Shown here: positions 1-64,000 of the stretch, piece after piece | How positions within the stretch are numbered: the stretch's first letter is position 1 | How the letters are laid out: the number at the start of each line of letters is the position of its first letter | DNA from: a phage | DNA length: 64,000 nucleotides | Assembly (NCBI GenBank): GCA_012225525.1 | Contig: GCA_012225525.1_3923.1 | Strand: one strand, 5' to 3' | The notes under the pieces: model-generated | Database searches by the model: none | Told to the model about the DNA's origin: nothing | Seen by the model: the letters and a program-made list of their open reading frames with translations, nothing else | Position numbers and translations under genes: made by a program

Positions 1-977
1 TCGGAGATTTGAACAGGCTGACTTATGGTGGTTACGGTTTAGGTGAGATTACAACTATTGCAGCACCATCTTCAGTAGGTAAGTCAGCTTACACTCGTGA
101 GATGATTTACTCAGCTTGGAAAGAAACTGATTATAATATCGGTGTAATTCCTGTAGAAGATACCTATGAAGAGTTGATGGAGATGCTCTGTGCAATCCAC
201 CTGAGCAAGCAGATTTCTGAGATTCCTTATGATGAACGGGATTGGGATGAATTAAAAGGAGCACACGCAGAACTGTCTAAAGGCCGTCGTATCCATATCG
301 TTGACCATCAAGGGGCAATTGACCAAGATAACCTGCTAGAGTTTGTTGACTATCTTGTTAACAGTTTAGACTGTAAGATTATCATTCTTGACCCTATCAC
401 GTTAGCCCTGTCACGTTCTGATACGGATGAAGAAGAAGTTTTGTCTGAGCTATTGCGTCGTTGCAAACGCTACCAGTATGCGCAGGTAAACGTATGTCAC
501 GTTCGTAAGAGTGCAGGTGGTCAGAAAGCTAACTCTGAAGGTGGAGATATCTCTGAAGAGGATATCAAAGGTTCTGGTGCGTATTTTCAGATTTCTATGA
601 ATAACATTCTGTTAATGCGTAACAAGGTTGACCCAGACCCTGTTAAGAAAAACTTGACAAAAATCAAGTTAACTAAATGCCGTCGTCACGGTAAGTCGAC
701 AGGTATTGCTGGTCATACTTGGTACAATCCAGATACAGGACGTCTCATTAAAGCCTCTGGTTGTGGAGTTGACATTGATGGCGCAGCAGAAAATATTCGC
801 CAACAGTTTGGTATTGGTGAAGCTGAAGACCATTACGATGACTCTTTGCCACATTATGAGGATGAAGTATTTGACCGTGAGACTGGTGAAGTCTATACTG
901 AAGAGCAGCGTCAAAGCTCAACGATTCCACCTGTATTAAGTGAGGATGCAGATGACTGCCCATTCGAAACTGAGTGA
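1..977 (+). CDS. DnaB-like replicative helicase, C-terminal RecA-like domain (5' end probably truncated by window edge)
   Basis: Track ORF 9..977 begins with TTG and frame stays open to position 3; Walker A-like AAPSSVGKS near N-terminus. Confidence 0.5.
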   Translation, partial: GDLNRLTYGGYGLGEITTIAAPSSVGKSAYTREMIYSAWKETDYNIGVIPVEDTYEELMEMLCAIHLSKQISEIPYDERDWDELKGAHAELSKGRRIHIVDHQGAIDQDNLLEFVDYLVNSLDCKIIILDPITLALSRSDTDEEEVLSELLRRCKRYQYAQVNVCHVRKSAGGQKANSEGGDISEEDIKGSGAYFQISMNNILLMRNKVDPDPVKKNLTKIKLTKCRRHGKSTGIAGHTWYNPDTGRLIKASGCGVDIDGAAENIRQQFGIGEAEDHYDDSLPHYEDEVFDRETGEVYTEEQRQSSTIPPVLSEDADDCPFETE

Positions 978-1229
978 TAGTTATAAAAGAGAGGGGTTCA
1001 CACCCTTCTTTGAAGAAAAAAGTTTAAATAAATTTCAGGAAGAGTGTTTGACAAAGATTGATAGGTTCTATAGAATGCTCTACATGAAATGTGATGGTGG
1101 CGTTGAGGTAGAAGAAAAGTTCCATCACAGTATTATCACAGTCACTATTACTATACCTGAACATAATATTGGTTGGCTGTTTATAATGAAAGAAAATGTG
1201 TTTGAATATCAAGTATATCGGAGAATATC

Positions 1230-1379
1230 ATGAAACACTCTAAAGCATTTGAAAAAGTTTTTGGGGACTCTTTAAAAGCCACTGCTGGAAAACCAGCAAA
1301 ATACTATGAAGAAAAACGTGTAAGAACTGGAAAAACTGCACGTAAAGCAGCTTCTAAAGATAAGCACAACTTCCAGTAA
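1230..1379 (+). CDS. small basic hypothetical protein (49 aa)
   Basis: ATG at 1230 with GGAGA about 8 nt upstream; below the track size cutoff. Confidence 0.2.
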   Translation: MKHSKAFEKVFGDSLKATAGKPAKYYEEKRVRTGKTARKAASKDKHNFQ

Positions 1380-1451
1380 TTAATGTTTGACAATAGAGTA
1401 TCAACAAATTAGAATTGGTACTCTTCATAAATTGAGATAGAGGTTTAAATA

Positions 1452-2309
1452 ATGTCTAAAGTTGTTAAAATGAAAGCTCCGGTAGAGAAGTACAACGGTA
1501 CTGAACGTCAAACTCTGCGTTACCTGCTGAAAGATGTCTGGTTTTATTACCTGAATACTTCACCACGTCCGGGAAAAGGTAAGTCTATTGATAAGAAATT
1601 CCCAGGAAAAGATTGTAACTACAGCGTATCAATTCTGGCAGAAGACGGTAACAAACTGTTTAAAGAGTTTACTAAGTCTAAGAAAAATCCAGAAGGATGG
1701 GATAAAGTTACTACTGAAGCAGTTGATGCAGACGACTTCGAAGAGAAGTTTGGTTGCAAACCACCTTTTGAAGCAGACACTTACTACATCTTGAAAGTAA
1801 GTCGTGCAGCAGCTTATAAAGATGGTGCTGTATGGACAGCTAAACAGTCATTCCCTGTAATGCTGATTGAAGAAGTAAATGGTAAGCGTGTAGCTGTTAA
1901 GCAGCCGATGAAGAAAATCAAAGCTCAAGCATCTGACAAACATGAAGATGATAAGAACTATGATGTAATTCATCCAGATATTGCAGTTGGTAACGGTTCT
2001 TTTGGTAGTGTGATTCTTTCTACTCACTTCTACACTTTTGAGAACAATGTCTTGACAAAGCCTATTCAGGAACAGTTTATCATTGATACTCTTGTACCTT
2101 ACACTGGTGGTAACGGTGCTAACGGTGAACCTGAACTGGATGAAGATGAACTGGCTATGCTTGGTCTTGATGGTGTCGAAGATAACGGTGAAATCACTGA
2201 AGAAGACGCAACAGACCATAAATCTTCGAATGATTCTGATGATGGTGACGATGAAGACTTGCCAGACCCAGATGACGAAGAAGATGAAGACTTCGATACA
2301 GAAGACTAA
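1452..2309 (+). CDS. hypothetical protein with strongly acidic C-terminal tail (possible ssDNA-binding protein)
   Basis: 285 aa; C-terminus DDEDLPDPDDEEDEDFDTED resembles acidic tails of phage SSBs; position in replication block. Confidence 0.35.
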   Translation: MSKVVKMKAPVEKYNGTERQTLRYLLKDVWFYYLNTSPRPGKGKSIDKKFPGKDCNYSVSILAEDGNKLFKEFTKSKKNPEGWDKVTTEAVDADDFEEKFGCKPPFEADTYYILKVSRAAAYKDGAVWTAKQSFPVMLIEEVNGKRVAVKQPMKKIKAQASDKHEDDKNYDVIHPDIAVGNGSFGSVILSTHFYTFENNVLTKPIQEQFIIDTLVPYTGGNGANGEPELDEDELAMLGLDGVEDNGEITEEDATDHKSSNDSDDGDDEDLPDPDDEEDEDFDTED

Positions 2310-2371
2310 TCTCTAAAAGTTACTTTAAAGCCCTGTACTTAGTATGGGGCTTTTTCATATGGAGAGCCATA

Positions 2372-3412
2372 ATGGAGAAGTACACATTAACAAAGCTTCC
2401 CGATTCAGTTACACATGTCTTTATTGACTCTGACAGCATTGCCTATAAAGGTGCTTGTGTAGTTGAGAAAGCAAAGTATAAATACGTTAATAAACTCACA
2501 GCAGAAGAATCTGAACCATTTGATAATGCGAAAGATGCTGCAAGATGGTTAGCAGACCAGAGAATCCTTGTGGAAGAGCTTGGCCTGACATTTGATGAAG
2601 ATGAATGGGAAAGACAGACTTGGAAAGAAGCTAAGAGTGAAAAAGAAGCTATCATGGCTACTCAACAGGTGCTTCAGGAATGGCTTAAGGTTGTTGGGAA
2701 AGAGAGAACTTGGGTAGGCTATTTAACAGAGAAAGGTGTGCATAAACATAAAGACGTTAAAGGTCTTGAGCACCAATATCAAGGCAACCGTAAAGATGCT
2801 GTCACACCAACACACTTAGTTGCTTGTCGTGAATACCTTCTGTCAAGACCAGAGTTTAAGCTCTTAAAGGGGGGCTTCGAAGCCGATTCAATCGTAATCG
2901 CTAAAGCTGAAAAGATGGGTAAGAAAGCTGCTCTTATGAGTATTGACAAAGACCTTCGACAAGCTGAAGGAACTTATTGTATTGATATGACTTATGAAAA
3001 GTCACCACTAATTTTTATTGCTGACAATAATGTTGGTGATATCTGGGATTGCCCTATCAAATCAAAACCAAAAGCTGCAAAAACAGTTGGCGTAGGTTTT
3101 AAATTCTTGTGTTATCAGGCTGTTGCTGGAGATAATGCAGACAACTACTTCGGCCTAAAAGGTGCTGGTAAAGTAGCTGTGATGAATGCTTTAGAGGGTA
3201 AAGAGACCTACAAAGAGTGTCTTGACGCTATCTATGAACTTTATGCTAAAAAAGATTCTTATACCTATGTGTCATGGGATGGACAGACTGTTACCAAAAC
3301 ACCATTAGAGTTAATGGAACAGCATTTCTGGATAGCATATCAAGAGAGAAATCCAAAAGACAATTTCTCTTTCAAGAAATATAATTGGGAGCCGTGTATG
3401 AATGAAGATTAA
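2372..3412 (+). CDS. 5'-3' exonuclease / flap endonuclease (FEN, RNase H-like)
   Basis: N-terminal HVFIDSDSIAYKG, GGFEADSIVIA and AGDNADNYFGLKGAGKVA motifs typical of PIN/H3TH 5' nucleases. Confidence 0.65.
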   Translation: MEKYTLTKLPDSVTHVFIDSDSIAYKGACVVEKAKYKYVNKLTAEESEPFDNAKDAARWLADQRILVEELGLTFDEDEWERQTWKEAKSEKEAIMATQQVLQEWLKVVGKERTWVGYLTEKGVHKHKDVKGLEHQYQGNRKDAVTPTHLVACREYLLSRPEFKLLKGGFEADSIVIAKAEKMGKKAALMSIDKDLRQAEGTYCIDMTYEKSPLIFIADNNVGDIWDCPIKSKPKAAKTVGVGFKFLCYQAVAGDNADNYFGLKGAGKVAVMNALEGKETYKECLDAIYELYAKKDSYTYVSWDGQTVTKTPLELMEQHFWIAYQERNPKDNFSFKKYNWEPCMNED

Positions 3413-3899
3413 AGGATTTGGCAATTGCCCCACCTACGGTCATTGGGTATCTTTATGTGGGGAAGTTGACCCCACTAAACATTTTGGCTTTGTCTATTTA
3501 GTGCACTGTAAGAAGACTGGACAATATTATATCGGAAAGAAACAGCTTAACAGTGTGACAAAAAGAAAAGTTGCTGGGAAGACTCGGAAGAAGGTAGTCA
3601 CTAAGGAGAGTGATTGGATGACTTACGAGACTTCTTCTGAGTATATTAAAAAAGATATTGAGAGCTTTGGAAAAGAATTTTTTGACTTTTACATCATTCA
3701 GACCTACTACACAAAAGGTGGCCTAGTCTATGGTGAAGCAAACCTTCAACATAAATTCGATGTAATGACAAAAAGGATTGACTCGAAGCTCAGACTCTTC
3801 TACAATGCCAATATTGCAGCAATTAAGTTTATTACTAAAGAAACTTATGAAGATGCTGAAAAAAGAATCCATAAGGTAATGAAAGCAAATTGTGCTTGA
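3402..3899 (+). CDS. GIY-YIG family endonuclease (homing-endonuclease-like)
   Basis: FVYLVHCKKTGQYYIGKK matches GIY-(10 aa)-YIG spacing. Confidence 0.5.
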   Translation: MKIKGFGNCPTYGHWVSLCGEVDPTKHFGFVYLVHCKKTGQYYIGKKQLNSVTKRKVAGKTRKKVVTKESDWMTYETSSEYIKKDIESFGKEFFDFYIIQTYYTKGGLVYGEANLQHKFDVMTKRIDSKLRLFYNANIAAIKFITKETYEDAEKRIHKVMKANCA

Positions 3900-3905
3900 T
3901 AACTA

Positions 3906-4169
3906 TTGAGAGAGAATAAAATGTTTAACAAAAGCAAAGCTGTGAATCATGTAGCAAAAGTTGACAGTAAGATTGAAGAACTTGAGCGCATTCTTGCAAA
4001 TGCTAGAGAATCAATAATTAAAGAAGTTGAAGCTGTTGAATCACAAATGCAGCACCTAATGCTTAAACGCCAAGAGCTACGTGAGCATCTAGAATATATT
4101 GAAACACGAGAGCTAAAAGTTAACAGATATTTTAAGGAGTCCGAATGTTTAACTCAAGAGAATCAGTAA
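3906..4169 (+). CDS. hypothetical coiled-coil protein
   Basis: Track ORF; probable start ATG at 3921 after GAGAGA. Confidence 0.4.
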   Translation: MRENKMFNKSKAVNHVAKVDSKIEELERILANARESIIKEVEAVESQMQHLMLKRQELREHLEYIETRELKVNRYFKESECLTQENQ

Positions 4170-4900
4170 AAAACTGGAACCTTCGTTGTGGAAACACTCA
4201 AAAGCAACCTTACAGTAATGAGTATTGGGAATCTTTAAAATCTCAATCTCTGTGTATGCTTGAAGAAGCAAAAGAGCTTGTAAAAGCAATTGAAGAGAAA
4301 GACCCCATTGAGACATTGGATGCTCAGGCAGATTTGCAATATGTTCTTGACGGTTTGATTTACCTGTCACAACATGACCACAACGGTGCTATGGAAGCTG
4401 TTTGCCATAATAATGACCTGAAGTACACAGATGACTATGAAGAAGCTTTAAAACGTCTTGCAGACATTGAAAAGCGTACTGGTCAAGAGTGTATTATTCG
4501 AATGTCAGTGGTTGATGGTAAAGAGTGGTATGCGATTGTCCGTGCAGCCGATGGGAAGATTATGAAGCAATCAAATCTCCCTAAAGTACAGCTTGGTGAA
4601 TACATTGTAGAGCTTGAAAGCCAAGAACTTTTTGTGGTAGTATCTGAGACATGCGTTATCTGCAAAGGTATTGTAGGTAGCTTAAAGGATTTGGGTGTAG
4701 ATGGTTTTGTAGAAGTTAATCCAATTACCTCTAAAGCAGATAAAGACTTCTGTAAAGAGAATGGACTATGGATTGCAGATATTGTCTACTATGATGGTGA
4801 GCAGTTCCATGTAACCTCATACCCGAAACTGAATTATGATGCTAATAACCTGAAGTGCTGGTTAAAAGGGGTTGGTTATAATGGATTCACAGAACATTAA
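4145..4900 (+). CDS. hypothetical protein, possibly MazG-like NTP pyrophosphohydrolase N-terminal domain
   Basis: LEEAKELVKAIEEKDPIETLDAQADLQYVLDG resembles the all-alpha EExxE...D motif; weak. Confidence 0.3.
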   Translation: MFNSRESVKNWNLRCGNTQKQPYSNEYWESLKSQSLCMLEEAKELVKAIEEKDPIETLDAQADLQYVLDGLIYLSQHDHNGAMEAVCHNNDLKYTDDYEEALKRLADIEKRTGQECIIRMSVVDGKEWYAIVRAADGKIMKQSNLPKVQLGEYIVELESQELFVVVSETCVICKGIVGSLKDLGVDGFVEVNPITSKADKDFCKENGLWIADIVYYDGEQFHVTSYPKLNYDANNLKCWLKGVGYNGFTEH

Positions 4901-5204
4901 TAAAGAGGGTGTGGCTCAGAAGAGCCACTTCTCAAACTACAATATTTCTATGACGGTGTTTATGAATGACCCGTTACTTGAGAAGTATGGTGAGACTCCA
5001 GATACACTTCTGGATAATGAACAAGTTTTAAAAGCAGTCCTGTACAAATACGGGATTGACATTGAGAAAGAGTATTCTTTTGAAATCTGCCAACACAGGA
5101 ATACTTTCGGTAAAGTTGTGATGGCTCCGCTCTTTATGGGTGTAGAAAGGACTGACTATGGTTGGCTGTATCTGAAAAGAAACTTGGAGAAATACCGTGT
5201 TTAA
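4872..5204 (+). CDS. hypothetical protein
   Basis: Track ORF in co-directional gene array. Confidence 0.4.
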   Translation: MVIMDSQNINKEGVAQKSHFSNYNISMTVFMNDPLLEKYGETPDTLLDNEQVLKAVLYKYGIDIEKEYSFEICQHRNTFGKVVMAPLFMGVERTDYGWLYLKRNLEKYRV

Positions 5205-5532
5205 AGCAAAAAAGCTATCTTATGATGATATCATTTCTGGCGCTAAATTAGGTGTTGACAGTCTCGGACAAGACGTTAAACACGGAGACACAGTGATGTA
5301 CTGTGATGACCGAAGAGGAAGAAGTGCAATCTTGTTTGGAAAAGTTGTATGTAAAATACGCGGTAATTATGTTGTTTCAGATATGGATGTCAACGTCGCA
5401 CAAAAGCTCAAAACAATCATGGATAGCAAGATTTCATCATGGCTCTTAAATTGTATGCACGCATCGTCAATCACAAAGGTAAGTGATAAGTTTTACGATA
5501 TGTGGCAGAATGAGCAAATTTTCAAGATTTAA
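5197..5532 (+). CDS. hypothetical protein
   Basis: Track ORF; followed by hairpin terminator. Confidence 0.4.
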   Translation: MFKAKKLSYDDIISGAKLGVDSLGQDVKHGDTVMYCDDRRGRSAILFGKVVCKIRGNYVVSDMDVNVAQKLKTIMDSKISSWLLNCMHASSITKVSDKFYDMWQNEQIFKI

Positions 5533-5538
5533 ACTAGG

Positions 5539-5560
5539 GAGCCTCTTCGGAGGCTCTTTT
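5539..5560 (+). terminator. intrinsic terminator hairpin
   Basis: GAGCCTC-TTCG-GAGGCTC followed by TTTT. Confidence 0.6.
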
Positions 5561-5578
5561 CATCTGTAGGATTTAAAA

Positions 5579-7813
5579 ATGATTAAGACAATTAAAAAAT
5601 CAAACGGTACAGTAGTAAGCTTTGACCCAGAAAGACTGAATAAATGGGCATCATGGGCAGATAAGCGTGGAATTATCTGGTCAGAAGTCACTATGGAAGC
5701 TATGAAACGTGTCTATGAAGGTTGCACCACAAAAGAGATGCACCAAGCCATGATTGATGTTTGTGTTGATAAACAAACTCAAGAGTACTCAGATATGGCT
5801 GGACGACTGCTTTTGGGTATTATCTACAAAGAAGCCTTTGGAGGCTTTACTAAGGTTCCTACGCTGGTTACCTTCGTTAAAAATATGGAGAGAGCAGGAC
5901 TTTGGGAGAAGATGGACTATTCTCAGGAAGAGCTTGAATACCTGCAAGGGTACATTGTGCACTCAAAAGATATCTCTTATGGTTATGCAGTCCTGAAACA
6001 GTTCAGAGACAAGTATGGTATCCGTGATATTAAAACGGGAAGACTTTTTGAGTCACCACAATTTATGTTTATGGGTATGGCTATGAAAGCCTTTGAGAAG
6101 CAACCAAAGCACCGTAGACTACAAGATGTTATCAAGCTGTACACTTACCTATCTGACCTGAAGATTAACGCTCCTACTCCTTACCTGAATGGTTTAAGAG
6201 CCACTAAATCAGGTTATGCGTCATGCTGTTTGATTAAGGCGAATGATACCGCTGAATCTCTCGGTATTGCTGCAAAGGTTGCTTATGATATGACTACAAA
6301 GCAAGCTGGTATCGGGATGCTGATGGAGACTCGCACTATTGGTGATGGTATCCGTCAAAATACTATTGAACACATGGGTAAGCTACCTTATTACAAGCTT
6401 GTACGTTCATCTGTAGAGGCAAACAAACAGAAGAGTCGTGGTGGTTCAGCTAACAACTTCTATACTGCTCTAGACCCGCAGATTGAAGATTTACTGCGTT
6501 TGAAGCACCCTACAACGGTTCCTTCGAAACGTATTAACGAGATGGACTACTCATTTGGTACAAATGATTATTTCTGGCAGTGTGTTCAATATGATACAGA
6601 CTGGTTGCTATTCTCTTACAAGGATGCACCAAAACTCTATGACATGTTCTACACAGCATCTGCTGATGAGTTTGCTATGGCAGTTGGTCACGCAGTCCAT
6701 TCAGGTGTTAAGCACAGACGAGTAAAGGCTCGTGAAATTGCTAAACTGTTTATCCAGCAGCGTTATGCAACAGGCCGTGTGTACCCATTCTTCACGAATA
6801 ATGCAAACACACATACGCCATTTAAAGAACCTTTGAAGATGTCAAATCTTTGTATGGAAATTGTGTTGCCAGTGTACGGCTTTGAGAAAGAGACAGACCT
6901 TTACAGAGATGATGCTGTGAAAGAGGATGGTGAGGTAGCTCTTTGCTTCCTAGCTAGTTTGGTTGCAGGGAGAATTTCAGAAGATGAATACGCTGACGTT
7001 GCTTATTATGCTCTTGCAATGGTTGACTCCGTTATTGACCTTATGGATTATCCGTATCCGTCGATGCGTAACCATGTTCAGAAGCGTCGTTCTGTTGGTA
7101 TTGGCCTTACAAATGTGGCTCATTACCTTGCAAAAAACTACGTGAACTACTCTTCAAGAGCAGGTAAGACGAAGCTTCATGAGCTTGCTGAAATGCACTC
7201 TTACTACTTACACGAAGCTTCTTTAAGACTTGCTAAAGAACGTGGTGTACCTGAGTATATGCAGTTCACTAAGTATCCTGAAGGCTGGGTTCCTCCAAAG
7301 ACAGCTAACAAGAAGATTGATGAGAAGCATGATGCAAAACTTCGTTATGATTGGGATGACTTAGCACAACGTATTAAAGAAAATGGTGGAATCCGTAACT
7401 CTGTATTAGAGGCTTACATGCCTAATGAGAGTTCTTCACTGGCAACTAATACGACAAACGGCTTGTACCCAATTCGTGACTTTATTTTAACTAAAAAGTC
7501 TGCAACTGGTAACGTACTGTTTATTGTTCCAGATTACGAAGAGTTGAAGTATGTCTATGAAATTGCTTGGGATATTGACACCTTTGACCTGATTGATTGT
7601 TATGCAATTGTTCAAAAGTTCACTGGTCAAGCTATCTCTTCAGATTTCTATGTTGACTACGCAAAAGCTAAGAAGGTATCATTGGCTCAAGCTTTGAAGT
7701 ACATGATTTATGCTAACTCAGTAGGTATGAAAACTATGTACTACCTTAACAGTCGCATTGGTGTAGGTAAATCTGCACTGCAAGATGCTTATTGCGAGGG
7801 TTGTGGTGTTTAG
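5579..7813 (+). CDS. nrdA: ribonucleoside-diphosphate reductase large subunit (class I RNR alpha)
   Basis: 744 aa; ATP-cone-like N-terminus; followed by NrdB and redoxin genes. Confidence 0.9.
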   Translation: MIKTIKKSNGTVVSFDPERLNKWASWADKRGIIWSEVTMEAMKRVYEGCTTKEMHQAMIDVCVDKQTQEYSDMAGRLLLGIIYKEAFGGFTKVPTLVTFVKNMERAGLWEKMDYSQEELEYLQGYIVHSKDISYGYAVLKQFRDKYGIRDIKTGRLFESPQFMFMGMAMKAFEKQPKHRRLQDVIKLYTYLSDLKINAPTPYLNGLRATKSGYASCCLIKANDTAESLGIAAKVAYDMTTKQAGIGMLMETRTIGDGIRQNTIEHMGKLPYYKLVRSSVEANKQKSRGGSANNFYTALDPQIEDLLRLKHPTTVPSKRINEMDYSFGTNDYFWQCVQYDTDWLLFSYKDAPKLYDMFYTASADEFAMAVGHAVHSGVKHRRVKAREIAKLFIQQRYATGRVYPFFTNNANTHTPFKEPLKMSNLCMEIVLPVYGFEKETDLYRDDAVKEDGEVALCFLASLVAGRISEDEYADVAYYALAMVDSVIDLMDYPYPSMRNHVQKRRSVGIGLTNVAHYLAKNYVNYSSRAGKTKLHELAEMHSYYLHEASLRLAKERGVPEYMQFTKYPEGWVPPKTANKKIDEKHDAKLRYDWDDLAQRIKENGGIRNSVLEAYMPNESSSLATNTTNGLYPIRDFILTKKSATGNVLFIVPDYEELKYVYEIAWDIDTFDLIDCYAIVQKFTGQAISSDFYVDYAKAKKVSLAQALKYMIYANSVGMKTMYYLNSRIGVGKSALQDAYCEGCGV

Positions 7814-7868
7814 TTTTAATAACTATGAGGGTCGTAAAAGACCCTCTAAAATTAACTTTGGAGAGACT

Positions 7869-8126
7869 ATGAAAGACTTAATAGCAAATCACGAATGGCC
7901 CATATACTTGTTCCACAAACCTCGGAAAACGATGTACTATGTGAGTAGCACAGACATGATGATAAAACAAAATGATGACTCATGGGTCGATGGTGTCTCT
8001 TACATCTCTACAGCAGATGGTAAAATCTATGCAAGACCTTATGACATGTTTAACAAAGAAAATTGGGAAGTTTTAGACAGAAAACAAGCCTTAGAGATGA
8101 TAAAGAAAGGAGAAATCACGCTATGA
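7869..8126 (+). CDS. small hypothetical protein between nrdA and nrdB
   Basis: ATG at 7869 (MKDLIANHEW...) inside track ORF 7785..8126. Confidence 0.35.
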   Translation: MKDLIANHEWPIYLFHKPRKTMYYVSSTDMMIKQNDDSWVDGVSYISTADGKIYARPYDMFNKENWEVLDRKQALEMIKKGEITL

Positions 8127-9196
8127 TTAACCAACACCCAATCTTTTTAGGTGGTGAGAGAAAGACATTTGACTCACTTAACAAGCACTACCCAAAAATC
8201 TTTGAACTCTATAAACAACAAAAAGCACAAGACTGGTCAGAAGATGAGTTCCCTTTTGAACAATCACGTCTTGATTTTGAGAGTGTACCAGCATCAATGT
8301 CAGGTGTAATGCTTGAGATTCTTAAGTGGCAGTGGGAAGCAGATACCCAAGTTGCTAAGAGTTTAGCGTTTGCTTTTGCACCATTCATCTCTGATGACAT
8401 TTATGCAACTGCAATTATGAAGCAGTCTGAGATTGAAAACCTACATGCTCTTACTTACTCGGAGATTGTAAGACAGTGTATTAAAAATCCTGAAACAATC
8501 TTAGATGAGATTAACCAGAACATTGCTGTACAAGACCGATTAAAAACTGTGAATCGTGTTCTTGAAGAATTACTGGATGAAGGTATAAACTATCGACTGA
8601 GTTATGTCCGTGACTCACTTCTGGATAAAGACCCTTTGCACTTCCATAAAGTGATTCTGAAAGGGCTGTTTGCAGTGACTGCACTTGAAGGCATATCTTT
8701 TATGGCATCCTTTGCATGTACTTTTGCACTTGATGCTCAAGATAAATTTCAGGGTATTGCTCAAGCTGTGCAGAAGATTATGCTTGATGAAATCCTTCAC
8801 ACTAAAATTGATATTGAAGTTTTAAAAGAAACTTTAAGAGATGATGAGTGGCAGAAAGCTTTTCAACAAATTCTTCCAGAGATTAAAGTAATCTTAGATG
8901 AAGTAGTTGAAAGTGAAGAGAAATGGTCGTATTATATCTTCTCCGAAGGACGTGCTGTAGTTGGCTTAAATACAAAGCTTCTTCATGAGTGGGTTTACTA
9001 TAATGCTGCCCCACTGTATGATATGTTTGGAATTCCCAGAGATTTTGTAGCTCCTAAAGAACCACCTTTGAAGTACATGATTAAGAAGATGGAAATTGAT
9101 AAAGAGCAGAATGCTAATCAGGAGCAACAGAACGGTGCGTACCTGTTGAATACTGTTGTAGATGATTTGAATAGTGGATTTTTAGAGGTTCCTTAA
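8123..9196 (+). CDS. nrdB: ribonucleoside-diphosphate reductase small subunit (class I RNR beta)
   Basis: ATG at 8123 (MINQHPIF) with AGGAG upstream; about 357 aa; track ORF from 8063 likely over-extended. Confidence 0.85.
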   Translation: MINQHPIFLGGERKTFDSLNKHYPKIFELYKQQKAQDWSEDEFPFEQSRLDFESVPASMSGVMLEILKWQWEADTQVAKSLAFAFAPFISDDIYATAIMKQSEIENLHALTYSEIVRQCIKNPETILDEINQNIAVQDRLKTVNRVLEELLDEGINYRLSYVRDSLLDKDPLHFHKVILKGLFAVTALEGISFMASFACTFALDAQDKFQGIAQAVQKIMLDEILHTKIDIEVLKETLRDDEWQKAFQQILPEIKVILDEVVESEEKWSYYIFSEGRAVVGLNTKLLHEWVYYNAAPLYDMFGIPRDFVAPKEPPLKYMIKKMEIDKEQNANQEQQNGAYLLNTVVDDLNSGFLEVP

Positions 9197-9438
9197 TGAC
9201 TTATGTAATTTACTCCAAAACTGGATGCCCTCAGTGTGAGACTGCAAAGAATTTTGCAAAAGCTCGTGGTATTGACCATGTTGTGAGAATGTTAGGGCAG
9301 GACTATGAACTATCAGACCTGATGGATATTGCACAGATGCCAGTTCGTCAGATGCCATTCATCATGAAAACTGATGGACAAAACCTAAAACCTGTTGGAA
9401 CGCTACAGAATTTTATGGCAGAGGTGAATAATGCTTAA
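9196..9438 (+). CDS. nrdH: glutaredoxin-like / NrdH-like redoxin
   Basis: 80 aa; CPQC active-site motif near N-terminus; adjacent to nrdAB. Confidence 0.65.
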   Translation: MTYVIYSKTGCPQCETAKNFAKARGIDHVVRMLGQDYELSDLMDIAQMPVRQMPFIMKTDGQNLKPVGTLQNFMAEVNNA

Positions 9439-9637
9439 ACGCCTTTGGGAAGGTCTGGTTGTTGATGCACCAGCCATTGTGATTGGTATGCTTGTTGTTA
9501 ACCTATTTACTGATTTTGAACAAGGTTCATTGTTTGGAGCCATGTTACTATGGGTTATCTTTGAAATATTAGAGATACAGTTAGGCATCACTGAAAAACT
9601 GAGAAAACTCGTTTCTAAGTTTTCTAAAAAGATTTAA
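9431..9637 (+). CDS. small hydrophobic protein
   Basis: 68 aa with hydrophobic stretch. Confidence 0.3.
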   Translation: MLKRLWEGLVVDAPAIVIGMLVVNLFTDFEQGSLFGAMLLWVIFEILEIQLGITEKLRKLVSKFSKKI

Positions 9638-9643
9638 AATGAA

Positions 9644-9667
9644 AGGGTCTCTTCGGAGACCTTTTTA
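9644..9667 (+). terminator. intrinsic terminator hairpin
   Basis: GGGTCTC-TTCG-GAGACC followed by TTTTT. Confidence 0.6.
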
Positions 9668-9685
9668 GCATGTAAAGGGGCAATA

Positions 9686-11830
9686 ATGAACAAAGTGCAG
9701 ATTATTAAAAAGAATGGCTCACTCGAAGAACCTGATATCAAAAAAGTTTTAGCAGCAGTCACAAAGTCAGCTAATAGGGTTGGTTATAAAGAGCTTCCAC
9801 CAGATGTTACTCAAGCTCTTGAGTCAGCATTTATGAGGATTCTGGTAAAGTCCGCTAAGCAGAATAATTTGCTTATCTCGGTAAATGATATTCACAGTAT
9901 TGTTGAAGGTGCTTTGGCAGAAGTTAATCACGAGATTTATGAGTCTTACTCAACATATAGAAATTACCGTAAAGAAGTTGCTCAAAATTGGGATGAACTC
10001 TACCAGAAGACCAAAGATACACTCTTCTTAGGTGACAGAGAGAATGCTAACTTTGACAGCAGTTTAATTTCTACAAAAGGTTCAATTATTCGTGGTTATC
10101 TGACTAAAGAAATCTTTAAACAGTACCATTTAACACCAGAGGAACTTGAAGCCATTGAAAAAGGGTTTATCTATATCCATGATTTAAGAGACCTAATCTT
10201 TGGTGGTATCAACTGTTGCCTGTTTGACATTGGTAAAGTCCTGAAAGGTGGCTTTGAAATGTCTGGCATCGAATATTGTGAACCAAAGTCTGTGCTGTCG
10301 GCCTTACAGGTTATTGGTGACGTAGTTCTTTCAGCAACTGCACAGCAATTTGGTGGCTTTACTTTAGCAGAGATTGATAAGGTACTTGTACCGTATGCTA
10401 AGAAGTCTCTACGCTATCATGCTGAGAAAGCAGCATCTTATGGTATTCCTAAAGAACATTACCACAATTATGTCATGGAGCAGCTACAGATTGAACTAAC
10501 TCAAGGTTTCCAGTCACTTGAAATGAAACTAAATACCGTACCTTGTAGCCGTGGGGATTTTGCATTTACAACTTTGACATTCGGGTTACTTGACTCAGAT
10601 ATGTCTAATGAAGATAACCGACTGCAATATATGATTGCAAGTACTCTCCTAGATGTTCGTATGAATGGACAAGGTAAGAGCAAGAAACCTGTTGTATTCC
10701 CTAAACTGGTTTATATTTATGACCAGAAGAGACATAATGAGAATATCTGTCAAGGCCACCTGTACAGTAAAGCTATAGAGTGTTGCTCTAAAGCGATGTA
10801 TCCAGATTTCTTAAGTGTATCTGGTCATGGTGCTGTAGCAGAAGCTTTTGAGCGTTCTGGCAAGGTAATCTCGCCGATGGGTTGTAGAGCCTTCTTATCT
10901 CCATATCTTAACGAGGATGGGGAAGAGTTCTACGTTGGTCGTGCTAACATTGGTGCTGTATCTTTGAACTTACCAATGATTTACCAGTATTCTAAAGAGA
11001 ATGGTTTAGATTTCTGGAAAGAGCTTGATAAGTACCTAGAGATGATTCGCAGCTTCCACAAGAAACGCTACGAAATGATTGCTAATATGCCAGCAAGTTC
11101 TAACCCTCTTGCGTTCACACAAGGTGGTCTGTACAAAGGAACTAAGAAACCTACTGACAAGGTTGGTTGGGATATTGTGAAGTCCTTCACAGCTTCTTTT
11201 GGTGTTACTGCGCTTGATGAGTTGTCTGTTCTTGCTGAAGGTAAACGACTTCATGAAGTTGGAAGCTATAGTTTTGCATATGATGTTCTGGCATACATTA
11301 ACATGAAAACCGAAGAGTTTAAAAATGAAGATGACTTCTTATATGCCGTCTATGGTACTCCAGCAGAATCACTATGTGGGACTCAGCTAAAACAGTTCAG
11401 AGATATGTTTGGGGTTATCAAAGGTGTTTCCGATAAGGAATACTTTACAAATAGTTTCCATATGAATGTTGCAGCAGACATCTCACCATTTGAGAAGCAG
11501 GACTTAGAAGAGCCATTCTTCCATATCTGTAGAGGCGGTAGAATCCAGTATGTAAGAGTAGCTAACCCAGAAAACTTAACAGCACTTAAAAGTTGTATTA
11601 CAAGAGGTATGTTGAAAGGTTTCTATCAGGGACTTAACTTTGACTTAGCAATCTGTGAACATTGTGGTAACAGGCCAAAGGCTGATGTTGAAGAATGTGA
11701 AGTTTGTCACTCACATGATATCTCTGTGATTAACAGGGTGTGTGGGTATCTTGGATGGACTAAGATTAAAGGTGAATCCCGAATGAACGATGCAAAAATC
11801 GCTGAGATTCGTGACAGGGTTTCTATGTAA
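9686..11830 (+). CDS. nrdD: anaerobic ribonucleoside-triphosphate reductase (class III RNR)
   Basis: 714 aa; C-terminal Cys cluster and NRVCGYLG glycyl-radical motif. Confidence 0.9.
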   Translation: MNKVQIIKKNGSLEEPDIKKVLAAVTKSANRVGYKELPPDVTQALESAFMRILVKSAKQNNLLISVNDIHSIVEGALAEVNHEIYESYSTYRNYRKEVAQNWDELYQKTKDTLFLGDRENANFDSSLISTKGSIIRGYLTKEIFKQYHLTPEELEAIEKGFIYIHDLRDLIFGGINCCLFDIGKVLKGGFEMSGIEYCEPKSVLSALQVIGDVVLSATAQQFGGFTLAEIDKVLVPYAKKSLRYHAEKAASYGIPKEHYHNYVMEQLQIELTQGFQSLEMKLNTVPCSRGDFAFTTLTFGLLDSDMSNEDNRLQYMIASTLLDVRMNGQGKSKKPVVFPKLVYIYDQKRHNENICQGHLYSKAIECCSKAMYPDFLSVSGHGAVAEAFERSGKVISPMGCRAFLSPYLNEDGEEFYVGRANIGAVSLNLPMIYQYSKENGLDFWKELDKYLEMIRSFHKKRYEMIANMPASSNPLAFTQGGLYKGTKKPTDKVGWDIVKSFTASFGVTALDELSVLAEGKRLHEVGSYSFAYDVLAYINMKTEEFKNEDDFLYAVYGTPAESLCGTQLKQFRDMFGVIKGVSDKEYFTNSFHMNVAADISPFEKQDLEEPFFHICRGGRIQYVRVANPENLTALKSCITRGMLKGFYQGLNFDLAICEHCGNRPKADVEECEVCHSHDISVINRVCGYLGWTKIKGESRMNDAKIAEIRDRVSM

Positions 11831-11844
11831 AACTTGACATGGTG

Positions 11845-11879
11845 GTGTGAGTCTTGATAGGCTTACATCACCTTTTTTA
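11845..11879 (+). terminator. probable intrinsic terminator
   Basis: Imperfect hairpin GGTGGTGTGAG...CTTACATCACC followed by TTTTTT; approximate coordinates. Confidence 0.45.
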
Positions 11880-11984
11880 TTGGATGTTAGATATGGCAGA
11901 GAGTATTATTAGGTTGTTCATAGGTTCTGTCTTACTAGGGTTCTTTTTAGGACTCTCTTATTGTGAATTAAGAGGCAAGTTAAA

Positions 11985-12185
11985 ATGTTTAAAATATCAA
12001 AAGCGTTGATATACATTCTCCACATTCTAATCTTCTTCTTTGGGGTTAGTGTTATGGTATGGGGTTTTTCAGACCCACAATGGAGTTTCGCATATCAGGG
12101 TCAGATGGATTTATGGTCATGCTTCAAACCATTTTTAGGGTTAGTCATAGCATTCAGTGCATTGCCAACTAAGGTGAAATTATGA
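11985..12185 (+). CDS. small membrane protein
   Basis: 66 aa, hydrophobic. Confidence 0.25.
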   Translation: MFKISKALIYILHILIFFFGVSVMVWGFSDPQWSFAYQGQMDLWSCFKPFLGLVIAFSALPTKVKL

Positions 12186-12577
12186 TTAAGTTGAACAAAA
12201 AACAGTTAGAGTGGATTAAAGATTATGCCTCAGAGTGTGGCTCTTGCGAAAAGAATCACGTAAGATATTCAACATTCCATACAGCCTTTACATTATATCT
12301 CAGCGAAAACGTTCTAGCTGATTCTGTAGAAGATGGTGTGTCATTACCTAATGAGTTACTTGATAAATTAGCTGTAGTTACTGGAACTTGGTCTGAAGAA
12401 GATGGTCATGAGTTATCTGATGATGTTGTCTTCTACAGTCTTGAAAATATTATGAATCCAGAGTATATTGCACTAATGACCTGTGCACAAGACTGTGTAA
12501 TCTTGCAGGATTTCATCAAGAAACACTGCGAAGAATTTATTACTAAACAGGTTCCTTGTCAGGTGGTGTTTGAATGA
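12182..12577 (+). CDS. hypothetical protein
   Basis: Track ORF; start overlaps previous stop (ATGA). Confidence 0.4.
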   Translation: MIKLNKKQLEWIKDYASECGSCEKNHVRYSTFHTAFTLYLSENVLADSVEDGVSLPNELLDKLAVVTGTWSEEDGHELSDDVVFYSLENIMNPEYIALMTCAQDCVILQDFIKKHCEEFITKQVPCQVVFE

Positions 12578-12873
12578 GTAAAACAATTCGAAGAAAAGGT
12601 TTAAAGAACGTTCATGGACTCTATGAGTGGAGAAATGAGGTACGTAACAGAGAAAATGCTTCAGATGTCTACTTCCATTCTGATATGATGTCCAGAAAAG
12701 GTGGCTCTTACGACTTCACAAGCCAGCCTTGTAGAGAGATTAAGAAGGCCACTAAACGTCTTACAAGAACACAAATAAGGCAGCTTTCTAAGACATCCTT
12801 CTTAGATGAAGATTTTGATATTGATAGCAAGTCTCCAAAGAAAGCCGCTAAGAACACTTATATGTATTGGTGA
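12574..12873 (+). CDS. hypothetical protein
   Basis: Track ORF; overlapping stop/start with neighbour. Confidence 0.4.
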   Translation: MSKTIRRKGLKNVHGLYEWRNEVRNRENASDVYFHSDMMSRKGGSYDFTSQPCREIKKATKRLTRTQIRQLSKTSFLDEDFDIDSKSPKKAAKNTYMYW

Positions 12874-12882
12874 GGTAACTAG

Positions 12883-13368
12883 ATGAATTACATGGAGATT
12901 CGACCATTTGACACAGCTAATGGTGAAGGGGTTCGTGTAAGCCTCTTCGTAGCTGGTTGTAAGCATCACTGTGAAGGTTGCTTTAATAAGGAATCTTGGA
13001 AGTTTAATGCTGGTAAAGAGTTCACTTATGCAAACCTTTATGGCATCATTAAGTTAATGGATGATAATGCCATCAGTGGGCTGTCAATACTTGGTGGAGA
13101 ACCTCTGGATGATAGAAACATTCAAGAGGTTACCAACATATGCAAACGTATTAAAACCGTTTACCCAGAAAAATCTATCTGGCTCTGGACAGGTTTTCAG
13201 TTACATGAAAAAATTCACCTTGATGTGATGAAATATGTTGACGTGGTGATTGATGGTAAGTATGATTCATCTAAACCAACAGTTAAACCGTATCGTGGTT
13301 CAGATAACCAAAACCTCTGGAGAAAAGAGTACGGATGGCAAGGTGATTGTCAGTGGAGAGCAGAGTAA
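12883..13368 (+). CDS. nrdG: anaerobic RNR activating enzyme (radical SAM)
   Basis: CKHHCEGC (CxxxCxxC) radical-SAM cluster motif near N-terminus. Confidence 0.85.
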   Translation: MNYMEIRPFDTANGEGVRVSLFVAGCKHHCEGCFNKESWKFNAGKEFTYANLYGIIKLMDDNAISGLSILGGEPLDDRNIQEVTNICKRIKTVYPEKSIWLWTGFQLHEKIHLDVMKYVDVVIDGKYDSSKPTVKPYRGSDNQNLWRKEYGWQGDCQWRAE

Positions 13369-13492
13369 ATCTCGTTATAAAGTAGGTTATCGGTAAAAGC
13401 CACTTTACAATGTTCTACAGAACAAACTTAACCGTTGGTATCACTGAAGAAGAACTTAAAACATTTTGTGAAAAGATTGAGAGAGATATGAA

Positions 13493-13750
13493 ATGGGACT
13501 CTGGAATAGTTTTAAATCAAAAGTGAAAGCAGCACTAGCTTCATTAGGTATGCTCACTGGTGTTGATGTGACTCATCTTATGCAGAACTTCAAGATGGAT
13601 GAGAAACTGGCTAATGAGATTATGAAAAGCATCTATGTAGGCCGTGGCAAAGGTGGTAAGAAGCAAGCCCATCGTCCGACTGGTGCAGCAGCAATTAAAC
13701 GCGCAGCTAAGAAAGCTCGTAACCGTAAACGTAATAAGAAGGCTAAATAA
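13493..13750 (+). CDS. small protein with basic C-terminus
   Basis: C-terminal KKARNRKRNKKAK. Confidence 0.35.
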   Translation: MGLWNSFKSKVKAALASLGMLTGVDVTHLMQNFKMDEKLANEIMKSIYVGRGKGGKKQAHRPTGAAAIKRAAKKARNRKRNKKAK

Positions 13751-13752
13751 TC

Positions 13753-14073
13753 ATGAGCAAAGTTTATAACACTCGTAAATTACAGATTTTCTTACTGTGC
13801 CAGTTTATGGCTAGAGAACATAACTCCTACTATTGTGGTACAGGATTCATTAGTGATAATGATGGCTCATATCTCCCATTCAAAGAGGCTGTAAAACTCT
13901 TCAATGAAGAGAAAAGCTCTGAGAAAGATATTGAAAAGGTTAAATTAACCTATAGTAAGAAAGATAAGAAGATTATCTGCCTAGATAACTTTGTGAAAGT
14001 TACCAAAGAAACTAAAGAGTTAATGGAAGAAAGTGAAATTCCATTCACAAGAATCTTGAAAGTAGCTCAGTAA
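13753..14073 (+). CDS. hypothetical protein
   Basis: Track ORF. Confidence 0.35.
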   Translation: MSKVYNTRKLQIFLLCQFMAREHNSYYCGTGFISDNDGSYLPFKEAVKLFNEEKSSEKDIEKVKLTYSKKDKKIICLDNFVKVTKETKELMEESEIPFTRILKVAQ

Positions 14074-14084
14074 ACAGATACTAT

Positions 14085-14113
14085 AAGGGGACTGTAAAGG
14101 TTCCCTTTTTATT
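14085..14113 (+). terminator. probable intrinsic terminator
   Basis: Hairpin around GGGGACTGTAAAGGTTCCC followed by TTTTT; approximate coordinates. Confidence 0.4.
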
Positions 14114-14124
14114 TTGGAGGTAAA

Positions 14125-14640
14125 ATGTATCTGTCAAACCTGAAACGTTCGGTTGCAATGTCAGTTCTAAGACTCAGCTTTGATGAGCGTCAAGAGTTTA
14201 TAGACTCCCACAAATATGACCCTTCAAATTCTAATCACATGGTTCTTTGGAATCGTGGTAACTTACGTGAAAGAGCACTTGTCCGTTATTACCCACACTA
14301 CACAATAGATAACCTGTATGAATGGTGTGTTGTGAAGAACACCATTGCAACACTGAACAATCTTTGCAGGTATACGGGTAAGCAAATATTTACATTAGGT
14401 CATCACAAACCTGTTACAAAAGGTGGTGAGCATCACTGTGCAAACTGGTTTATCCAAACTAAAGCTGATAACCAGAAGCAAGGAGATAGCCTCCTAAGTA
14501 TCCCTAAGATGACCTATGAAGAGCAAGAGAAATATATCAAAAATAATATGCCAGATGTGCTTGACAACAACTATACAGATTTGGCAATATCTCTCCTGTT
14601 GAAGTTCGAGACAGTTTATAGGGCAACTTATAATGACTAA
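14125..14640 (+). CDS. HNH family endonuclease
   Basis: GHHKPVTKGGEHHCANWFIQTKADNQKQG fits HH...GG...N...N-x-x-K pattern. Confidence 0.5.
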   Translation: MYLSNLKRSVAMSVLRLSFDERQEFIDSHKYDPSNSNHMVLWNRGNLRERALVRYYPHYTIDNLYEWCVVKNTIATLNNLCRYTGKQIFTLGHHKPVTKGGEHHCANWFIQTKADNQKQGDSLLSIPKMTYEEQEKYIKNNMPDVLDNNYTDLAISLLLKFETVYRATYND

Positions 14641-14911
14641 AGAAAAGTGGGAGATTTTACCATTAGTCAGTGAAGGAGGTAATGGTTGTGAAATGTACAT
14701 GATACGTGGTCATGTTCCAGAGCCAATTGCACTTGAGATGGTAAACAACTTTACAGATGGTTCTTACAAAGACTTAGGCGAACCAACTGTCAAGCAACAA
14801 TGGGTTAAACCTGTACCAGACAGCACAGGTAACTGTAGTGTACTTTATCACGTTGTAGACCCTGCAAAATGCAAATCTGCAATGGCAGTAACAAACGTAA
14901 CTTTTGATTGA
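14633..14911 (+). CDS. hypothetical protein
   Basis: Track ORF. Confidence 0.35.
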   Translation: MTKEKWEILPLVSEGGNGCEMYMIRGHVPEPIALEMVNNFTDGSYKDLGEPTVKQQWVKPVPDSTGNCSVLYHVVDPAKCKSAMAVTNVTFD

Positions 14912-14922
14912 GAGAGAAAACT

Positions 14923-15804
14923 ATGAAAACATCTATCCGTGTTACAGTTCATTCACCAACTAAAGGGACTCATGAAGAAGAGTTTAACATCGTCCAATTC
15001 CCTTCTGGTGAGATTGGTGGACACTTTTCGCCAGAGTTTGTTGATTTTACTGCTTATGCAGCATCATCCATCAACAATGTGATTATGATTGTAAAAGGTT
15101 ATGACAAGGACACATTGTTTGCTGTGGCACTTGCTAAAGAAGCAATTGATGATTTAATTCCTCATGATTATGCTTTAAAGACTGTCATCTTTTACTACTT
15201 ACCAAATGCACGATATGACCGTCACATGTTTAAAGGTGACGCAGCAGCTTTAAAGGTTTTTGCTAAACAGATTAATGCAATGGGATTTGGCGCAGTCTGT
15301 GCAGTTGACCCTCACAGCTATGTACCAGATAACCTGTTTAACTGCTTCCAGAGTATTCCTCAAAAGGAGATTGCAGTCCACTATGCAAATGACCCACTGA
15401 TTGATTACTTAGTAGCCCCAGATGCAGGTGCTGCTAAGAAGATTGCAGAGACTGCTAAAGAGGTGGATAAACCATATATCACAATGTCTAAAGTACGCAA
15501 CCTTAAGACTGGTGAAATTACTGGTATGCGAATCCTTGATGATGTTGATTTGACAGATAAAACCGTCATGATTCTGGATGATATCTGTGATGGTGGTCGA
15601 ACCTTCATAGAAGCAGCTAAACATCTTCGTGAAGCAGGTGCAAAACGTGTGGAACTCTATGTAACACACGGTATCTTCTCTAAAGATGTTGAAAACCTTC
15701 TTGACAATGGCATTGACCACATCTACACTACAAACTCTTTAGGGGAAGCTAAAGACCGTGGCTTAACACATTATGGTCAAGTTACTGTAGCAAACCTTGA
15801 TTGA
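14923..15804 (+). CDS. ribose-phosphate pyrophosphokinase-like enzyme (Prs family)
   Basis: PRPP-binding-loop-like ILDDICDGGRTF and VAPDAGAAKK; ATG at 14923 (track ORF starts at TTG 14908). Confidence 0.8.
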   Translation: MKTSIRVTVHSPTKGTHEEEFNIVQFPSGEIGGHFSPEFVDFTAYAASSINNVIMIVKGYDKDTLFAVALAKEAIDDLIPHDYALKTVIFYYLPNARYDRHMFKGDAAALKVFAKQINAMGFGAVCAVDPHSYVPDNLFNCFQSIPQKEIAVHYANDPLIDYLVAPDAGAAKKIAETAKEVDKPYITMSKVRNLKTGEITGMRILDDVDLTDKTVMILDDICDGGRTFIEAAKHLREAGAKRVELYVTHGIFSKDVENLLDNGIDHIYTTNSLGEAKDRGLTHYGQVTVANLD

Positions 15805-15813
15805 AACTTTATA

Positions 15814-15834
15814 GGGGCTTAAAAGCCCCATTTT
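15814..15834 (+). terminator. intrinsic terminator hairpin
   Basis: GGGGCTT-AAA-AGCCCC followed by ATTTT. Confidence 0.55.
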
Positions 15835-15849
15835 GAGAGAGATTAAAAG

Positions 15850-17631
15850 ATGACTAAATCACTTTATGCAGTACCAGCAGGTTTAAACGCAGATGCTTAC
15901 AAATCTGGTCATGTTTACCAGTACCCTAGTGCAACAGAGTACTTGATGTTCAACCTGACACCACGTAGTGACAAATGGTTTAACAGCCCCTTAGCAATTG
16001 ATGGTGTAGTAGCTTTTGGTATTCAACGTTTCGTTAAAGATTACTTGATAGACCACTGGAACGCCACTTTCTTTGAACGTGATAAAAAAGAAGCCATTGA
16101 TGAAATCTTAGAAGTCATGAATGGTGTTCTGGGTAAAGATGCTATCGGTCGAGAGCATTGGGAAGCACTTCACGACTTAGGTTATCTACCAGTTGAAGTA
16201 TACGCTGTAGAAGAAGGTACAGTTGTTCCTATGCGTGTACCAATGATTGTCTTCCAGAACACTGTTTCAGGTTTCCATTGGGTAGCGGGGTATCTGGAAG
16301 ATGCTTTCTCTGCTGAGATTTGGAAGGCTTGTACCATTGCAACTATTGCATTGCATTATAAACGCATCTGTAAGAAGTGGGCTGACCTTACTTGCGACAA
16401 TGACTTACATTTGCCTTATCAGTGCCATGACTTTGCTATGCGTGGTATGTCCGGCTTTACTGATGACGCATTTAACGCTGTAGGCCACTTAACCAGCTTT
16501 AAAGGAACTGATAGCTTCCCTGCTGTGTATACGGCTAAACGAATCTATGGACAGTCTTACCCAATCTCTGATATTGGTAGCTCTGTACCAGCCACTGAGC
16601 ACTCTGTAATGTGTGCAAACATTGCTTGGGAAGGTGGTAATGATTTGGTTGAAGAAGAAAGACGCTTTAAAGGTGAGTTACAAACCTTCCGTCGTTTCTT
16701 AACAGAAACTTACCCAACTGGTATTGCAAGTGTTGTTTCAGACACTTATAACTTCTGGAGAACTGTGTCAGAAATCTTACCAGCACTTCGTAAAGAAATT
16801 ATGGAACGTGATGGCAAACTGGTAATTCGTCCTGACTCTGGAGACCCTGTACATATTGTCACAGGTTATAAAGCAATCCACTTAGAATGTGCTAAGAAGG
16901 CTTATTACGAGCACCTAATCAAGCTGGAAGCCAGTGACACAATGTTGAATGCTGTTCTGAACATGAAGCTTGAAAACATCAACTATGGTATTGCTGGATG
17001 GCTACTGTCAGAAGGCTACGAAATGGTTGTTGACAGAGAAGACTTTGAAGTTGCTGATACAGTGATGTTGAAAAACGCCTATATGGTTGGTTCTGCAAAC
17101 GTTGTAACACGTCCTGTAGCAGAGATTGATGGGGCCATTAAGACCTTGTATAACATCTTTGGAGGAACTATCAACTCTAAAGGGTTTAAGGTACTGGATG
17201 AGCACATTGGCCTTATCTATGGTGACTCTATCACGTTGGAACGTGCAAACGAAATCCTGAAGCGTTTGTATGAAATGGGTTTTGCAAGCTCTAACGTAGT
17301 GTTTGGTGTAGGTTCTTACACTTACCAGTACATGACTCGTGACACCTTTGCATTTGCTGTCAAAGCAACTCTTGCAAGCATTGGTGGTAAAGAGATTATG
17401 CTTGCAAAAGACCCTAAAACAGATAGCGGTATTAAGAAGTCTGCTTTTGGTGGTGTAGCCCCTATGTGGGATGGTGAGAATCTGAAAGCTGTAGATGGCT
17501 ATGGATTCCAGAGTTTTGCAGATGCACTTGAGCATCCAGCTTGTGCTTTACGTTTAGTCTTTAGCGACTCTGAGCAGTTCGGCTACACAACTCTTGGCGA
17601 TATTCGAAATAATATTGACAAGCAGCTTTAA
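15850..17631 (+). CDS. nicotinamide phosphoribosyltransferase-like enzyme (NAMPT family)
   Basis: 593 aa; N-terminal DAYKSGHVYQYP resembles NAMPT DSYK region; adjacent to Prs-like gene. Confidence 0.8.
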   Translation: MTKSLYAVPAGLNADAYKSGHVYQYPSATEYLMFNLTPRSDKWFNSPLAIDGVVAFGIQRFVKDYLIDHWNATFFERDKKEAIDEILEVMNGVLGKDAIGREHWEALHDLGYLPVEVYAVEEGTVVPMRVPMIVFQNTVSGFHWVAGYLEDAFSAEIWKACTIATIALHYKRICKKWADLTCDNDLHLPYQCHDFAMRGMSGFTDDAFNAVGHLTSFKGTDSFPAVYTAKRIYGQSYPISDIGSSVPATEHSVMCANIAWEGGNDLVEEERRFKGELQTFRRFLTETYPTGIASVVSDTYNFWRTVSEILPALRKEIMERDGKLVIRPDSGDPVHIVTGYKAIHLECAKKAYYEHLIKLEASDTMLNAVLNMKLENINYGIAGWLLSEGYEMVVDREDFEVADTVMLKNAYMVGSANVVTRPVAEIDGAIKTLYNIFGGTINSKGFKVLDEHIGLIYGDSITLERANEILKRLYEMGFASSNVVFGVGSYTYQYMTRDTFAFAVKATLASIGGKEIMLAKDPKTDSGIKKSAFGGVAPMWDGENLKAVDGYGFQSFADALEHPACALRLVFSDSEQFGYTTLGDIRNNIDKQL

Positions 17632-17645
17632 AAGTATATGATAAT

Positions 17646-17667
17646 AGGCTCCTACGGGAGCCTTTTT
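17646..17667 (+). terminator. intrinsic terminator hairpin
   Basis: AGGCTCC-TACG-GGAGCCT followed by TTTT. Confidence 0.6.
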
Positions 17668-17684
17668 AATTTCTGGAGAAAATT

Positions 17685-18020
17685 ATGAAAATCAAAGAGA
17701 TGAACATCAACATTGTCTTAGAAGAGCGTTGGGAGAACATCAAGAAGCCTGAAAATGGTCATAAGTTCCTCAACAAAATCTTAGTAGCAGCTAAAGAAGA
17801 ACTGACTGGGAAGATTGCAGCAGCAATCACAATAAAGGTGTGTGTAAAAGGTCTTCCAGACAATCACCAATTTGCACTTGACGAGTTTAAAGAAAGCTTC
17901 TACAATCCAAACAAACAGATGCTTGAAAGTAACTTTGCAGTATCTACAAGTATCGTCCATGACAGAAGCTTTATCCTTTACAAAAACATGAGAGGTGAGT
18001 CATGCAAGCATATTGGGTAG
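17685..18020 (+). CDS. hypothetical protein
   Basis: Track ORF. Confidence 0.4.
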   Translation: MKIKEMNINIVLEERWENIKKPENGHKFLNKILVAAKEELTGKIAAAITIKVCVKGLPDNHQFALDEFKESFYNPNKQMLESNFAVSTSIVHDRSFILYKNMRGESCKHIG

Positions 18021-18178
18021 AAATTTTACTGTCACTTGGTAGTGTAGCAGTCCTTGTTTACCTTCTTTGTAAGTACTTTGCAGAACACAAGAAGTGTGAC
18101 TACTGTAATGGAGAAGGGTATACAAGAGCAGGTTGTTGCCCTATGTGTGGTGGTTCTGGTAAAATGTTTAATAAGTAA
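18002..18178 (+). CDS. small membrane-anchored zinc-finger protein (58 aa)
   Basis: ATG 18002 after GAGG; hydrophobic N-terminus then CDYCNGEGY...CCPMCGGSG (two CxxCxGxG units); not in track (under 60 aa). Confidence 0.3.
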   Translation: MQAYWVEILLSLGSVAVLVYLLCKYFAEHKKCDYCNGEGYTRAGCCPMCGGSGKMFNK

Positions 18179-18206
18179 TTTAACAGTAAACTAAGAGGAA
18201 AGTATT

Positions 18207-20573
18207 ATGCGCATGGTAAATGACCACGCAGAAGTGATTAAGAGTTCAACTTCTTTAGAGACGTCTCAAGCACAGATTACAATGACACCTGAGATGTTCA
18301 GCCTTTTGAGTTCTGGTGTATATACCTTTAAAGAAAGGGCAGTGATTCGTGAACTGTCATGTAACGCAGTAGATGCTCAGAAAGAAGCTGGAAAAGAGAA
18401 CATCCCGTTCCATGTGCATTTACCTACTCGTTTTGAGCCTTACTTTGAAGTTCGTGATTTTGGAACTGGATTGACTCATGATAAAGTTATGAGTTTGTAC
18501 CTAAACTACGGGGCTTCTACGAAGAATGACTCTAATGACTACATTGGTGCAATGGGTATCGGCTCAAAATCCCCATTTGCAATTGCTCAGTCATTCACAG
18601 TATCTAGCTATGTTGATGGTGTTGTTAATAAGTACTCTGTTTATCTTGAGAATGGTATCCCTCAAGTAACTAAGCTGACCACTAACCCAACAAAAGAACC
18701 TAATGGTTTAGCTGTACGTGTGGCAGTTGCTGACCACCGTATCTCAAAGTTCTTTGAAGAAGCTGGAAATGTGTACTCATACTTCACTGTAAAACCAGAA
18801 AGTAATATTGAGTACGACGATGTATTAGCAGATATGAACGTCATTGCCCGTGAAGAAGGTGTTTATGATGCCATGATTCATAAGCAAAGCTGGCGTTCTA
18901 GTGGTAATAGGACAGAGTTTAATGTGGTGATGGGTAATATTGCCTATCCAGTGAACATGGAAGCATTACTTGGTGATGATTTCTTCAAAGTCTTGCCAGA
19001 GTTTTTCCGTAGGAGCGTAGACCTTGTAAACATCTACATGCCTATTGGTTCAGTTGCTATAGCCGCTTCTCGTGAAGCATTGCAGATGAATGATACGACA
19101 AAAAATGTTATCATCGAGGCTACCAAAAAGATAACTGAAGCAATTACAAAGGATGTTATCAAGAAAGTTAATAGCCAACCTACACTGATGGATGCTGCAC
19201 AGGCTTATGCAGAGTTACGTTTGAACTCACGAGAGATGTTTAATGCTGTGTGTCCAAAGCTAGAGTGGGGAGGCGTTAAGCTTGATTCTCTGGAAGAAGA
19301 ATTGTTAAACATTCGTCGTGGAATTATCTACGCAGAAGACGGCTCAGTCATTTATGAACGTGACGGTAAAGGCAATATTAAGGTTGATAGGAACGGGAAT
19401 AATATCCCTAAAGTAGATTATCTTTATAACCCAGTTGCTTATGTCAAGTTCAACTCTTTAGAGAGTAAGATTCGTGCAACAGCACTTTCCTACACTCAAG
19501 AGGCAAGTATGTTCAATATCTTTGGTGCAATGCGTAAAAGCCAAATTGAACAGTTTTTGTTCGTGATTAATGACCGTCGCAATAAAAACGGTACTGAGAA
19601 GACTGTAGGACGCAATCAAATCTTGCGTGGTGCATGTCGAGACTACGCTAACGAGTCAAGTCTGTTCCACAGATACAATGGTATTGTGTTTGTATTCTCG
19701 ACTGAGAAAGAGCTAGATGACTTAATCAATCTGCACAAACTTGATAAAAGCTTGTTAAAGATTGTGAAGATGTCTGATAAGGAACATCACTATCAGCGTA
19801 AAGAAGCTGTAAGAGGTGTTGTAAAACTCTGGAAAGCTGTTCCAGCAGAAGGTGTAGCTTCCTATAAAGAGGTTTCAGAGGACTTTGATACAATTGAAGA
19901 ACCTCAGCTTTACATTAAGGCAGTTGGTGACACAGTTGATGGCGAATGTTTTTGCTCATCTCCAGAAGATGTGGCTAAGTCAGTTGCTAATGTTATAGGG
20001 AAGACAGTCTATGTTTTCCGAAAAGCAAATTGGAAAAAGATACCAGAAGACTGGATTGAAGTAGATGAGAAGCTCTTGAACGACAGCTTAACTGATGTTC
20101 ATTGGATTAATCATAACAGGTATATGACACGCATCTACATGAATGGTGTTCTTGACCTTACAAGCAGTTGGATTATTGCCAGAAACTTTACATTCAATAA
20201 CAGGAAGATTTCTCGTGGCTATTGCTATTCACGAGATACTAGCAAAACTATCTTCCTAGAAGGTAATGAAGAGGCTGTAGAGGCTATGTTCGGTAAAATC
20301 CAGTATGTTGCTGCACCGTTTGCATACACTTACACTATTAGCAGATTGCAAACTTTGAAAGAATGCCTTGACAATGATACAAAGCTTTACAAGAAAATTA
20401 AGAAAGCTGGTGACCGTATGGTTATTAAGGTGACAAACTACCTTTCAAAAAGAAAACAAGAAAACTTCTTGCTTTCTCATTTAGATTGGAATAAAGTGTC
20501 ACCCATCGAAGTGAGTAAGTTCTTAGGCTTTGATGTGAAGTGTGTTCCAGAAGGAACTACAGTTTACGATTAA
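18207..20573 (+). CDS. GHKL-superfamily (HSP90/MORC/GyrB-like) ATPase domain protein, 788 aa
   Basis: N-box ELSCNAVDA, G1 box VRDFGTGLT, G2 box GAMGIGSKSPF in the N-terminal 130 aa. Confidence 0.55.
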   Translation: MRMVNDHAEVIKSSTSLETSQAQITMTPEMFSLLSSGVYTFKERAVIRELSCNAVDAQKEAGKENIPFHVHLPTRFEPYFEVRDFGTGLTHDKVMSLYLNYGASTKNDSNDYIGAMGIGSKSPFAIAQSFTVSSYVDGVVNKYSVYLENGIPQVTKLTTNPTKEPNGLAVRVAVADHRISKFFEEAGNVYSYFTVKPESNIEYDDVLADMNVIAREEGVYDAMIHKQSWRSSGNRTEFNVVMGNIAYPVNMEALLGDDFFKVLPEFFRRSVDLVNIYMPIGSVAIAASREALQMNDTTKNVIIEATKKITEAITKDVIKKVNSQPTLMDAAQAYAELRLNSREMFNAVCPKLEWGGVKLDSLEEELLNIRRGIIYAEDGSVIYERDGKGNIKVDRNGNNIPKVDYLYNPVAYVKFNSLESKIRATALSYTQEASMFNIFGAMRKSQIEQFLFVINDRRNKNGTEKTVGRNQILRGACRDYANESSLFHRYNGIVFVFSTEKELDDLINLHKLDKSLLKIVKMSDKEHHYQRKEAVRGVVKLWKAVPAEGVASYKEVSEDFDTIEEPQLYIKAVGDTVDGECFCSSPEDVAKSVANVIGKTVYVFRKANWKKIPEDWIEVDEKLLNDSLTDVHWINHNRYMTRIYMNGVLDLTSSWIIARNFTFNNRKISRGYCYSRDTSKTIFLEGNEEAVEAMFGKIQYVAAPFAYTYTISRLQTLKECLDNDTKLYKKIKKAGDRMVIKVTNYLSKRKQENFLLSHLDWNKVSPIEVSKFLGFDVKCVPEGTTVYD

Positions 20574-20578
20574 AGTGT

Positions 20579-20608
20579 TTGACAAGGGGCTTCAAAGCCC
20601 CTTAGAAT
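20579..20608 (+). promoter_or_regulatory. promoter-like TTGACA/TAGAAT with hairpin in the spacer
   Basis: TTGACA at 20579, hairpin AAGGGGCTTCAAAGCCCCTT, TAGAAT about 18 bp downstream. Confidence 0.35.
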
Positions 20609-20652
20609 AGCCTTACAAAATGATTTATTAACTAACAAGAGAGAGTAATAAG

Positions 20653-21762
20653 ATGACTACTAAAACTAAAGCACAGATTGACGCAGAAATTTACAAACTG
20701 GTTAAAGAAGGTAAGCTGACTAAAACAGCTATTGCACAGAAATTTAATACTTCAACCCGTTCAGTTGGTCGTGCTGTAGAGCGTCATGAAGCAACCTTAA
20801 AAGGGAATAAGAAGGCGACTTCTACACCAGCTACGAAAACTTTGAAGCAAGTTGCTAAGACCTTTAAGAAGAAAGCTGGCAAACCAGTTGAAAAGGCTGT
20901 TAAAGACACTGTACAGAAAGCTCCAGTAAATAAACTGCACGAAGCTATGCAGAAAGATGACAAGATTGAGTACATGATTACTGGTGATTCTGTAATTATG
21001 ACTTATGGTTCAGAATCTGAAATTGTTGAGTCTACTCATCCGAACTATCAAGAGATTGTAGTTCATGTTGTGAAAGGTGAGTTCAAGAAAGCATTTGAAC
21101 TGATGAACATTCGTAAGTCTATCGAAAACTTCACTCAGGGTGCTATCACAATCAAAGGTGACAAGCTATTCTACGGTGCTGTTGAGATGCGTTCTACTCT
21201 GGTTGACCGTATTCTTCACATGATGAAAACTGGCGATAAAGGTTTTGAACGACTTGTAATGTTCTTCGAAAAACTGATGGAAAACCCATCTAAAGATTCT
21301 GTAGAACAACTTTGGGGATTTGTATCTCACCTTGATGTTGAAATTGATGAAGAAGGCTACATCATTGGTTGGAAGAAAGTCTCTACTCGTGAAGGCAAGC
21401 TGGTTGACTCTCACACCTACAAAGTTCCTAATGATTTGGGTAACATTGTAGAAATGCCACGTTGGATGGTTGATAATAACCGTAACGTAACTTGCTCTCA
21501 AGGTCTTCATGTTGGTGCTTGGGATTATGTTCGTTGCTTCTCAGGTGATACAATCCTGAAGGTTCGCGTACATCCACGAGATGTTGTATCTGTTCCAACT
21601 GATTACAACGATATGAAGATGCGTTCCTCTCGTTATGAAGTTGCAGCAATCGTTGATAATCAACGTAAAGTGCTGGAAGCATGGGACGGTAAGACTGAAG
21701 CTTTGCATGTCATCGTTGGCACTGCTGGTGAACTCATCTCTCAACGTAAACGTGAAATCTAA
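20653..21762 (+). CDS. hypothetical protein with N-terminal helix-turn-helix-like segment
   Basis: TKTAIAQKFNTSTRSVGRAVERHE near N-terminus followed by Lys-rich linker. Confidence 0.4.
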   Translation: MTTKTKAQIDAEIYKLVKEGKLTKTAIAQKFNTSTRSVGRAVERHEATLKGNKKATSTPATKTLKQVAKTFKKKAGKPVEKAVKDTVQKAPVNKLHEAMQKDDKIEYMITGDSVIMTYGSESEIVESTHPNYQEIVVHVVKGEFKKAFELMNIRKSIENFTQGAITIKGDKLFYGAVEMRSTLVDRILHMMKTGDKGFERLVMFFEKLMENPSKDSVEQLWGFVSHLDVEIDEEGYIIGWKKVSTREGKLVDSHTYKVPNDLGNIVEMPRWMVDNNRNVTCSQGLHVGAWDYVRCFSGDTILKVRVHPRDVVSVPTDYNDMKMRSSRYEVAAIVDNQRKVLEAWDGKTEALHVIVGTAGELISQRKREI

Positions 21763-21778
21763 TAAGTAATTTCTTAAA

Positions 21779-21801
21779 AGGCTGCTTCGGCGGCCTTTTT
21801 T
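21779..21801 (+). terminator. intrinsic terminator hairpin
   Basis: AAGGCTGC-TTCG-GCGGCCTT followed by TTTTTT. Confidence 0.6.
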
Positions 21802-21862
21802 ATTTGTATTTTGTGCAGAGTGCTGTATAATTGTTGTCACGATAAACTAAACAGGAGAACCA

Positions 21863-22411
21863 ATGAAGAAATTGATTCTAGGTTTGTGCTTAATGTTTAC
21901 AGCACACTTATCTTATGCAGTTGACTGCCCAGAGCTATCAATTAGCCAAAAAGTGAACATGTTAAAAGCTTACCAGTATGGTGAGAATAACATGGGTAAA
22001 GGTTGGGGTATCACTCTAGCAGCTATAGCCTTACAAGAGTCAGAGTTAGGTCTGAAGGTAGAAAATAAAAAGACCCATGACTATGGTATCTTCCAGAATC
22101 ACTTGAAGACTGTTGTAAAGCGTAACAAAATTAGTCCTAATGTTGCTAAAAAGAAACTCTTAAAAGATTTTGACTATGCCGCAAAAGAAACACATAAAGA
22201 GCTTGAGTTTTGGACGAAGGTACATGGTCACCCAAAGTCAAAGAAGACTTTACAAAAAGTTTTAGCATCATATAATGCTGGGTATTCGTACAGAATCCCT
22301 AAAGCTAAGAAATACTCTCAAGATGTCTATAACAATATGAAAGTTATCGCTCAATGTGAATTTGCAACAAACATTTCTAAGGTAAATCATGAAAAAATTA
22401 AGAAAGTCTGA
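21863..22411 (+). CDS. secreted lysozyme-like / lytic transglycosylase-like protein
   Basis: Signal-peptide-like N-terminus MKKLILGLCLMFTAHLSYA; QESELG...YGIFQNH resembles SLT catalytic region. Confidence 0.4.
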   Translation: MKKLILGLCLMFTAHLSYAVDCPELSISQKVNMLKAYQYGENNMGKGWGITLAAIALQESELGLKVENKKTHDYGIFQNHLKTVVKRNKISPNVAKKKLLKDFDYAAKETHKELEFWTKVHGHPKSKKTLQKVLASYNAGYSYRIPKAKKYSQDVYNNMKVIAQCEFATNISKVNHEKIKKV

Positions 22412-23084
22412 TGAAGTCCTGTGCCACGCTTATGACTTGCATCCTCATGAGTTAGGTCTTGATTCCTGTGTATGGACTCCAGAACAGTGCAGAGATTTTG
22501 AAGACACTGCAAGAGAGGTTGTATGTTCACTTGAAGAGTTCCACACATCAGAACCCATTGTGAACGTTGTGGACAAAGAGACTGGACAAACTATAGGTGT
22601 AAGGCGTGATAGTTTAGTGATAGTCAATAAAGACCTTGTAGAAAAAGGTAACCTCATCTTAGCAGATATTGATGGTGTTCTTACAAATTTTAATCACGAA
22701 GATTGCTCAACGGAATTGACTGATGGGTCATTCTCACAGTACACTAATCTTCTTGATTCTGTAAGAGCAAAACCAACATATGTTTTCAACATTATTGATG
22801 CAATTGCAAATCATGCAGCAGTTGGACTCTTGACAGCAAGAGGTGAATCTCAGAGAATACCTACTGAGATGTTTTTAAGGCACAATATAGAGCATGATTA
22901 CTTGCTTTTTATGCGTGGTTTTGGAACTAACTCTATAAGTGCAGAAAGTTTGAAAGTGAGGATGATTCAGTCTTGCATTCTTCCTTACTTTAATATAGTA
23001 TGCTTTATAGAAGATACAGAGAAGAATGTTCAGAAGGTAAACAGAATCCTTCCACACATTAAAACCATGTTAGTTAAACATTGA
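22389..23084 (+). CDS. HAD-superfamily hydrolase-like protein
   Basis: ILADIDGVLTNF matches HAD motif I (DxDG[TV]L). Confidence 0.4.
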   Translation: MKKLRKSDEVLCHAYDLHPHELGLDSCVWTPEQCRDFEDTAREVVCSLEEFHTSEPIVNVVDKETGQTIGVRRDSLVIVNKDLVEKGNLILADIDGVLTNFNHEDCSTELTDGSFSQYTNLLDSVRAKPTYVFNIIDAIANHAAVGLLTARGESQRIPTEMFLRHNIEHDYLLFMRGFGTNSISAESLKVRMIQSCILPYFNIVCFIEDTEKNVQKVNRILPHIKTMLVKH

Positions 23085-23095
23085 GAGAAGAACTT

Positions 23096-23560
23096 ATGAA
23101 CAATATCATTACGGTAGCACTGGACGATACGGCAAACAAATCTGAAGTAGTTCGTAAAATGATTCAAGGTAACTTTGAAGGTAAAATTTTCCGTGCTGTT
23201 AATGTAAAAGCTGATGGCAGCATTCGTGAATATCGTGCATTGTTGAACGTTAAGAAGCACGTAAAAGGTGTTGGTTCAACGACTGCACACAAAGAAAACC
23301 TGATGACTATCTATGATATGGGTAAGGCTTCAGAGTTAGGTGCTGAAGGTATCGTTAAAGAAGGTGCTCCGTATCGCTCTTTCAATCTGGAAACTACCCT
23401 TATGCTTTCCTTTACAAGTGGTTCCAAAACAATCACTTATCTCTTTACTGATGCTGCAACGGTATCTGCTATTAAGGATAGCACTGTCAAAGCTGGCGTA
23501 GTTGCTGCTGCAAAAGCTTCTTCGATGGCTGCGAATATCCTTGCTAAAGTCCTCGGTTAA
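23096..23560 (+). CDS. hypothetical protein
   Basis: ATG 23096 inside track ORF 23081..23560. Confidence 0.4.
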   Translation: MNNIITVALDDTANKSEVVRKMIQGNFEGKIFRAVNVKADGSIREYRALLNVKKHVKGVGSTTAHKENLMTIYDMGKASELGAEGIVKEGAPYRSFNLETTLMLSFTSGSKTITYLFTDAATVSAIKDSTVKAGVVAAAKASSMAANILAKVLG

Positions 23561-23571
23561 GGTTAAGATAC

Positions 23572-23593
23572 AGGCTCCTTCGGGAGCCTTTTT
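23572..23593 (+). terminator. intrinsic terminator hairpin
   Basis: AGGCTCC-TTCG-GGAGCCT followed by TTTT. Confidence 0.6.
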
Positions 23594-23612
23594 CATTTCA
23601 GGAGATTGTTAA

Positions 23613-23960
23613 ATGACATTTAAAGAGTTCTGTCAAGCTACTTTCATAATTGTTTTCTTAGTTGGGACAGGTGTCTGGGGAGGATACTCTTACAGAGACT
23701 ACCAAGTTGCTGAAACTGAGCTAAACAACCAGAAGCTAATAAGTGTTGCTAAAGATGCTTATCAGGAAGGATTAGCTACACTGAGCACCAATTACAAAAA
23801 TGATTTGAAAGACGTGCTTGCTAAGAATAAGCACACAAAAGAGGTACTGACATATGAAAAGACTAAGCCAGAGTTTTATAATGTTTGTGTTACTGATAAC
23901 TATGTCAGGGTGTTCAACGAACAAAGTGAACAGTACATTCAAAAACTCCCAAGTAAGTGA
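23613..23960 (+). CDS. i-spanin-like protein (N-terminal TM segment plus coiled-coil periplasmic part)
   Basis: FIIVFLVGTGVWGGY TM helix then charged helical region; a lipoprotein ORF is embedded in the +1 frame. Confidence 0.35.
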   Translation: MTFKEFCQATFIIVFLVGTGVWGGYSYRDYQVAETELNNQKLISVAKDAYQEGLATLSTNYKNDLKDVLAKNKHTKEVLTYEKTKPEFYNVCVTDNYVRVFNEQSEQYIQKLPSK

Positions 23961-24123
23961 GAGTGATAAGTACACTCAAGAAGAATCACGGTATATCATC
24001 AAAGGCAACACAGGCAGTGATGTAGCAGCAGCACTTGAGTTCTACCGTGACGGCTTTTACCAGTGTACAATTAAAGCTAATAACCTTATTGACATGATTT
24101 TATTAGGGAATAAGCAGCAATGA
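23854..24123 (+). CDS. lipoprotein, possible o-spanin, overlapping 23613..23960 in another frame
   Basis: Signal peptide with lipobox-like ITMSGC; starts inside the upstream gene. Confidence 0.3.
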   Translation: MKRLSQSFIMFVLLITMSGCSTNKVNSTFKNSQVSESDKYTQEESRYIIKGNTGSDVAAALEFYRDGFYQCTIKANNLIDMILLGNKQQ

Positions 24124-24389
24124 CAGAGAATCAAGACACTTTCTATGTAGAAGGTTACTTACTGTTACCACGACCAAAAGAAACTTATATGCGAATCGAT
24201 TTCTTACCAACCATTATGGATAATGTGATGTGTCATATCTTTATGCAAGGTGTCACAGCACAGCTTAAGCATGTTGGTAAAGATTGCAAAATAAAGGTTG
24301 ACACTCATCCAGAAATCAAAGAGAATCACTACACATGGTTCTTACCAGATTCTAAAGAAATCTTAGCAGTTCTTAAAACGAGGAAGTAA
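24120..24389 (+). CDS. hypothetical protein
   Basis: Track ORF. Confidence 0.35.
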   Translation: MTENQDTFYVEGYLLLPRPKETYMRIDFLPTIMDNVMCHIFMQGVTAQLKHVGKDCKIKVDTHPEIKENHYTWFLPDSKEILAVLKTRK

Positions 24390-24391
24390 CT

Positions 24392-24718
24392 ATGCAGATT
24401 AATGGAAGAGACTTTGTAGCCGTTTACTACGAGAAAGATAAAGAAGTTGGCGTAGCACAAGTGTCTTATAGCAATGGTAAGTGGCTATATGGAACAATCG
24501 CAGTAGTTGGAACAAGAAGTGATACAAAAACTTTTAAAGATTGTGTTGACCTTCTTGAAGAATCCATTCAGAATCATTGGTGTCTGATATGGATGACTGA
24601 CAATGAAGTGATAGAACGCTTCAAAAAGATTGATATCAACATTGATAGTATTGAGCATGTTGATTTATATGAGCTAACTGAGAAGGTAAACTATGAGAGT
24701 AATTCTAGCCAGAGATAA
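24392..24718 (+). CDS. hypothetical protein
   Basis: Track ORF. Confidence 0.35.
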   Translation: MQINGRDFVAVYYEKDKEVGVAQVSYSNGKWLYGTIAVVGTRSDTKTFKDCVDLLEESIQNHWCLIWMTDNEVIERFKKIDINIDSIEHVDLYELTEKVNYESNSSQR

Positions 24719-24920
24719 AAAGACACGGAAACTCATCCGGTCAGCAGTATTCATTGGAAGAAATGAAGTCATCCCGTTTACAGCAAACGATGTGATAGCC
24801 TACAGGAAAAACTTAGTATTTAGTGATTGCTTGCGTGGCTTCATCTCCCAACCGTTGGAAGACTTTAAAAGCCGTTGTGGTAAAGGTATCATCATTCAAG
24901 AGGCAATTATCAATGGCTGA
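24693..24920 (+). CDS. hypothetical protein
   Basis: Track ORF overlapping neighbours. Confidence 0.25.
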   Translation: MRVILARDKKTRKLIRSAVFIGRNEVIPFTANDVIAYRKNLVFSDCLRGFISQPLEDFKSRCGKGIIIQEAIING

Positions 24921-25113
24921 CTTCTGCAAAGACTGTTCTATAGAAATGTTTGGACGTGATACAGGTGACTTAAAAGGTCTTATCACTGAGGATGACTTTA
25001 AAGCTGGCTACGCAATGCCAGTAATCTGTGAAGGCTGTGGGTGCATCTGGGTAGACCACGAAGGACAGCGTGTAAAACCTTCAGAAGATAAAGAGTCTTG
25101 GGAGAGATGTTAA
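24913..25113 (+). CDS. small zinc-ribbon-like protein
   Basis: ATG 24913 (MADFCKDC...CEGCGC) within track ORF 24823..25113. Confidence 0.3.
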   Translation: MADFCKDCSIEMFGRDTGDLKGLITEDDFKAGYAMPVICEGCGCIWVDHEGQRVKPSEDKESWERC

Positions 25114-25899
25114 ATGGGTATTGTAAAAATAATCAATGGTGATATCTTTGCCGCATTTGATAAAGGTAAGTTTGACATCATCGGTCACGGTTGCAACTGT
25201 ATGAATTTAATGGGTGCAGGTATCGCTGACAAGATTTCTAAACTTTACCCAAAAGCATATGAGACCGATACAGAAGTTTATCTATATGCAGGTGGTATAG
25301 GACACAAACCCTGTGAAAATTTACTGGGTAATTTCTCTGTAGCACGTTTAAAACAAGGTCGTATAGCTAACCTTTACACTCAGCTTAAGACTGGTAAAGA
25401 TGCCCGATACAGTGCTTTAGAGTCATCTTTGAAACAGCTTAACAGATACTGTGAAGTTAATCAGTTGAAGAAAGTTGGTTTACCTATGATTGGTGCAGGT
25501 ATTGGTGGGCTGGACCCTCAAGCTGTCATAGTTATCATCAATCAGGTGATGAAGAGTGTAGATGTTTATCTGTATGTCTATGAAGGAGAGATGTACCACA
25601 AGTTACGCTCAGGTTGGAAGAACTACTGTGAACCAGAATACTTTGCAGGTGTAGCAGTGTTCACAGATAACGCAGTTACCCTCTTCAGACGAAGAAAAGG
25701 TAAGATACATCAAAGTAACCCTCCGGTTGAAAAGATGTCTCTGAGTAACGCTCTAGTTACCCACCTGTCGAAGAGCAATCACAGGATTGCAGTAACATTT
25801 GGCAGTGATGCAGATACTTATATCTATGCAAGAACTGATGAGGATATCGAGACAGTTTTCTCTTCACCAGAAGTTACCTTCTTAGACGCAAAGAACTAA
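25114..25899 (+). CDS. macro-domain-like protein (ADP-ribose binding/processing)
   Basis: INGDIF...FDIIGHGCNCMNLMGAGIADKI and GLPMIGAGIGGLDP resemble macro domain N-terminal and Gly-rich motifs. Confidence 0.5.
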   Translation: MGIVKIINGDIFAAFDKGKFDIIGHGCNCMNLMGAGIADKISKLYPKAYETDTEVYLYAGGIGHKPCENLLGNFSVARLKQGRIANLYTQLKTGKDARYSALESSLKQLNRYCEVNQLKKVGLPMIGAGIGGLDPQAVIVIINQVMKSVDVYLYVYEGEMYHKLRSGWKNYCEPEYFAGVAVFTDNAVTLFRRRKGKIHQSNPPVEKMSLSNALVTHLSKSNHRIAVTFGSDADTYIYARTDEDIETVFSSPEVTFLDAKN

Positions 25900-25967
25900 G
25901 AAACTCTGTAGAATATTCACAATAGACTAAGCCTTTCTTATCTGGTAAATTTTTCAGGTAAGGAGGG

Positions 25968-26153
25968 CTTTTTCATTTCAGGATTGTGCAGGTAGAGTTC
26001 TGTAGAGAAATCTGTAGAGAGAATTTTGAACTCCAAAGAGAAAATTCATTTTCAAACTGTGCAGGTAATCTCCAAAGAGCTTTTTCATTTTCAAAACGTG
26101 CAGACCCCGCTCAGGTCGGGCAAGAAAAATCATTTTAGAATTGTGCAGGTAGG
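25968..26153 (+). repeat. four imperfect direct repeats of about 26 bp (TTTCATTTTCAAA-TGTGCAGGTA)
   Basis: Copies at about 25968, 26040, 26078, 26125; also duplicated TCTGTAGAGA and CTCCAAAGAG. Confidence 0.7.
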
Positions 26154-26154
26154 T

Positions 26155-26205
26155 TTTTATAGAGAGCCAGACCAACCCCTCTCCCCCTCTTACTCCCCCT
26201 CTCCC
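26155..26205 (+). repeat. polypyrimidine C-rich tract
   Basis: CCAGACCAACCCCTCTCCCCCTCTTACTCCCCCTCTCCCC. Confidence 0.6.
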
Positions 26206-26327
26206 CAAAAGTCAAGAGAAAAATTTGTAGTGGATTGAAAAATAATTCTTGATTTGTGTTCTGTTTTGTGGTAGTCGCGTGCGCCCGTTTCATTACAGTT
26301 TTGCTAAAAATATTTTTAAAAATTTTC

Positions 26328-26356
26328 TTGACTCTTTGAACGGGGTTATCTAATAT
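26328..26356 (+). promoter_or_regulatory. sigma70-like promoter
   Basis: TTGACT-17 bp-TAATAT upstream of first small gene. Confidence 0.55.
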
Positions 26357-26408
26357 TTGCATCAGACGGGGCGACAAGCTCAACAACCTTAAACTAGGAG
26401 ATTCAAAA

Positions 26409-26789
26409 ATGGCATATCGTGCACCTAAATTCATCAACAAAGACAACTTTCGCAACGCACTGGAGAAGTCACTTGATGAAAATTTTAAAGGTAACATTAT
26501 CGTTGTTCACGCATTCAATTTTAAGTATGATGTAAACGGGAATAGAATCAACCATTACACGGCAACCATGTCAGATGGTACACTTTCAAGTGAAAAAGCC
26601 GTACTAAATGCACTGGCAGGACGTGGAAAGGTATTAGTAAGATGTGATAAGAGACGTTATCAGGGCGGCGCATATGGTTATGATGATGCTGTTTACCATC
26701 TTGAAAATATGGGCTATCAAGTAGAAAAAGCTGGAGCATCACAAATCATCGGCAGCGATGGTTATGTAACAATCTTCAAAATTAACTGA
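26409..26789 (+). CDS. small hypothetical protein (array gene 1)
   Basis: Preceded by TTAAACTAGGAGATTCAAAAATG leader. Confidence 0.5.
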   Translation: MAYRAPKFINKDNFRNALEKSLDENFKGNIIVVHAFNFKYDVNGNRINHYTATMSDGTLSSEKAVLNALAGRGKVLVRCDKRRYQGGAYGYDDAVYHLENMGYQVEKAGASQIIGSDGYVTIFKIN

Positions 26790-26877
26790 TAAAGTACTTT
26801 ACAAGGGGCTTATAGTTCGATAAAGTAAGCCCCAGATAAAGAGCTTTACCACTAAATCCTAAATTGGAGATTCAAAA
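26786..26877 (+). repeat. cassette type B copy 1
   Basis: CTGATAAAGTACTTTACAAGGGGCTTATAGTTCGATAAAGTAAGCCCCAGATAAAGAGCTTTACCACTAAATCC...GGAGATTCAAAAATG. Confidence 0.75.
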
Positions 26878-27168
26878 ATGGCTACTATCAAAAACGTTGT
26901 AATTCCTGTAAAAACTCGTGATGACGCTCGCATCATGGCGAAAAAGTTAGGCGGGAAAGTGGTTGACAACGGAAAACAATCTGCTGTAAGATGGGGTGTG
27001 AAGGCTGATAAACAGTTGAAGTTAAAAAATTCACCAATAAATCTTTTTACATGTGTAAACACTATCGGAAAGACAAATGTATACACGAAAAAGGCATATA
27101 TTAGACGCGTAGCCTTAACATCTCCAATTCGTACAATGAGAGGTTATGCAAAGCTGAAAATTAACTGA
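26878..27168 (+). CDS. small hypothetical protein (array gene 2)
   Basis: Follows cassette B. Confidence 0.5.
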   Translation: MATIKNVVIPVKTRDDARIMAKKLGGKVVDNGKQSAVRWGVKADKQLKLKNSPINLFTCVNTIGKTNVYTKKAYIRRVALTSPIRTMRGYAKLKIN

Positions 27169-27256
27169 TAAAGTACTTTACAAGGGGCTTAAAAGTTGGT
27201 ATCTTAAGCCCCAGATAAAGAGCTTTACCACTCAATCCTAAACTGGAGATTCAAAA
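27166..27256 (+). repeat. cassette type B copy 2
   Basis: Same architecture, hairpin GGGGCTTAA...TTAAGCCCC. Confidence 0.75.
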
Positions 27257-27553
27257 ATGAAATTACCAAATAAAGTTCGTGAAAATCTAAGCAAATTACT
27301 CAACAAAATTGATTTCATTGAAACATCAAGAAATAGCCATGATGTTATGGAATGGTTACACGGCAAAATAAAAGGTCGTCGTGTAGTGATTTGCTTATGG
27401 AATAGTTGCAGGGAGTATAAAAAACCTGTATTGCAAGTTAATATCTATGATGATACTCTTAAAAGTCCTGTCAAATCTAAAAGCGATTTACTAGATTCTT
27501 ATGAGATAACTGTAAATGGCAAAGTGTCACGTAAAGAGGAAGCACCATGTTAA
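27257..27553 (+). CDS. small hypothetical protein (array gene 3)
   Basis: Follows cassette B. Confidence 0.5.
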   Translation: MKLPNKVRENLSKLLNKIDFIETSRNSHDVMEWLHGKIKGRRVVICLWNSCREYKKPVLQVNIYDDTLKSPVKSKSDLLDSYEITVNGKVSRKEEAPC

Positions 27554-27879
27554 TGACTGGTATCACTGCAATCATTGCCATTTTCGCGCTCTATAAGGCA
27601 TATAAAGCCTATAATCTAGCAAATAAGGCAATTACACAACAGGTTAGCAATAACCTTGTAATGAGCTTTCTAGAGCGGTTGAGCGATGAACAATTAAAGC
27701 GGTTAGAAATGAGCTTCAGATTCAGGGCGAGAACTTATCAAATCAGCGACATTTTCAAAGATGATTTTCAATTAGTCGATGATTATAATTCTCTGATAAA
27801 TGCTTTAAATATTAGTGACTTAAAAGACTATCATACTGTAATTGTTCAAGAGTTGAGCAAACGAAAACAAAACTGTTGA
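27547..27879 (+). CDS. small membrane-associated hypothetical protein (array gene 4)
   Basis: N-terminal hydrophobic segment; overlaps previous stop. Confidence 0.4.
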   Translation: MLMTGITAIIAIFALYKAYKAYNLANKAITQQVSNNLVMSFLERLSDEQLKRLEMSFRFRARTYQISDIFKDDFQLVDDYNSLINALNISDLKDYHTVIVQELSKRKQNC

Positions 27880-27969
27880 CACTGGTTTTTAGATAGATTA
27901 AATTACACATCAACGGGGAGGGAATGACCTTCCCCACTAAATAAAGTCCTTAAACTAGGAGATTCTAAA
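27876..27969 (+). repeat. cassette type A copy 1 (promoter TTGACA-17-TAAATT, hairpin 27915..27935, RBS)
   Basis: TTGACACTGGTTTTTAGATAGATTAAATT...GGGGAGGGAATGACCTTCCCC...TTAAACTAGGAGATTCTAAAATG. Confidence 0.75.
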
Positions 27970-28242
27970 ATGTATACTACTAACAATGGCCGCACTTTGA
28001 ACGTCACACTACGTCACTATGTAGATGGTGTCATGCACTTTGAAGATTTACAAGCTGAACAACATATCTTAGATTGGCAAGTCGCAGGACTCCAAAAAAC
28101 TGCTACGGGATACGGTAAAAAGATTCCAACTAGTTGGAAAGTTCACTATGAAGGACGTTTGCGCAGAATTTATCAAGATGTGCAAAGCAATAGTGCATCG
28201 AGTTACATTATAGTAAAAGGTAAAAAACTGCATTTAGTGTAA
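27970..28242 (+). CDS. small hypothetical protein (array gene 5)
   Basis: Follows cassette A. Confidence 0.5.
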   Translation: MYTTNNGRTLNVTLRHYVDGVMHFEDLQAEQHILDWQVAGLQKTATGYGKKIPTSWKVHYEGRLRRIYQDVQSNSASSYIIVKGKKLHLV

Positions 28243-28325
28243 AGTACTTTACAGGGGGTTATCAAGCTGATAAGATAGCCCCAGATAAAGAGCTTTACCA
28301 CTAATCCTAAATTGGAGATTCAAAA
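28243..28325 (+). repeat. cassette type B copy 3
   Basis: AAAGTACTTTACAGGGGGTTATCAAGCTGATAAGATAGCCCCAGATAAAGAGCTTTACCACT. Confidence 0.7.
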
Positions 28326-28730
28326 ATGGCTATCAATAATCGTGAATTATCAATCTTAAAAGCACGTTTGACCGTTAATCGAATCAATGTTATCACGTCA
28401 TCAGCACCGGATGAAACATTGCACAACATTATCGGAAAGATTCAAAGCGTTATCTTAGACGTTGAAAACGTAAAAAGTTCATTGGCTGACGTTGCAGCAG
28501 GTATCACGCTAGACGGTGCGCAATATGAAATGGCTGACATGTTAGGCAAATCAAAGGTAATGAATAAAGAACTTGATTTAAAAATGTTTCGATTTGCCGT
28601 GAAAGTATGGCTATCCGTCGAGTATGACGCTAATTTTGCAATCGCTGATTTCTTCGCCACTTGGTTGCAACGTAATTTGACAAATCATGATTTTCGTGAC
28701 ATCTGCGACGCAATTTATGCAGAACTCTAA
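28326..28730 (+). CDS. small hypothetical protein (array gene 6)
   Basis: Follows cassette B. Confidence 0.5.
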   Translation: MAINNRELSILKARLTVNRINVITSSAPDETLHNIIGKIQSVILDVENVKSSLADVAAGITLDGAQYEMADMLGKSKVMNKELDLKMFRFAVKVWLSVEYDANFAIADFFATWLQRNLTNHDFRDICDAIYAEL

Positions 28731-28738
28731 AAATTTTA

Positions 28739-28831
28739 TTGACACTGATTTTTAGATAGATTAAATTACACATCAACGGGGAGGGAATGACCTTCCCCAC
28801 TAAGTAAAGTCCTTAAACTAGGAGATTCAAA
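28739..28831 (+). repeat. cassette type A copy 2 (promoter TTGACA-17-TAAATT, hairpin 28778..28798, RBS)
   Basis: Near-identical to copy 1. Confidence 0.75.
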
Positions 28832-29029
28832 ATGGCTATTATCAACGGTTTAACCATTGAAACCACGCACATCAAAGACATTAAAGTTGGTGATGTAGTT
28901 CTTTCCCACGGCGTAGAAAAAACAGTCACTGCAAAGGATATCAAAGATGATTCTTTCATGGGTAGAACTCTCTTCGGTGATTCTTATTGCTTAGGTTATC
29001 TTGCAGTTTTAAAAGTTGTCAAAAATTAA
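28832..29029 (+). CDS. small hypothetical protein (array gene 7)
   Basis: Follows cassette A. Confidence 0.5.
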   Translation: MAIINGLTIETTHIKDIKVGDVVLSHGVEKTVTAKDIKDDSFMGRTLFGDSYCLGYLAVLKVVKN

Positions 29030-29122
29030 CTGATAAAGTACTTTACAAGGGGCTTATAGTTCGATAAAGTAAGCCCCAGATAAAGAGCTTTACCACTAAA
29101 TCCTTAAACTAGGAGATTCAAA
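29030..29122 (+). repeat. cassette type B copy 4
   Basis: Near-identical to copy 1. Confidence 0.75.
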
Positions 29123-29665
29123 ATGAAATGCTTTCACGGTACTACTCAAGAAAACTTTATCAACCTGATTAATAACGGTGATAAACCATCAGGTGTATGG
29201 AATTGTTCGGATATGGACGGCAATTTTTACGTGTACCCAGAAAATAAACTCTATGGTGATGATGAGGAAGAGATAGCATCGGAAGGTATCCAGCAAGCTC
29301 TAGGAAATGCCACTATCACGGCAGCTTTTCAGATGAAAACTCAAAATATTGTTATCTTAGAACTTGACATTCCAGAGGATGAGCTAAATGATGATTATTC
29401 TTGTGATAACATGTCAAATATAGCAAGCTTTACAGAGTACTTTGATGTAAATTGGATTAAAAAGGTCTATACAACAGAGTTCAACGCTATGTATTCACCT
29501 TTTTGTCTCCCTTCACTGGATAACCCAAATTTAAATTATCTTGATGAAACATTGGAGCTACTTGCTAAAAGTATCCAACAATCCGACAGTATTCAGGTTT
29601 TTTGTGACATCATGGATACACTGACAGAAAACATTGTAGAGAGTGATTTAAAGGTCTTTTTCTAA
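29123..29665 (+). CDS. hypothetical protein (array gene 8, 180 aa)
   Basis: Follows cassette B. Confidence 0.5.
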   Translation: MKCFHGTTQENFINLINNGDKPSGVWNCSDMDGNFYVYPENKLYGDDEEEIASEGIQQALGNATITAAFQMKTQNIVILELDIPEDELNDDYSCDNMSNIASFTEYFDVNWIKKVYTTEFNAMYSPFCLPSLDNPNLNYLDETLELLAKSIQQSDSIQVFCDIMDTLTENIVESDLKVFF

Positions 29666-29731
29666 AAACCTATACATTCACCTTATAAACACTGATTAAC
29701 CCCTTACAGGGGCTTTTAGAGGGCTTAAATC

Positions 29732-29965
29732 ATGCTTACAACCATTTATCTCATCCTTTCCATTTGTAACGGCCATTCATGTGACTTTAAAGGGCTTGAA
29801 GAGTTTACAGGAAGTAAAGAAAATGCTATTCAAGTTTGCCAGATAGCAAGACAAGACTACCCCGCCAGTGATGATATACAATGTTACTTTAAGACAGAAG
29901 ATGACGAAGGAATCTATTTCGACAGTGTCGATGGTCAATATGAAATTATCATTGAAAAAGACTAG
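29732..29965 (+). CDS. small hypothetical protein (array gene 9)
   Basis: Preceded by hairpin CCCCTTACAGGGG; no A/B cassette. Confidence 0.4.
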   Translation: MLTTIYLILSICNGHSCDFKGLEEFTGSKENAIQVCQIARQDYPASDDIQCYFKTEDDEGIYFDSVDGQYEIIIEKD

Positions 29966-30058
29966 ACAAGCCTGATAAAAGTCTGTAAATTATCAATCAA
30001 CGGGGAGGGAATGACCTTCCCCACTAAGTAAAGTCCTTAAACTAGGAGATTCCAAAAA
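29966..30058 (+). repeat. cassette type A copy 3 (hairpin 30002..30022)
   Basis: ATCAACGGGGAGGGAATGACCTTCCCCACTAAGTAAAGTCCTTAAACTAGGAGATTCC. Confidence 0.7.
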
Positions 30059-30307
30059 ATGTATACTAAAACTCAACTAAAAAACATGGTTAGCAATGGC
30101 TTAATGGATGAAGTCTATAAAGAGTGTAGACGCTACGGGGAAATTAAGGATAAGACTAGTTATGAGTATACCCACACAATAGACTTTAAAACCAATGAGA
30201 AGAGGACTGACCTTGTTACTGTAGTAGTGATTGAGTATAAACGAATTATTTGGACCTTTGAGCTAGTAAAAGGTGAGTGCACAGAGATAGAATATAAAGA
30301 CGCTTAA
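30059..30307 (+). CDS. small hypothetical protein (array gene 10)
   Basis: Follows cassette A. Confidence 0.5.
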   Translation: MYTKTQLKNMVSNGLMDEVYKECRRYGEIKDKTSYEYTHTIDFKTNEKRTDLVTVVVIEYKRIIWTFELVKGECTEIEYKDA

Positions 30308-30392
30308 AGTACTTTACATGGGGCTTATTAGTCTGTATAGTAAGCCCCAGATAAAGAGCTTTACCACTCAATCCTAAACTGGAGATTCTAAA
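30308..30392 (+). repeat. cassette type B copy 5
   Basis: AAGTACTTTACATGGGGCTTATTAGTCTGTATAGTAAGCCCCAGATAAAGAGCTTTACCACT. Confidence 0.7.
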
Positions 30393-30734
30393 ATGGCTTA
30401 TGTAACCGTAATTACCGATAAAGCTGGCTCATCTTGGTCAACTCAAGTAAGTGATAAGATGTCACCTATGCAGTGCCTAAAATACTTTGAACAGTGGAAC
30501 AAAGGCGAGGGTGTAAGCCCCTTTCAAGTGATGCAAATCATCCATACAGATAACGAAGGGAATAAAACGACCTTGAACAGTGAATACTACGCAAGCCGTT
30601 TTGAAACGAGAAGTAAAACAATGAAGCTTTTACGTGAATCCGGTTATGCACATATTGCCGCTTTAATCTGGGATGACCTGCTAAAAAGTCAGCGTATCAG
30701 CTATGTAAAACCTGAAAAAATATTCATCAGTTAA
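30393..30734 (+). CDS. small hypothetical protein (array gene 11)
   Basis: Follows cassette B. Confidence 0.5.
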   Translation: MAYVTVITDKAGSSWSTQVSDKMSPMQCLKYFEQWNKGEGVSPFQVMQIIHTDNEGNKTTLNSEYYASRFETRSKTMKLLRESGYAHIAALIWDDLLKSQRISYVKPEKIFIS

Positions 30735-30862
30735 TCAATAACTTATAAAAAACTTTTAAAAAAGTGTTGACAATACCCATTGACATTGGTAACTTTGTTC
30801 GAGGGGGTTATCTAAAAGGGATTCACTTAATAGATTCTTTATAGATAAACTTAAAAAATTGC

Positions 30863-30955
30863 TTGCAAAGGCAAATCAAAACAAGTATAGTACTAATCAA
30901 CGGGGAGGGAATGACCTTCCCCACTAAGTAAAGTCCTTAAACTAGGAGATTCAAA
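30863..30955 (+). repeat. cassette type A copy 4 (promoter TTGCAA-17-TATAGT, hairpin 30902..30922)
   Basis: Additional TTGACA-like elements at about 30769-30790. Confidence 0.7.
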
Positions 30956-31486
30956 ATGAACAAGTTTCAAGCTATCAACTACATTCGCTCATCTAACGTT
31001 ATGACTAAACCCGTTAAAGATACCTTCGAATTTCGTTGCAACGGTGTACACTTTGCAACTATCACTAAATCAGAAAACGGGGCTTATTATATACATCGTC
31101 GTAATGTTTCTACTGTTGTAGTATCTCACTTTATGCAAGCTGTAGCAGAACTGTTACCGCTATTCTTAGGTATTTACTTAGATGAGTGTAAAAACGTTCG
31201 CAACCACGTTAAAGACCTTTTAAATGGTTATAAAATGGCTTATGAACGTTCTATCAAGAATCTTAACAAGTTCTATAAAGCCCCTGAAAACACCGTATCA
31301 ATAGCTTATGATGTAAGCGGTGAAATGGTCAACCTCTCCAATGTAGAACAAATTGGCCTTTATGATTTACGTCCTAGCGGTTATTCTAAGACTCTCGGTG
31401 AAGGCTTATCCTTCAATATCAAGAACTTAGAAAAAACTTTAAAAGATATTGAAAAAGATATTGACGAGACAATCAAAAGTCTGTAA
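30956..31486 (+). CDS. hypothetical protein (array gene 12, 176 aa)
   Basis: Follows cassette A. Confidence 0.5.
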   Translation: MNKFQAINYIRSSNVMTKPVKDTFEFRCNGVHFATITKSENGAYYIHRRNVSTVVVSHFMQAVAELLPLFLGIYLDECKNVRNHVKDLLNGYKMAYERSIKNLNKFYKAPENTVSIAYDVSGEMVNLSNVEQIGLYDLRPSGYSKTLGEGLSFNIKNLEKTLKDIEKDIDETIKSL

Positions 31487-31553
31487 ATTGTCAATCAACG
31501 GGGAGGGATTAACCTTCCCACTAAGTAAAGTCCTTAAACTAGGAGATTCAAAA
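31487..31553 (+). repeat. cassette type A copy 5 (variant hairpin 31499..31518)
   Basis: GGGGAGGGATTAACCTTCCC variant then TTAAACTAGGAGATTCAAAAATG. Confidence 0.7.
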
Positions 31554-31817
31554 ATGGAAAACGTAGAATTAACCACACTTTTACAAATTGCAACCGACAA
31601 AGAAGATGTAGCATTATTCCACCGTATCGAAAGCGATTTGTTCAATGGTGAAATCATTAAAGAATCTTACGAAGTTGTCGGATTCAAAGATGGTAAAGCA
31701 TTTGGCTTTTTTGACCTCGACAAAAGCAAAGCGGTTACAATGTACGATGTTCTATCTTGTGAAATTCTGACAAAATACAACGAAAAAAGGCTTGCAACCT
31801 ACGCCAATATGCAGTAA
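31554..31817 (+). CDS. small hypothetical protein (array gene 13)
   Basis: ATG 31554 directly after cassette RBS; track ORF 31449..31817 over-extended upstream. Confidence 0.45.
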   Translation: MENVELTTLLQIATDKEDVALFHRIESDLFNGEIIKESYEVVGFKDGKAFGFFDLDKSKAVTMYDVLSCEILTKYNEKRLATYANMQ

Positions 31818-31884
31818 ATTACTAATCAACGGGGAGGGAATGACCTTCCCACTAAACAAAGTCCTAAACTGGAGAATCTAAATT
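31818..31884 (+). repeat. cassette type A copy 6 (hairpin 31831..31850)
   Basis: ATCAACGGGGAGGGAATGACCTTCCCACTAAACAAAGTCCTAAACTGGAGAATC. Confidence 0.7.
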
Positions 31885-32133
31885 ATGTCAACTATCCGCG
31901 TAACTGTTAATGCTTATGGCTGCCACCAACTTGATGCAAAATTCGATATCGGTGGAACAGATAACACCTTTGACCTTATCAAAATGCTGATTCAGCAGGT
32001 GATACCAGATTATAACCCTACTGATGACTTCTGGAAAGATGCCGTAAAAGAAGCCATAAACGAGGAATCTCACTACCATTATTGGGGTGACTTGATTATC
32101 TCTCTGTACTACAGCAAACAAGGTTACAACTAA
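31885..32133 (+). CDS. small hypothetical protein (array gene 14)
   Basis: Follows cassette A. Confidence 0.5.
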   Translation: MSTIRVTVNAYGCHQLDAKFDIGGTDNTFDLIKMLIQQVIPDYNPTDDFWKDAVKEAINEESHYHYWGDLIISLYYSKQGYN

Positions 32134-32143
32134 TCGACGCAAC

Positions 32144-32196
32144 GGGGCTAAATAGCCCCAGATACCTGAAAAGCTCCTTCTCATAGGGGCTTTTTT
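32144..32196 (+). terminator. terminator region ending the rightward small-gene array
   Basis: Hairpin GGGGCTAAATAGCCCC, then GGGGCTTTTTT. Confidence 0.5.
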
Positions 32197-32199
32197 ACG

Positions 32200-33700
32200 T
32201 CTATAAAGAGACTCTATACAATCCCTTTCCTTTCCTTCCTAGAATCTATCCCGTACCTTAAAAGCAATAACTCTATAGGTTATTCTATAGCCCCTTATCA
32301 AATCAACTTAAATAAAAGCCAATAACCCCAGAAAGGGGATGGCCCATTAAAACGCTCTATAAAGCTCTATAACAGCCTTATCAACCTAACTTAAGCAATC
32401 ATATTAACCCACTCTAAAAAGCCCTTTATAGAGCTTCCCAGAGCCTTAAAAGAATCTTATAAGGGTGTAAGTTTATAGGCTGGCTAGTATCTTGTGAATA
32501 ACTAAACAATCCCCTTGATAGTCACTAAAAAGCATGTTATAGGGGGTATAAAGTTACTTCAAAGTAACGTAAAAAAGGCTATAAAGTTACGTAAATGCTA
32601 GCCCCCTTAACATTTTCTTAACAATTTCTTAACAATCCCTACATAGTTATGCTTGTTAGCCCCTTGTTAAATCTCTGTTAAGACCACGTAAAAGCCTTGT
32701 AAGAGTCTTTGACATAGCCTTAAAAGCTCCTGTAAAGCCCTATAAAGAGGTGTCTGTATAGTTGGGGTGTAATTACTAGGAAGAGACTTAAAAGAGCTTA
32801 CAAGGAGCTATAGAGAGCTTTTAAGAGGTATGTTTAAGAGTTCACTAAGAAAGGAAGGGAACGATAAGAAAAGAGATAGTGACCATGTTAATAGCTTGTT
32901 AAAAAGATTAAACACTTGTTAGGAACTTGTTAATTATCTTAATTGGTATTGTTACCAATCCCTACAAAATAACTCTTTAAAATTAACTTGTTAGCTCTTG
33001 TTAGTCATCTGTTAAGCCTCTGTAAAGACTATTCAGCACTTGTTAGAAAACTGTTAAGCCCTTGTTAGTTCTGTTAAGAAACTGTTAAGACCTTTGAAGA
33101 GATGTTAAGAGCTTGAGAGAGTTGTTAAGAGATTGTTAAGGATATTTTAAAATTTTGCAAAGTACTTGTAAGGGAGCTGTTAAGGGCTACCAAGCAGATA
33201 TACATCTTCTACAGATATTTTTCAGTCCCTTCAAAGACCCTAAAAAATGACTTGATAGTCCTATTTTATAAAAATTTTAAAATTCTGAATAATTACCTAG
33301 ACAGTCTTTTAAAAATACAGGTAGAAACAGGCTTATAAGATACCTTGTTAGTACCGTGTTAGACCTTGTGAGATAAGGTCTGTAAAGATATTCCTGTTAA
33401 GTTTGTTAAAACAGTCTATATAGAGGCTTAGTAGTGCCTAGTGAACACCTATAGAGGGTAACATAGCTAACCTAGAGATTAAGAGGTGTATAGGAGCTTC
33501 TAAGAGGGTGTAGAGAGATGGTTAAGGTGATTGTATAGGTTGTTAAGAAGGCTTGTTAGAAGAGTGTTTAGAAGGGCTATACAGAGGGGCTATTAAGACC
33601 ACTAGATAGATACTAAGATACTATATAGTACTATATAACTATATAGAGAGTAAGATTAAGAAGGTTGTTAAGAAGGGTAGATATTTTATTCACATATGAT
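32200..33700. repeat. ORF-free, motif-dense non-coding region (about 1.5 kb)
   Basis: No ORF of 60 aa or more on either strand; dozens of short motifs (CTTGTTAG, CTGTTAAG, TTGTTAAGA, CTATAAAG, TTAAAAG, TATAGAG). Confidence 0.8.
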
Positions 33701-33739
33701 GGTGACCCAGCGGTTGGGACAACCGATAAATTTTATAAA

Positions 33740-33778
33740 AATTAAAAAGCCCCCGATTAAGGAGGCTCTTAAGATATT
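33740..33778 (-). terminator. probable terminator for the leftward block
   Basis: Minus-strand hairpin around GAGCCTCC/GGGGGC followed by T-run; approximate. Confidence 0.35.
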
Positions 33779-34372
33779 TTAAATCAGTGTTTCCAGAACT
33801 GTTTTCAATGATGACTTGGTTGTCTGATAAAAATGAGTAAATCCATTGTTATTATCGAATACCTGCATCATGATATCATCTCCCTTGATTGGGTACACTC
33901 GGATATCATAGTGAAAACCATTAAAGACACAAGAGCCATTACAGAATGCACTAAAGTCATCCACTGAGATATACTCTTCATGTCCTGTGATTTTTATACA
34001 AACACCTTTACTCGGTCTCTTAGGGTTGATATCTTCCATCACAGACATACTCTGTCCACCAAGAGACACCATAGTGACCACTTTACGGTTCTTCTGTTTA
34101 AAGTACATCTTAACTTTCTGCAAAGTGTCTTCATAGAACGGATAAGACTTCTCTACAAATATTCCTTCAAGTGGCTCTTTACCATTTTCAACTTCTCTGG
34201 TATGTCGTACTGCAAAGATAATTTGTTGGAACCAGTCAAGATTTTCTTCGGAGAGTGCTTCTCGAACATCACTCCAGTCAAGGACTAGATAGTTACCTTC
34301 AACTTCTTTTAAGTTATCTTTTTCCATATCTATCACACCATTATCGTAAAACTTGATATTCTGGTACTGCAA
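33779..34372 (-). CDS. hypothetical protein
   Basis: Track ORF, 197 aa. Confidence 0.45.
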   Translation of the reverse strand: MQYQNIKFYDNGVIDMEKDNLKEVEGNYLVLDWSDVREALSEENLDWFQQIIFAVRHTREVENGKEPLEGIFVEKSYPFYEDTLQKVKMYFKQKNRKVVTMVSLGGQSMSVMEDINPKRPSKGVCIKITGHEEYISVDDFSAFCNGSCVFNGFHYDIRVYPIKGDDIMMQVFDNNNGFTHFYQTTKSSLKTVLETLI

Positions 34373-34805
34373 ACTTGTTGCTATTGTTCCTAATAAGGTC
34401 TTCTTCTGTTACTAAGAATGTAATCCCACATAAGTGCGTATAGTGGCTGTCATACTCGAATATTTTAAGTAAGTATTTACCATCATGATAAACAGATTCT
34501 ACTACACCTTTTGCAACAATCTTTCCAGTCTTGAAGTCTTTAAGAGGGTATGTATTACCAACTTTAGGGACTGTTTTCACTTCAGGTTCTTTTAGCTTCT
34601 CACTAGCTTCTACATCACCTAGTAAGTTAGAACTTTCAAAAGCTCTGAATCTCATATAAGCTTCTGAACATTCCCAGATAAAACAATGTACAAGAACCTT
34701 AGCAGCATGTCTTGAGCAATTCAACTCATCACAGATTTCTTTGTACATTTCATCTTTAGTTGAATTGGTAAGCATTGCTTTTCGAACTGTTTCTTTAATT
34801 TTCAT
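34341..34805 (-). CDS. hypothetical protein
   Basis: Track ORF, 154 aa. Confidence 0.45.
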   Translation of the reverse strand: MKIKETVRKAMLTNSTKDEMYKEICDELNCSRHAAKVLVHCFIWECSEAYMRFRAFESSNLLGDVEASEKLKEPEVKTVPKVGNTYPLKDFKTGKIVAKGVVESVYHDGKYLLKIFEYDSHYTHLCGITFLVTEEDLIRNNSNKFAVPEYQVLR

Positions 34806-35223
34806 AAGCTCTCCGAATAACCCTATTAAGCATCTCTAAAGTCAGCTTTCCAGACTCTAAATGTGGCATAACAAGCTTTAAAGCTTTTTCAACATCATGC
34901 ACAACATCTATTATACCTTCTTCATAGGCTTCTACAAGGATATCTTTTACGTTTTGTTGGTTATCTTTTTGTGGTATTGCTAGACGCATATTAAACTCAT
35001 TTGCTTGAGGGTGGTCACTACCACGCCAGTAACCATCTTTGTTAAAGCTGATGTAGTCACCGTGGTAAAAGTGTACACCATTAGCTTTAAACTTCTCCAG
35101 CACAAGGCATTGAATTGGGTATTCAGTATTCCACTCCCTGACTCCTATAACCTTCACTGTTGCGATGTACTCCTGTGTTTTTGCATCTATGATGTCAAGT
35201 TCTTGACCAGCTATGATTTGCAT
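34795..35223 (-). CDS. hypothetical protein
   Basis: Track ORF, 142 aa. Confidence 0.45.
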   Translation of the reverse strand: MQIIAGQELDIIDAKTQEYIATVKVIGVREWNTEYPIQCLVLEKFKANGVHFYHGDYISFNKDGYWRGSDHPQANEFNMRLAIPQKDNQQNVKDILVEAYEEGIIDVVHDVEKALKLVMPHLESGKLTLEMLNRVIRRAYEN

Positions 35224-35277
35224 ATTCGCTACCTTCTAAGTTTCTACAAAGGGGCTATCAAGTAACCCCTCAAGTTA

Positions 35278-35502
35278 TTACTCAGACTTTTCAGTCTTCT
35301 TGTCGGATTTCTTACTAGTCTTCTTCTCAGCTTTCTGCTCAGGCTCCTTCTCAGAAGTTGCCTTAATAACCATATCAAGAAGCTCTGATAAGTCACTCTT
35401 CAGTAAAGTAACAGGCTGCTCATTGTAGAAGTTTTTGTCAAGATAGACTTTGAACTCTTCAATAGATGGAAATCCAAAAATTGGTACAGGTGTCTTAATC
35501 AT
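35278..35502 (-). CDS. small hypothetical protein
   Basis: Track ORF, 74 aa. Confidence 0.35.
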   Translation of the reverse strand: MIKTPVPIFGFPSIEEFKVYLDKNFYNEQPVTLLKSDLSELLDMVIKATSEKEPEQKAEKKTSKKSDKKTEKSE

Positions 35503-35578
35503 TACTTAGTTTCTCCATAAGCATCTTTCAAGATTGCCTTGTTAATCATTTCAGCGATTGCAAAACGAACACATACAG

Positions 35579-36112
35579 CTATAATTGTAGGTTGCATTCT
35601 TTACTTACCTCTTCAAGTTTAACCTCAGAGTCCTTAAGTCGTTTCTTATGAACTCTGAATCTCATTAGTGAGATGATGATACCAACTAAAGGGACAGCAT
35701 ACAAGTACCAAACATCATATACCTTTGCAGTAATCTGTGCAATTGTCAAATCTTGAGCTATGCAGCTAATTACTGATACTGCCAGTAACGTTGCTAAGAA
35801 GAAAGCCAGTATCATAACAATATTCAGACAACCTCTGGCATGGTATTCATGCTTAATGCACTTATTCTTTTCGTCAACAACCCTGTTGTAGTCGTTTGTA
35901 AAGTCTCTGTAGAAAGCTTTCAAGTATTCTTGAGTGTAGCCTTCAAAGCAACCTGTACCATACCAATAATCACCACCAAAATGTGCTATGATACCGGTAT
36001 CTCCATTTGGTTTGGTTACTCTTAAAGAGACATGATGACCAGTCTTCTGGTAATCTATCTTATATCTTTCTTCGTAAATCATTTTCCAACCCCTCTCAAT
36101 CTCTTGTTCCAT
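35579..36112 (-). CDS. membrane protein
   Basis: Two hydrophobic segments (ILAFFLATLLAVSVI, LYAVPLVGIIISL). Confidence 0.4.
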   Translation of the reverse strand: MEQEIERGWKMIYEERYKIDYQKTGHHVSLRVTKPNGDTGIIAHFGGDYWYGTGCFEGYTQEYLKAFYRDFTNDYNRVVDEKNKCIKHEYHARGCLNIVMILAFFLATLLAVSVISCIAQDLTIAQITAKVYDVWYLYAVPLVGIIISLMRFRVHKKRLKDSEVKLEEVSKECNLQL

Positions 36113-36297
36113 TCAAGGTCAACAAATCTTTGCAGAACTTTTCCTCTAGGTGTTACACCTTTTAAATCTGCATCGTAACAATGGTAAAAATCACCTTCAG
36201 CGTGTTTACCATAGCATTTTCTGATATTCTGGCTTCTGCGATACTGTTCTAACAAGGACAGTTTGTAGTAATCTTCAACTGTAGTTAGTTTTTTCAT
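36079..36297 (-). CDS. small hypothetical protein
   Basis: Track ORF, 72 aa. Confidence 0.3.
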   Translation of the reverse strand: MKKLTTVEDYYKLSLLEQYRRSQNIRKCYGKHAEGDFYHCYDADLKGVTPRGKVLQRFVDLEWNKRLRGVGK

Positions 36298-36839
36298 TCT
36301 TTCACCATAGCATTTCTGAACTGGCGTTGTGTTTCTCTTGTAATTTCGTTTGGGGTAAACCCTGCTTTTAGCATATCTCTGAAAAGAACTTCTAAGTGGT
36401 CCCTCTCAATGGTGTAAATGGCATTCTGAATAGCTGTTTTACGCTCCTTCAGGTCGCTGCTAATCTCTTCGCACTTGCTTGTAAGTTCTGTGTCAACTTT
36501 CTTATAGACTGGCATAACATGTGCATAACAACCTTTATTGGTCTCCATGAAGAATTTAAAAGATTCTTCAGAGTCCTTTAGAGCAATCCCTATAAAGTTC
36601 TTGTAAGCACCTGTGAAAGATAAGGACTCAATCTCAGCAGTTGAGTATACAGTCCCTGCACACAGCCTTGCAGAAGTACTAAATGTGTGGTTTGGTGTCA
36701 TGTCAAAATCTAAGTTCTTCAGTGGCCTGAAATAAACAATACCGTTGTGTGAGATATGTGTTACAACAGCCTCAACACTCTTTGAAGGATTCTGTTTAAC
36801 ATACAAAATAATTTTATCGTGTTCTTTCACTTTAGCCAT
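36294..36839 (-). CDS. hypothetical protein
   Basis: Track ORF, 181 aa. Confidence 0.45.
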   Translation of the reverse strand: MAKVKEHDKIILYVKQNPSKSVEAVVTHISHNGIVYFRPLKNLDFDMTPNHTFSTSARLCAGTVYSTAEIESLSFTGAYKNFIGIALKDSEESFKFFMETNKGCYAHVMPVYKKVDTELTSKCEEISSDLKERKTAIQNAIYTIERDHLEVLFRDMLKAGFTPNEITRETQRQFRNAMVKE

Positions 36840-36911
36840 ATCTATTCTCCAGAAACTAAAAAGGGAACTACCTTTCGATAGCTCCCATCATAATCAATAT
36901 TGTATACTCGG

Positions 36912-37493
36912 TCAAGAGTATTTTTTAGGCAGTAATGCACTGCGCTTGTTGCTCTCTTCACTCAGCAGTGCGATAAATTCATCACCTTTACCCTTCCACG
37001 GGCTAAATGTAGGGATGTGTTCTCTGATAGCGTCAATCACTGTTTTCAGGGCATTGTTTTTTAGCCACCAATCAGACACTGCTGAAGCTACAATATAATA
37101 AGCACCATCATCTGTGAAGATTGGCTCAGAGATACATGGTGAAATCATAGTGGTGATGATAGAGCCGTTATTCATGTAATATGTTCTTTTTTCAACCTTA
37201 TCAAGAAGCTTATGTAGGTCTGCAAAGAGACTCACAACCTCTTTATGGTCAATATCTTTTTCAAGATTTGCTCTATATTTCAGCAGTGCAGCATCAACCT
37301 CTTTATCATTAAATTTGAAGTACTGGACTTCTTCATTCACACATACACTGATGTTGTTAGTGTTTATCGTCAATTTGCACAGTTTGACTGGAGAGTTGAT
37401 GTTGGTCTGAAAAAGTGCTACACAGCCTTCTACATTTCCGAAATGTTTTACTAATGTAACTTCTGGTTGGATATGCTCATGTTCTTCTGACAT
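36912..37493 (-). CDS. hypothetical protein
   Basis: Track ORF, 193 aa. Confidence 0.45.
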   Translation of the reverse strand: MSEEHEHIQPEVTLVKHFGNVEGCVALFQTNINSPVKLCKLTINTNNISVCVNEEVQYFKFNDKEVDAALLKYRANLEKDIDHKEVVSLFADLHKLLDKVEKRTYYMNNGSIITTMISPCISEPIFTDDGAYYIVASAVSDWWLKNNALKTVIDAIREHIPTFSPWKGKGDEFIALLSEESNKRSALLPKKYS

Positions 37494-37837
37494 TACAGTT
37501 TCCTCATTAAATACTTTTTAAGTTGTGTGTTAGGTTTCTCAAAAACTTCTATAGAAGATATCTTGACAGACTCACCACGCATACCAGTATGTTTGAATAT
37601 GTAGTACTCTAACATCCCTATGTACTTTGCTGGTAAGTCATATTTGACATACACCGTCACAGAATCTTCAAATTCTACAACCTTTGTACCATCTTTGTAG
37701 TTGAACTCTTTAGGATGGTTGTAGTTGTCTATGTCATACATTAAAAAGAGTCTTTTACGTTGTAAATCAAGCTTATTTGTTAAAGACTCTTTGATATCTG
37801 AGAAGTTTTTGTACACTGTGACATGGAGCTTACTCAT
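37493..37837 (-). CDS. hypothetical protein
   Basis: Track ORF, 114 aa. Confidence 0.4.
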   Translation of the reverse strand: MSKLHVTVYKNFSDIKESLTNKLDLQRKRLFLMYDIDNYNHPKEFNYKDGTKVVEFEDSVTVYVKYDLPAKYIGMLEYYIFKHTGMRGESVKISSIEVFEKPNTQLKKYLMRKL

Positions 37838-38123
37838 CGTTAAACTCTCTGACGAAGAAATAGTTGACTTTGTTATTACCTACCATAAGGTCAAAGCAGG
37901 TATTTTCAAAAGGTTTGTTGTAGGCATCGTATGAAACATATGGGTCAGCTACTTGCTTAGTGCTTAACTTCTTACTTGATGGATTTAAGAGGCCACCATA
38001 CAGCTTCTTGATAGCCTCTTCTACAACAGACCAGATAATTTCGTCAGTAATTTCTTCGTACAGGTCAAGTTCACGCTCTAGTGAGAAGTCACAAATAGGG
38101 AAAACAACCTGTACTTTACTCAT
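37830..38123 (-). CDS. hypothetical protein
   Basis: Track ORF, 97 aa. Confidence 0.4.
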   Translation of the reverse strand: MSKVQVVFPICDFSLERELDLYEEITDEIIWSVVEEAIKKLYGGLLNPSSKKLSTKQVADPYVSYDAYNKPFENTCFDLMVGNNKVNYFFVREFNDE

Positions 38124-38512
38124 TAACGAACAACCTGTGAGACTTGAATTGCTTCAGTTACAGACAAATCACCAACTTTCTCTTCTTTGATAAAAGTGAA
38201 GGTGAGTTCAACAGGCTCTTGCTCTTCTTGCTCAACTGGAATGCCATTAAGCTCATCGCGGATTGATTGAGTTGTCCAGTCTTCTCCACCATCTGGATAA
38301 TGGATGGCGTAAAGAGGAAACTCCGTGTCATACCAGCCAAATACAGGGCAACCATCTGCATCATCTCGCATTCTGCGAAGGGTGCTACCTGAGCCTGTAA
38401 AGCGAAGACTAATATTCCCATTACACTCAAAAATCACTGCGTCAGCAAGTCCAGCATCTTCTCGACCATCATGGCCAAAGGTGTCAACTTTTACTTGAAT
38501 CTCTTTATTCAT
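38123..38512 (-). CDS. hypothetical protein
   Basis: Track ORF, 129 aa. Confidence 0.4.
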   Translation of the reverse strand: MNKEIQVKVDTFGHDGREDAGLADAVIFECNGNISLRFTGSGSTLRRMRDDADGCPVFGWYDTEFPLYAIHYPDGGEDWTTQSIRDELNGIPVEQEEQEPVELTFTFIKEEKVGDLSVTEAIQVSQVVR

Positions 38513-38903
38513 AAAAACCTCTCTCTGCTTGTTCTATTTTTGCTCTTAAAGCTTCGCAATGTTGTAAATGATAGTTAGCTTCTTGCTCATGTGTTGCTAA
38601 CTGCCTTTCCAGAACAGTTTTATAATAACTTGCGAGTTGCTCTTTTGTCAATGGGTGCTCTGAAATAATATCAAGTCCACTTTCACCAAGAGGGTTGAAT
38701 TGTCCATGTTCGTTGACATTGTAAGTCTCAAACTTGAACAGGCCATTGTTCACAGACTCAATAGGTGACAGTTCAACAAGCTCTACAGTAAACCGTGTAT
38801 ATACCTTGTCACCTCTTGAAACCACATTGTTCCCGACAATGCGTACAAGCGAGCCATTACGAGTGTACTTAAAAGTTCCAAAGTCACTAGCCCAAAGTTT
38901 CAT
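38505..38903 (-). CDS. hypothetical protein
   Basis: Track ORF, 132 aa. Confidence 0.4.
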   Translation of the reverse strand: MKLWASDFGTFKYTRNGSLVRIVGNNVVSRGDKVYTRFTVELVELSPIESVNNGLFKFETYNVNEHGQFNPLGESGLDIISEHPLTKEQLASYYKTVLERQLATHEQEANYHLQHCEALRAKIEQAERGFYE

Positions 38904-38931
38904 AGCTTTCTCCTTAGAAAATAAAAAAGGC

Positions 38932-38954
38932 TCCCGAAGGAGCCTATGAAGATA
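38932..38954 (-). terminator. intrinsic terminator after endolysin gene
   Basis: Minus-strand AGGCTCC-TTCG-GGAGCCT followed by TTTTTT. Confidence 0.55.
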
Positions 38955-39419
38955 TTACTTTGGGTATACACTGTCAAGATAAATGTCAGCTTCCATTCTA
39001 CGTCTGTTTTTCAGACCGTTTGAAGTGACCTTCTTACCTTTGACTGTAACCTTGTTCCACCACTGCATAGCTTCTGCACAACCTACCTTATTACCGGCAT
39101 TGTGGCGCTTGATAAATGTGGAATCCTGCATAGCTGTGATACCGATGTTGTATGTTTCACTTACAAGTGCATCGAACTCATTCTGAGTAGTTGGAACCTT
39201 GATAGCTTTGTTCACTGCTGCAACAAACTTCTCAACATCCGCGAGAAGATACTGTTCAGCTTGTTCAGCAGTAATTTTCATACCCATCTTAACAGGTTTT
39301 CCGTCAATACGGATTGTCCCATACCCGATTGTTGGGATTCCGGCAGAATCTTCGTAAGCCTCTAACTCCAGACCTTCGAAGAACTTAATAGCATCTAAAC
39401 CTTTTCTTGAGAGTTGCAT
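38955..39419 (-). CDS. endolysin, phage lysozyme (GH24 muramidase-like)
   Basis: LELEAYEDSAGIPTIGYGT motif typical of T4/lambda-type lysozymes; 154 aa. Confidence 0.7.
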   Translation of the reverse strand: MQLSRKGLDAIKFFEGLELEAYEDSAGIPTIGYGTIRIDGKPVKMGMKITAEQAEQYLLADVEKFVAAVNKAIKVPTTQNEFDALVSETYNIGITAMQDSTFIKRHNAGNKVGCAEAMQWWNKVTVKGKKVTSNGLKNRRRMEADIYLDSVYPK

Positions 39420-40552
39420 TACGCCTCCCCTGCTGGGTTAACTGTAACTGTTGCTGCATTGGATGTTACAGAGCCACCTGCACCAGTAACTACACAGGTG
39501 TAGCTTCCTGCATCAGCAGCGGTCGCACCTTCTTTGGTGTAAGTTGCAGTAGTTGCATCAAGGATGTCTTCCTCACCTTTCTTCCACTGGTAACCTGTCG
39601 CACCTGTTGCCACAACATTCAGCGTTAAGGTCTCACCTTCATTGATTTCTTGATTGGTTGGCTGTTGAGTGATTACCGGAAGTGCGTTAACAGTAACCGT
39701 TGCAGGGCTAGAAGTGACAGAACCACCTGCACCTGTTACAACGCAAGTGTATGAACCTGCATCTGCTGGCAGAGCACCAGACTTACTATAGGTTGCATCT
39801 GTAGCCGAAGGAATGTCAGAGCCATCTTTCTTCCACTGATAACCTGTTGCACCTGTTGCAGTCACTTCCAAGTTGATGTTTCCACCCTCATTGACGGTCT
39901 GACCAGAAGGTTGCTGTGTAATAACAGGCAGTGCGTTGACAGTAACTGTTGCCGCATCTGAGGTAACACTTGTCCCAGCCTCTCCAGACACAACACAAGT
40001 ATAAGAACCAGCATCAGAAGGTGCTACAGATTGTTTTGTGTAGGTTGCAGATGTGGCGCTAGTGATATCCTCACCATCCTTTTTCCATTGATATCCAGTG
40101 GCATTGGTTGCAATAACGCTTAGGGTAAGTGTATCACCTTCATTTACTGTTTGATTGGTTGGTTGCTGAGTGATTGATGGTGGCTTGATAGCATCCTTCA
40201 ACTTAGCATTCAACATTGAGAATGGTTTAACTCTTGCCAGCCATTCACAATAAACTGTATCAACGTCTTTACCATTGATAATTGCATATTGTAAGTCCAT
40301 GAAGAAGTCAGAAGTTCTCATTTGAGCACCAACGCTGTAAAGCAACTCATCACTAAATGGGACTTTGTAGTCTGGTTTGTAGTCAAACTTCTCAACTTCT
40401 GCAATATCAGCTTCAGGCCAATACGAGCTATAGGTGAGTGGTAAAATAGCCTCTTGATATGTTCTAAAATCATATCTCTTACCAGCCTTTACATTTGCAA
40501 TGAAGCCCTTCACAAACTCTTTGAAGTCTGGGTAAGTCTTTGCTTTAATCAT
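39419..40552 (-). CDS. protein with N-terminal unknown domain and three C-terminal Ig-like repeats
   Basis: Three tandem ~90-aa repeats each with QQPTNQTVNEG...ATGYQWKKDG...DAGSYTCVV (I-set-like pattern). Confidence 0.6.
   Translation of the reverse strand: MIKAKTYPDFKEFVKGFIANVKAGKRYDFRTYQEAILPLTYSSYWPEADIAEVEKFDYKPDYKVPFSDELLYSVGAQMRTSDFFMDLQYAIINGKDVDTVYCEWLARVKPFSMLNAKLKDAIKPPSITQQPTNQTVNEGDTLTLSVIATNATGYQWKKDGEDITSATSATYTKQSVAPSDAGSYTCVVSGEAGTSVTSDAATVTVNALPVITQQPSGQTVNEGGNINLEVTATGATGYQWKKDGSDIPSATDATYSKSGALPADAGSYTCVVTGAGGSVTSSPATVTVNALPVITQQPTNQEINEGETLTLNVVATGATGYQWKKGEEDILDATTATYTKEGATAADAGSYTCVVTGAGGSVTSNAATVTVNPAGEA
39422..40180 (-). repeat. three tandem ~280-bp coding repeats (Ig-like domains)
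   Basis: Repeated nucleotide blocks; antisense ORF 39407..39628 is a by-product. Confidence 0.65.
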
Positions 40553-40920
40553 TTCTTTTCAGCCTCTAAATGTGCGTTTAGCCTAAAATAACCTTTGTGA
40601 TTCGGAGATACATCACCAACAACAATACCTTTAACCTTATAACCTTTACCAATTACATACTGGATATCCATAAGGAATCTTCCAAGACCAACAATATGGA
40701 ACATTGGATATAATAGATTCTCAGAGTCTGGAATATTGATTTCAGGTTTGTAGGTGCGTTGTTCGCTTGTTGGTGTAATATCTTCTTCAGGCCATTTACT
40801 GAGTCTCCATGTCAAAGGTGTTGGGATAACATCATTAAGGTTGTACCTTTCACCATTTTGCACGGAATTGATATAGGATTGTAGGAAGCAATAAAAGTCT
40901 TTTGCACTCTTAGCTTTCAT
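40549..40920 (-). CDS. paralog of the N-terminal domain of the Ig-repeat protein
   Basis: LMDIQYVI vs FMDLQYAI and similar overall pattern; 123 aa. Confidence 0.45.
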   Translation of the reverse strand: MKAKSAKDFYCFLQSYINSVQNGERYNLNDVIPTPLTWRLSKWPEEDITPTSEQRTYKPEINIPDSENLLYPMFHIVGLGRFLMDIQYVIGKGYKVKGIVVGDVSPNHKGYFRLNAHLEAEKK

Positions 40921-40967
40921 TAAATATCCTTATAAATAGTTAAAGGGGCATCAGCCCCTATTCACAC

Positions 40968-41558
40968 TTAAGCTTTGGTCTTAAGTAGGTTCTTAAGTTT
41001 TTTAAGATTCATACTCTCATCAAACTTAAAACCAAATCCATTGACATAATCAATGAACTCGGATTTCTTACTGAGTGACAATGCGTAACTCATATCAAAG
41101 TTCTTACTTGTTTCTGCGTCTGGACTAGAGTTCACATCAAATGAAATTTCTGTAGGCTCCTGCTTACTTTTTCTCATATTATCAACCAACAAACATGTAT
41201 AGTTTGCTGGATAGAAATTTACACTACCATCAACGTAGCTGTACTTATTATTATGGATAAGGTTGGAAAATACCTTAAGGAATGTTTCTGAGTCGTGGCA
41301 AACAAGTTTGAATTGGCTGCTCTCTCCAAGCGCAACTAATGAATACGGACTTTCACTATCAAAGTCATAATTTGGATTAGATGCCGTCACTGTTACACGC
41401 ATCAAGTTATTAGCAATAGTCTTCTGTTTAAAAGAATTTTGAACATAGTGAAGACCTCTATCACACTGATTGACTAGCTCTTTAAGAAGGTCATTTGCAT
41501 ATGGTGAATTAATTGATACAGAGCCATCACTATTGTAATTAAAACTTACTGTTAACAT
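40968..41558 (-). CDS. hypothetical protein
   Basis: Track ORF, 196 aa. Confidence 0.45.
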   Translation of the reverse strand: MLTVSFNYNSDGSVSINSPYANDLLKELVNQCDRGLHYVQNSFKQKTIANNLMRVTVTASNPNYDFDSESPYSLVALGESSQFKLVCHDSETFLKVFSNLIHNNKYSYVDGSVNFYPANYTCLLVDNMRKSKQEPTEISFDVNSSPDAETSKNFDMSYALSLSKKSEFIDYVNGFGFKFDESMNLKKLKNLLKTKA

Positions 41559-41785
41559 TTTTCAGTTCTCCTGCGATTTATAATTTTGCTGCAATAGAGA
41601 AACGAAGTAAACTCACTGGAAGAAACCATTAAGTGTTGTTCACTAGATTGAGCCATTGCCCTGAAATACATTCCAGTCAAAGCATCATAGTGACTATTCT
41701 TTCCAATTGAGGTTATATAGCCATGACTCTTTGCAGTTTGATATAAATCTATAATATCTGCGATTTCTAATTGGGAACTACACAT
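41552..41785 (-). CDS. small hypothetical protein
   Basis: Track ORF, 77 aa. Confidence 0.35.
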   Translation of the reverse strand: MCSSQLEIADIIDLYQTAKSHGYITSIGKNSHYDALTGMYFRAMAQSSEQHLMVSSSEFTSFLYCSKIINRRRTEKC

Positions 41786-41949
41786 AGATAATCCTCTTGT
41801 CTTCTGTAATTTTGAAAGAACAGGTACAGACCAATTTCAGAGGATGAATAGTAGATTAACTCTACCCTTTTTGATTCCTTACAGTGATTGGTATTCTTAC
41901 CTTTCTTCGGTTTATTTGATTTTCTCATTAAGTCTCCTTTGTAGAACAA
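41767..41949 (-). CDS. small basic hypothetical protein
   Basis: Track ORF, 60 aa. Confidence 0.3.
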   Translation of the reverse strand: MFYKGDLMRKSNKPKKGKNTNHCKESKRVELIYYSSSEIGLYLFFQNYRRQEDYLCVVPN

Positions 41950-42019
41950 GGCAGACCTACAGCTTTAAGTAAGATGGTACAGTAATCCATACAACAAGTC
42001 AAGAACTATTGCAAGTTAA

Positions 42020-42170
42020 AAAAGTTGTTGACAAAGTACTTGACAAGGTGTAGGCTTATAAATACTTAGAAGATAACTTAAAAGGTTCCTCTAAAAAGGC
42101 TATTTAAACAGATATCTTTCTGGATATCTATCTTTTATCTTAAAAGCCTTTTAAGAGGTCTTATAAGAGG
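42020..42170. promoter_or_regulatory. divergent promoter/operator region
   Basis: TTGACA-like hexamers at about 42025-42050; palindrome AGATATCTTTCTGGATATCT; TTAAAAG/TTATAAGAGG motifs also seen in 32.2-33.7 kb. Confidence 0.4.
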
Positions 42171-42177
42171 CATACCA

Positions 42178-42549
42178 ATGAAAAACAGAACAAACAAAGG
42201 CCAGTTTAAAAAAGGCCAGTCTGGAAACCCATCTGGAAGACCAAAAGGCTCTCGTAACAAAAGCTCACTTGTAAAAGCTCAACTGACCATTGATAATTCT
42301 GCTGAGTTTGCTGCAAAGTTGTTTGAGGCGATTGTTACAAGGGACGCGGCTAAGCTTGCAGAGTTTGGGTTAAACACAGACGACGTAACCATCAAGAGCA
42401 TGATTGAGGTCGGTAAAACTATCATGACCCACTCAGCAGGTGAGATGAAAGCAATTGCAGCAGATACTAAGAAGACTCCTGATAATGGTGGTCAGTCTCA
42501 GACAGATAACAAACCAACGTTCTCTGCTGTTGCAACCCTTAAAAAATAA
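42178..42549 (+). CDS. hypothetical protein with N-terminal GNPSGRPKG motif (possible nucleic-acid binding)
   Basis: KGQSGNPSGRPKGSRNK near N-terminus. Confidence 0.4.
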   Translation: MKNRTNKGQFKKGQSGNPSGRPKGSRNKSSLVKAQLTIDNSAEFAAKLFEAIVTRDAAKLAEFGLNTDDVTIKSMIEVGKTIMTHSAGEMKAIAADTKKTPDNGGQSQTDNKPTFSAVATLKK

Positions 42550-42561
42550 TTTTAAAAGATG

Positions 42562-42595
42562 TTGACAGACTCTATAAAGTTGCTCTAAAGTCTGT
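42562..42595 (+). promoter_or_regulatory. promoter-like TTGACA embedded in hairpin GACAGACT...AGTCTGTC
   Basis: TTGACA at 42562; 8-bp inverted repeat spans spacer. Confidence 0.35.
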
Positions 42596-42630
42596 CACAT
42601 CAAACAACAAATGAGAGAAGAGAGTAAAAT

Positions 42631-44046
42631 ATGAGCGAATTATTTAAACATGCGCACCTTCATGCAGGTCGAACTGAAAATGGTGCTGTAAACCATACTT
42701 CATCAATGTCTACTCTTGTAGACTTTTACAAAGCTGCTGGTTCAAGCCGTAGCAATGTAGAAATCTTACCAGACTTGTTCTACAAAGCTTTGCGTGAGGA
42801 TGTTGATGTTGCAGTTCGTATTTTACTGCATATGCGAGATGTACGAGAAGGCATGGGTGAGCGTAAAGCCTTCAGAACTGTTTTGCTTCAAGCGATTGAA
42901 GATGAAGTTTTAGAGCCTACGCAGGTTCTTCGCATTATGGATAAGATTGCAGAACTTGGTCGTTTTGATGACTTCAAAATCTTTGTAGGTACTCGTTTCG
43001 AGACAGATGCCTTCAAGCATTTAGAAGCAGCATTACTAGACCCTGCAACAGCAGGTTTGGCGGCTAAGTGGTTACCACGAGTCAAACCACGTCATAAGCA
43101 GTTTGTAAAACGTTTCTGCAAGTTTGCCAACTTGAGTGAGAAAGAGTACCGCACACTGTTGTCTGCACTATCTGATACAGTTGAGCAAAAAATCTCTGCT
43201 AATGAGTTTGGTAAGATTGACTACAGTAAGATTCCTTCACTTGCTGCTGCACGTTACCAAAAACTGTTTAACCGTAAAGATGGAGAGCGTTACAAAGCTT
43301 ACATCGAGTCCTTATCAAAAGGTGAGACTAAGATTAACGCTGGTGCTGTTTACCCATACGATGTGATTAAATCTTTCAAGTATGGTAATGCAGATGTTGC
43401 TAATGAGCAGTGGAAAGCACTACCAAACTGGATGGCAGAAGGTGAAAACATCTTGTGTATGTCTGATGTATCAAGTTCAATGTCTTGGGTGAATTTTGGC
43501 TCCATTACTGCTCTGGATATTGGTGTATCACTTGCCTTGTATGTAGCAGAACGCAATACAGGTTGCTTTAAGAATGAGTTGATGGTTTATTCGACAAACC
43601 CTCACTTCATCGAACTGAGTGGTGATTTACGAAACCGTCATCGTCAGGTGATGCGACACGTTGAATATGGCTCAACTAACTTACAAGCAGCTTTTGACCG
43701 CATTCTTGAAACAGGTAAAAGAAACAACTTGACTCAGAAAGATATGCCAAGTAAGCTTATCATCTTCTCCGATATGGAGTTCAATCAGGTTGATGGAGCT
43801 AACGGTCGTACAAACTTTGAAGCAATTCAGAGTAAGTACAAAAAAGCTGGATATGAGATGCCACAACTGGTATTCTGGTACTTAGCAAACCGTAATGGTA
43901 CTTGCGAAGTATCTGTTAAGGATAACGGTGTAGCAATGGTATCAGGGTTCTCTCCAGCCACTTTAAAAGCTCTGCTTGGTGGTGAGAAGTTTGACCCAAT
44001 CAGTGTAATGCTCAAAGCAGTAATGATTGACCGTTATATCTGGTAA
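42631..44046 (+). CDS. von Willebrand factor A (vWA) domain protein with MIDAS motif
   Basis: DVSSSMS (DxSxS) MIDAS motif about residue 280; 471 aa; sits immediately upstream of the tRNA array. Confidence 0.5.
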   Translation: MSELFKHAHLHAGRTENGAVNHTSSMSTLVDFYKAAGSSRSNVEILPDLFYKALREDVDVAVRILLHMRDVREGMGERKAFRTVLLQAIEDEVLEPTQVLRIMDKIAELGRFDDFKIFVGTRFETDAFKHLEAALLDPATAGLAAKWLPRVKPRHKQFVKRFCKFANLSEKEYRTLLSALSDTVEQKISANEFGKIDYSKIPSLAAARYQKLFNRKDGERYKAYIESLSKGETKINAGAVYPYDVIKSFKYGNADVANEQWKALPNWMAEGENILCMSDVSSSMSWVNFGSITALDIGVSLALYVAERNTGCFKNELMVYSTNPHFIELSGDLRNRHRQVMRHVEYGSTNLQAAFDRILETGKRNNLTQKDMPSKLIIFSDMEFNQVDGANGRTNFEAIQSKYKKAGYEMPQLVFWYLANRNGTCEVSVKDNGVAMVSGFSPATLKALLGGEKFDPISVMLKAVMIDRYIW

Positions 44047-44064
44047 AAAGTTTTAAAAAGGGTA

Positions 44065-44093
44065 TTGACAATGTGTTTAATACCCTTTAATAT
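44065..44093 (+). promoter_or_regulatory. sigma70-like promoter for tRNA array, -35 inside hairpin
   Basis: TTGACA-17-TAATAT; flanking inverted repeat AAGGGTATT/AATACCCTT. Confidence 0.5.
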
Positions 44094-44211
44094 GTTCTAC
44101 ATAGAAACGAAATGAGAGCTTTTCTAAGATACTGAAAAATATTTTAAAAAAGTTCTTGACAACCACTAAAAAATAATGTTAAAGTGGTTACATAGAGTTT
44201 GAAAAGTTTAT

Positions 44212-44288
44212 CTCTGTTTAGCTCAGCTTGGTAGAGCGTTCCGTTTGGGGCGGTAAGGCCGGAGGTTCAAGTCCTCCAACAGAGACCA
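44212..44288 (+). tRNA. tRNA-Pro (anticodon TGG)
   Basis: Manual cloverleaf; T-arm GGAGG-TTCAAGT-CCTCC; CCA encoded. Confidence 0.7.
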
Positions 44289-44295
44289 AATTAAT

Positions 44296-44373
44296 GTTCC
44301 AGTAGACAAAATGGTAAAGTCACCACTCTTTCAAAGTGGATATCTGAGGGTTCAAATCCCTTCTGGAACGCCA
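44296..44373 (+). tRNA. tRNA-Glu (anticodon TTC)
   Basis: Acceptor GTTCCAG/CTGGAAC; anticodon loop CTTTCAA. Confidence 0.7.
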
Positions 44374-44463
44374 GTTTTGACAGAAGACCAATTACAGCAA
44401 ACTTAATCTACTCATCTGAAAGTTAATCGGACAAAGAAGATATTTGGTCTGGTCATTAAGAAT

Positions 44464-44540
44464 TGCGGGTATAGAGAAAGGGCGTCTCACATGTCTCATT
44501 AGCATGGTATCGGCAGGTTCGACTCCTGCACCCGCCTCCA
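44464..44540 (+). tRNA. tRNA-like element, anticodon arm unresolved
   Basis: Perfect T-arm GCAGG-TTCGACT-CCTGC and CCA end; internal GTCTCA duplication. Confidence 0.3.
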
Positions 44541-44623
44541 AATTTACAGAAGACCGTTTACAGCAATATTTATTAAATTTTTAGCGGAAAAATTGAAAGA
44601 TACGGTCTGGTAATACTAAACAT

Positions 44624-44700
44624 GGTTAGGAAGCACATAAGGTATGTGCGGTCGCCTGTTAAGCGAATGGCACAGGGTTCGAATCCCTGACTAACCGCCA
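44624..44700 (+). tRNA. tRNA-Asn (anticodon GTT)
   Basis: Anticodon loop CTGTTAA; T-arm CAGGG-TTCGAAT-CCCTG. Confidence 0.7.
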
Positions 44701-44769
44701 AATTTAGGAGAGAAGCGATTGCTCACCGATTTGTAAGGTGCAAGTCCTTAGCCTGAATAGAAATCAAAT

Positions 44770-44857
44770 GTGTCGTTATCCCGTAGATGGTAGCGGTGGG
44801 GACTGTAAATCCCTTGTCATTGAGACTCGGTAGGTTCGACTCCTACACGGCACACCA
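44770..44857 (+). tRNA. tRNA-Tyr (anticodon GTA), long variable arm
   Basis: Anticodon loop CTGTAAA; 88 nt. Confidence 0.7.
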
Positions 44858-44863
44858 AATAAA

Positions 44864-44941
44864 GGTTATGTAGTTTAATCTGGTTAAAATACTCCCCTGT
44901 CACGGGAGATGATGAGGGTTCAAATCCCTTCATAACCGCCA
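44864..44941 (+). tRNA. tRNA-Asp (anticodon GTC)
   Basis: Acceptor GGTTATG/CATAACC; anticodon stem-loop CTCCC-CTGTCAC-GGGAG. Confidence 0.75.
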
Positions 44942-45370
44942 ATTTTGAGAGGGCTATTTAGCCCCTCCCTTAAAGAGTTCTTACGAGTATTCTTTAAAGG
45001 AGCAGAAGACCAAATACAGCAAGAATGTATGAAATTTCAAGCCAATTCAATTTTGAAAATTTAAAACTTGGTCTGGCTCAACAAATTTACAGAAGACCGT
45101 TTACAGCAAAACTTAAACAATCTATTTCTCCGGTAAAGAAAAGGCGAAGGTTCGATTCCTTCACTCGGCAGATGTCGAGTTGGTGTAATGGTAGCACTTA
45201 AGATGATAAACAACGGTCTGGTAATTATCTTTGTAGATAAGTTATTAAGCTTACCTGTGAGTATGCGACCACAAAGGGTGAAAGGGTAAATTCTAGATTT
45301 AAACCCAAAAAGGCACATCGCTACAGACCTTAAGCAAGTCTGGGTAGCTTATCTACAAAGATAATTTAAT

Positions 45371-45446
45371 GGAAGTGTAGCAGAATGGTGATGCGGCAGA
45401 CTTTTAATCTGACAGGCGATGGGTTCGAATCCCTCCACTTCTACCA
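45371..45446 (+). tRNA. tRNA-Lys (anticodon TTT)
   Basis: Anticodon loop CTTTTAA; T-loop TTCGAAT. Confidence 0.65.
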
Positions 45447-45524
45447 AATTCACCCTTAACTGAGAAACACCTGCGCGGCTGGAAACACCCACTCAACAGT
45501 TTCTCTAACTAGGGTACTTATTCT

Positions 45525-45601
45525 GGTTCAGTCGCAGATAAGGTAATGCAAGGGTCTCATAAGCCCTATGAATGTGGGTTCGATTCCCATCTGAACCTCC
45601 A
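45525..45601 (+). tRNA. tRNA-Met or Ile2 (anticodon CAT)
   Basis: Acceptor GGTTCAG/CTGAACC; anticodon loop CTCATAA. Confidence 0.7.
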
Positions 45602-45602
45602 A

Positions 45603-45678
45603 GCTGGTATAGTTAAGAAGGTTATAACACTCCCCTGATAAGGGAACATCGGTGGTTCGATTCCACCTACCAGTACCA
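45603..45678 (+). tRNA. tRNA-Ile (anticodon GAT)
   Basis: Anticodon loop CTGATAA; T-arm GGTGG-TTCGATT-CCACC. Confidence 0.7.
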
Positions 45679-45693
45679 ATTTCAATAAAGTTG

Positions 45694-45722
45694 TTGACAT
45701 TGAGATGTGACTACTTTATAGT
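45694..45722 (+). promoter_or_regulatory. sigma70-like promoter inside tRNA array
   Basis: TTGACA-17-TATAGT. Confidence 0.5.
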
Positions 45723-45924
45723 AACCTTAGTTTTCGTTGCGTAGCGTCTATTTTGCAAATTTAAAATAAATGCAAACGACAATGTTTTTCTGGCAGTAGC
45801 TTGATAGGCTAAACACCAGTGAGGTCTTCCAATCCCTCATCAAAGAATTTGGCGTACTCGCCCACGGTATGATTAATAAGGTGGGCATCTTTAAGGGCTT
45901 TCTAAGAGAGTCTTTAAAGATAAT

Positions 45925-46001
45925 GCACCCTTAGTTCAATTGGATAGAGCAACGGTCTTCTAAATCGTTAGTTACAGGTTCGAATCCTGTAGGGTGTACC
46001 A
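45925..46001 (+). tRNA. tRNA-Arg (anticodon TCT)
   Basis: Anticodon loop CTTCTAA; T-arm ACAGG-TTCGAAT-CCTGT. Confidence 0.7.
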
Positions 46002-46143
46002 AATAGTTAGCAGATTACTTAGACGGCCTTAGCGGGTCTTCCTGTAGGGAGGTGGTCTGTATCTCATGTTTTCCAGAACATGTAAATAATCTGAGAAGAA
46101 GCTTGACAGTGTTGAGATAACAGGGTAAGCTTCGAATTATAAT

Positions 46144-46226
46144 ATGGGACGATGTTAAGACTCTAAGGCATGAGCAACGGCCTCCAAAACCGTTTCAAAG
46201 GGGTTCAACTCCTCCGTCCCATGCCA
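46144..46226 (+). tRNA. tRNA, probably Trp (anticodon CCA), atypically long D region
   Basis: Perfect acceptor ATGGGAC/GTCCCAT, CCA end, candidate loop CTCCAAA; 83 nt. Confidence 0.4.
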
Positions 46227-46239
46227 AAGTCTTATTAGG

Positions 46240-46327
46240 GGTAGGTAGCGGCTAATGGCAGCCAAACAGTCTTGAAAACTGTTGCCACTGTAGAGATACG
46301 GTGAGGGTTCGACTCCTTTACTTACCG
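46240..46327 (+). tRNA. tRNA-Ser (anticodon TGA), long variable arm
   Basis: Anticodon stem-loop ACAGT-CTTGAAA-ACTGT. Confidence 0.7.
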
Positions 46328-46483
46328 CCTAATAAGATTTACTCCGTCCATGCTTGTTCGCATTGTCGGTTTATCCCTCGTGTATTGTCGTACACTGTCA
46401 AAGCACCTAGTAGGTGTCACGGAGAAGAGATAATATCAAGCTCTCCAAAGGTTCTAGTCACCGGATTAAACAAGACTATGCAA

Positions 46484-46503
46484 AGACCTATTTAGGTCTT
46501 TTT
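46484..46503 (+). terminator. intrinsic terminator within tRNA region
   Basis: AGACCT-ATTT-AGGTCT followed by TTTT. Confidence 0.5.
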
Positions 46504-46582
46504 AGAGGGCTTCTAAGGTTATTACAGCTTGTTGTGGAACCTTGTTGCTTAGGTTCTTAGAAGTTCTCTAAAAAGATTTAAT

Positions 46583-46660
46583 GGGAGATTGACGGTAATT
46601 GGTAAACCTACCATCCTTAGAAGTTGGTGTTTGAGGGTTCGAATCCCTTGTCTCCCACCA
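46583..46660 (+). tRNA. tRNA with anticodon TAG (Leu-type) but short variable loop
   Basis: Anticodon loop CTTAGAA; discriminator A; 5-nt variable loop. Confidence 0.55.
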
Positions 46661-46667
46661 AATTAAT

Positions 46668-46743
46668 GCAGGTGTAGCAAAATGGTTATGCGGCTGACTC
46701 TTAATCAGTAAGACGATGGGTTCAATTCCCTCCACCTGTACCA
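46668..46743 (+). tRNA. tRNA-Lys (anticodon CTT)
   Basis: Anticodon loop CTCTTAA. Confidence 0.65.
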
Positions 46744-46749
46744 AACAAT

Positions 46750-46825
46750 GGGGTCATAGTTTATATGGTTAAAATTCGAGTTTTGCAAACTTGGGAACTG
46801 AGTTCAATTCTCAGTGACTCCACCA
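46750..46825 (+). tRNA. tRNA-Ala (anticodon TGC)
   Basis: Anticodon loop TTTGCAA; T-arm CTGAG-TTCAATT-CTCAG. Confidence 0.7.
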
Positions 46826-46831
46826 ATTAGT

Positions 46832-46906
46832 GCATCCATAGTTTAAACGGGAAAATTACAGTCTTCCAAACTGAGGTTGAGGGTTCGATTCCCTCTGGAT
46901 GCTCCA
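46832..46906 (+). tRNA. tRNA-Gly (anticodon TCC)
   Basis: Acceptor GCATCCA/TGGATGC; anticodon loop CTTCCAA. Confidence 0.7.
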
Positions 46907-46913
46907 AATTAAT

Positions 46914-46989
46914 GCTCCTATCGTATAATTGGCTATTACGGTTGCCTTGTAAGTAACTTATCAGGGTTCGAATCCTTGTGGGAGCACCA
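46914..46989 (+). tRNA. tRNA-Thr (anticodon TGT)
   Basis: Anticodon stem-loop GTTGC-CTTGTAA-GTAAC. Confidence 0.7.
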
Positions 46990-47085
46990 ATTTAGAGGTC
47001 AAGTGAAAGACCGCTTTGAGTCAACTGAAGACCGTAACAAATCCCACGGAGTTGAGTTAGCGGAACAACTTCAGACCTCTTTCAT
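46990..47085 (+). ncRNA. candidate structured spacer RNA
   Basis: Closing inverted repeat AGAGGTC...GACCTCT enclosing TGAAGACCGTAACAAATCC. Confidence 0.3.
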
Positions 47086-47160
47086 ACTCGCTTAGTTTAT
47101 ATGGTAAAACATCACCCTTACAAGATGAAGAAAAAGGTTCAAGTCCTTTAGTGAGTACCA
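47086..47160 (+). tRNA. tRNA-Val (anticodon TAC)
   Basis: Anticodon loop CTTACAA; T-arm AAAGG-TTCAAGT-CCTTT. Confidence 0.6.
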
Positions 47161-47161
47161 T

Positions 47162-47239
47162 GTTCCAGTATCCCAATTGGCAGAGGATGCAAGCTCAAAC
47201 CTTGTACTAGTGACGGTTCGAATCCGTCTTGGAACACCA
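47162..47239 (+). tRNA. tRNA with anticodon CAA (Leu-type) but short variable loop
   Basis: Anticodon stem-loop GCAAG-CTCAAAC-CTTGT; 6-nt variable loop; discriminator A. Confidence 0.55.
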
Positions 47240-47255
47240 ATTTTAGGAGAACACT

Positions 47256-47363
47256 ATGAGTAATAAATCAATTGCAAAAAAGTTTATAGCGTCATTCAAA
47301 AACAGGCGTAAAAACAACTCTTGTGAAAAACTGTATGGTGTTCTTGTAGGTAAGCAGGATTAG
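47256..47363 (+). CDS. very small ORF (35 aa) with strong RBS inside tRNA array
   Basis: TAGGAGAACACTATG; stop overlaps 5' end of the next tRNA. Confidence 0.2.
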   Translation: MSNKSIAKKFIASFKNRRKNNSCEKLYGVLVGKQD

Positions 47364-47429
47364 TTCAAATGGATAGAGCAACAGTCTACGAAGCTGTTAA
47401 TAGGGGTTCGAATCCCTTATCCTGCGCCA
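47354..47429 (+). tRNA. tRNA-Arg (anticodon ACG)
   Basis: Perfect acceptor GCAGGAT/ATCCTGC; anticodon loop CTACGAA. Confidence 0.7.
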
Positions 47430-47448
47430 ATTTAAAGAGGCTATTTAA

Positions 47449-48006
47449 ATGAGATACTTGAAGTATGCTTCATGGATTTTCTTAGCTTTGCTAGAGCCAT
47501 TGGCAGCAATCTTAGCAGTTATCTTAGCACCTTTTGTAGTTCCATTTTACAGTGAGAAGAAAGGACACTTACCTTTTGGATTCAGATGGATGGAGACATA
47601 TGACAACCCGATTGATGGTGATGAAGGTCACGTTAAAAGATGGGCTAAGATTAGAAAGATTGGTAAGCTTGGTGTCTATTTGCAGAGAGTTGGATGGCTC
47701 TGGAGAAACAAAGCTTATAACTTCTCTTACCATGTGTTAGGAAGAGATGTAAAAGATGTTACTAAGTGGAAAGGCAATATCAACGTAAGTTCTGACCCTG
47801 AAGATAATCAGACAGGTTATCTCCTAATGTGGAACAGTAATGCTTGGGGATTATTCGCTTTTATCCCATCAATTAAAGTCTTTGGTAAACAATTCTACTG
47901 GAGAATTTATGTTGGATGGAAGCTAAAAAGTGTTGTCCCAGAAGAAAGAGCATTCTCAAGGGAAAGAGTTATGTTGGCATTCTTTATTCATCCACTGAGA
48001 AAGTAA
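47449..48006 (+). CDS. membrane protein embedded in tRNA array
   Basis: 185 aa; N-terminal hydrophobic segments. Confidence 0.5.
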   Translation: MRYLKYASWIFLALLEPLAAILAVILAPFVVPFYSEKKGHLPFGFRWMETYDNPIDGDEGHVKRWAKIRKIGKLGVYLQRVGWLWRNKAYNFSYHVLGRDVKDVTKWKGNINVSSDPEDNQTGYLLMWNSNAWGLFAFIPSIKVFGKQFYWRIYVGWKLKSVVPEERAFSRERVMLAFFIHPLRK

Positions 48007-48014
48007 AGATTTAA

Positions 48015-48090
48015 AGGGGATTAGTTTACAAGGTTAAAACCTCGGTCTTTGAAATCGAAGAAGTTGGTTCAATTCCAACATCCCCCGCCA
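48015..48090 (+). tRNA. tRNA-Gln (anticodon TTG)
   Basis: Anticodon stem-loop TCGGT-CTTTGAA-ATCGA; T-arm GTTGG-TTCAATT-CCAAC. Confidence 0.65.
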
Positions 48091-48092
48091 AT

Positions 48093-48171
48093 GCTCCATT
48101 ACTCCAATTGGCAGAGAGGCCAGACTTAAAATCTGTGTTATGTATCGGTTCGAATCCGATATGGAGTACCA
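48093..48171 (+). tRNA. tRNA with anticodon TAA (Leu-type) but short variable loop
   Basis: Anticodon loop CTTAAAA; 7-nt variable loop; discriminator A. Confidence 0.55.
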
Positions 48172-48176
48172 AATTT

Positions 48177-48252
48177 AGCGGTATAGCATAACTGGCAATG
48201 CAGCAGTCTCTGAAGCTGTCTTATTAAGGTTCAAATCCTTATGCCGCTGCCA
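48177..48252 (+). tRNA. tRNA-Gln (anticodon CTG)
   Basis: Anticodon loop CTCTGAA; T-arm TAAGG-TTCAAAT-CCTTA. Confidence 0.65.
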
Positions 48253-48283
48253 CTTCTAAGGATTCTTACGAGAGTCCTTAAAT

Positions 48284-48359
48284 GTGGCCTTATCATAAAT
48301 GGTAATGACCCATGCTGTGAACATGGTCTATACGGGTTCAAATCCCGTAGGTCACCCCA
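48284..48359 (+). tRNA. tRNA-His (anticodon GTG)
   Basis: Anticodon stem-loop CCATG-CTGTGAA-CATGG. Confidence 0.7.
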
Positions 48360-48364
48360 ATTTA

Positions 48365-48439
48365 TAGTCCAAGTAGCTTATATGGTTAAAGCGCGTGTCT
48401 GAAAAACATGAGAAGAGGGTTCAAATCCCACTGGACTAC
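48365..48439 (+). tRNA. tRNA-Phe (anticodon GAA), CCA not encoded
   Basis: Acceptor TAGTCCA/TGGACTA; anticodon loop CTGAAAA. Confidence 0.65.
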
Positions 48440-48457
48440 CAATTTCAAAGGTGCTTA

Positions 48458-49192
48458 ATGAAAGAGATGACAGAACAAGGTAAGGAGATTTTTAATCTCT
48501 TAAAAACTGGTAAAGGGTTTTCTAACCCCCTTATTACTGGTGCAGCAGTTCTCGGTGGAACCGTAGCTGCCTCTACATCACTTGTAAGCTCTATTAGTTC
48601 TGTATCAGACCCTACAGTAAAGGATAAGCTTGTTGCTGCTGGACTTACAACAGTTCTGCTTAACAGCTTTACCACGAGTCTGACAAGCACTACATCAACT
48701 ACCAAAACACTGACAGATTACGGTCAAAAGTCCATTGATGAGTTTTCATCACGTATGCAGGTAGCAAAAGGTTATTCTAATGTTATGGGTGCAGCAGGTG
48801 AACAAGTTGGCTGTACACCATTTAGTGGTATTATGGGTGTTGCTACAGAGTATGGTCAAAAAGCTATTGATATGATTAACAGTGCACTAGACGGTGTTAA
48901 TGATGTATTAAGTGACTTACAAGACGCTATTGACAAAGGTCTTGATACTATTTCTGATTTAGCTAACCAAGCTGTTAGTAAGATTAATGAAGGTATCTCG
49001 AAGATTACAGCTTATGCAGATGAAGTTGTGCAGATGATTGAAGAAGAAGCTGCCCTTATTGCAGAGTACCTTAAAACGAATATCAATGGGTTCTTAGCAG
49101 GTATCTTACCAGACTGGTTTGATGATGCTTGTAAAACTGGTGTAATTGACACTATTGCAACACCAGAAATGAAGAACGCATTACAGAAATAA
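48458..49192 (+). CDS. Ser/Thr-rich hypothetical protein
   Basis: ATG 48458 after AAAGG; track start 48395 lies inside tRNA-Phe. Confidence 0.5.
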   Translation: MKEMTEQGKEIFNLLKTGKGFSNPLITGAAVLGGTVAASTSLVSSISSVSDPTVKDKLVAAGLTTVLLNSFTTSLTSTTSTTKTLTDYGQKSIDEFSSRMQVAKGYSNVMGAAGEQVGCTPFSGIMGVATEYGQKAIDMINSALDGVNDVLSDLQDAIDKGLDTISDLANQAVSKINEGISKITAYADEVVQMIEEEAALIAEYLKTNINGFLAGILPDWFDDACKTGVIDTIATPEMKNALQK

Positions 49193-49194
49193 AT

Positions 49195-49287
49195 GGAAGA
49201 TTAACCCTAAAAGGTAAGGGAGCAGTTTGCTAAACTGCCAGTAGCTGAGAAATCGGTGTACCAGTTCAAGTCTGGTATCTTCCTCCA
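49195..49287 (+). tRNA. tRNA-Ser (anticodon GCT), long variable arm
   Basis: Perfect acceptor GGAAGAT/ATCTTCC; anticodon stem-loop GCAGT-TTGCTAA-ACTGC. Confidence 0.75.
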
Positions 49288-49291
49288 ATTT

Positions 49292-49367
49292 GAATCCGTG
49301 ACAGAAATGGCTATGTGCCTGTCTGCAAAACAGGTTTATAAGGGTTCGAGTCCCTTCGGATTCTCCA
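49292..49367 (+). tRNA. tRNA-Cys (anticodon GCA)
   Basis: Perfect acceptor GAATCCG/CGGATTC; anticodon stem-loop CCTGT-CTGCAAA-ACAGG. Confidence 0.75.
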
Positions 49368-49406
49368 AGTTATTTTACTCTCTCTCTCAATTAAAATAAT
49401 AATAAT

Positions 49407-49466
49407 GCCCTGCTATAAGTATTCTTCCTTTCGCTACCGAAGAGTATTTTTAGACAGGGCTTTTTT
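49407..49466 (+). terminator. intrinsic terminator closing the tRNA array
   Basis: GCCCTG...CAGGGC stem followed by TTTTTT. Confidence 0.6.
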
Positions 49467-49591
49467 ACAGAGTTATACTTTATAAGAAGTCTTATACAGT
49501 ATGTCTCTGACGTACATTGTGGTTTCTCCTTGACGGTCTCTGTACCGTCTTTTTTAAGGGGAAACATGGTTAACTATTTGGAGAAAACATA

Positions 49592-49792
49592 ATGAGCGAG
49601 ACCGTTTATAAAGAACTTTATGAAGCTAATAAAAAGCTAGAATTTATGCAGAATACTATCATGGCAATTGCAGACAGATTGTCTGTAGCAACAGGTATTG
49701 ATATTAAAGAAGCATCTATGGATGCACTTCTTGATGCTGTTGATGCAAAGTTCGAAGTTAAGAAAGAAGAGACTGCTACAGACTCTGAATAA
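49592..49792 (+). CDS. small protein upstream of terminase (possible small terminase subunit or DNA-binding partner)
   Basis: 66 aa; position only. Confidence 0.35.
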   Translation: MSETVYKELYEANKKLEFMQNTIMAIADRLSVATGIDIKEASMDALLDAVDAKFEVKKEETATDSE

Positions 49793-49813
49793 TTCTATTT
49801 GCGGAGGTGCTTA

Positions 49814-51415
49814 ATGGACTTAAATGCTGTTAAGCAGAAGCGAGTGGAAGATGTTAGGAAAGTCCTAGCTGGAGAGTTGGGGCTTTCTGATGAAGTAAAA
49901 GAAATTATCAAATCATTCGGTAAAGACCCCTCTAAATTCCTTCCAACTCAAATTCTGACTTTATTAAGATACACACCAGACCAAGTTCGCCTTATCTTTA
50001 AATTGATGACTGATAAGAATTATGTAGCCCCTCAGCCGGGTTCTCAAGAGGTCTTTTTAAACACTAATGCTGACTTGGTTCTTTATGGTGGTGCTGCTGG
50101 TGCTGGTAAAACTGCTGCATTGTTAATGGACTCTTTAAGATTTATTGAAGACCCTAACTATAATGCTGTATATTTCCGTCGAAATACAACACAGCTACAA
50201 GGTGGTTTATGGCCTGCTGCAAAGAAACTATTTGGTAAGTTTGGTGGGATTCCTCACGAGCAGAAAATGACTATCACATTCCCTTCTGGGGCAACTATCA
50301 AGTTTACCTACCTAGAACTTGAAAAGCACGCTGAAGGTCATCAGGGTATTGAATACTCAGCTATCTACTTTGACGAAGGTACACACTTCTCTGCTTCACA
50401 GATTTCATACCTACAGACCCGTCTACGTTCTGGTGCTGAAGGCGACTCATACATGAAGATTTCTATGAACCCAGATAGAGACCACTTCATTTATGATTGG
50501 GTAGAACCCTTCTTAGATGAAGAAGGTTACCCAGACCCTGAGAAGTGCGGTCGTATTCGTTGGTATGTTATGAATGACGGTGTGATGGTTTCTGATTGGG
50601 AAAGAGACAAGATTCTTGAAATGTTCCCTCTTGAGATTCCTCAGACATACACCTTCATCTCTGGTACGATTGATGATAACCCAATTCTTGACTTCTTAGA
50701 ACCTAAATATCGTGGTAAGCTGGAAAACAACACCCCTGTAAACGTTGCAAGACTTCGTTTCGGTAACTGGAAGGCTCGTGCAGAAGGTTCAAACTATTGG
50801 CAAAGACAATGGTGTGAAATTGTTGATTCACTCCCAGAAGATGTATTCGATGTCAGAGCATGGGACTTAGCAGCAACTTTACCATCTGAGATTAACCCTA
50901 ATCCAGACTGGACAGCAGGTGTTAAGATGGGTAAATCTAAAAAAGACGGTTGCTATTATATCATTGATGTAGTAAGATTTAGAGATAGACCCTCTGGAGT
51001 CGAAACACAAATTAATTTGACTGCTGAAAGTGACGGTAAGCGAACTGGTATTTTTATCCCTCAAGACCCAGGCGCTGCTGGTAAATCCTACGCAACATCC
51101 CTCATCAGGAAACTTGCCGAGAAAGGTTATCGAGCAAGAGCTAAACCAACAAATAAAGACAAAGTTACCCGATTTGCGGGGTTTTCTGCTGCTTCTGAAG
51201 CTGGACTTGTAAAAGTCTTGAGAGGTAGTTGGAATGAAGCTTACTTTCAAGAGCTTGAAGGCTTTTGTGGTGATGGTAAAACTAAAGATGACCAAGTGGA
51301 TGCTACCAGTGATGCTTTCAACAGTCTTAACGAAGTTAAATTATTCAAGCCACCATCAATGGGTGCTCACACAGATTTAGTGAGAGGAAACCCATATGAG
51401 GGGCTTAGACGTTGA
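49814..51415 (+). CDS. terL: terminase large subunit
   Basis: Walker A LYGGAAGAGKTAA; ATG 49814 after GGAGGT; followed by portal. Confidence 0.8.
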   Translation: MDLNAVKQKRVEDVRKVLAGELGLSDEVKEIIKSFGKDPSKFLPTQILTLLRYTPDQVRLIFKLMTDKNYVAPQPGSQEVFLNTNADLVLYGGAAGAGKTAALLMDSLRFIEDPNYNAVYFRRNTTQLQGGLWPAAKKLFGKFGGIPHEQKMTITFPSGATIKFTYLELEKHAEGHQGIEYSAIYFDEGTHFSASQISYLQTRLRSGAEGDSYMKISMNPDRDHFIYDWVEPFLDEEGYPDPEKCGRIRWYVMNDGVMVSDWERDKILEMFPLEIPQTYTFISGTIDDNPILDFLEPKYRGKLENNTPVNVARLRFGNWKARAEGSNYWQRQWCEIVDSLPEDVFDVRAWDLAATLPSEINPNPDWTAGVKMGKSKKDGCYYIIDVVRFRDRPSGVETQINLTAESDGKRTGIFIPQDPGAAGKSYATSLIRKLAEKGYRARAKPTNKDKVTRFAGFSAASEAGLVKVLRGSWNEAYFQELEGFCGDGKTKDDQVDATSDAFNSLNEVKLFKPPSMGAHTDLVRGNPYEGLRR

Positions 51416-51431
51416 TAGCTAGGTGAGAAGA

Positions 51432-52898
51432 ATGGCAGATATTACAGAAACACAAGAAAGCTTACCACCATTTAGAATGGGTGAAGTAGGTTCTTTGGGT
51501 CTGAAGGTTAAGAATGGAAGAATCTATGAAGAACCTCGTCAGGCACTAAGGTTCCCTGAAAGTATTAAAACTTTCCAATTAATGATGCGTGACCCTGCTG
51601 TAGCAGCATCTGTAAATATTATTAAGATGTTTGTCAGAAAAGTCAACTGGAGATTCGTACCTCCAAAGGGGAAAGAGCAAGACCCTAAAATGCTTGAAAG
51701 AGCAGACTTCTTTAATTCTTTAATGGATGACATGGAGCATGATTGGGCAGATTTTATTAACTCTGTAATGTCATTCTGCACTTATGGGTTCTGTGTTAAC
51801 GAAAAGGTTTATAAGAAACGTCAGGGTAAAAAAGGAAAGTACCAGTCAAAATTTGATGACGGTCTAATTGGGTGGGCTAAATTACCAATCAGAAACCAGT
51901 CAACACTTGATAAGTGGTATTTTGACGAAGACTTTAGAAAAGTTACTGGTGTTAGACAGAATCTGAGAAATGTTTCACATATTGCTGGAGCAATCAATCT
52001 CGGAGAAAGACCACTAACAAGAAAACTTCCACGAGCTAAATTCATGCTGTTTAAGTATGACGATGAATATGGAAATCCAGAAGGTCGTTCACCATTACTT
52101 AACGCTTATGTACCGTGGAAATATAAAGTACAGATTGAAGAGTATGAAGCTGTTGGTGTTTCAAGAGACTTAGTAGGTATGCCAAAGATTGGTTTACCAC
52201 CAGACTATCTGGATGAAAATGCAGAGCCTGAAAAGAAAGCTTTCGTACAATACTGCAAAACTGTTGTTAACGATATGATTGCTAATGACAGAGCAGGTTT
52301 AATCTGGCCTAGATATATCGACCCAGACACTAAAGAGGATATCTTTGAGTTCTCATTGGTTTCTAGACAGGGTGCTAAAGCATACGATACAGGTTCTATT
52401 ATTGATAGATATTCCAAGCAGATTATGATGGCATTCATGTCAGATGTTCTTGCTATGGGTCAGTCAAAATATGGTTCATTTTCTCTTGCAGATTCTAAGA
52501 CAAGCCTATTAGCAATGTCAGTAGATATTCTGCTGAAGCAAATTAAGAACGTAATTAACCGTGACTTAGTTGCACAGACTTATGCTCTTAATATGTGGGA
52601 TGATGAAGAACATGTACAAATCACGTATGATGATATCGAAACTCCAGACCTTGAAGCAATTGGTTCTTATATTCAGAAGACTGTTGCCGTAGGTGCTTTG
52701 GAAGTTGACAAAGAGCTATCTAACAAACTTAGAGAGCATATTGGTCTTCCTCCTGCTGATGAGTCTCAGCCAGTATCTGAAAAGCTTTCTCCAAATAGCC
52801 AAAGCCGTTCAGGAGATGGTTATAAGACCGCTGGAGAAGGTACTGCAAAGACACCTTCAGCGAAAGACCCAAGCACAGCAAATAAGGCAAATAAATAA
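51432..52898 (+). CDS. portal protein
   Basis: About 489 aa directly after terminase; acidic/Lys-rich C-terminus. Confidence 0.6.
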   Translation: MADITETQESLPPFRMGEVGSLGLKVKNGRIYEEPRQALRFPESIKTFQLMMRDPAVAASVNIIKMFVRKVNWRFVPPKGKEQDPKMLERADFFNSLMDDMEHDWADFINSVMSFCTYGFCVNEKVYKKRQGKKGKYQSKFDDGLIGWAKLPIRNQSTLDKWYFDEDFRKVTGVRQNLRNVSHIAGAINLGERPLTRKLPRAKFMLFKYDDEYGNPEGRSPLLNAYVPWKYKVQIEEYEAVGVSRDLVGMPKIGLPPDYLDENAEPEKKAFVQYCKTVVNDMIANDRAGLIWPRYIDPDTKEDIFEFSLVSRQGAKAYDTGSIIDRYSKQIMMAFMSDVLAMGQSKYGSFSLADSKTSLLAMSVDILLKQIKNVINRDLVAQTYALNMWDDEEHVQITYDDIETPDLEAIGSYIQKTVAVGALEVDKELSNKLREHIGLPPADESQPVSEKLSPNSQSRSGDGYKTAGEGTAKTPSAKDPSTANKANK

Positions 52899-53398
52899 TG
52901 GCTGAAGTTATCTCTATTTCAAATGCTACACGAGTGCATTCGTATAGGGGTGTTCTTATCATTACTGATAAGTTATCTGTAGAGGCTGTCTCAAGGGTCA
53001 GCCTTTCAGGTTATGTTAGTGATGGTGGAGTCTCTGACGTTTTCACTATTTGCAGGTTACTTGATGCACCAATGAGTGGTAAACCGTTTATTTCAGGAAA
53101 TTGTAGTGAAATTGTTAAAATTCCATTTGACAGTTCATGCCTTTTGGGTGTAAAGTTATATAACTGCGAGAATAAACGTATCAATGTTAATAGCATTGAA
53201 GCCGCTTTCATTACCCTCGATACTGCATTTCAATCTCCAATGACAGTTAATAAAGAAACAAACAGACTTGAATACATTTTTTCACAAAATGATTACAAAG
53301 TACTTGTCAAAGGTAAAGTATATGATATGATTGTAAATGTGGTAGATGAATCTGGTAACCATTCAACAGTCCTTAAACAAAAAGTAAGGTTTAATTAA
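52898..53398 (+). CDS. head-associated hypothetical protein
   Basis: Track ORF in morphogenesis block. Confidence 0.4.
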   Translation: MAEVISISNATRVHSYRGVLIITDKLSVEAVSRVSLSGYVSDGGVSDVFTICRLLDAPMSGKPFISGNCSEIVKIPFDSSCLLGVKLYNCENKRINVNSIEAAFITLDTAFQSPMTVNKETNRLEYIFSQNDYKVLVKGKVYDMIVNVVDESGNHSTVLKQKVRFN

Positions 53399-53730
53399 TG
53401 GGAACATTAACTATTGATGGTAAGAATAAAATCCTCGCCACGCTAACCCCAACGACTATTATTTTACACAATGTAGACCCAACGGCAGACCCTACAGCAA
53501 ATAAGGTTACTCAGCCAGTGGCTATTTATTTTTCTGAACCGGATAATGGCTTAATTGCCTCAGAAGACACAGTTAATATTACTGTTCCAGCTTCTGCAAC
53601 GGTCTCACACTATAGCTTGTGGGATGCTAACGATAAATGCGTGGCAACTGGTGCTCTTAGCAAACCTCAATTCTTTGCTGAAGAAGGTATCTATGTTATC
53701 TCTTCAGTCTCTGTAGATTTAAACAAATAG
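53398..53730 (+). CDS. head-associated hypothetical protein
   Basis: Track ORF in morphogenesis block. Confidence 0.4.
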   Translation: MGTLTIDGKNKILATLTPTTIILHNVDPTADPTANKVTQPVAIYFSEPDNGLIASEDTVNITVPASATVSHYSLWDANDKCVATGALSKPQFFAEEGIYVISSVSVDLNK

Positions 53731-53741
53731 GGTGAGTAAAA

Positions 53742-55088
53742 ATGAGTTCGAATATCTTCAGACTTGCTGATAGATTATTCAACCAACCTTTACTAGCCAC
53801 TGAATCATTAGCTCACTCAGCAGCAACTTATGTGAATAACAGATTGCTGGGTGATGTCCAAGCAGCAGTAAACTTTGATAAACCTAAAGGTGAAGCAAGA
53901 AGTCTTTTAAAAGTAAAAGATGACATTGCTATTATTCCTATTATGGGTGGTTTAACTCATCGTATGACATTCATTGATGCAATGTGTACAGGTGGTTTAA
54001 GCTCTTATGAAGGTTTACGTAGAGGCTTTGACGAAGCTTTAGCAGATGAGTCAATCAAGACTATTGTTCTGCACATTGATTCTGGTGGTGGTGAAGCTTC
54101 AGGTTGCTTTGAATTAGCACGTCACATCATGGCTTCAAGAGGCCAAAAGAAAATTATTGCTTATGTAGATGAGTTCGCTTGTTCCGCTGCATATGCTCTT
54201 GCATCTTCTGCTGAAGAAATTATTGCATCACCAGATGCAGATGTTGGTTCTATCGGTGTAATCATGGTTCATCAGGAATTAACTAAGGCATTTGAAAAGA
54301 ATGGCGTAACAATTAACGTCATCAAAGCTGGTGAGTTTAAAGGTATGGGTTCACCATTCCAAGCACTTTCAGAAGAAAGCAAAGAAAGACTTCAAAAGAG
54401 AATTAATGATACCTACGCAACCTTTACAGGTTTTGTAGCTGAATCTCGTAATCTCTCTGAAGAAGCTGTAAAGAATACTGAGGCGAATGTTTATTCTGCT
54501 CAGGAAGCTCTTGAACTTGGTTTAATTAACTCAATCATGTCTCAAGATGATTTCTTAAATTACTTACAAGGTTCTGAAGAGGCTCCTGTAAGTTTAAACG
54601 TTAACAATTCAGGTGAAGAAATGACTGAACAAGAAAAGCAAGAACTAGAAGCTTTGCGTCTTCAGGTTGCTCAAATGAAAGCTAAAGAACAGGAAGCTGC
54701 TTTGTCAGATTTGACTAATAAGATTTCTGCTTCTGCTGAAGCTTTTGGGTTTGATGCAAAAGAAGCTGCAACGACTATTTTAGGTGCTGGTCTTGACAAC
54801 CCTCTGAGTGTTCTGTTTATGAATGCTATGGAAGGTGCTAACCAGAAACTTAATGAAACTATCGCGTCCCATGCTTCTGCAATGGAAGAAAAAGAATCAG
54901 AAATTACCAAGCTGAAAGAAACTGCTGGTGCTGTTCTTGAACATTCCAACGCTATGGAAGAAGTGGGTAATGACGGCGAAGCTGATTTGGTTGAAGAAGA
55001 AAAAGAACCAGCTAAGAATGCTTCCGAAGACACCGCTGAACAACGCAAACTGGCTCTCCAGAATGCTCTAAAATCTCTTATCAAATAA
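53742..55088 (+). CDS. prohead protease (S49/ClpP-like) fused to coiled-coil scaffold-like C-terminal region
   Basis: IVLHIDSGGGEASG and FACSAAYALASSAEEIIASP resemble S49 motifs; C-terminal 170 aa helical and acidic. Confidence 0.6.
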   Translation: MSSNIFRLADRLFNQPLLATESLAHSAATYVNNRLLGDVQAAVNFDKPKGEARSLLKVKDDIAIIPIMGGLTHRMTFIDAMCTGGLSSYEGLRRGFDEALADESIKTIVLHIDSGGGEASGCFELARHIMASRGQKKIIAYVDEFACSAAYALASSAEEIIASPDADVGSIGVIMVHQELTKAFEKNGVTINVIKAGEFKGMGSPFQALSEESKERLQKRINDTYATFTGFVAESRNLSEEAVKNTEANVYSAQEALELGLINSIMSQDDFLNYLQGSEEAPVSLNVNNSGEEMTEQEKQELEALRLQVAQMKAKEQEAALSDLTNKISASAEAFGFDAKEAATTILGAGLDNPLSVLFMNAMEGANQKLNETIASHASAMEEKESEITKLKETAGAVLEHSNAMEEVGNDGEADLVEEEKEPAKNASEDTAEQRKLALQNALKSLIK

Positions 55089-55099
55089 GGAACACAATA

Positions 55100-55477
55100 A
55101 TGGCATATCAAGGTTTTACTAAGTTAGGTAACAGAGAACCTCTGAATGATATCATTCTTTGGGAACAAATTACCCCAACAGGCCACTCTCGCAAAGAGTA
55201 CACTCCAGTTGCTTCAACAGAATACCGTGTAGGTGAAGTTCTGAAAGCAGATGGTACTAAGGTACAAGCTGGAGAAGAAGCCCAAGCAGACTCTGTATGT
55301 ATCGTTAATTTCTACGCAGACCTGCAACTGTCTTATCATGGTCAGTTGAAAGTGGTAGGTATCTACCGTGATGCAGAACTAAAAGACATGCTTACTCTTG
55401 AAGCGAGCGTTGATGCTGCTGCCGTCAAGACAGCTCTGGCTGCTAAAGGTATTGATTTCGTACCAACTGGCCTGTAA
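55100..55477 (+). CDS. small head protein (possible decoration protein)
   Basis: 125 aa between protease/scaffold and major capsid. Confidence 0.35.
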   Translation: MAYQGFTKLGNREPLNDIILWEQITPTGHSRKEYTPVASTEYRVGEVLKADGTKVQAGEEAQADSVCIVNFYADLQLSYHGQLKVVGIYRDAELKDMLTLEASVDAAAVKTALAAKGIDFVPTGL

Positions 55478-55510
55478 TAACAATAATAAGACATTCTGGA
55501 GAATTTTACA

Positions 55511-56617
55511 ATGTTGACTAATTCTGAAAAAAGCAGATTTTTCCTTGCTGACCTGACTGGTGAAGTCCAGTCTATCCCAAATACTTATGGGTATATTTCC
55601 AACTTAGGTCTGTTCCGTTCAGCACCAATCACCCAAACTACTTTCCTTATGGACTTGACTGATTGGGATGTTAGCTTGCTTGATGCGGTAGACCGTGATA
55701 GCCGTAAAGCAGAGACTAGCGCACCTGAGCGTGTTCGTCAAATCAGCTTCCCAATGATGTACTTCAAAGAAGTTGAAAGCATTACTCCTGATGAAATTCA
55801 GGGTGTACGTCAGCCAGGCACTGCAAACGAACTGACTACTGAAGCTGTAGTACGTGCTAAGAAGCTGATGAAGATTCGTACCAAGTTCGATATTACTCGT
55901 GAGTTCCTGTTTATGCAAGCTCTGAAGGGTAAAGTTGTTGATGCTCGTGGTACTCTGTATGCTGACCTGTACAAGCAGTTCGACGTTGAGAAGAAGACTG
56001 TTTACTTCGACCTTGACAACCCTAATGCTGACATCGACGCTTCTATTGAAGAACTGCGTATGCACATGGAAGATGAAGCTAAGACTGGCACTGTAATCAA
56101 CGGTGAAGAAATTCACGTAGTTGTTGACCGCTTATTCTTCAGCAAACTGGTTAAGCATCCTAAGATTCGTGACGCTTATCTTGCACAGCAGACTCCACTG
56201 GCTTGGCAACAGATTACTGGTTCTCTGAGAACTGGTGGTACTGACGGCGTTCAGGCTCACATGAACACTTTCTACTACGGTGGTGTTAAGTTTGTCCAGT
56301 ACAACGGTAAGTTCAAAGACAAGCGTGGTAAGGTTCACACTCTGGTGAGCATTGATAGCGTAGCGGCAACTGTTGGTGTAGGTCATGCTTTCCCTAACGT
56401 TTCTATGCTGGGCGAAGCAAACAACATCTTCGAAGTGGCATATGGTCCATGTCCTAAGATGGGTTATGCCAATACACTTGGTCAGGAACTGTACGTATTC
56501 GAATACGAAAAAGACCGTGACGAAGGTATTGACTTTGAAGCTCACTCTTACATGCTGCCATACTGCACACGTCCTCAGTTGCTGGTAGACGTTCGTTCTG
56601 ACGCTAAACCAGACTAA
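55511..56617 (+). CDS. major capsid protein
   Basis: 368 aa following protease/scaffold; biased codon usage suggests high expression. Confidence 0.6.
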   Translation: MLTNSEKSRFFLADLTGEVQSIPNTYGYISNLGLFRSAPITQTTFLMDLTDWDVSLLDAVDRDSRKAETSAPERVRQISFPMMYFKEVESITPDEIQGVRQPGTANELTTEAVVRAKKLMKIRTKFDITREFLFMQALKGKVVDARGTLYADLYKQFDVEKKTVYFDLDNPNADIDASIEELRMHMEDEAKTGTVINGEEIHVVVDRLFFSKLVKHPKIRDAYLAQQTPLAWQQITGSLRTGGTDGVQAHMNTFYYGGVKFVQYNGKFKDKRGKVHTLVSIDSVAATVGVGHAFPNVSMLGEANNIFEVAYGPCPKMGYANTLGQELYVFEYEKDRDEGIDFEAHSYMLPYCTRPQLLVDVRSDAKPD

Positions 56618-56638
56618 TATTCTTAAGGAGGGTTATGA

Positions 56639-57088
56639 ATGTGTTATACAGGCGACCCAGCCAATAACCCTCTTGATAGAGTAAGAATCCTCTGCACAGA
56701 CACCAATAATGATGAAATTCTTATTGAACAGTCTGTGCTAGAGTGGTTCTATCTAGAATCTGGAAAGGATGAAAAGAAAGCAGCCATCAAAGCTCTTAAA
56801 TATTTACTCTTTCAAGTAGCCAAGATGGGAGATGAGAAGGTTGGTGGTGTTTATTTACGTAACTCTTCCAGATTCAAATCTCTGAAAGCTGTTTATGATG
56901 ACCTTGTTAAAAGCTCTGTTTCAGGACTACCCTATGCAGGTGGTATTAATCAGTGTGATATTGACATGCGTCGTCAGAATCCTTGCTCTGTCAAGAAATA
57001 CACAGAATATGGTGATGCTGCCAGATACGAAGGCAGAGATTACTGCAACCGTGTTAATGGCGTATTTATTATCGAGCGAGATGAATAA
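56639..57088 (+). CDS. head completion / neck protein
   Basis: Position between capsid and tail genes. Confidence 0.35.
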   Translation: MCYTGDPANNPLDRVRILCTDTNNDEILIEQSVLEWFYLESGKDEKKAAIKALKYLLFQVAKMGDEKVGGVYLRNSSRFKSLKAVYDDLVKSSVSGLPYAGGINQCDIDMRRQNPCSVKKYTEYGDAARYEGRDYCNRVNGVFIIERDE

Positions 57089-57570
57089 TGGTTAAAAGGG
57101 TTATTCACCCCGCTAGAGCAAAATTAGTCGGGGCTATGAAGAACTTGCAAACGGCTAATGCTCAAGTTGGGTATTTTCAAGAACAAGGTCAACATAGCTC
57201 TGGTTTTTCTTATCCTGCTTTAATGTATTTGCAAGAAGTTATTGGGGTTCCCTCAGCTTCTGGTAAAGTATATCGTAGGTTGTTTGAAATCACTATGATG
57301 CTAAACAGACAGACCTTGTTAGAGCAGACTAAGAAGAATCTATATAAGCAACTTAGCAGTCTCAACACAGACCCTTCAAATACCTTAGAAGCATTTGCAA
57401 AGAATGCTCAAAAGGCAATTAAAAGAGGTTTTGGTAATTCTGCTATACTCCCTCCTAACGCACCTTCCACAGTCAAGAAAAAAGGCTTTAATGCACCTCT
57501 TGTTGAGACAGGTGACTTAAGGGATAACCTTGCTTATAAAATTTCTACTAAGAAGGGTATTAAAAAATGA
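57088..57570 (+). CDS. head-tail connector / neck protein
   Basis: Position; overlapping stop/start. Confidence 0.35.
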   Translation: MVKRVIHPARAKLVGAMKNLQTANAQVGYFQEQGQHSSGFSYPALMYLQEVIGVPSASGKVYRRLFEITMMLNRQTLLEQTKKNLYKQLSSLNTDPSNTLEAFAKNAQKAIKRGFGNSAILPPNAPSTVKKKGFNAPLVETGDLRDNLAYKISTKKGIKK

Positions 57571-57968
57571 GACTCTTAAACAGACACAGCTTTGTAGTAA
57601 AGCGCAAAGTCTCTGAAGATGGTTATTACAATGATGATGGTGATTGGGTAGCTTCACAAGATATTGTAGAGGTTAACTGTAAAGGTAATATCCAGCCATA
57701 TATCAAAGGTTCTGTAAAGAATGGTACACAGATTGCTTTACCGGAAGGTATTAGACTAACCGATACAAGAATCCTGTATACTACATATAAACTTAGAACT
57801 TCAGATGATGTAGAGTGGAATGAGTCTGACATTGTTATGATTGATGGTCATGAGTATGAAGTATTTATGACTATGGATTGGTCACAGCAATTAGCCCATA
57901 CGTCCCATTATGAATATATCATTATTAGAAGGGATAAAATGAATGCAGTTAGAAACAGCAGAACTTGA
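57567..57968 (+). CDS. neck / tail completion protein
   Basis: Position; overlapping stop/start. Confidence 0.35.
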   Translation: MRLLNRHSFVVKRKVSEDGYYNDDGDWVASQDIVEVNCKGNIQPYIKGSVKNGTQIALPEGIRLTDTRILYTTYKLRTSDDVEWNESDIVMIDGHEYEVFMTMDWSQQLAHTSHYEYIIIRRDKMNAVRNSRT

Positions 57969-58542
57969 AAAAGGTCTAGTTAGAACCTTAGTGGATGTTA
58001 TTGGTCACAGACTAGCTCGTGATAAAAATAATAGACCAAATGTAATTAGAGCTTACCCTTCTGATAACTCAAATGACAAAGGTTTAAAACCTGACCAGCC
58101 ATTTATTACCGTATATTGTCAAGATGCTGCAACACCTTATGGTTGGGTTCTTGATAAGTTTGTTGAGGATGATGTAGTTTGCTATAGAATTGCTTTTCAA
58201 ATTCCAGTATTAATTACGGTAAATGGTAAAGGTGCTCACAGTATTATGCTTGAGCTTAAACAACGATTAGAGATGAGTTCAGTCAGAGATTTAATTCTTG
58301 AAGAGACAGGAGCTACAGTTTTAGACACTGGAGCCATCCCAAATGACTACACTTATCTTAATACAGATTTCGAAAATTCTGCACCTCTTGTTGTAACTCT
58401 TGTAAAAAATTCAGTCCTGAAAGATGAACGTGGAAGTATTATTGAGCGTGTCATTGTTGATGGTGAATTAGTTTACGAAGAAGGACAAGAGCCACCAGAA
58501 TATACTATCCATCTAGATGTAGACTCCAAAGGGGTAAAATAA
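57943..58542 (+). CDS. tail completion / sheath terminator protein
   Basis: Position. Confidence 0.35.
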   Translation: MQLETAELEKGLVRTLVDVIGHRLARDKNNRPNVIRAYPSDNSNDKGLKPDQPFITVYCQDAATPYGWVLDKFVEDDVVCYRIAFQIPVLITVNGKGAHSIMLELKQRLEMSSVRDLILEETGATVLDTGAIPNDYTYLNTDFENSAPLVVTLVKNSVLKDERGSIIERVIVDGELVYEEGQEPPEYTIHLDVDSKGVK

Positions 58543-59895
58543 ATGTGGAATCCAATTGTTAATGTAGATATTACATTGAACACCGCAGGAACTACAAGAG
58601 AAGGTTTTGGGCTGCCACTATTTTTAGCTTCAACAGATAACTTTGAAGAAAGAGTCCGTGGTTACACTTCCTTAACTGAAGTTGCTGAAGATTTCGATGA
58701 AAATTCTGCTGCATATAAGGCTGCTAAACAACTTTGGAGTCAGACTCCTAAAGTAACTCAGCTTTATATTGGTAGACGTGCTATGCAGTACACTGTATCA
58801 ATTCCTGATGAGGTTGCTGAGAGCACCGACTATTCTTTAACTGTAGCTGTGAGCGGTGGAGTTTCTCAGCCATTCCAGTACACTTCACAGTCAGAAGATA
58901 CTGCTGAGAAGGTGCTACAGCAGCTTAAAACTCAGATTGAAGCAGAACCTTCTGTAAAAGACCTTGTTACTGTCAATGTAACTGGTGCTGGCGGTTCAGC
59001 AACAATGGTAATCACCAAAGCTGGTGTCAACGACTTCGTGAAGGTTACTACTACAGCACAAACAGTGTCAATTGCAAGCACAACTGCTGACACAGCATCG
59101 ACTGCTCTGGCAGCTATTGAAGCGTATTCAACTGACTGGTATTTCATTGCAGCAGAAGACAGAACTCAACAGTTTGTCTTAGCAATGGCTTCTGAGATTC
59201 AAGCTCGTAAGAAGATTTTCTTTACAGCTAACTCCGATGTAGCAGCACTGCAAGGTACAGAATTAGCGAGTGCAAATGATGTTCCAGCACAGCTTGCTAA
59301 GAATCAGTACACTCGTACAGTTTGCTTGTGGCATCACACAGCAGCAGAAGACTATCCAGAAATGGCTTATATTGCTTATGGTGCTCCGTATGATGCAGGT
59401 TCAATTGCTTGGGGTAACGCACAGTTAACTGGTGTAGCTGCTTCTCTACAGCCATCTAACCAGAGACCTCTGACAAGTATTCAGAAGTCAGCTTTAGATG
59501 CACGTCACTGTAACTTTATTGACCTTGATGGTGGTGTTCCAGTGGTTCGTAGAGGGATTACTTCTGGTGGGGAATGGATTGATATCGTCCGTGGTGTTGA
59601 CTGGTTAGAATCAGACCTGAAAACTTCTCTGAGAGACTTGCTAATTAACCAGAAGGGTGGTAAGATTACTTATGATGATACTGGTATTACCCGTATTCGT
59701 CAAGTCATTGAAACCTCTCTGCAAAGAGCAGTCAACAGAAACTTCCTGTCATCTTACACAGTTAATGTTCCTAAAGCCTCTCAAGTTGCTTTGGCAGACA
59801 AGAAAGCTCGTATCCTGAAAGATGTTACCTTCGCAGGTATCTTGGCAGGGGCTATCTTGGATGTTGACTTGAAAGGTACAGTGGCTTACGAATAA
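58543..59895 (+). CDS. tail sheath protein
   Basis: 450 aa immediately upstream of a 148-aa tube-sized gene. Confidence 0.5.
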   Translation: MWNPIVNVDITLNTAGTTREGFGLPLFLASTDNFEERVRGYTSLTEVAEDFDENSAAYKAAKQLWSQTPKVTQLYIGRRAMQYTVSIPDEVAESTDYSLTVAVSGGVSQPFQYTSQSEDTAEKVLQQLKTQIEAEPSVKDLVTVNVTGAGGSATMVITKAGVNDFVKVTTTAQTVSIASTTADTASTALAAIEAYSTDWYFIAAEDRTQQFVLAMASEIQARKKIFFTANSDVAALQGTELASANDVPAQLAKNQYTRTVCLWHHTAAEDYPEMAYIAYGAPYDAGSIAWGNAQLTGVAASLQPSNQRPLTSIQKSALDARHCNFIDLDGGVPVVRRGITSGGEWIDIVRGVDWLESDLKTSLRDLLINQKGGKITYDDTGITRIRQVIETSLQRAVNRNFLSSYTVNVPKASQVALADKKARILKDVTFAGILAGAILDVDLKGTVAYE

Positions 59896-59910
59896 TAGAG
59901 GTAAATTGGA

Positions 59911-60357
59911 ATGGCTATGTATCAGCAATATTCCCCTAAAGACGTTGTGTGTAGCTGGAATGGTATTGCCATTGAAGGCTTTGCCCCAGACTCATTCTTA
60001 CGTCTACAGAGAACATCACCACTTGTGACACCAGTTGTAGGTGCAGGTGGTCAGGTTGCTCTGACAAGAAATGCAGACAAGACAGGTACTATTGAGATTG
60101 AGCTAATGCAGACTTCTCTCTCTAATCAGATGCTTTCTGCAATTCAAGCTAAACAAGACAATATGGAACTTGAAGAAGATATCTCTTCTAACTTCGTAAT
60201 CTACGACCCATCAGGCTCTGTTCTGGCAACTGGTATTAATGCTTGGTTGCAGGAATTACCACAGATTGAACTTGGTCGTGACCAGAACTCTAAAACTTGG
60301 ATTTTTGGTTGTGAGAAGTTAGACTACACTTCTACAATTCCAGCGTCAAGTGTTTAA
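59911..60357 (+). CDS. tail tube protein
   Basis: 148 aa between sheath and chaperone/tape-measure genes. Confidence 0.45.
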   Translation: MAMYQQYSPKDVVCSWNGIAIEGFAPDSFLRLQRTSPLVTPVVGAGGQVALTRNADKTGTIEIELMQTSLSNQMLSAIQAKQDNMELEEDISSNFVIYDPSGSVLATGINAWLQELPQIELGRDQNSKTWIFGCEKLDYTSTIPASSV

Positions 60358-60370
60358 TAAATCCTATAAG

Positions 60371-60403
60371 GGGGAGACTTTAAAAGGTCTTCCCCTTTTT
60401 TGT
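60371..60403 (+). terminator. intrinsic terminator after tube gene
   Basis: GGGGAGACTTTTAAAAGGTCTTCCCC followed by TTTTTTT. Confidence 0.55.
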
Positions 60404-60429
60404 TTCTTTTAAAGTATTAAGGAATCACA

Positions 60430-60828
60430 ATGAAAACAGAATCTAGAGTAATTAATGGTAAGAAAGTAAATATCGTTCTGCTTGGGGCAAGAGATGGTAT
60501 TAAGATGTCTATGAAGTTGGGTAAAATTGTTGTTCCAACATTTGCACAGATGCTGTCAAGCCTGACTGATAAAGATAAGAAAGAAGCTCCAATGGTTCCA
60601 TTTAAAGAACTTGTTGAAGCTTGTTTTGACAGAATTGAAGAAATCAACCTTGAAGAAATGGCTACCCTGTTATTTCAAGGGGCAACTGTTGATGACTTCC
60701 CACTTAATATTGATACATACTTCCAAGCAAACTACGGTGAATTTATTGATTACTTAGCATTTGCGCTGGAGGCAAACTTCGGAAGTTTTTTCGAAGCAAG
60801 CATTTTCAAAAGCCTAACTTCTCAGTAA
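60430..60828 (+). CDS. tail assembly chaperone
   Basis: Position immediately upstream of tape measure. Confidence 0.4.
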   Translation: MKTESRVINGKKVNIVLLGARDGIKMSMKLGKIVVPTFAQMLSSLTDKDKKEAPMVPFKELVEACFDRIEEINLEEMATLLFQGATVDDFPLNIDTYFQANYGEFIDYLAFALEANFGSFFEASIFKSLTSQ

Positions 60829-60830
60829 AC

Positions 60831-61069
60831 ATGGGTAACACTCTACAGACACCACTGACTGATGCTGCTGTAGAGGCAACCTATGAAGAAGCAGACGAGA
60901 TGAAATTTGTGCTTGCTATTTATGGTATGGAAGGGTGTAAAGAAACACTTGACCAACTCTTTGCTATGACATTCTCTGATTTATTATCATTGAGACAATT
61001 TCTTGAGATTCAGAGGTCGTATAAAGAGGAAATTGCTTACAACGAACTTAGAAGAGCAGGAAAAATGTA

Positions 61070-61070
<1 letters not shown>
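60831..61070 (+). CDS. tail assembly chaperone (second small ORF)
   Basis: Position; stop overlaps tape-measure start. Confidence 0.35.

Positions 61071-64000
<2,930 letters not shown>

Follow-up and report, generated by a model that had tools for sequence, protein, structure and literature searches.

The spanin genes of phage lambda, Rz and Rz1, belong to a contiguous S-R-Rz/Rz1 cassette. Among two-component spanins a long lipoprotein, a lack of prolines and dispersed lysis genes are known variation. The T4 o-spanin family, for instance, is without proline-rich stretches, has a C-terminal helix and is encoded by genes that are not adjacent to those of the holin and endolysin (Kongari et al. 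2018, PMC6139136).

The spanins of Felix O1-like phages have been classified in the same study, where the overlapped two-component spanins include those of Felix01, FO1a, UAB_phi87 and FSL_SP-010/012. An i-spanin family named "JH2" holds the proteins of Felix01, FO1a, UAB_phi87, Moogle, Mushroom, WV8, EC6, FSL_SP-010/012 and others, together with those of phiEco32, NJ01 and ECBP2; the same Felix O1-like phages fall into one o-spanin family (Kongari et al. 2018, PMC6139136). Two genome papers, on phages Moogle (PMC4319497) and Meda (PMC6486253), each describe an inner-membrane and an outer-membrane spanin among scattered lysis genes, and in Meda no holin was identified. A search of the literature found no experiment on the Felix O1/JH2 spanin family.

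A spanin gene pair in a Felixounavirus genome

The DNA analysed here, referred to as the window, is a stretch of 64,000 nt which proves to be a segment of a Felixounavirus genome, known isolates being 97% identical to it. Over positions 23000-25000 the identity is 96-97% with the Felixounavirus phages LF110P2, vB_EcoM_LMP34 and UAB_Phi87, and with about 200 other Felix O1-like phages. Within this region are two ORFs, the second read in frame +1 with respect to the first, both present exactly as a first-pass annotation of the sequence had placed them (Table 1). That annotation had proposed an i-spanin/o-spanin organisation of the Rz/Rz1 kind, a proposal now backed by the sorting signals, a match to the family phrog_1152, the pattern of selection, the lysis cassettes of relatives and the classification of Kongari et al. 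(2018). It had also called the arrangement embedded, and here it needs correction: the ORFs share only 107 nt, and because the o-spanin gene continues for 163 nt beyond the i-spanin stop codon, the architecture is termed "overlapped" rather than "embedded" as in lambda.

The pair is, with high confidence, the two-component spanin of a Felixounavirus with an overlapped gene architecture. Class membership was judged by the criteria for two-component spanins of Summer 2007 and Kongari 2018. The genes are adjacent, overlapped and in the order i-spanin, o-spanin; the sorting signals, the periplasmic cysteines and the linkage to other lysis genes are considered in turn below. The spanin assignment rests on signals, architecture and context. 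Weighing against it are the missing matches to named spanin models and families, the moderate confidence of the structural models, the terminator-like hairpin upstream with no promoter found behind it, and a holin that could not be recognised, all of which are set out below. Both proteins are 95-99% identical to their Felix O1-like counterparts, and an i-spanin and an o-spanin are annotated at this locus in many GenBank records. It is thus an already catalogued Felix O1-like spanin, real but ordinary.

Table 1. Positions in the window of the spanin genes, their features and other genes discussed in the text
Feature	Position	Strand	Basis or remark
Terminator-like element	23572-23594	+	GC-rich hairpin and T run, 19 nt before i-spanin start
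i-spanin gene	23613-23960	+	115 aa; N-terminal membrane helix and 88-aa, mostly helical periplasmic domain (predicted)
i-spanin membrane anchor (predicted), codons 6-24	23628-23684	+	Kyte-Doolittle scan; sole hydrophobic segment
Dual-coding overlap, 107 nt	23854-23960	+	Frame 0, i-spanin C-terminal motif; +1 frame, o-spanin signal peptide
i-spanin Cys92, invariant (predicted periplasmic)	23886-23888	+	Homologue alignment
o-spanin gene	23854-24123	+	89-aa precursor, 70 aa mature; predicted outer-membrane lipoprotein, disordered linker and C-terminal helix
o-spanin lipoprotein signal peptide and lipobox	23854-23913	+	Pattern match; MKRLSQSFIMFVLLITMSG, cleavage, then C, with Ser at +2
o-spanin Cys71, invariant (predicted periplasmic)	24064-24066	+	Homologue alignment; within predicted helix 54-87
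182-aa protein	21863-22411	+	Cleavable-looking signal peptide (MKKLILGLCLMFTAHLSYA); two genes upstream of spanins, just after rIIB
Polynucleotide kinase gene	22389-23084	+	One gene from spanin pair
Macro-domain protein	25114-25899	+	PF01661, E 1.4e-7; five small genes downstream of o-spanin
GH24 endolysin, presumed partner enzyme	38955-39419	-	Pfam PF00959, E 4.5e-41; phrog_7 endolysin; 14.8 kb away
377-aa protein	39419-40552	-	Three immunoglobulin-like repeats (Ig_3, E 1.7e-34); Hoc-like or tail-protein PHROGs
Small membrane protein, 68 aa	9431-9637	+	Two helices
Small membrane protein, 177 aa	35579-36112	-	Two C-terminal helices; 2.8 kb from endolysin
Further small membrane proteins	11854-12185 and 27547-27879	+	

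The i-spanin

The i-spanin gene is preceded by a Shine-Dalgarno-like sequence, AGGAGA, at positions 23600-23605. Its product is small and has one predicted N-terminal membrane helix, the segment FCQATFIIVFLVGTGVWGG at residues 6-24, with a Kyte-Doolittle 19-mer mean of 1.62; in close relatives the 17-mer mean is 2.0. A hydrophobic N-terminal segment is retained in every homologue aligned, and in phage Paul a TMpred transmembrane domain is annotated at residues 8-23 of the homologue. The remainder of the protein, predicted to form a periplasmic C-terminal domain, is hydrophilic, with 11 lysines and 8 glutamates in 88 residues. AlphaFold2 models it as mostly helical (helices 39-57, 65-79, 85-92 and 95-111) with moderate confidence (pLDDT 64). 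The first reading of this protein, as one N-terminal transmembrane helix followed by a helical, charged C-terminal part, agrees with the hydropathy scan, the lysine and glutamate content and the structural model.

Residues 1-115 of the protein align with positions 2-124 of the 127-position profile of phrog_1152, "Rz-like spanin" (E 1.6e-41), and this full-length, significant match places it in the Felix O1/JH2 i-spanin family. The records of relatives likewise label the counterpart an i-spanin or an Rz-like spanin. In an alignment of eight divergent pairs the invariant residues are Gly24, Leu37, Leu65, Glu82, Phe88, Asn90, Cys92, Tyr97 and Phe101-Asn-Glu. A conserved C-terminal motif, EKTKPxFxNxCxxDxYxxxFNE, is encoded inside the overlap with the o-spanin gene.

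The o-spanin

The second ORF was predicted to begin with a lipoprotein signal, and this is upheld by its N-terminus, MKRLSQSFIMFVLLITMSGC followed by ST, which fits a lipobox pattern of the PROSITE PS51257 type. The signal peptidase II signal, the lipobox cysteine and the lack of Asp at position +2 are those of an o-spanin; the serine found at +2 is compatible with outer-membrane sorting, Asp being the Lol-avoidance residue. In the homologue of phage Paul the depositor's LipoP analysis called an SpII site between residues 19 and 20. The lipobox departs from the strictest form, L-[AS]-[GA]-C, at position -3, where it carries Met instead of the commonest residue; this counts against the spanin reading. 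A profile search of solved structures gave marginal matches only: the o-spanin signal peptide showed a resemblance to that of BamE, an outer-membrane lipoprotein (E 0.04), and for the i-spanin no match was informative.

The mature lipoprotein contains no proline. AlphaFold2 predicts a low-confidence linker from residue 20 to residue 53 and a helix from 54 to 87 (pLDDT 60). Among eight divergent homologues Cys20-Ser-Thr (C20, S21, T22), Gly54, Cys71, Asn76 and Leu78 are invariant, and these residues and the signal peptide are kept despite an overall identity of 25-35%. A Shine-Dalgarno-like GAGG at positions 23841-23844 lies ahead of the start codon. The first-pass annotation was right that the lipoprotein has 89 residues and is not proline-rich; it had taken these properties and the dispersal of the lysis genes as odd, and in this it did not hold, as they fall within the known variation represented by the T4 o-spanin family.

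Dual coding and selection

For the analysis of selection the 511-nt locus was compared in 26 distinct sequences from Felix-like phages, which show no length variation. Both frames are open in all 26; dN/dS is 0.16 for the stretch coding for the i-spanin alone and 0.10 for that coding for the o-spanin alone. Across these sequences nucleotide diversity is 0.052 in the overlap, below half the values of its flanks (0.117 and 0.150), and the apparent synonymous rate, pS, is 0.06-0.08 as against 0.35-0.55 in the flanks. This collapse of both diversity and synonymous rate is the pattern expected if each of the two frames encodes a translated protein under constraint. Purifying selection acts on the i-spanin and on the o-spanin, with a double constraint in the overlap, beyond what chance would produce.

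The second ORF might nevertheless be spurious, an open stretch out of frame whose likeness to a lipoprotein signal is fortuitous, as several GenBank records omit it or start it truncated. Gene finders are, however, known to miss o-spanins (Kongari et al. 2018, PMC6139136), and 163 of the 270 nt of the ORF are the sole coding sequence between the i-spanin stop codon and the next gene. The low dN/dS of this part, the suppression of synonymous change in the i-spanin frame across the overlap, the Shine-Dalgarno-like sequence, and the conservation of the signal peptide and of the invariant residues at low overall identity all speak for a translated gene. A spurious origin of the ORF is exceedingly improbable, and it is treated here as the o-spanin gene.

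In public data the o-spanin is often misannotated. An internal methionine chosen as the start removes the signal peptide in phage heid (L001, positions 2403-2621), and in protein clusters of 73 and 68 aa from the range P0024-P0037; the gene is uncalled in the records of Pistou, Arno18 and Bas94; and in Hafnia phage SarahDanielle the i-spanin is mislabelled "o-spanin". The correct call in the window is the 89-aa ORF listed in Table 1, and many records of the genus miss this gene or start it late.

Relatives and lysis cassettes

A word-indexed protein search found close relatives only (15 and 24 clusters), and the AlphaFold2 models reach only moderate confidence (pLDDT 60-64) because the alignments behind them are correspondingly shallow. 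By tblastn the pair is found at 25-48% identity in other phage groups. These include other Ounavirinae, namely Suspvirus, Mooglevirus, Hafnia phage SarahDanielle, Kolesnikvirus of Erwinia and Pectobacterium phage Arno18, as well as the phiEco32-like podophages (Kuravirus) and the P2-like Yersinia phage vB_YenM_324. The link between the i-spanin family and the phiEco32-like phages was thereby found independently of the published classification.

A pattern scan of IMG/VR gave 80 loci, of which the 44 with both an o-spanin lipobox start and an i-spanin match were scored. The overlapped +1 arrangement is present in every one of these 44. In seven of seven prophage-like loci inspected, several of them from the unscored remainder, an i-spanin with the same C-terminal motif lies directly upstream; those of the seven that were unscored had been missed by the tblastn threshold.

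In Arno18 the i-spanin start lies 7 nt beyond the end of a GH24 lysozyme gene (PF00959, E 5.7e-28). Phage vB_YenM_324 has the gene order holin, M15 peptidase endolysin, i-spanin, o-spanin, as do all seven of the related prophage contigs that were inspected; at one of the prophage loci (L079) the holin matches PF04550 (E 2.4e-40), the endolysin PF13539 (E 4.9e-11) and the i-spanin phrog_1152 (E 5.4e-40). More broadly, relatives of the pair in P2-like and Mu-like prophages lie in holin-endolysin-spanin cassettes. The gene order in Arno18, vB_YenM_324 and the prophages therefore indicates that this family fills the spanin slot of classical lysis cassettes where such cassettes exist. The linkage to holin and endolysin genes that serves as a class criterion is thus found in relatives, and in the window the endolysin gene stands well apart from the pair.

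This context bears on a second reading, in which the lipoprotein has another job, such as superinfection exclusion or receptor blocking in the manner of T5 Llp or Cor, the 115-aa protein is unrelated or regulatory, and the overlap reflects tight packing. Such a reading could appeal to the position of the locus among early/middle-type genes (rII, polynucleotide kinase, macro domain) and far from the endolysin, but the T4 spanins likewise lie among early-region genes, beside pseT. It could also appeal to the o-spanin itself, which lacks prolines, is longer than lambda Rz1 and has as its best profile matches phrog_4180 (E 1.4e-50) and phrog_2425 (E 7.9e-10), both unlabelled or of "unknown function", the match to a spanin family (phrog_456, "Rz-like spanin") being weak (E 2.5e-4). 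A distant member of the same family, a prophage o-spanin 32% identical to that of the window, nevertheless passes the Pfam LysC model PF23793 with 31.4 bits against a cutoff of 27, and a PADLOC scan for a defence or exclusion role returned no matches. Moreover, the same i-spanin family and overlapped +1 arrangement recur in every lineage examined, and the pair occupies the spanin slot in Arno18 and the P2-like prophages. A role for the lipoprotein outside lysis is improbable, and the two-component spanin remains the preferred reading.

Among the database matches to the spanin region are the record of Staphylococcus phage SA1 (GenBank GU169904.1, 147 kb) and two "Campylobacter" records. In the SA1 record a membrane protein gene of the Felix O1-like kind is also present, as a copy with 93% identity. 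These records are probably mixed or mislabelled.

Endolysin and holin

The GH24 endolysin gene is distant from the spanin genes and on the opposite strand, as had been noted from the first, and the dispersed lysis genes which this implied are in keeping with the scattered lysis genes of the Moogle and Meda papers (PMC4319497 and PMC6486253). The gene of the 377-aa protein lies immediately upstream of the endolysin gene, and its stop codon shares one base with the start codon of the latter.

A holin was sought among eight small membrane proteins of the window and none was recognised; seven of the eight belong to PHROGs of "unknown function" or labelled as generic membrane protein. The sole candidates are the small membrane proteins listed in Table 1, all of which belong to such PHROGs. 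When the 68-aa protein with two helices was searched by tblastn, no record named its counterpart a holin.

Upstream hairpin and neighbouring genes

The hairpin ahead of the i-spanin gene, at 23572-23589 without its T run, is annotated as a "terminator" in the records of KhF1, KhF2, KhF3 and XTG1 and in phage Paul, and no sigma-70-like promoter was found between it and the i-spanin start. A hairpin and T run about 10-25 nt before the i-spanin start is seen in Felixounavirus, Suspvirus, a Hafnia phage, Kolesnikvirus and Kuravirus (the window and loci L009, L004, L006, L003 and L005). Its position is kept while the stems differ (GGCTCC/GGAGCC, GGTCACC/GGTGGCC, GGACTC/GAGTCC and GCCACC/GGTGGC), and no such hairpin is seen where an endolysin gene immediately precedes the pair, as in Arno18 and vB_YenM_324. 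These observations suggest that expression of the spanins depends on read-through of the terminator or on RNA processing.

The 182-aa protein encoded upstream of the pair has a sub-threshold match to the SLT domain of lytic transglycosylases (19.2 bits against a cutoff of 21.3). Its counterparts are annotated as "putative lysin" in phage heid and as "lytic transglycosylase domain protein" in a Hafnia phage. It may be a second, secreted muralytic enzyme; if so, the spanins are not wholly isolated from wall-degrading genes.

Counterparts of the macro-domain protein, annotated "phosphatase" in relatives, are encoded immediately downstream of the o-spanin gene in Kuravirus phage Paul (L003, positions 3466-3906) and Kolesnikvirus phage Pistou (L006, positions 2784-3566). 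This suggests a module of hairpin, spanin pair and macro-domain gene that is shared across unrelated phage groups.

The gene order in the window is polynucleotide kinase, a 159-aa ORF, i-spanin and o-spanin, and in T4 (L091, positions 6003-7782) it is reversed: pseT.3, pseT.2, pseT.1, pseT. The proximity of kinase and spanin genes in both phages may be coincidence or an old linkage.

Proposed mechanism

By analogy with the paradigms of lambda Rz/Rz1 and T4 PseT.3/PseT.2, the pair most likely acts to break the host outer membrane at the last step of lysis. The 115-aa product would be anchored in the inner membrane by the helix at its N-terminus, leaving the helical 88-aa domain on the periplasmic side. 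The 89-aa product is predicted to be processed by signal peptidase II and lipidated at Cys20, and would then be taken by the Lol pathway to the inner leaflet of the outer membrane, a destination assigned to it because the +2 residue is Ser rather than Asp. The C-terminal regions of the two proteins, in the i-spanin the motif that contains Cys92 and in the o-spanin the helix that contains Cys71, would bind each other. The complex so formed would cross the periplasm by way of the meshwork of peptidoglycan, probably with disulfide bonds to stabilise it. Once the GH24 endolysin had removed the peptidoglycan, the freed complexes would fuse the inner and outer membranes and so finish lysis.

At least one periplasmic cysteine for an intermolecular disulfide has been found in 507 of 528 two-component systems (Kongari et al. 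2018, PMC6139136), and here C92 of the i-spanin and C71 of the o-spanin, both invariant, are available. The functional disulfides of lambda and T4 are homotypic; for a heterotypic one, each of the two components must possess a cysteine (Kongari et al. 2018, PMC6139136). A heterotypic C92-C71 disulfide, which would lock the complex as a covalent bridge from inner to outer membrane, is conceivable for this pair but unlikely; homotypic disulfide dimers are the more likely arrangement.

Comparison with known spanin systems

Scans of both window proteins against Pfam and NCBIfam matched no spanin model and returned only noise. Like lambda Rz/Rz1, the pair combines the signal of an N-terminal membrane helix with that of an outer-membrane lipoprotein, has its o-spanin in the +1 frame and carries periplasmic cysteines. 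Lambda Rz1 differs from the window o-spanin in being fully embedded in Rz, in its mature length of 40 aa and in its penta-proline stretch (Kongari et al. 2018, PMC6139136). Membership of the lambda family was rejected: neither of the Pfam models, Rz or Rz1, is matched (hits at E<0.1 were noise only), there are 0 prolines in 70 residues, and the genes are overlapped.

P2 LysB/LysC, the prototype of overlapped spanins, resembles the pair in this architecture, with the o-spanin in another frame, and in size (141 and 96 aa, as compared with 115 and 89 aa here). In contrast to the window o-spanin with its lack of proline, P2 LysC is proline-rich in its N-terminal half, and the P2 pair, unlike that of the window, sits inside a lysis cassette. 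Assignment to the P2 family was likewise rejected, as the window o-spanin matches neither LysC PF23793 nor NCBIfam NF038368 and hhalign against P2 LysB/LysC gives a probability of 2-3% (2% for LysC). To judge from the prophage o-spanin described above, the pair would be tied to P2 LysC at most distantly, through intermediates.

T4 PseT.3/PseT.2 is similar in size (117 and 83 aa), in an o-spanin that has a C-terminal helix and no proline-rich region, and in genes that lie apart from those of the holin and endolysin. The T4 genes are separated, whereas the window pair is overlapped, and the T4 i-spanin has no periplasmic cysteine and the T4 o-spanin two (Kongari et al. 2018, PMC6139136), as against one invariant cysteine in each component here. 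BLASTP against the T4 proteins gave E values of 0.94 and 9.1, that is, no similarity, and this family was also rejected. The pair appears to work like the spanins of lambda, P2 and T4 but is by sequence a member of none of these families.

The value of the pair lies mainly in correct annotation. It completes the lysis gene set of this Felix O1-like phage, with spanins that a reader of the sequence only could recognise from their signals. It might also serve as a convenient third spanin model beside lambda and T4, being without prolines, with one cysteine per subunit and with a conserved motif inside the overlap. The current understanding of spanins is unchallenged by it. From the Felix O1/JH2 spanins, whose i-spanin is phrog_1152, the window pair shows no difference of substance: genes and architecture are the same, and it represents one more isolate.

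What the first reader, a model, noticed from the sequence alone, without database searches (positions are those of the whole stretch)
25114..25899. Macro-domain-like protein with a HAD-like hydrolase nearby, downstream of the NAD-related enzymes
The 25114-25899 product has macro-domain-like motifs (GDIF...GHGCNCMNLMGAGIADKI; GLPMIGAGIGGLDP). Macro domains bind or hydrolyse ADP-ribose derivatives. Together with the Prs/NAMPT pair and a HAD motif-I protein (22389-23084, ILADIDGVL) this suggests the phage invests in ADP-ribose / NAD metabolism, possibly to reverse ADP-ribosylation of DNA or protein or to remove signalling nucleotides.
Basis: partly seen in the sequence, partly recalled or inferred. 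Interest (0 to 1): 0.55.

Follow-up and report, generated by a model that had tools for sequence, protein, structure and literature searches.

The report
Phage macrodomain ADP-ribose hydrolase, anti-defence type
This Felix O1-like phage gene encodes a genuine ADP-ribose-processing (macro) enzyme of the family that phages T4 and Gary use to undo bacterial ADP-ribose/NAD+-based immunity, here fused to a small domain of unknown fold and encoded in a phage that also carries the NAD+-rebuilding pathway NARP1.

Summary
ORF 25114-25899 (261 aa) carries the quoted motifs. It passes Pfam Macro, folds confidently as a macrodomain, and belongs to PHROG 335.

The window is a Felixounavirus. The protein is 98% identical to bas63_0095 of phage Bas63. 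The upstream "Prs/NAMPT" pair is the experimentally proven NARP1 pathway (Adps/Namat) of that phage.

Two PHROG-335 relatives have been characterised:
- T4 Tk.4/AdfM counters DarTG2.
- Vibrio phage Gary Adpp is an ADPR-1''-phosphate phosphatase that lets NARP1 beat the aRES defence.

The Felix O1-type macro domain keeps the His/Asn pair essential in Adpp. It has Gln where TARG1/DarG have the catalytic Lys, as in the DarT-reversing enzyme SCO6735. By sequence and motifs it is nearer to T4 AdfM than to Gary Adpp.

Residues 158-261 form a conserved, purifying-selected orphan domain found only in this Ounavirinae fusion. The HAD protein is a PNKP-type phosphatase with no demonstrated link.

Verdict: a new architectural variant of a known phage anti-defence macrodomain. 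The substrate (DNA-ADPr versus ADPR-1''P) is unresolved and directly testable in Bas63.

The parts
25114..25899 (+). Two-domain macro protein gene (261 aa); ortholog of bas63_0095 'putative phosphatase'
   Evidence: ORF and translation; 98% identical to bas63_0095; PHROG 335 E 2e-113; dN/dS 0.03-0.06 against Sl26 and Bas63
25114..25584 (+). Macrodomain (residues 1-157), Tk.4/Poa1p-like subtype
   Evidence: Pfam Macro covers residues 25-141 above the gathering score. Foldseek top hits are TARG1, DarG and Poa1p. It is 36% identical to T4 Tk.4/AdfM and 30% to Gary Adpp.
25186..25197 (+). H25-G-C-N28 (HxCNC motif); equivalents of Adpp H24 and N27, whose mutation abolishes anti-aRES activity
   Evidence: Invariant in the 30-sequence family alignment (the Kolesnikvirus homologue, not in that alignment, has Gln at H25). 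Adpp mutants are listed in Table S4 of the aRES preprint. The motif is shared with yeast Poa1p 'HSCNC'.
25381..25383 (+). Q90 (NLYTQ), at the position of the catalytic Lys of TARG1 (K84) and DarG (K80)
   Evidence: Two independent alignments; invariant Gln in the family. SCO6735 has an essential Gln85 at this position (review PMC9967889).
25483..25509 (+). P124-x-IGAGIGG132, the diphosphate-binding glycine loop; G131 aligns with TARG1 D125
   Evidence: Alignments
25585..25896 (+). C-terminal orphan domain (residues 158-261): one N-terminal helix, six beta-strands and one C-terminal helix (pLDDT about 51 at the extreme N-terminus of the isolated-domain model)
25929..25970 (+). Terminator-like hairpin directly after the gene
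   Evidence: Consensus scan: 17-bp stem plus T-run. Pattern match only.
14923..15804 (+). Adps (ADPR pyrophosphokinase, Prs-like), first enzyme of NARP1
   Evidence: Pfam Pribosyltran and Pribosyl_synth; 78% identical to bas63_0079. The Bas63 79-80 knockout and its biochemistry are described in bioRxiv 10.1101/2024.02.11.579819.
15850..17631 (+). Namat (nicotinamide ADPR-transferase, NAMPT-like), second enzyme of NARP1
   Evidence: Pfam NAPRTase and NAMPT_N; 98% identical to bas63_0080
22389..23084 (+). HAD-type phosphatase resembling the 3'-phosphatase half of PNKP. Listed because the finding names it; no link to the macro protein was shown.
   Evidence: PHROG 3970 E 6e-135, with weaker hits to only the phosphatase portion of the PNKP PHROGs. 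A homologue carries HAD_PNKP (weak). No PDB sequence hit.

Best explanation
The gene encodes a catalytically competent macrodomain hydrolase of the phage Tk.4/Poa1p-like family (PHROG 335). These enzymes cut the group attached to the 1'' carbon of ADP-ribose and release free ADP-ribose.

I think its most likely job is counter-defence of the T4 Tk.4/AdfM kind. That means removing the ADP-ribose that DarT2-type toxins put on thymidines of replicating phage DNA, using a Gln-based mechanism like that of SCO6735 rather than the Lys-based mechanism of DarG.

The free ADP-ribose it releases is the substrate of the phage's own NARP1 enzymes (Adps, Namat). The same active site may also dephosphorylate ADPR-1''-phosphate.

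The lineage-specific C-terminal domain probably adds target or partner binding. This would be analogous to the second domain of DarG2, but with an unrelated fold.

Shown here: fold, family membership, conserved catalytic residues, presence of NARP1, conservation and purifying selection of both domains.
Inferred: the substrate, the counter-defence role, and the role of the C-terminal domain.
For: - Macro fold and family.
- T4 Tk.4/AdfM, Gary Adpp and this protein are all in PHROG 335.
- T4 Tk.4 is conditionally essential on DarTG2, and a clean knockout sensitises T4 (preprint).
- This macro domain is 36% identical to Tk.4 and 30% to Gary Adpp. It shares the HGCNC / NLYTQ / IGAGIGG motif set with Tk.4-type proteins. 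Most NARP1-adjacent proteins have HQxNC / NxYGQY plus an insert / IGCGLAGG instead.
- NJ bootstrap: grouped with T4 and excluding Gary in 0.69 of replicates; grouped with Gary and excluding T4 in 0.07.
- The best curated-model hits are DarG in NCBIfam and PADLOC. The top structural matches, TARG1 and DarG, are both thymidine-ADPr-DNA hydrolases.
- Gln at the catalytic-Lys position is exactly the arrangement of SCO6735, which reverses DarT modification and needs that Gln.
- The conserved Asn (N28) corresponds to the catalytic Asn of DarG (N22) and PhiKZ AdfM (N23).
- No phage ART, Nudix, NADAR or RNA-ligase/Tpt1 partner is annotated in Bas63 or detected in the window.
- Both domains are under purifying selection and are conserved with synteny across Ounavirinae.
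Against: - No experiment exists on any Felixounavirus macro protein.
- T4 AdfM's enzymatic activity has only been inferred from genetics.
- The phylogenetic preference for the Tk.4 side is only moderate (0.69, and 0.48 for excluding all NARP1-adjacent proteins).
- One NARP1-adjacent protein (Acinetobacter phiAbaA1) has the same motif set.
- The phage carries NARP1, which gives an Adpp-type role an obvious rationale.
- The DarG catalytic Lys is absent.
- The DarG profiles do not cover the C-terminal domain.
- The C-terminal domain is not consistently basic, so nothing points to DNA binding.
Confidence: 0.42

Rival explanations
1. Trans-encoded Adpp. The protein is the ADPR-1''-phosphate phosphatase of a dispersed NARP1-AP pathway. 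RES-type defence enzymes (aRES) split NAD+ into nicotinamide and ADPR-1''-P, which Adps cannot use. The macro enzyme removes the phosphate, and Adps and Namat (encoded 7.5 kb upstream) then rebuild NAD+.
For: - Gary Adpp is a PHROG-335 member. It lies between Adps and Namat and converts ADPR-1P to ADPR in vitro, and the three-gene operon defeats aRES.
- Adpp H24 and N27, needed for that activity, are H25 and N28 here, invariant in the family alignment.
- The HxCNC motif is shared with yeast Poa1p, an ADPR-1''-P phosphatase.
- This phage has NARP1.
- The macro gene and NARP1 are co-conserved on the same strand and in the same order in Felixounavirus, Kolesnikvirus and a 35%-identity metagenomic relative.
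- aRES occurs in E. coli, Klebsiella and Enterobacter.
- The published survey looked only within two genes of NARP1 and lists no enterobacterial phage, so it would have missed this gene.
Against: - The gene is not in the operon: about 14 genes intervene, including rIIA and rIIB.
- The sequence subtype differs from most NARP1-adjacent proteins and is nearer to T4 Tk.4, from a phage without NARP1.
- H25 and N28 are also conserved in Tk.4, so they do not discriminate.
- The Kolesnikvirus homologue has Gln instead of His25, although H24A inactivates Adpp.
- PHROG-335-type macro proteins occur in about 2,800 phage records, so co-occurrence with NARP1 could be incidental.
Confidence: 0.3
2. Bifunctional two-module antitoxin-like protein. 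The macro domain hydrolyses both substrates, and the orphan C-terminal domain binds and blocks a host toxin (DarT2 or aRES), as the second domain of DarG2 does.
For: - DarG2 combines a macrodomain with a DarT2-binding domain.
- This protein has a conserved extra domain under purifying selection, restricted to this fusion.
- The full-length model is confident (pTM 0.88). I could not inspect the coordinates, so I take the high pTM only as suggesting a fixed inter-domain arrangement.
Against: - There is no sequence similarity of the C-terminal domain to DarG models.
- No fold similarity to anything in the PDB.
Confidence: 0.12
3. Housekeeping clean-up enzyme of RNA repair. In the Poa1p role it removes ADPR-1''-P made by a Tpt1/KptA-type 2'-phosphotransferase after tRNA repair, working with the nearby HAD/PNKP-like phosphatase. 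Alternatively it is a non-catalytic ADP-ribose binder or sponge.
For: - Historic 'A1pp phosphatase' annotation of Tk.4.
- A PNKP-type HAD phosphatase lies 2 kb upstream.
- The phage carries a large tRNA cluster.
- In Thalassavirus the macro gene neighbourhood includes RNA ligases.
Against: - No RNA ligase or Tpt1 is annotated in Bas63 or found in the window ORF scan.
- The HAD protein lacks a kinase domain, and nothing links it to the macro gene beyond loose proximity.
- The catalytic residues are invariant, which argues against a mere binder.
- Both characterised phage relatives are anti-defence enzymes.
Confidence: 0.08

Closest known systems
T4 Tk.4 = AdfM (anti-DarT factor macrodomain; HIDEN-SEQ preprint 10.1101/2025.11.20.689424)
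   Same: Same PHROG 335; 36% identity over the macro domain; same HGCNC / NLYTQ / IGAGIG motifs; Gln at the TARG1/DarG Lys position.
   Different: Tk.4 is a single-domain protein of 155 aa, whereas this one has an extra 104-aa domain. T4 has no NARP1. The genomic context differs: beside vs/tk in T4, and after the spanin genes here.
Adpp of Vibrio phage Gary (KNV71_gp137), NARP1-AP pathway (preprint 10.64898/2026.01.28.702374)
   Same: Same PHROG 335; macro fold, Poa1p-like; the essential H24/N27 are conserved as H25/N28; the phage also encodes Adps and Namat.
   Different: Only 30% identity; HQCNC / NVYGQY plus a 7-residue insert / IGCGLAGG motifs. Adpp is encoded between Adps and Namat, whereas this gene lies 7.5 kb away. 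Adpp has no C-terminal domain.
DarG2 antitoxin macrodomain and chimallivirus AdfM (PhiKZ gp104)
   Same: ALC1/TARG1-like macro fold; best NCBIfam and PADLOC hits; conserved catalytic Asn; two-domain layout of macro plus a second domain.
   Different: The catalytic Lys (K80 in DarG, K78 in PhiKZ AdfM) is replaced by Gln90. The score is far below the DarG model cutoff (46.6 versus 250 bits). The C-terminal domain is unrelated. There is no adjacent darT.
SCO6735 of Streptomyces coelicolor (PDB 5E3B)
   Same: TARG1-like macrodomain with an essential Gln at the catalytic-Lys position that hydrolyses thymidine-linked ADP-ribose on DNA. It appears among the PDB sequence hits of this protein and of Tk.4.
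   Different: It is a bacterial cellular enzyme with only weak sequence similarity (E 0.78 to this protein). The Q85-Q90 equivalence is inferred through TARG1 K84 and was not aligned directly.
Yeast Poa1p (PDB 6LFQ/6LFR), ADP-ribose-1''-phosphate phosphatase
   Same: Shares the H-x-C-N-C ... G-G-G-I-A N-terminal motif; Foldseek probability 1.0, TM-score on the target 0.75.
   Different: Eukaryotic tRNA-splicing context. Sequence similarity is confined mainly to the N-terminal 40-100 residues.

Membership tests
Macro domain superfamily (Pfam PF01661) | Profile match above the curated gathering score | tested here: met
   31.9 bits versus 22, residues 25-141 covering profile positions 2-117 of 118
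Macro domain superfamily (Pfam PF01661) | Three-layer alpha/beta/alpha macro fold | tested here: met
   AF2 pLDDT 90; Foldseek probability 1.0 with TM-score on the target 0.75-0.84 to TARG1, DarG and Poa1p
Phage Tk.4/Poa1p-like macro family (PHROG 335) | Full-length match to the PHROG profile, together with the characterised members | tested here: met
   E 2e-113. T4 Tk.4 scores 1e-65 and Gary Adpp 1e-49 against the same PHROG.
Phage Tk.4/Poa1p-like macro family (PHROG 335) | Conserved HxCNC, N-x-Y-x-Q and P-x-IG-x-G motifs | tested here: met
   H25, N28, C29, N86, Q90, P124, G127 and G129 are invariant in 30 sequences; motif table
T4-type AdfM (anti-DarTG2) | Protects the phage against DarTG2; removes thymidine-linked ADP-ribose from DNA | not testable with these tools
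   Needs a phage knockout and a biochemical assay. No published test on any Felixounavirus was found.
Adpp / NARP1-AP | Encoded within the NARP1 operon (published criterion: within two genes of Adps/Namat) | tested here: not met
   The gene starts 7.5 kb downstream of Namat. In Bas63 it is gene 0095 versus genes 0079/0080. No enterobacterial phage appears in Table S1.
Adpp / NARP1-AP | Same genome encodes Adps and Namat | tested here: met
   78% and 98% identity to the experimentally studied Bas63 genes
Adpp / NARP1-AP | Catalytic His and Asn (Adpp H24, N27) | tested here: met
   H25 and N28. Not discriminating, because Tk.4 has them too.
Adpp / NARP1-AP | ADPR-1''-phosphate phosphatase activity | not testable with these tools
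   Requires an LC-MS assay with ADPR-1P
DarG antitoxin (NCBIfam NF048014) | Score above the curated cutoff over the full-length model | tested here: not met
   46.6 bits versus 250. Only model positions 4-154 of 338 are matched. PADLOC DarG matches positions 18-147 of 329.
DarG antitoxin (NCBIfam NF048014) | Catalytic lysine (K80 in DarG, K84 in TARG1) | tested here: not met
   Aligned position is the invariant Gln90
DarG antitoxin (NCBIfam NF048014) | Adjacent darT toxin gene | tested here: not met
   The neighbours are small phage ORFs with no ART domain
HAD superfamily / PNKP 3'-phosphatase (neighbouring ORF 22389-23084) | Motif I DxDG[TV] and a profile match to the PNKP phosphatase domain | tested here: met
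   ILADIDGVL is present. PHROG 3970, 415 and 505 match the phosphatase part only. No Pfam hit above threshold.

The most novel reading that the evidence does not exclude
The Ounavirinae protein is a two-module counter-defence factor with two roles. First, it is the missing third enzyme that makes the original NARP1 model phage (Bas63) and about 250 other sequenced Felix O1-like phages naturally NARP1-AP-competent against RES-type NAD+ phosphorylases. In that case the published 15% figure for Adpp-equipped NARP1 phages would be a substantial underestimate. Second, its orphan C-terminal domain is a new toxin- or partner-binding fold, which would make it a DarG2-like 'orphan antitoxin' built from unrelated parts.
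Probability: 0.15. Interest if true: 0.65.

Novelty: new variant of a known kind. Interest (0 to 1): 0.42.

Why it matters
Felix O1-like phages are widely used Salmonella and E. coli phages, and Bas63 is the phage in which NARP1 was discovered.

If bas63_0095 supplies ADPR from ADPR-1''-P or from ADP-ribosylated DNA, three things follow:
- The NARP1 arms-race picture changes. aRES would not beat NARP1 in these phages.
- Adjacency-based surveys of anti-defence operons undercount dispersed pathway members.
- One enzyme family (PHROG 335, found in about 2,800 phage genomes) may cover two different defence systems.

The orphan C-terminal domain is a clean target for finding a new interaction module. 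If the protein turns out to be only another AdfM, the finding is an ordinary new family member.

Tried and rejected
1. DarG membership was rejected. The catalytic Lys is absent, the curated cutoff is not reached, the C-terminal part is not covered, and there is no darT.
2. Assigning a fold or function to the C-terminal domain failed.
   - Pfam found nothing.
   - BFVD returned only the protein's own family.
   - AFDB50 was not available.
   - The exhaustive HMM search returned only two-domain relatives plus PQQ/BamB beta-propeller, retroelement (reverse-transcriptase), PAS-domain and sortilin-type repeat proteins with many short stretches, which I judged to be compositional noise.
3. I considered cREC_REC, because P0026 fuses Macro to cREC_REC and aligned there. 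I rejected it because the predicted C-terminal domain is nearly all-beta, not a Rossmann-like REC fold.
4. A basic, DNA-binding character of the C-terminal domain is not supported; pI ranges from 4.7 to 9.5 across relatives.
5. A phage-encoded ART, Nudix, NADAR, RNA ligase or Tpt1 partner was not found. One of the 26 families matched in the bulk scan was not displayed.
6. A functional link to the HAD protein has no supporting evidence.
7. ICP1 AdfB is not a macrodomain relative.
8. Phylogeny could not cleanly separate an Adpp-type from an AdfM-type assignment (bootstrap 0.48-0.69).
9. The Poa1p structure paper was not in the library.

Full report
**Observation.** The ORF at 25114-25899 (+) is real. 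It encodes 261 aa and starts at an ATG directly after the stop codon of the upstream ORF. A terminator-like hairpin at 25929-25970 follows the gene.

The macro assignment is solid:
- Pfam Macro scores 31.9 bits against a gathering score of 22.
- PHROG 335 ('phosphatase') matches at E 2e-113.
- The AF2 model has pLDDT 90.1 and pTM 0.88.
- Foldseek gives probability 1.0 to TARG1, DarG, Poa1p and viral macrodomains.

**Where the window comes from.** The window is a Felix O1-like phage of the genus Felixounavirus, 94-96% identical at the nucleotide level to many E. coli and Salmonella phage records. Those records mostly call this gene 'phosphatase' or 'hypothetical protein'.

The BASEL phage Bas63 (JohannRWettstein, MZ501086) belongs to this genus. 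Its gene bas63_0095, 'putative phosphatase', is 98% identical to the window protein.

**The upstream 'Prs/NAMPT pair'.** These genes (14923-15804 and 15850-17631) are 78% and 98% identical to bas63_0079 and bas63_0080. That two-gene operon is where NAD+ reconstitution pathway 1 (NARP1) was discovered:
- Adps pyrophosphorylates ADP-ribose to ADPR-PP.
- Namat joins ADPR-PP to nicotinamide to regenerate NAD+.
- Deleting the operon sensitises Bas63 to the NAD+-depleting SIR2-HerA defence (bioRxiv 10.1101/2024.02.11.579819).

So the phage does invest in ADP-ribose/NAD+ metabolism, but not through the PRPP/NMN chemistry that the gene names suggest.

**Characterised relatives of the macro domain.** A tblastn search finds relatives in about 2,845 of 50,697 phage records. 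Two of them have been studied, and both fall in PHROG 335 together with this protein.

*T4 Tk.4.* A transposon screen found it conditionally essential on DarTG2. A clean knockout sensitises T4, and the gene was named adfM. Its enzymatic activity has been inferred, not assayed.

*Adpp of Vibrio phage Gary.* The gene lies between Adps and Namat. The purified protein converts ADPR-1''-phosphate to ADP-ribose. The three-gene NARP1-AP operon overcomes aRES, a RES-domain NAD+ phosphorylase whose product NARP1 alone cannot use. The H24A and N27A mutants are inactive.

That study searched only within two genes of NARP1. Its Table S1 contains no Escherichia, Salmonella, Shigella, Citrobacter or Erwinia phage, so the Felix O1-type gene was not considered. 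No Felixounavirus was among the phages tested.

I found no paper that addresses the Bas63 macro gene.

**Active site.**
- H25 and N28 (motif HGCNC) correspond to Adpp H24 and N27. They are invariant in the 30-sequence family alignment.
- The same H-x-C-N-C motif occurs in yeast Poa1p.
- The Asn corresponds to the catalytic Asn of DarG (N22) and PhiKZ AdfM (N23).
- At the position of the catalytic Lys of TARG1 (K84) and DarG (K80), this family has an invariant Gln (Q90 here, in NLYTQ). TARG1 D125 aligns with G131. Two independent alignments agree on this.

The protein is therefore not DarG-type in mechanism. However, SCO6735, a TARG1-like enzyme that removes DarT's thymidine-linked ADP-ribose, has an essential Gln85 at this same position. 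Equating Q85 with Q90 is my inference through TARG1 K84; I did not align the two directly.

The chimallivirus protein that is also called AdfM (PhiKZ gp104) is a true Lys-containing DarG2-type enzyme. Two different macro subtypes therefore share that name.

**Adpp-like or AdfM-like?**
- Over the macro domain the protein is 36% identical to T4 Tk.4, 34-35% to the Pseudomonas NARP1-adjacent proteins, and 30% to Gary Adpp.
- The two-domain proteins form a robust clade (bootstrap 0.99).
- That clade groups with T4 Tk.4 and excludes Gary Adpp in 0.69 of NJ replicates. The converse grouping occurs in 0.07. Exclusion of all NARP1-adjacent proteins occurs in only 0.48.
- Motifs agree. Felix O1-type and Tk.4-type proteins share HGCNC / NLYTQ / IGAGIGG. 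Most NARP1-adjacent proteins have HQxNC / N-x-Y-G-Q-Y plus an insert / IGCGLAGG. One NARP1-adjacent protein (Acinetobacter phiAbaA1) has the Tk.4-type motifs.

On sequence alone the protein leans toward AdfM. On genomic logic an Adpp role is attractive, for three reasons:
- NARP1 is the only other recognisable ADP-ribose-using module in the phage. No ART, Nudix, NADAR, RNA ligase or Tpt1 is annotated in Bas63 or detected among 60 unassigned window ORFs.
- The order NARP1 ... rIIA, rIIB ... SLT, HAD-PNKP ... macro is conserved in Kolesnikvirus and in a metagenomic relative only 35% identical.
- aRES occurs in enterobacterial hosts.

The two roles are not mutually exclusive, since either reaction releases ADP-ribose, which is the NARP1 substrate.

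**C-terminal domain.** Residues 158-261 form a helix, then six strands, then a helix (pLDDT 81).
- It has no Pfam match.
- In BFVD it matches only its own family, the SUSP2 macro protein.
- A profile search of 1.84 billion representative proteins finds it only fused to this macro domain. The only other hits are noise from repeat and multidomain proteins.
- The DarG profiles do not extend into it.
- It is under purifying selection, with dN/dS 0.05-0.14, compared with 0.02-0.05 for the macro domain.
- It is retained down to 33% overall identity.
- Its net charge is not conserved.

Its function is unknown. By analogy with the DarT2-binding second domain of DarG2, a partner- or target-binding role is the most economical guess.

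**The HAD protein.** ORF 22389-23084 has HAD motif I and matches PHROG 3970 'polynucleotide kinase'. It aligns only to the phosphatase half of T4-type PNKP families and has no P-loop. It has no PDB sequence hit. Nothing ties it to ADP-ribose beyond lying 2 kb upstream.

**Verdict.** The protein is a new architectural variant (macro plus orphan domain, encoded away from NARP1) of a known family of phage anti-defence macrodomains.

| Reading | Confidence |
|---|---|
| Active PHROG-335 ADP-ribose hydrolase (general statement) | about 0.85 |
| AdfM-like reversal of DarT2 DNA modification | about 0.42 |
| Trans-acting Adpp for NARP1 | about 0.30 |
| Two-module antitoxin-like protein | about 0.12 |
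| RNA-repair clean-up enzyme or non-catalytic binder | about 0.08 |

These readings overlap; a dual role for the enzyme is plausible. The question is directly testable in Bas63 with reagents that already exist.

Noticed in passing
L006:13998-14780 (Erwinia phage vEam_PM_27, Kolesnikvirus): The two-domain homologue has GQGCNC instead of GHGCNC. The His that is essential in Gary Adpp (H24A is inactive) is a Gln in this lineage, which may mean a different catalytic requirement or substrate.
   Followed up: partly
P0026 (metagenomic, 339 aa): A PHROG-335-type macro domain is fused to a cREC_REC domain (PF20274, 'cyclic-phosphate processing receiver'). This is a different two-domain architecture and hints at processing of ADPR cyclic phosphate.
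   Followed up: partly
KY652726.1 Klebsiella phage vB_KpnM_BIS47 (H60 and H216): This 147-kb phage carries a Namat homologue (about 52-53.5 kb) and a PHROG-335 macro gene (about 126.7-127.2 kb) roughly 73 kb apart. Pairing of 'NARP1 plus a non-adjacent macro' is therefore not unique to Felix O1-like phages, and adjacency-based surveys would miss it.
   Followed up: no
window 14923-15804 versus 15850-17631: Adps is only 78% identical to Bas63 Adps, with the divergence concentrated in the N-terminal half. The adjacent Namat is 98% identical. This suggests mosaic recombination inside the NARP1 operon.
   Followed up: no
literature: Two non-equivalent phage macrodomain subtypes were independently named AdfM. 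T4 Tk.4 is Poa1p-like with Gln at the catalytic-Lys position. PhiKZ gp104 is DarG2-like with Lys78.
   Followed up: yes
window about 25900-26500: In the megablast of 24000-27000, most related records matched at 2-5 separate places. This suggests a repeated element somewhere in that 3-kb query. My guess, not checked, is the intergenic stretch downstream of the macro gene, perhaps promoter/terminator cassettes.
   Followed up: no
window (unassigned ORFs; probably 42631-44043 for the first item): The bulk Pfam scan found DUF2828 and DUF7788 domains. These probably belong to the 471-aa protein beside the tRNA cluster that is annotated 'RNA-binding protein' in relatives. The scan also found a MazG-like PRA-PH domain and a chagasin-type peptidase inhibitor I42 domain. 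I did not determine which ORFs carry them.
   Followed up: no
window 9686-11830: The anaerobic ribonucleotide reductase large subunit reads as one uninterrupted 714-aa ORF here. In Bas63 and Sl26 it is split or joined around a homing-endonuclease gene, so this phage may lack that insertion.
   Followed up: no

Follow-up and report, generated by a model that had tools for sequence, protein, structure and literature searches.

A conserved direct-repeat array beside the early region of Felix O1-like phages: a probable protein-binding element and candidate replication origin

The origin of phage lambda contains four 19-bp repeats that are bound by the O protein and lie beside an AT-rich region. 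Other iteron origins are those of P1, F and pSC101, whose iterons are bound by Rep proteins, and T4 oriE, an iteron cluster that works with RepEB. Non-coding, repeat-rich origins are also found in lytic dairy phages, both in the lactococcal phages sk1 and c2 and in Streptococcus thermophilus phages with 'Per' origins of the Sfi21 type. The primary origin of T7 lies about 15% from one genome end and consists of promoters followed by an AT-rich region; it is primed by RNA polymerase, and T7-type replisomes start from RNA-polymerase transcripts at such a promoter-containing origin. A conserved repeat region can also have a part in DNA entry: the injection stop signal of T5 bounds a first-transfer segment of 7.9% of the genome, and the stop region spans 1.2-1.7 kb within a 10-kb terminal repeat and contains inverted repeats or palindromes and paired DnaA boxes (Davison, bioRxiv 10.1101/866236). 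For the Felix O1-like phages, neither the replication origin nor the temporal control of transcription was established (Whichard et al. 2010), we found no later work, and no origin for these phages or for the Ounavirinae is described in the searchable literature.

We analyzed a stretch of 64,000 nucleotides, hereafter the window, from a phage of the Felixounavirus type (Felix O1-like myoviruses). The second-largest non-coding region of the window holds an array of four repeats, 184 bp in all, with every copy in the same orientation on the plus strand: copy 1 at 25968-25994 (CTTTTTCATTTCAGGATTGTGCAGGTA, 36.9 bits), copy 2 at 26041-26067 (AAAATTCATTTTCAAACTGTGCAGGTA, 36.2 bits), copy 3 at 26080-26106 (CTTTTTCATTTTCAAAACGTGCAGACC, 33.9 bits) and copy 4 at 26125-26151 (AAAAATCATTTTAGAATTGTGCAGGTA, 33.3 bits). 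The scoring matrix (27 nt, 30 bits) was trained on other phages only. The runner-up in the 64-kb window reached 15.1 bits, well short of these 33-37 bits, and the maximum over 20 shuffles was 14.2 bits; a weight-matrix scan of the remaining 24.5 kb of the genome gave a best site of at most 4.7 bits. The array is a single locus in a genome of about 87-88 kb, and since the genome has no further copies we rejected the idea of a general promoter or operator motif. The first-pass annotation had described the four direct repeats and a series of neighboring elements, all of which we find where it placed them. It had also called the repeats regularly spaced, and this is wrong: copies here start 73, 39 and 45 bp apart, those of Mooglevirus 75, 41 and 45 bp, and those of Kolesnikvirus 37, 37 and 39 bp, a spacing that is irregular and wide (37-75 bp), with helical phasing that is inconsistent across lineages. 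Smaller repeats are interleaved with the array. CTCCAAAGAG directly precedes both copy 2 (26031-26040) and copy 3 (26070-26079, the latter copy assigned to repeat family D1), copy 4 together with its 3' flank forms a 36-nt repeat with copy 1 (D3), and the long spacer between copies 1 and 2 holds two moderately conserved occurrences of TCTGTAGAGA (25999-26008 and 26011-26020). No large inverted repeats were found in the region of the array.

Conservation of the array extends well beyond the phage studied. Our comparison covered Felixounavirus, Mooglevirus, Kolesnikvirus and one divergent lineage (contig L038), and every Ounavirinae genome examined has the unit TTTTCATTT-N7-GTGCA in three to five same-orientation copies after the macro-domain phosphatase gene. 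The first-pass annotation had named absence of the repeats from related phages among the grounds for refutation; a consensus search of the genome and its relatives found instead that the array is unique in the genome and conserved across the subfamily, with all 29 related Ounavirinae loci carrying it. In Erwinia phages, alignment to the window is confined to the repeats. An ortholog of copy 1 is present in all lineages, and copy 2 is missing from the EcoM2/phiWec174 sub-lineage, whose members are three-copy variants. Core positions of the repeats are identical at a rate of 0.992 and the spacers at 0.935, against 0.977 and 0.985 at the first two codon positions of the adjacent gene and 0.872 at its third, synonymous positions; the cores are conserved as tightly as protein-coding sites and are under strong purifying selection. 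Measured pairwise, identity is 0.76-0.94 in the inter-repeat spacers and 0.94-0.99 in the cores. Between lineages the 3' half of the unit has changed in all copies together (GTGCAGGT versus GTGCATAG), and because the copies changed in concert, a co-evolving phage protein is a better candidate for the binder than a host factor. A wider distribution of the motif was rejected: an IMG/VR scan with a two-copy pattern returned 43 loci, and all of those outside the Ounavirinae read, when translated by eye, as in-frame coding repeats (...SFANGA...) in fibre-like genes. A comparison with plasmid iterons found no plasmid similarity of the array.

The array is flanked on one side by the terminator that closes the phosphatase operon and on the other by the promoter that opens the terminal small-gene array. 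Always immediately before it is the phosphatase gene, here gp12 (25114-25899, plus strand; Pfam Macro, 1.4e-7; phrog_335 phosphatase, 2e-113), a synteny that is kept in wV8, Mordin, M7 and L038. A functional tie between gene and array was dismissed, given 15 distant phages that have the gene and neither the motif nor an analogous array. The Rho-independent terminator of the operon (25929-25970, plus strand), a 17-pair stem followed by a T-run, is annotated likewise in wV8 and KhF2; it is the only significant RNA structure of the region, and its T-tract overlaps the start of copy 1. On the other side of the array is a C-rich polypyrimidine tract (26176-26206) with a G-quadruplex motif on the minus strand. 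With 22 C it ranks top for C among the 31-mers of the window (99.9th percentile, 14), and its complement is the sole (G3+N1-7)x4 motif in the 64 kb. The first-pass annotation had listed this tract together with the repeats, but it is not an integral conserved part of the element: in 11 of 23 aligned loci, about half of those in Felixounavirus, it is swapped for an unrelated, non-C-rich 55-nt segment of equal length, in Kolesnikvirus it is reduced to CCCACCCTCCC, and the segment shows the lowest conservation in the gap (0.58-0.66). The tract is lineage-specific and accessory, and we dropped an R-loop or G-quadruplex origin model built on it, because it is not conserved.

Directly after the tract comes a near-invariant non-coding block, AAAAGTCAAGAGAAAAATTTGTAGTGGATTGAAAAATAATTCTTGA (26207-26252), with a pairwise identity of 0.95-0.98; it is unique in the window and absent from Kolesnikvirus. 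The distance from the repeats to this block has been held fixed where the intervening DNA was replaced, and in spite of the sequence swap between repeats and block, 17 of 23 loci have the same length, 228 nt, for the interval 25981-26208. Across the junction lies a leftward promoter-like element (26187-26215, minus strand) with a -35 TTGACT (26215-26210), a 17-nt spacer and a weak -10 TAAGAG (26192-26187), so placed that copy 4 sits about 30-55 nt downstream of it. In the window this element falls below the threshold of the promoter scan; its -35 and 17-nt spacing are kept in both sequence variants and in Mooglevirus, and in Erwinia phage M7 a TTGACG-18-TATACT (10/12) faces the array. Further to the right, a moderately conserved GC-rich segment, GTCGCGTGCGCCCG (26274-26287), lies within a region of 0.79-0.92 identity (26253-26295). 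It is followed by the promoter of the first small gene (26296-26356, plus strand), with an A/T-rich upstream stretch, a -35 TTGACT (26328-26333), 17 nt and a -10 TAATAT (26351-26356). The promoter scan recovered this promoter at 26328-26356, as the first-pass annotation had it; the TTGAC of its -35 is invariant in relatives, and it has counterparts in M7 and Mordin. The least stable 40-bp stretch, beginning at 26288, ranks among the top 0.2% in the window, but on a 100-bp scale the region stands at the 19th percentile, and this AT-rich stretch also serves the early promoter as its upstream element. A shared translation-initiation cassette, CCTTAAACTAGGAGATTCAAAA (26387-26408, plus strand), which recurs seven times in the small-gene array, leads into the first gene (26409-26789, plus strand; phrog_4495).

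We suggest that the four repeats are very probably a cis-acting protein-binding element of some kind, as is indicated by their unique locus, their conservation across genera and their concerted change. The role that we favor for it, with rather less than even confidence, is that of the iterons of the phage replication origin. The first-pass annotation had offered iterons or regulator sites as its two readings; the behavior of a selected, cis-acting protein-binding element that underlies both stands, and the choice between origin and regulator cannot be made from sequence. Protein binding, a phage-encoded binder and a function in replication initiation are our inferences. As an origin, the array would be docked by one sequence-specific DNA-binding protein, probably phage-encoded, and the bound protein and a leftward promoter for host RNA polymerase, directed at the array, would jointly mark the starting point of a T7-type replisome made up of the gp4-like primase-helicase and the family-A polymerase. 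Leading-strand synthesis would then run leftward into the bulk of the linear genome, about 80 kb, from an array placed in a stretch that would be free of rightward transcription.

Several features of the locus are in keeping with this idea. Like phage and plasmid iterons, the repeats are asymmetric direct units of about 20 bp in one orientation, in three to five copies at a single locus, with lineage-specific co-variation of the copies and with A/T-rich DNA and promoters nearby. Unlike them, they are irregularly and widely spaced (37-75 bp, against about 22 bp in classical iterons), the AT-rich element beside them is unexceptional, and no cognate initiator gene was found near them. The flanking genes, the macro-domain phosphatase and the phrog_4495 protein, are not of initiator type, and no gene of that type (Rep, O, DnaA-like or winged-helix) was detected beside the array or among about 30 proteins scanned; one of the many hypothetical proteins may be an unrecognized initiator. 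The likeness to T7 lies in the replisome, a T7 gp4-like primase-helicase (Toprim plus DnaB_C) and a family-A DNA polymerase, and in a promoter or promoter-like element about 8% from the genome end that points into the bulk of the genome. T7, in contrast, lacks an iteron array and relies on an RNA polymerase of its own, and the leftward -10 is weak in Felixounavirus, which counts against an origin here; for Felixounavirus the use of a transcript as primer would be a purely inferred likeness. As in the dairy-phage origins, these are intergenic direct repeats in a virulent phage that are more conserved than the flanking genes. Those origins, however, lie in or beside the replication module and were demonstrated by plasmid interference, whereas here more than 20 kb separates the array, known from its sequence, from the replication genes.

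The main rival to an origin role is a cluster of transcription-factor sites, in which a phage regulator of the early-to-middle switch would use the repeats as high-affinity operators or as a reservoir. We hold this to be somewhat less likely than an origin, although parts of the locus fit it well. The array lies between a terminator and promoters, its copy number varies from three to five, so that variation is tolerated, and the phage encodes a regulator with an XRE-type HTH. Targets of such a regulator could be the flanking promoters, the leftward element among them, and a promoter after rIIB, where a possible weak fifth site, which we treat as a lead only, lies directly after the rIIB terminator (CTTTTTTATTTGTATTTTGTGCAGAGT, 21795-21831, plus strand). 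The site itself (21795-21821) has the same T-run/ATTT-N7-GTGCAG geometry as the array and covers positions -38 to -15 of a promoter whose -35 is poor and whose TATAAT (21826-21831) is perfect; across Felixounavirus and Mooglevirus its core is conserved and its N7 is variable. A weak copy would thereby replace the -35 region, as in activation of the PhoB or MotA type or in simple occlusion. This overlap with a promoter weighs against an origin in that it fits a transcription factor equally well, but the site scores 13.5 bits, which is not above the best shuffle. Distance is a further difficulty: the strong sites are 177-360 bp upstream of the main promoter, so that as operators for TTGACT-17-TAATAT, a function implied by the first-pass annotation, they are badly placed; that promoter is near-consensus and should need no activator, and no copy is found at it or at the other promoters of the small-gene array. 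The XRE protein (a homolog of wV8 gp092) is weakened as a binder by its distribution, in that it occurs in 261 records, none of them from the Erwinia phages that carry the array, and has no detectable homolog in those phages. XRE dimers, moreover, normally bind palindromes rather than asymmetric direct repeats. Domain scans of about 30 neighboring or unannotated proteins gave no DNA-binding candidate besides the XRE protein. The two binders proposed by the first-pass annotation fare no better: the product of 20653-21762 is rIIB and that of 42178-42549, which heads the packaging operon, is a DUF5681 protein, and neither has a credible DNA-binding assignment for this role. Among host factors, DnaA, IHF, Fis, Fur and PhoB were compared by eye with remembered consensus sequences, and none fits the conserved positions.

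The remaining explanations dispense with replication and with a regulator. A function as RNA, either a protein-binding motif or a small RNA in a read-through or leftward transcript, we regard as improbable: the leftward promoter that faces the array in M7 means that antisense transcription may occur, but apart from the terminator there is no significant folding on either strand (z of -1.9 and +1.4), Rfam has no family match for the array, and on the plus strand the repeats lie downstream of a strong terminator. Several records annotate ORFs across the array, among them 'ORF13' of wV8 on the plus strand and minus-strand ORFs of 60-100 amino acids in Mordin and SB18, and on the minus strand copies spaced by multiples of three share the frame ...LHxxKMxF...; that the repeats belong to a small gene is nevertheless very hard to credit. 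Codon periodicity is absent (minus-strand variation of 0.195/0.223/0.202 and plus-strand variation of 0.130/0.152/0.161, versus 0.023/0.015/0.128 in the neighboring gene), indels of -2, -4, -10 and -37 nt disrupt the frame, and the ORFs include none common to the genera, have inconsistent start codons and place the copies in different frames. This evidence shows that the small ORFs which many GenBank records place in the gap are spurious. Equally hard to credit is that the repeats are packaging or terminus-associated repeats at a physical genome end. The records of KhF1, TH10 and EC106 do begin or finish inside the gap, but the end overlap of TH10 is a 74-bp assembly overlap and that of KhF1 is just 89.7% identical. 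The 581-bp direct terminal repeat annotated in Pr103Blw maps to 32601-33191 of the window, and with the terminal repeat 6.4 kb downstream we rejected the array as terminus or packaging site. We likewise rejected a tandem terminal repeat in KhF2 and KhF3, where the extra ~455 bp is an additional small gene. Finally, the array could act in DNA entry as the T5 injection stop signal does, as a boundary that sets the terminal ~8% of the genome apart from the rest; a host or phage protein bound there would pause transfer or define the first-expressed terminal segment. This would amount to T5-like stepwise delivery in a contractile-tailed phage, with the bound array holding back or insulating the remaining 92% until early proteins act, and we judge it a distant prospect in either form. 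The layout is suggestive: measured from the array, the terminal repeat begins at 6.45 kb and ends at 7.04 kb, about 8% of the genome, this terminal segment carries small early genes with strong host-type promoters, and in M7 the arrangement recurs with other small genes. In T5, too, the stop signal is a non-coding repeat region that is conserved, more so than the genes beside it, and that marks the inner boundary of the first-transfer segment, a terminal block of about 8% with small early genes. Units in Kolesnikvirus and L038 have TGTGCATAG or CGTGGATAG at their end, sequences that differ at one or two positions from the reverse complement of a relaxed DnaA-box consensus, but in the window the putative DnaA-box half matches at 6 of 9 positions only, and in L038 a different repeat run directly follows the array. 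Unlike the T5 element, which is inside its 10-kb terminal repeat, this is a simple 184-bp direct-repeat array outside a terminal repeat of 0.6 kb that lies 6.4 kb away, and for Felix O1-like myoviruses there is no report of two-step transfer.

Whether the putative protein-binding array proves to be the iterons of an origin or serves a regulator, it is under tighter constraint than any other non-coding element that we found near the early region, and each genome has a single such locus. Salmonella and E. coli typing, biocontrol and therapy all make wide use of Felix O1-like phages, among which Bas63 is emerging as a genetic model. The PhageMaP essentiality library for Bas63 is made up of genes only, and the gap that holds the array lies outside its coverage. 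The 184-bp array is a precise target both for origin mapping and for the pull-down of a cognate protein, and in the safe engineering of these phages payload insertions in this gap should be kept off the array.

The window phage is a Felix O1-like myovirus of the genus Felixounavirus. Around the array, its sequence matches Salmonella phage FSL SP-010 at 99% identity and coliphages wV8 and LMP33 at about 95%. The array lies in a gap of 509 bp. The gap follows the macro-domain/phosphatase gene gp12 (25114-25899) and precedes the small-gene array, a long run of small plus-strand genes whose first member lies from 26409 onward; among the non-coding stretches of the window, only the terminal-repeat region is larger. 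GenBank records leave this gap empty or fill it with inconsistent small ORFs. It contains a strong terminator (25929-25970), whose T-tract extends into repeat copy 1 (25968-25994), followed by TCTGTAGAGA twice (25999 and 26011), copies 2 (26041-26067) and 3 (26080-26106) with CTCCAAAGAG at 26031 and 26070, copy 4 (26125-26151), a C-rich tract (26176-26206), a 46-bp conserved block (26207-26252), GTCGCGTGCGCCCG (26274-26287) and the promoter TTGACT-17-TAATAT (26328-26356). The elements listed in the first-pass annotation were all found in the sequence here, although the repeats it described as regularly spaced are in fact 73, 39 and 45 bp apart.

Against a 27-nt weight matrix (30 bits) trained exclusively on copies from other phages, copies 1-4 score 33-37 bits. 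The runner-up site in the 64 kb reaches 15.1 bits, the maximum over 20 shuffled windows is 14.2 bits, and the 24.5 kb of genome outside the window (taken from wV8) holds no site above 4.7 bits. The array is thus genuine and has no second instance in the genome, and the genome-wide motif search that had been proposed for the repeat resolves to a single locus. With no further copies elsewhere in the genome, the repeats do not form a general promoter or operator class. The 9-mer GTGCAGGTA that ends the repeat unit on its 3' side also occurs twice within the phosphatase gene, at 25214 and 25493, giving five occurrences in the window against 0.34 expected; around these two positions no likeness to the rest of the unit was seen, since the weight matrix scored no site there.

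The absence of the repeats from related phages had been named among the grounds for refuting an iteron or regulator-site reading. However, a search anchored on the phosphatase gene placed the array at the same offset in all 29 Ounavirinae loci; the 15 distant phages that encode a macro-domain homologue do not have it. The core TTTTCATTT-N7-GTGCA recurs four times, always in one orientation, in both Erwinia phage M7 (Kolesnikvirus) and Citrobacter phage Mordin (Mooglevirus), directly 3' of the orthologous phosphatase gene and spaced 37/37/39 and 75/41/45, respectively. Erwinia phage alignments to the window cover the repeats only. An IMG/VR scan for a two-copy pattern returned 43 loci, among which Ounavirinae-type contigs of ~85-90 kb have the array; the remaining matches were unrelated, in-frame coding repeats. 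Most genomes have four copies; one sub-lineage lacks copy 2 and has three, and the divergent Ounavirinae-type contig L038 has at least 4-5. Across 13 genomes, pairwise identity is 0.992 at the specified core positions, compared with 0.977/0.985/0.872 at codon positions 1/2/3 of the adjacent gene and 0.935 in the inter-repeat spacers. All copies within a lineage share the 3' half of the unit, GTGCAGGT in Felixounavirus and Mooglevirus and GTGCATAG in Kolesnikvirus and L038, a pattern that would be expected of sites co-evolving with a single cognate protein.

Two contigs deserve separate mention. L038 (IMGVR_UViG_3300045988_063805, reverse-complement 5356-5790) has its at least 4-5 copies in the form GGAAACGATrCAAAATTCATTTTAAAAACGTGCATAGG, directly followed by about ten same-orientation TTAACA repeats resembling those of the Felixounavirus terminal repeat, and the contig ends 770 nt past them. 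In L077/L042 (IMGVR_UViG_3300045988_004180; L077 2507-2698), the array stops after copy 3 and E. coli mukE/mukB DNA follows at 100% identity to the contig end, either a chimeric assembly or a phage-host junction.

Several other identities for the array were rejected. It is not a genome end: the direct terminal repeat, annotated in Pr103Blw with a length of 581 bp, corresponds to window 32601-33191, 6.45 kb downstream of copy 4. GenBank records that open inside the gap reflect assembly or permutation choices; both record ends of KhF1 (KT184313.1) cover window 25957-26329 (L008 1-377 and L009 2128-2500), with a mutual identity of only 89.7%, which fits an assembly that is mixed or wrongly joined better than it fits a terminal repeat. 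The terminal repeat itself (~0.6 kb) begins with three CTTAACA copies in the opposite orientation and is dense in short CTTGTTAG / CTGTTAAG repeats, roughly two dozen by eye. A comparable non-coding region of ~1 kb, with repeats of CTTCTAA and TGTTAAG, lies at the end of M7; these short repeats are probably packaging- or end-related sites. A coding role was dismissed because the variation has no codon periodicity, whether read in the 'ORF13' frame of the plus strand or in the minus-strand frames, relatives carry indels of -2, -4, -10 and -37 nt, and no ORF across the gap is common to different genera. A structured RNA was likewise rejected, with no Rfam match and folding z-scores of -1.9 (terminator only) and +1.4.

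No other 31-mer in the 64 kb is as rich in C as the C-rich tract, which is also the sole G-quadruplex motif there. Its presence, as first annotated, stands, but 11 of 23 aligned loci have an unrelated segment in its place, so that on this comparison it is accessory. Felixounavirus genomes carry two 55-nt alleles at 26152-26206, the C-rich, G4-capable tract or GGTGGGTGCAGGTGGGGATGTCGCC..., identical at 21 of 55 positions and exactly equal in length; Kolesnikvirus has only CCCACCCTCCC. The equal-length replacement, together with a length of 228 nt in 17 of 23 loci for the stretch homologous to 25981-26208, points to constrained spacing between the repeats and the block at 26207-26252. That block is non-coding, 0.95-0.98 identical across Felixounavirus and Mooglevirus, without a second copy in the window and missing in Kolesnikvirus. 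On the minus strand, its TTGACT (26215-26210) is separated by 17 nt from a weak -10 (TAAGAG in the window, TAGCCT in the other allele); on the plus strand, it has a TTGATT with the same 17-nt geometry. M7 has a good leftward promoter, TTGACG-18-TATACT (10/12), back-to-back with the main rightward promoter and pointing at the array. Taken with the promoter-like element in the window, this suggests an architecture common to both genera in which a leftward promoter faces the array; the promoter is strong in Kolesnikvirus but weak (below the promoter-scan threshold) in Felixounavirus.

Just past window ~26371, relatives diverge or exchange genes. Seven members of the small-gene array share the same upstream translation-initiation cassette of 18-22 nt, CCTTAAACTAGGAGATTCAAAA (26387-26408, and at 27948, 28811, 29102, 30035, 30935 and 31532), and given these gene swaps the cassettes may be recombination linkers for gene shuffling.

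No binder of the array was identified among the proteins examined. The two candidates put forward in the first-pass annotation turn out to be rIIB (20653-21762) and a DUF5681 protein heading the packaging operon. The latter (42178-42549, 123 aa) leads a plus-strand packaging/morphogenesis operon about 9 kb from the terminal repeat and is, by position, a small-terminase candidate. The genes flanking the array encode the macro-domain phosphatase and a protein without an assigned function. In a fully annotated relative, just one sequence-specific DNA-binding protein is recognisable, of the XRE-type HTH class and 99 aa long; a domain scan of about 30 further proteins found no DNA-binding domain. 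Homologues of the XRE-type protein (261 records, none among the array-carrying Erwinia phages) follow the distribution of the 26207-26252 block, not that of the array, and the block may be this regulator's operator. The primase-helicase is T7 gp4-like (Toprim + DnaB_C), not of the origin-recognising P4/D5 type.

The copies are asymmetric, in one orientation, evolved in concert, non-coding and strongly selected. They are flanked by a terminator on one side and a set of promoters on the other, and their distance to a second conserved block is fixed. They most probably form an iteron-like array of protein-binding repeats, at which one phage-encoded protein would bind all copies and build a nucleoprotein complex. 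In virulent phages, direct repeats arrayed at a single locus within a large, conserved intergenic region are classically origins, lambda, T4 oriE and dairy phages providing examples. The T7 replisome uses transcripts made by RNA polymerase to start at an origin that contains promoters and lies close to one end of the genome. This phage likewise has a T7-type replisome, and its leftward promoter, ~8% from the right end, would point across the array toward the other ~92% of the genome. On these grounds a replication origin is the most likely role, though one we put forward tentatively: it is weakened by the uneven distances between copies, by the failure to recognise an initiator, by an unwinding element that does not stand out and by the location far from the replication genes.

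The main rival, a cluster of transcription-factor sites, is somewhat less probable, and is slightly favoured by a weak fifth-site candidate at 21795-21821, right 3' of the rIIB terminator. Reading T-run/ATTT-N7-GTGCAG, it overlaps positions -38 to -15 of a promoter whose TATAAT (21826-21831) is perfect and whose -35 is poor; this promoter drives the operon ending at the array's terminator. The core of the site is kept and its N7 varies among lineages; at 13.5 bits it does not outscore the best shuffle. The reading as a boundary or stop element like that of T5 is speculative and very improbable. The array does bound the terminal ~8% of the genome, with its small genes and strong host-type promoters, in both Felixounavirus and Kolesnikvirus, a position comparable to that of the T5 injection stop signal at a terminal segment boundary (10.1101/866236), but it lacks several of the features that define that signal.

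Our literature searches found neither the array nor any Ounavirinae origin described; the Felix O1 paper (Whichard et al. 2010) reports direct repeats other than these and describes temporal control as unknown. The array is not strange in kind. It does offer a precise, testable handle on the start of replication or a transcription switch in the Felix O1-like phages, which are widely used.
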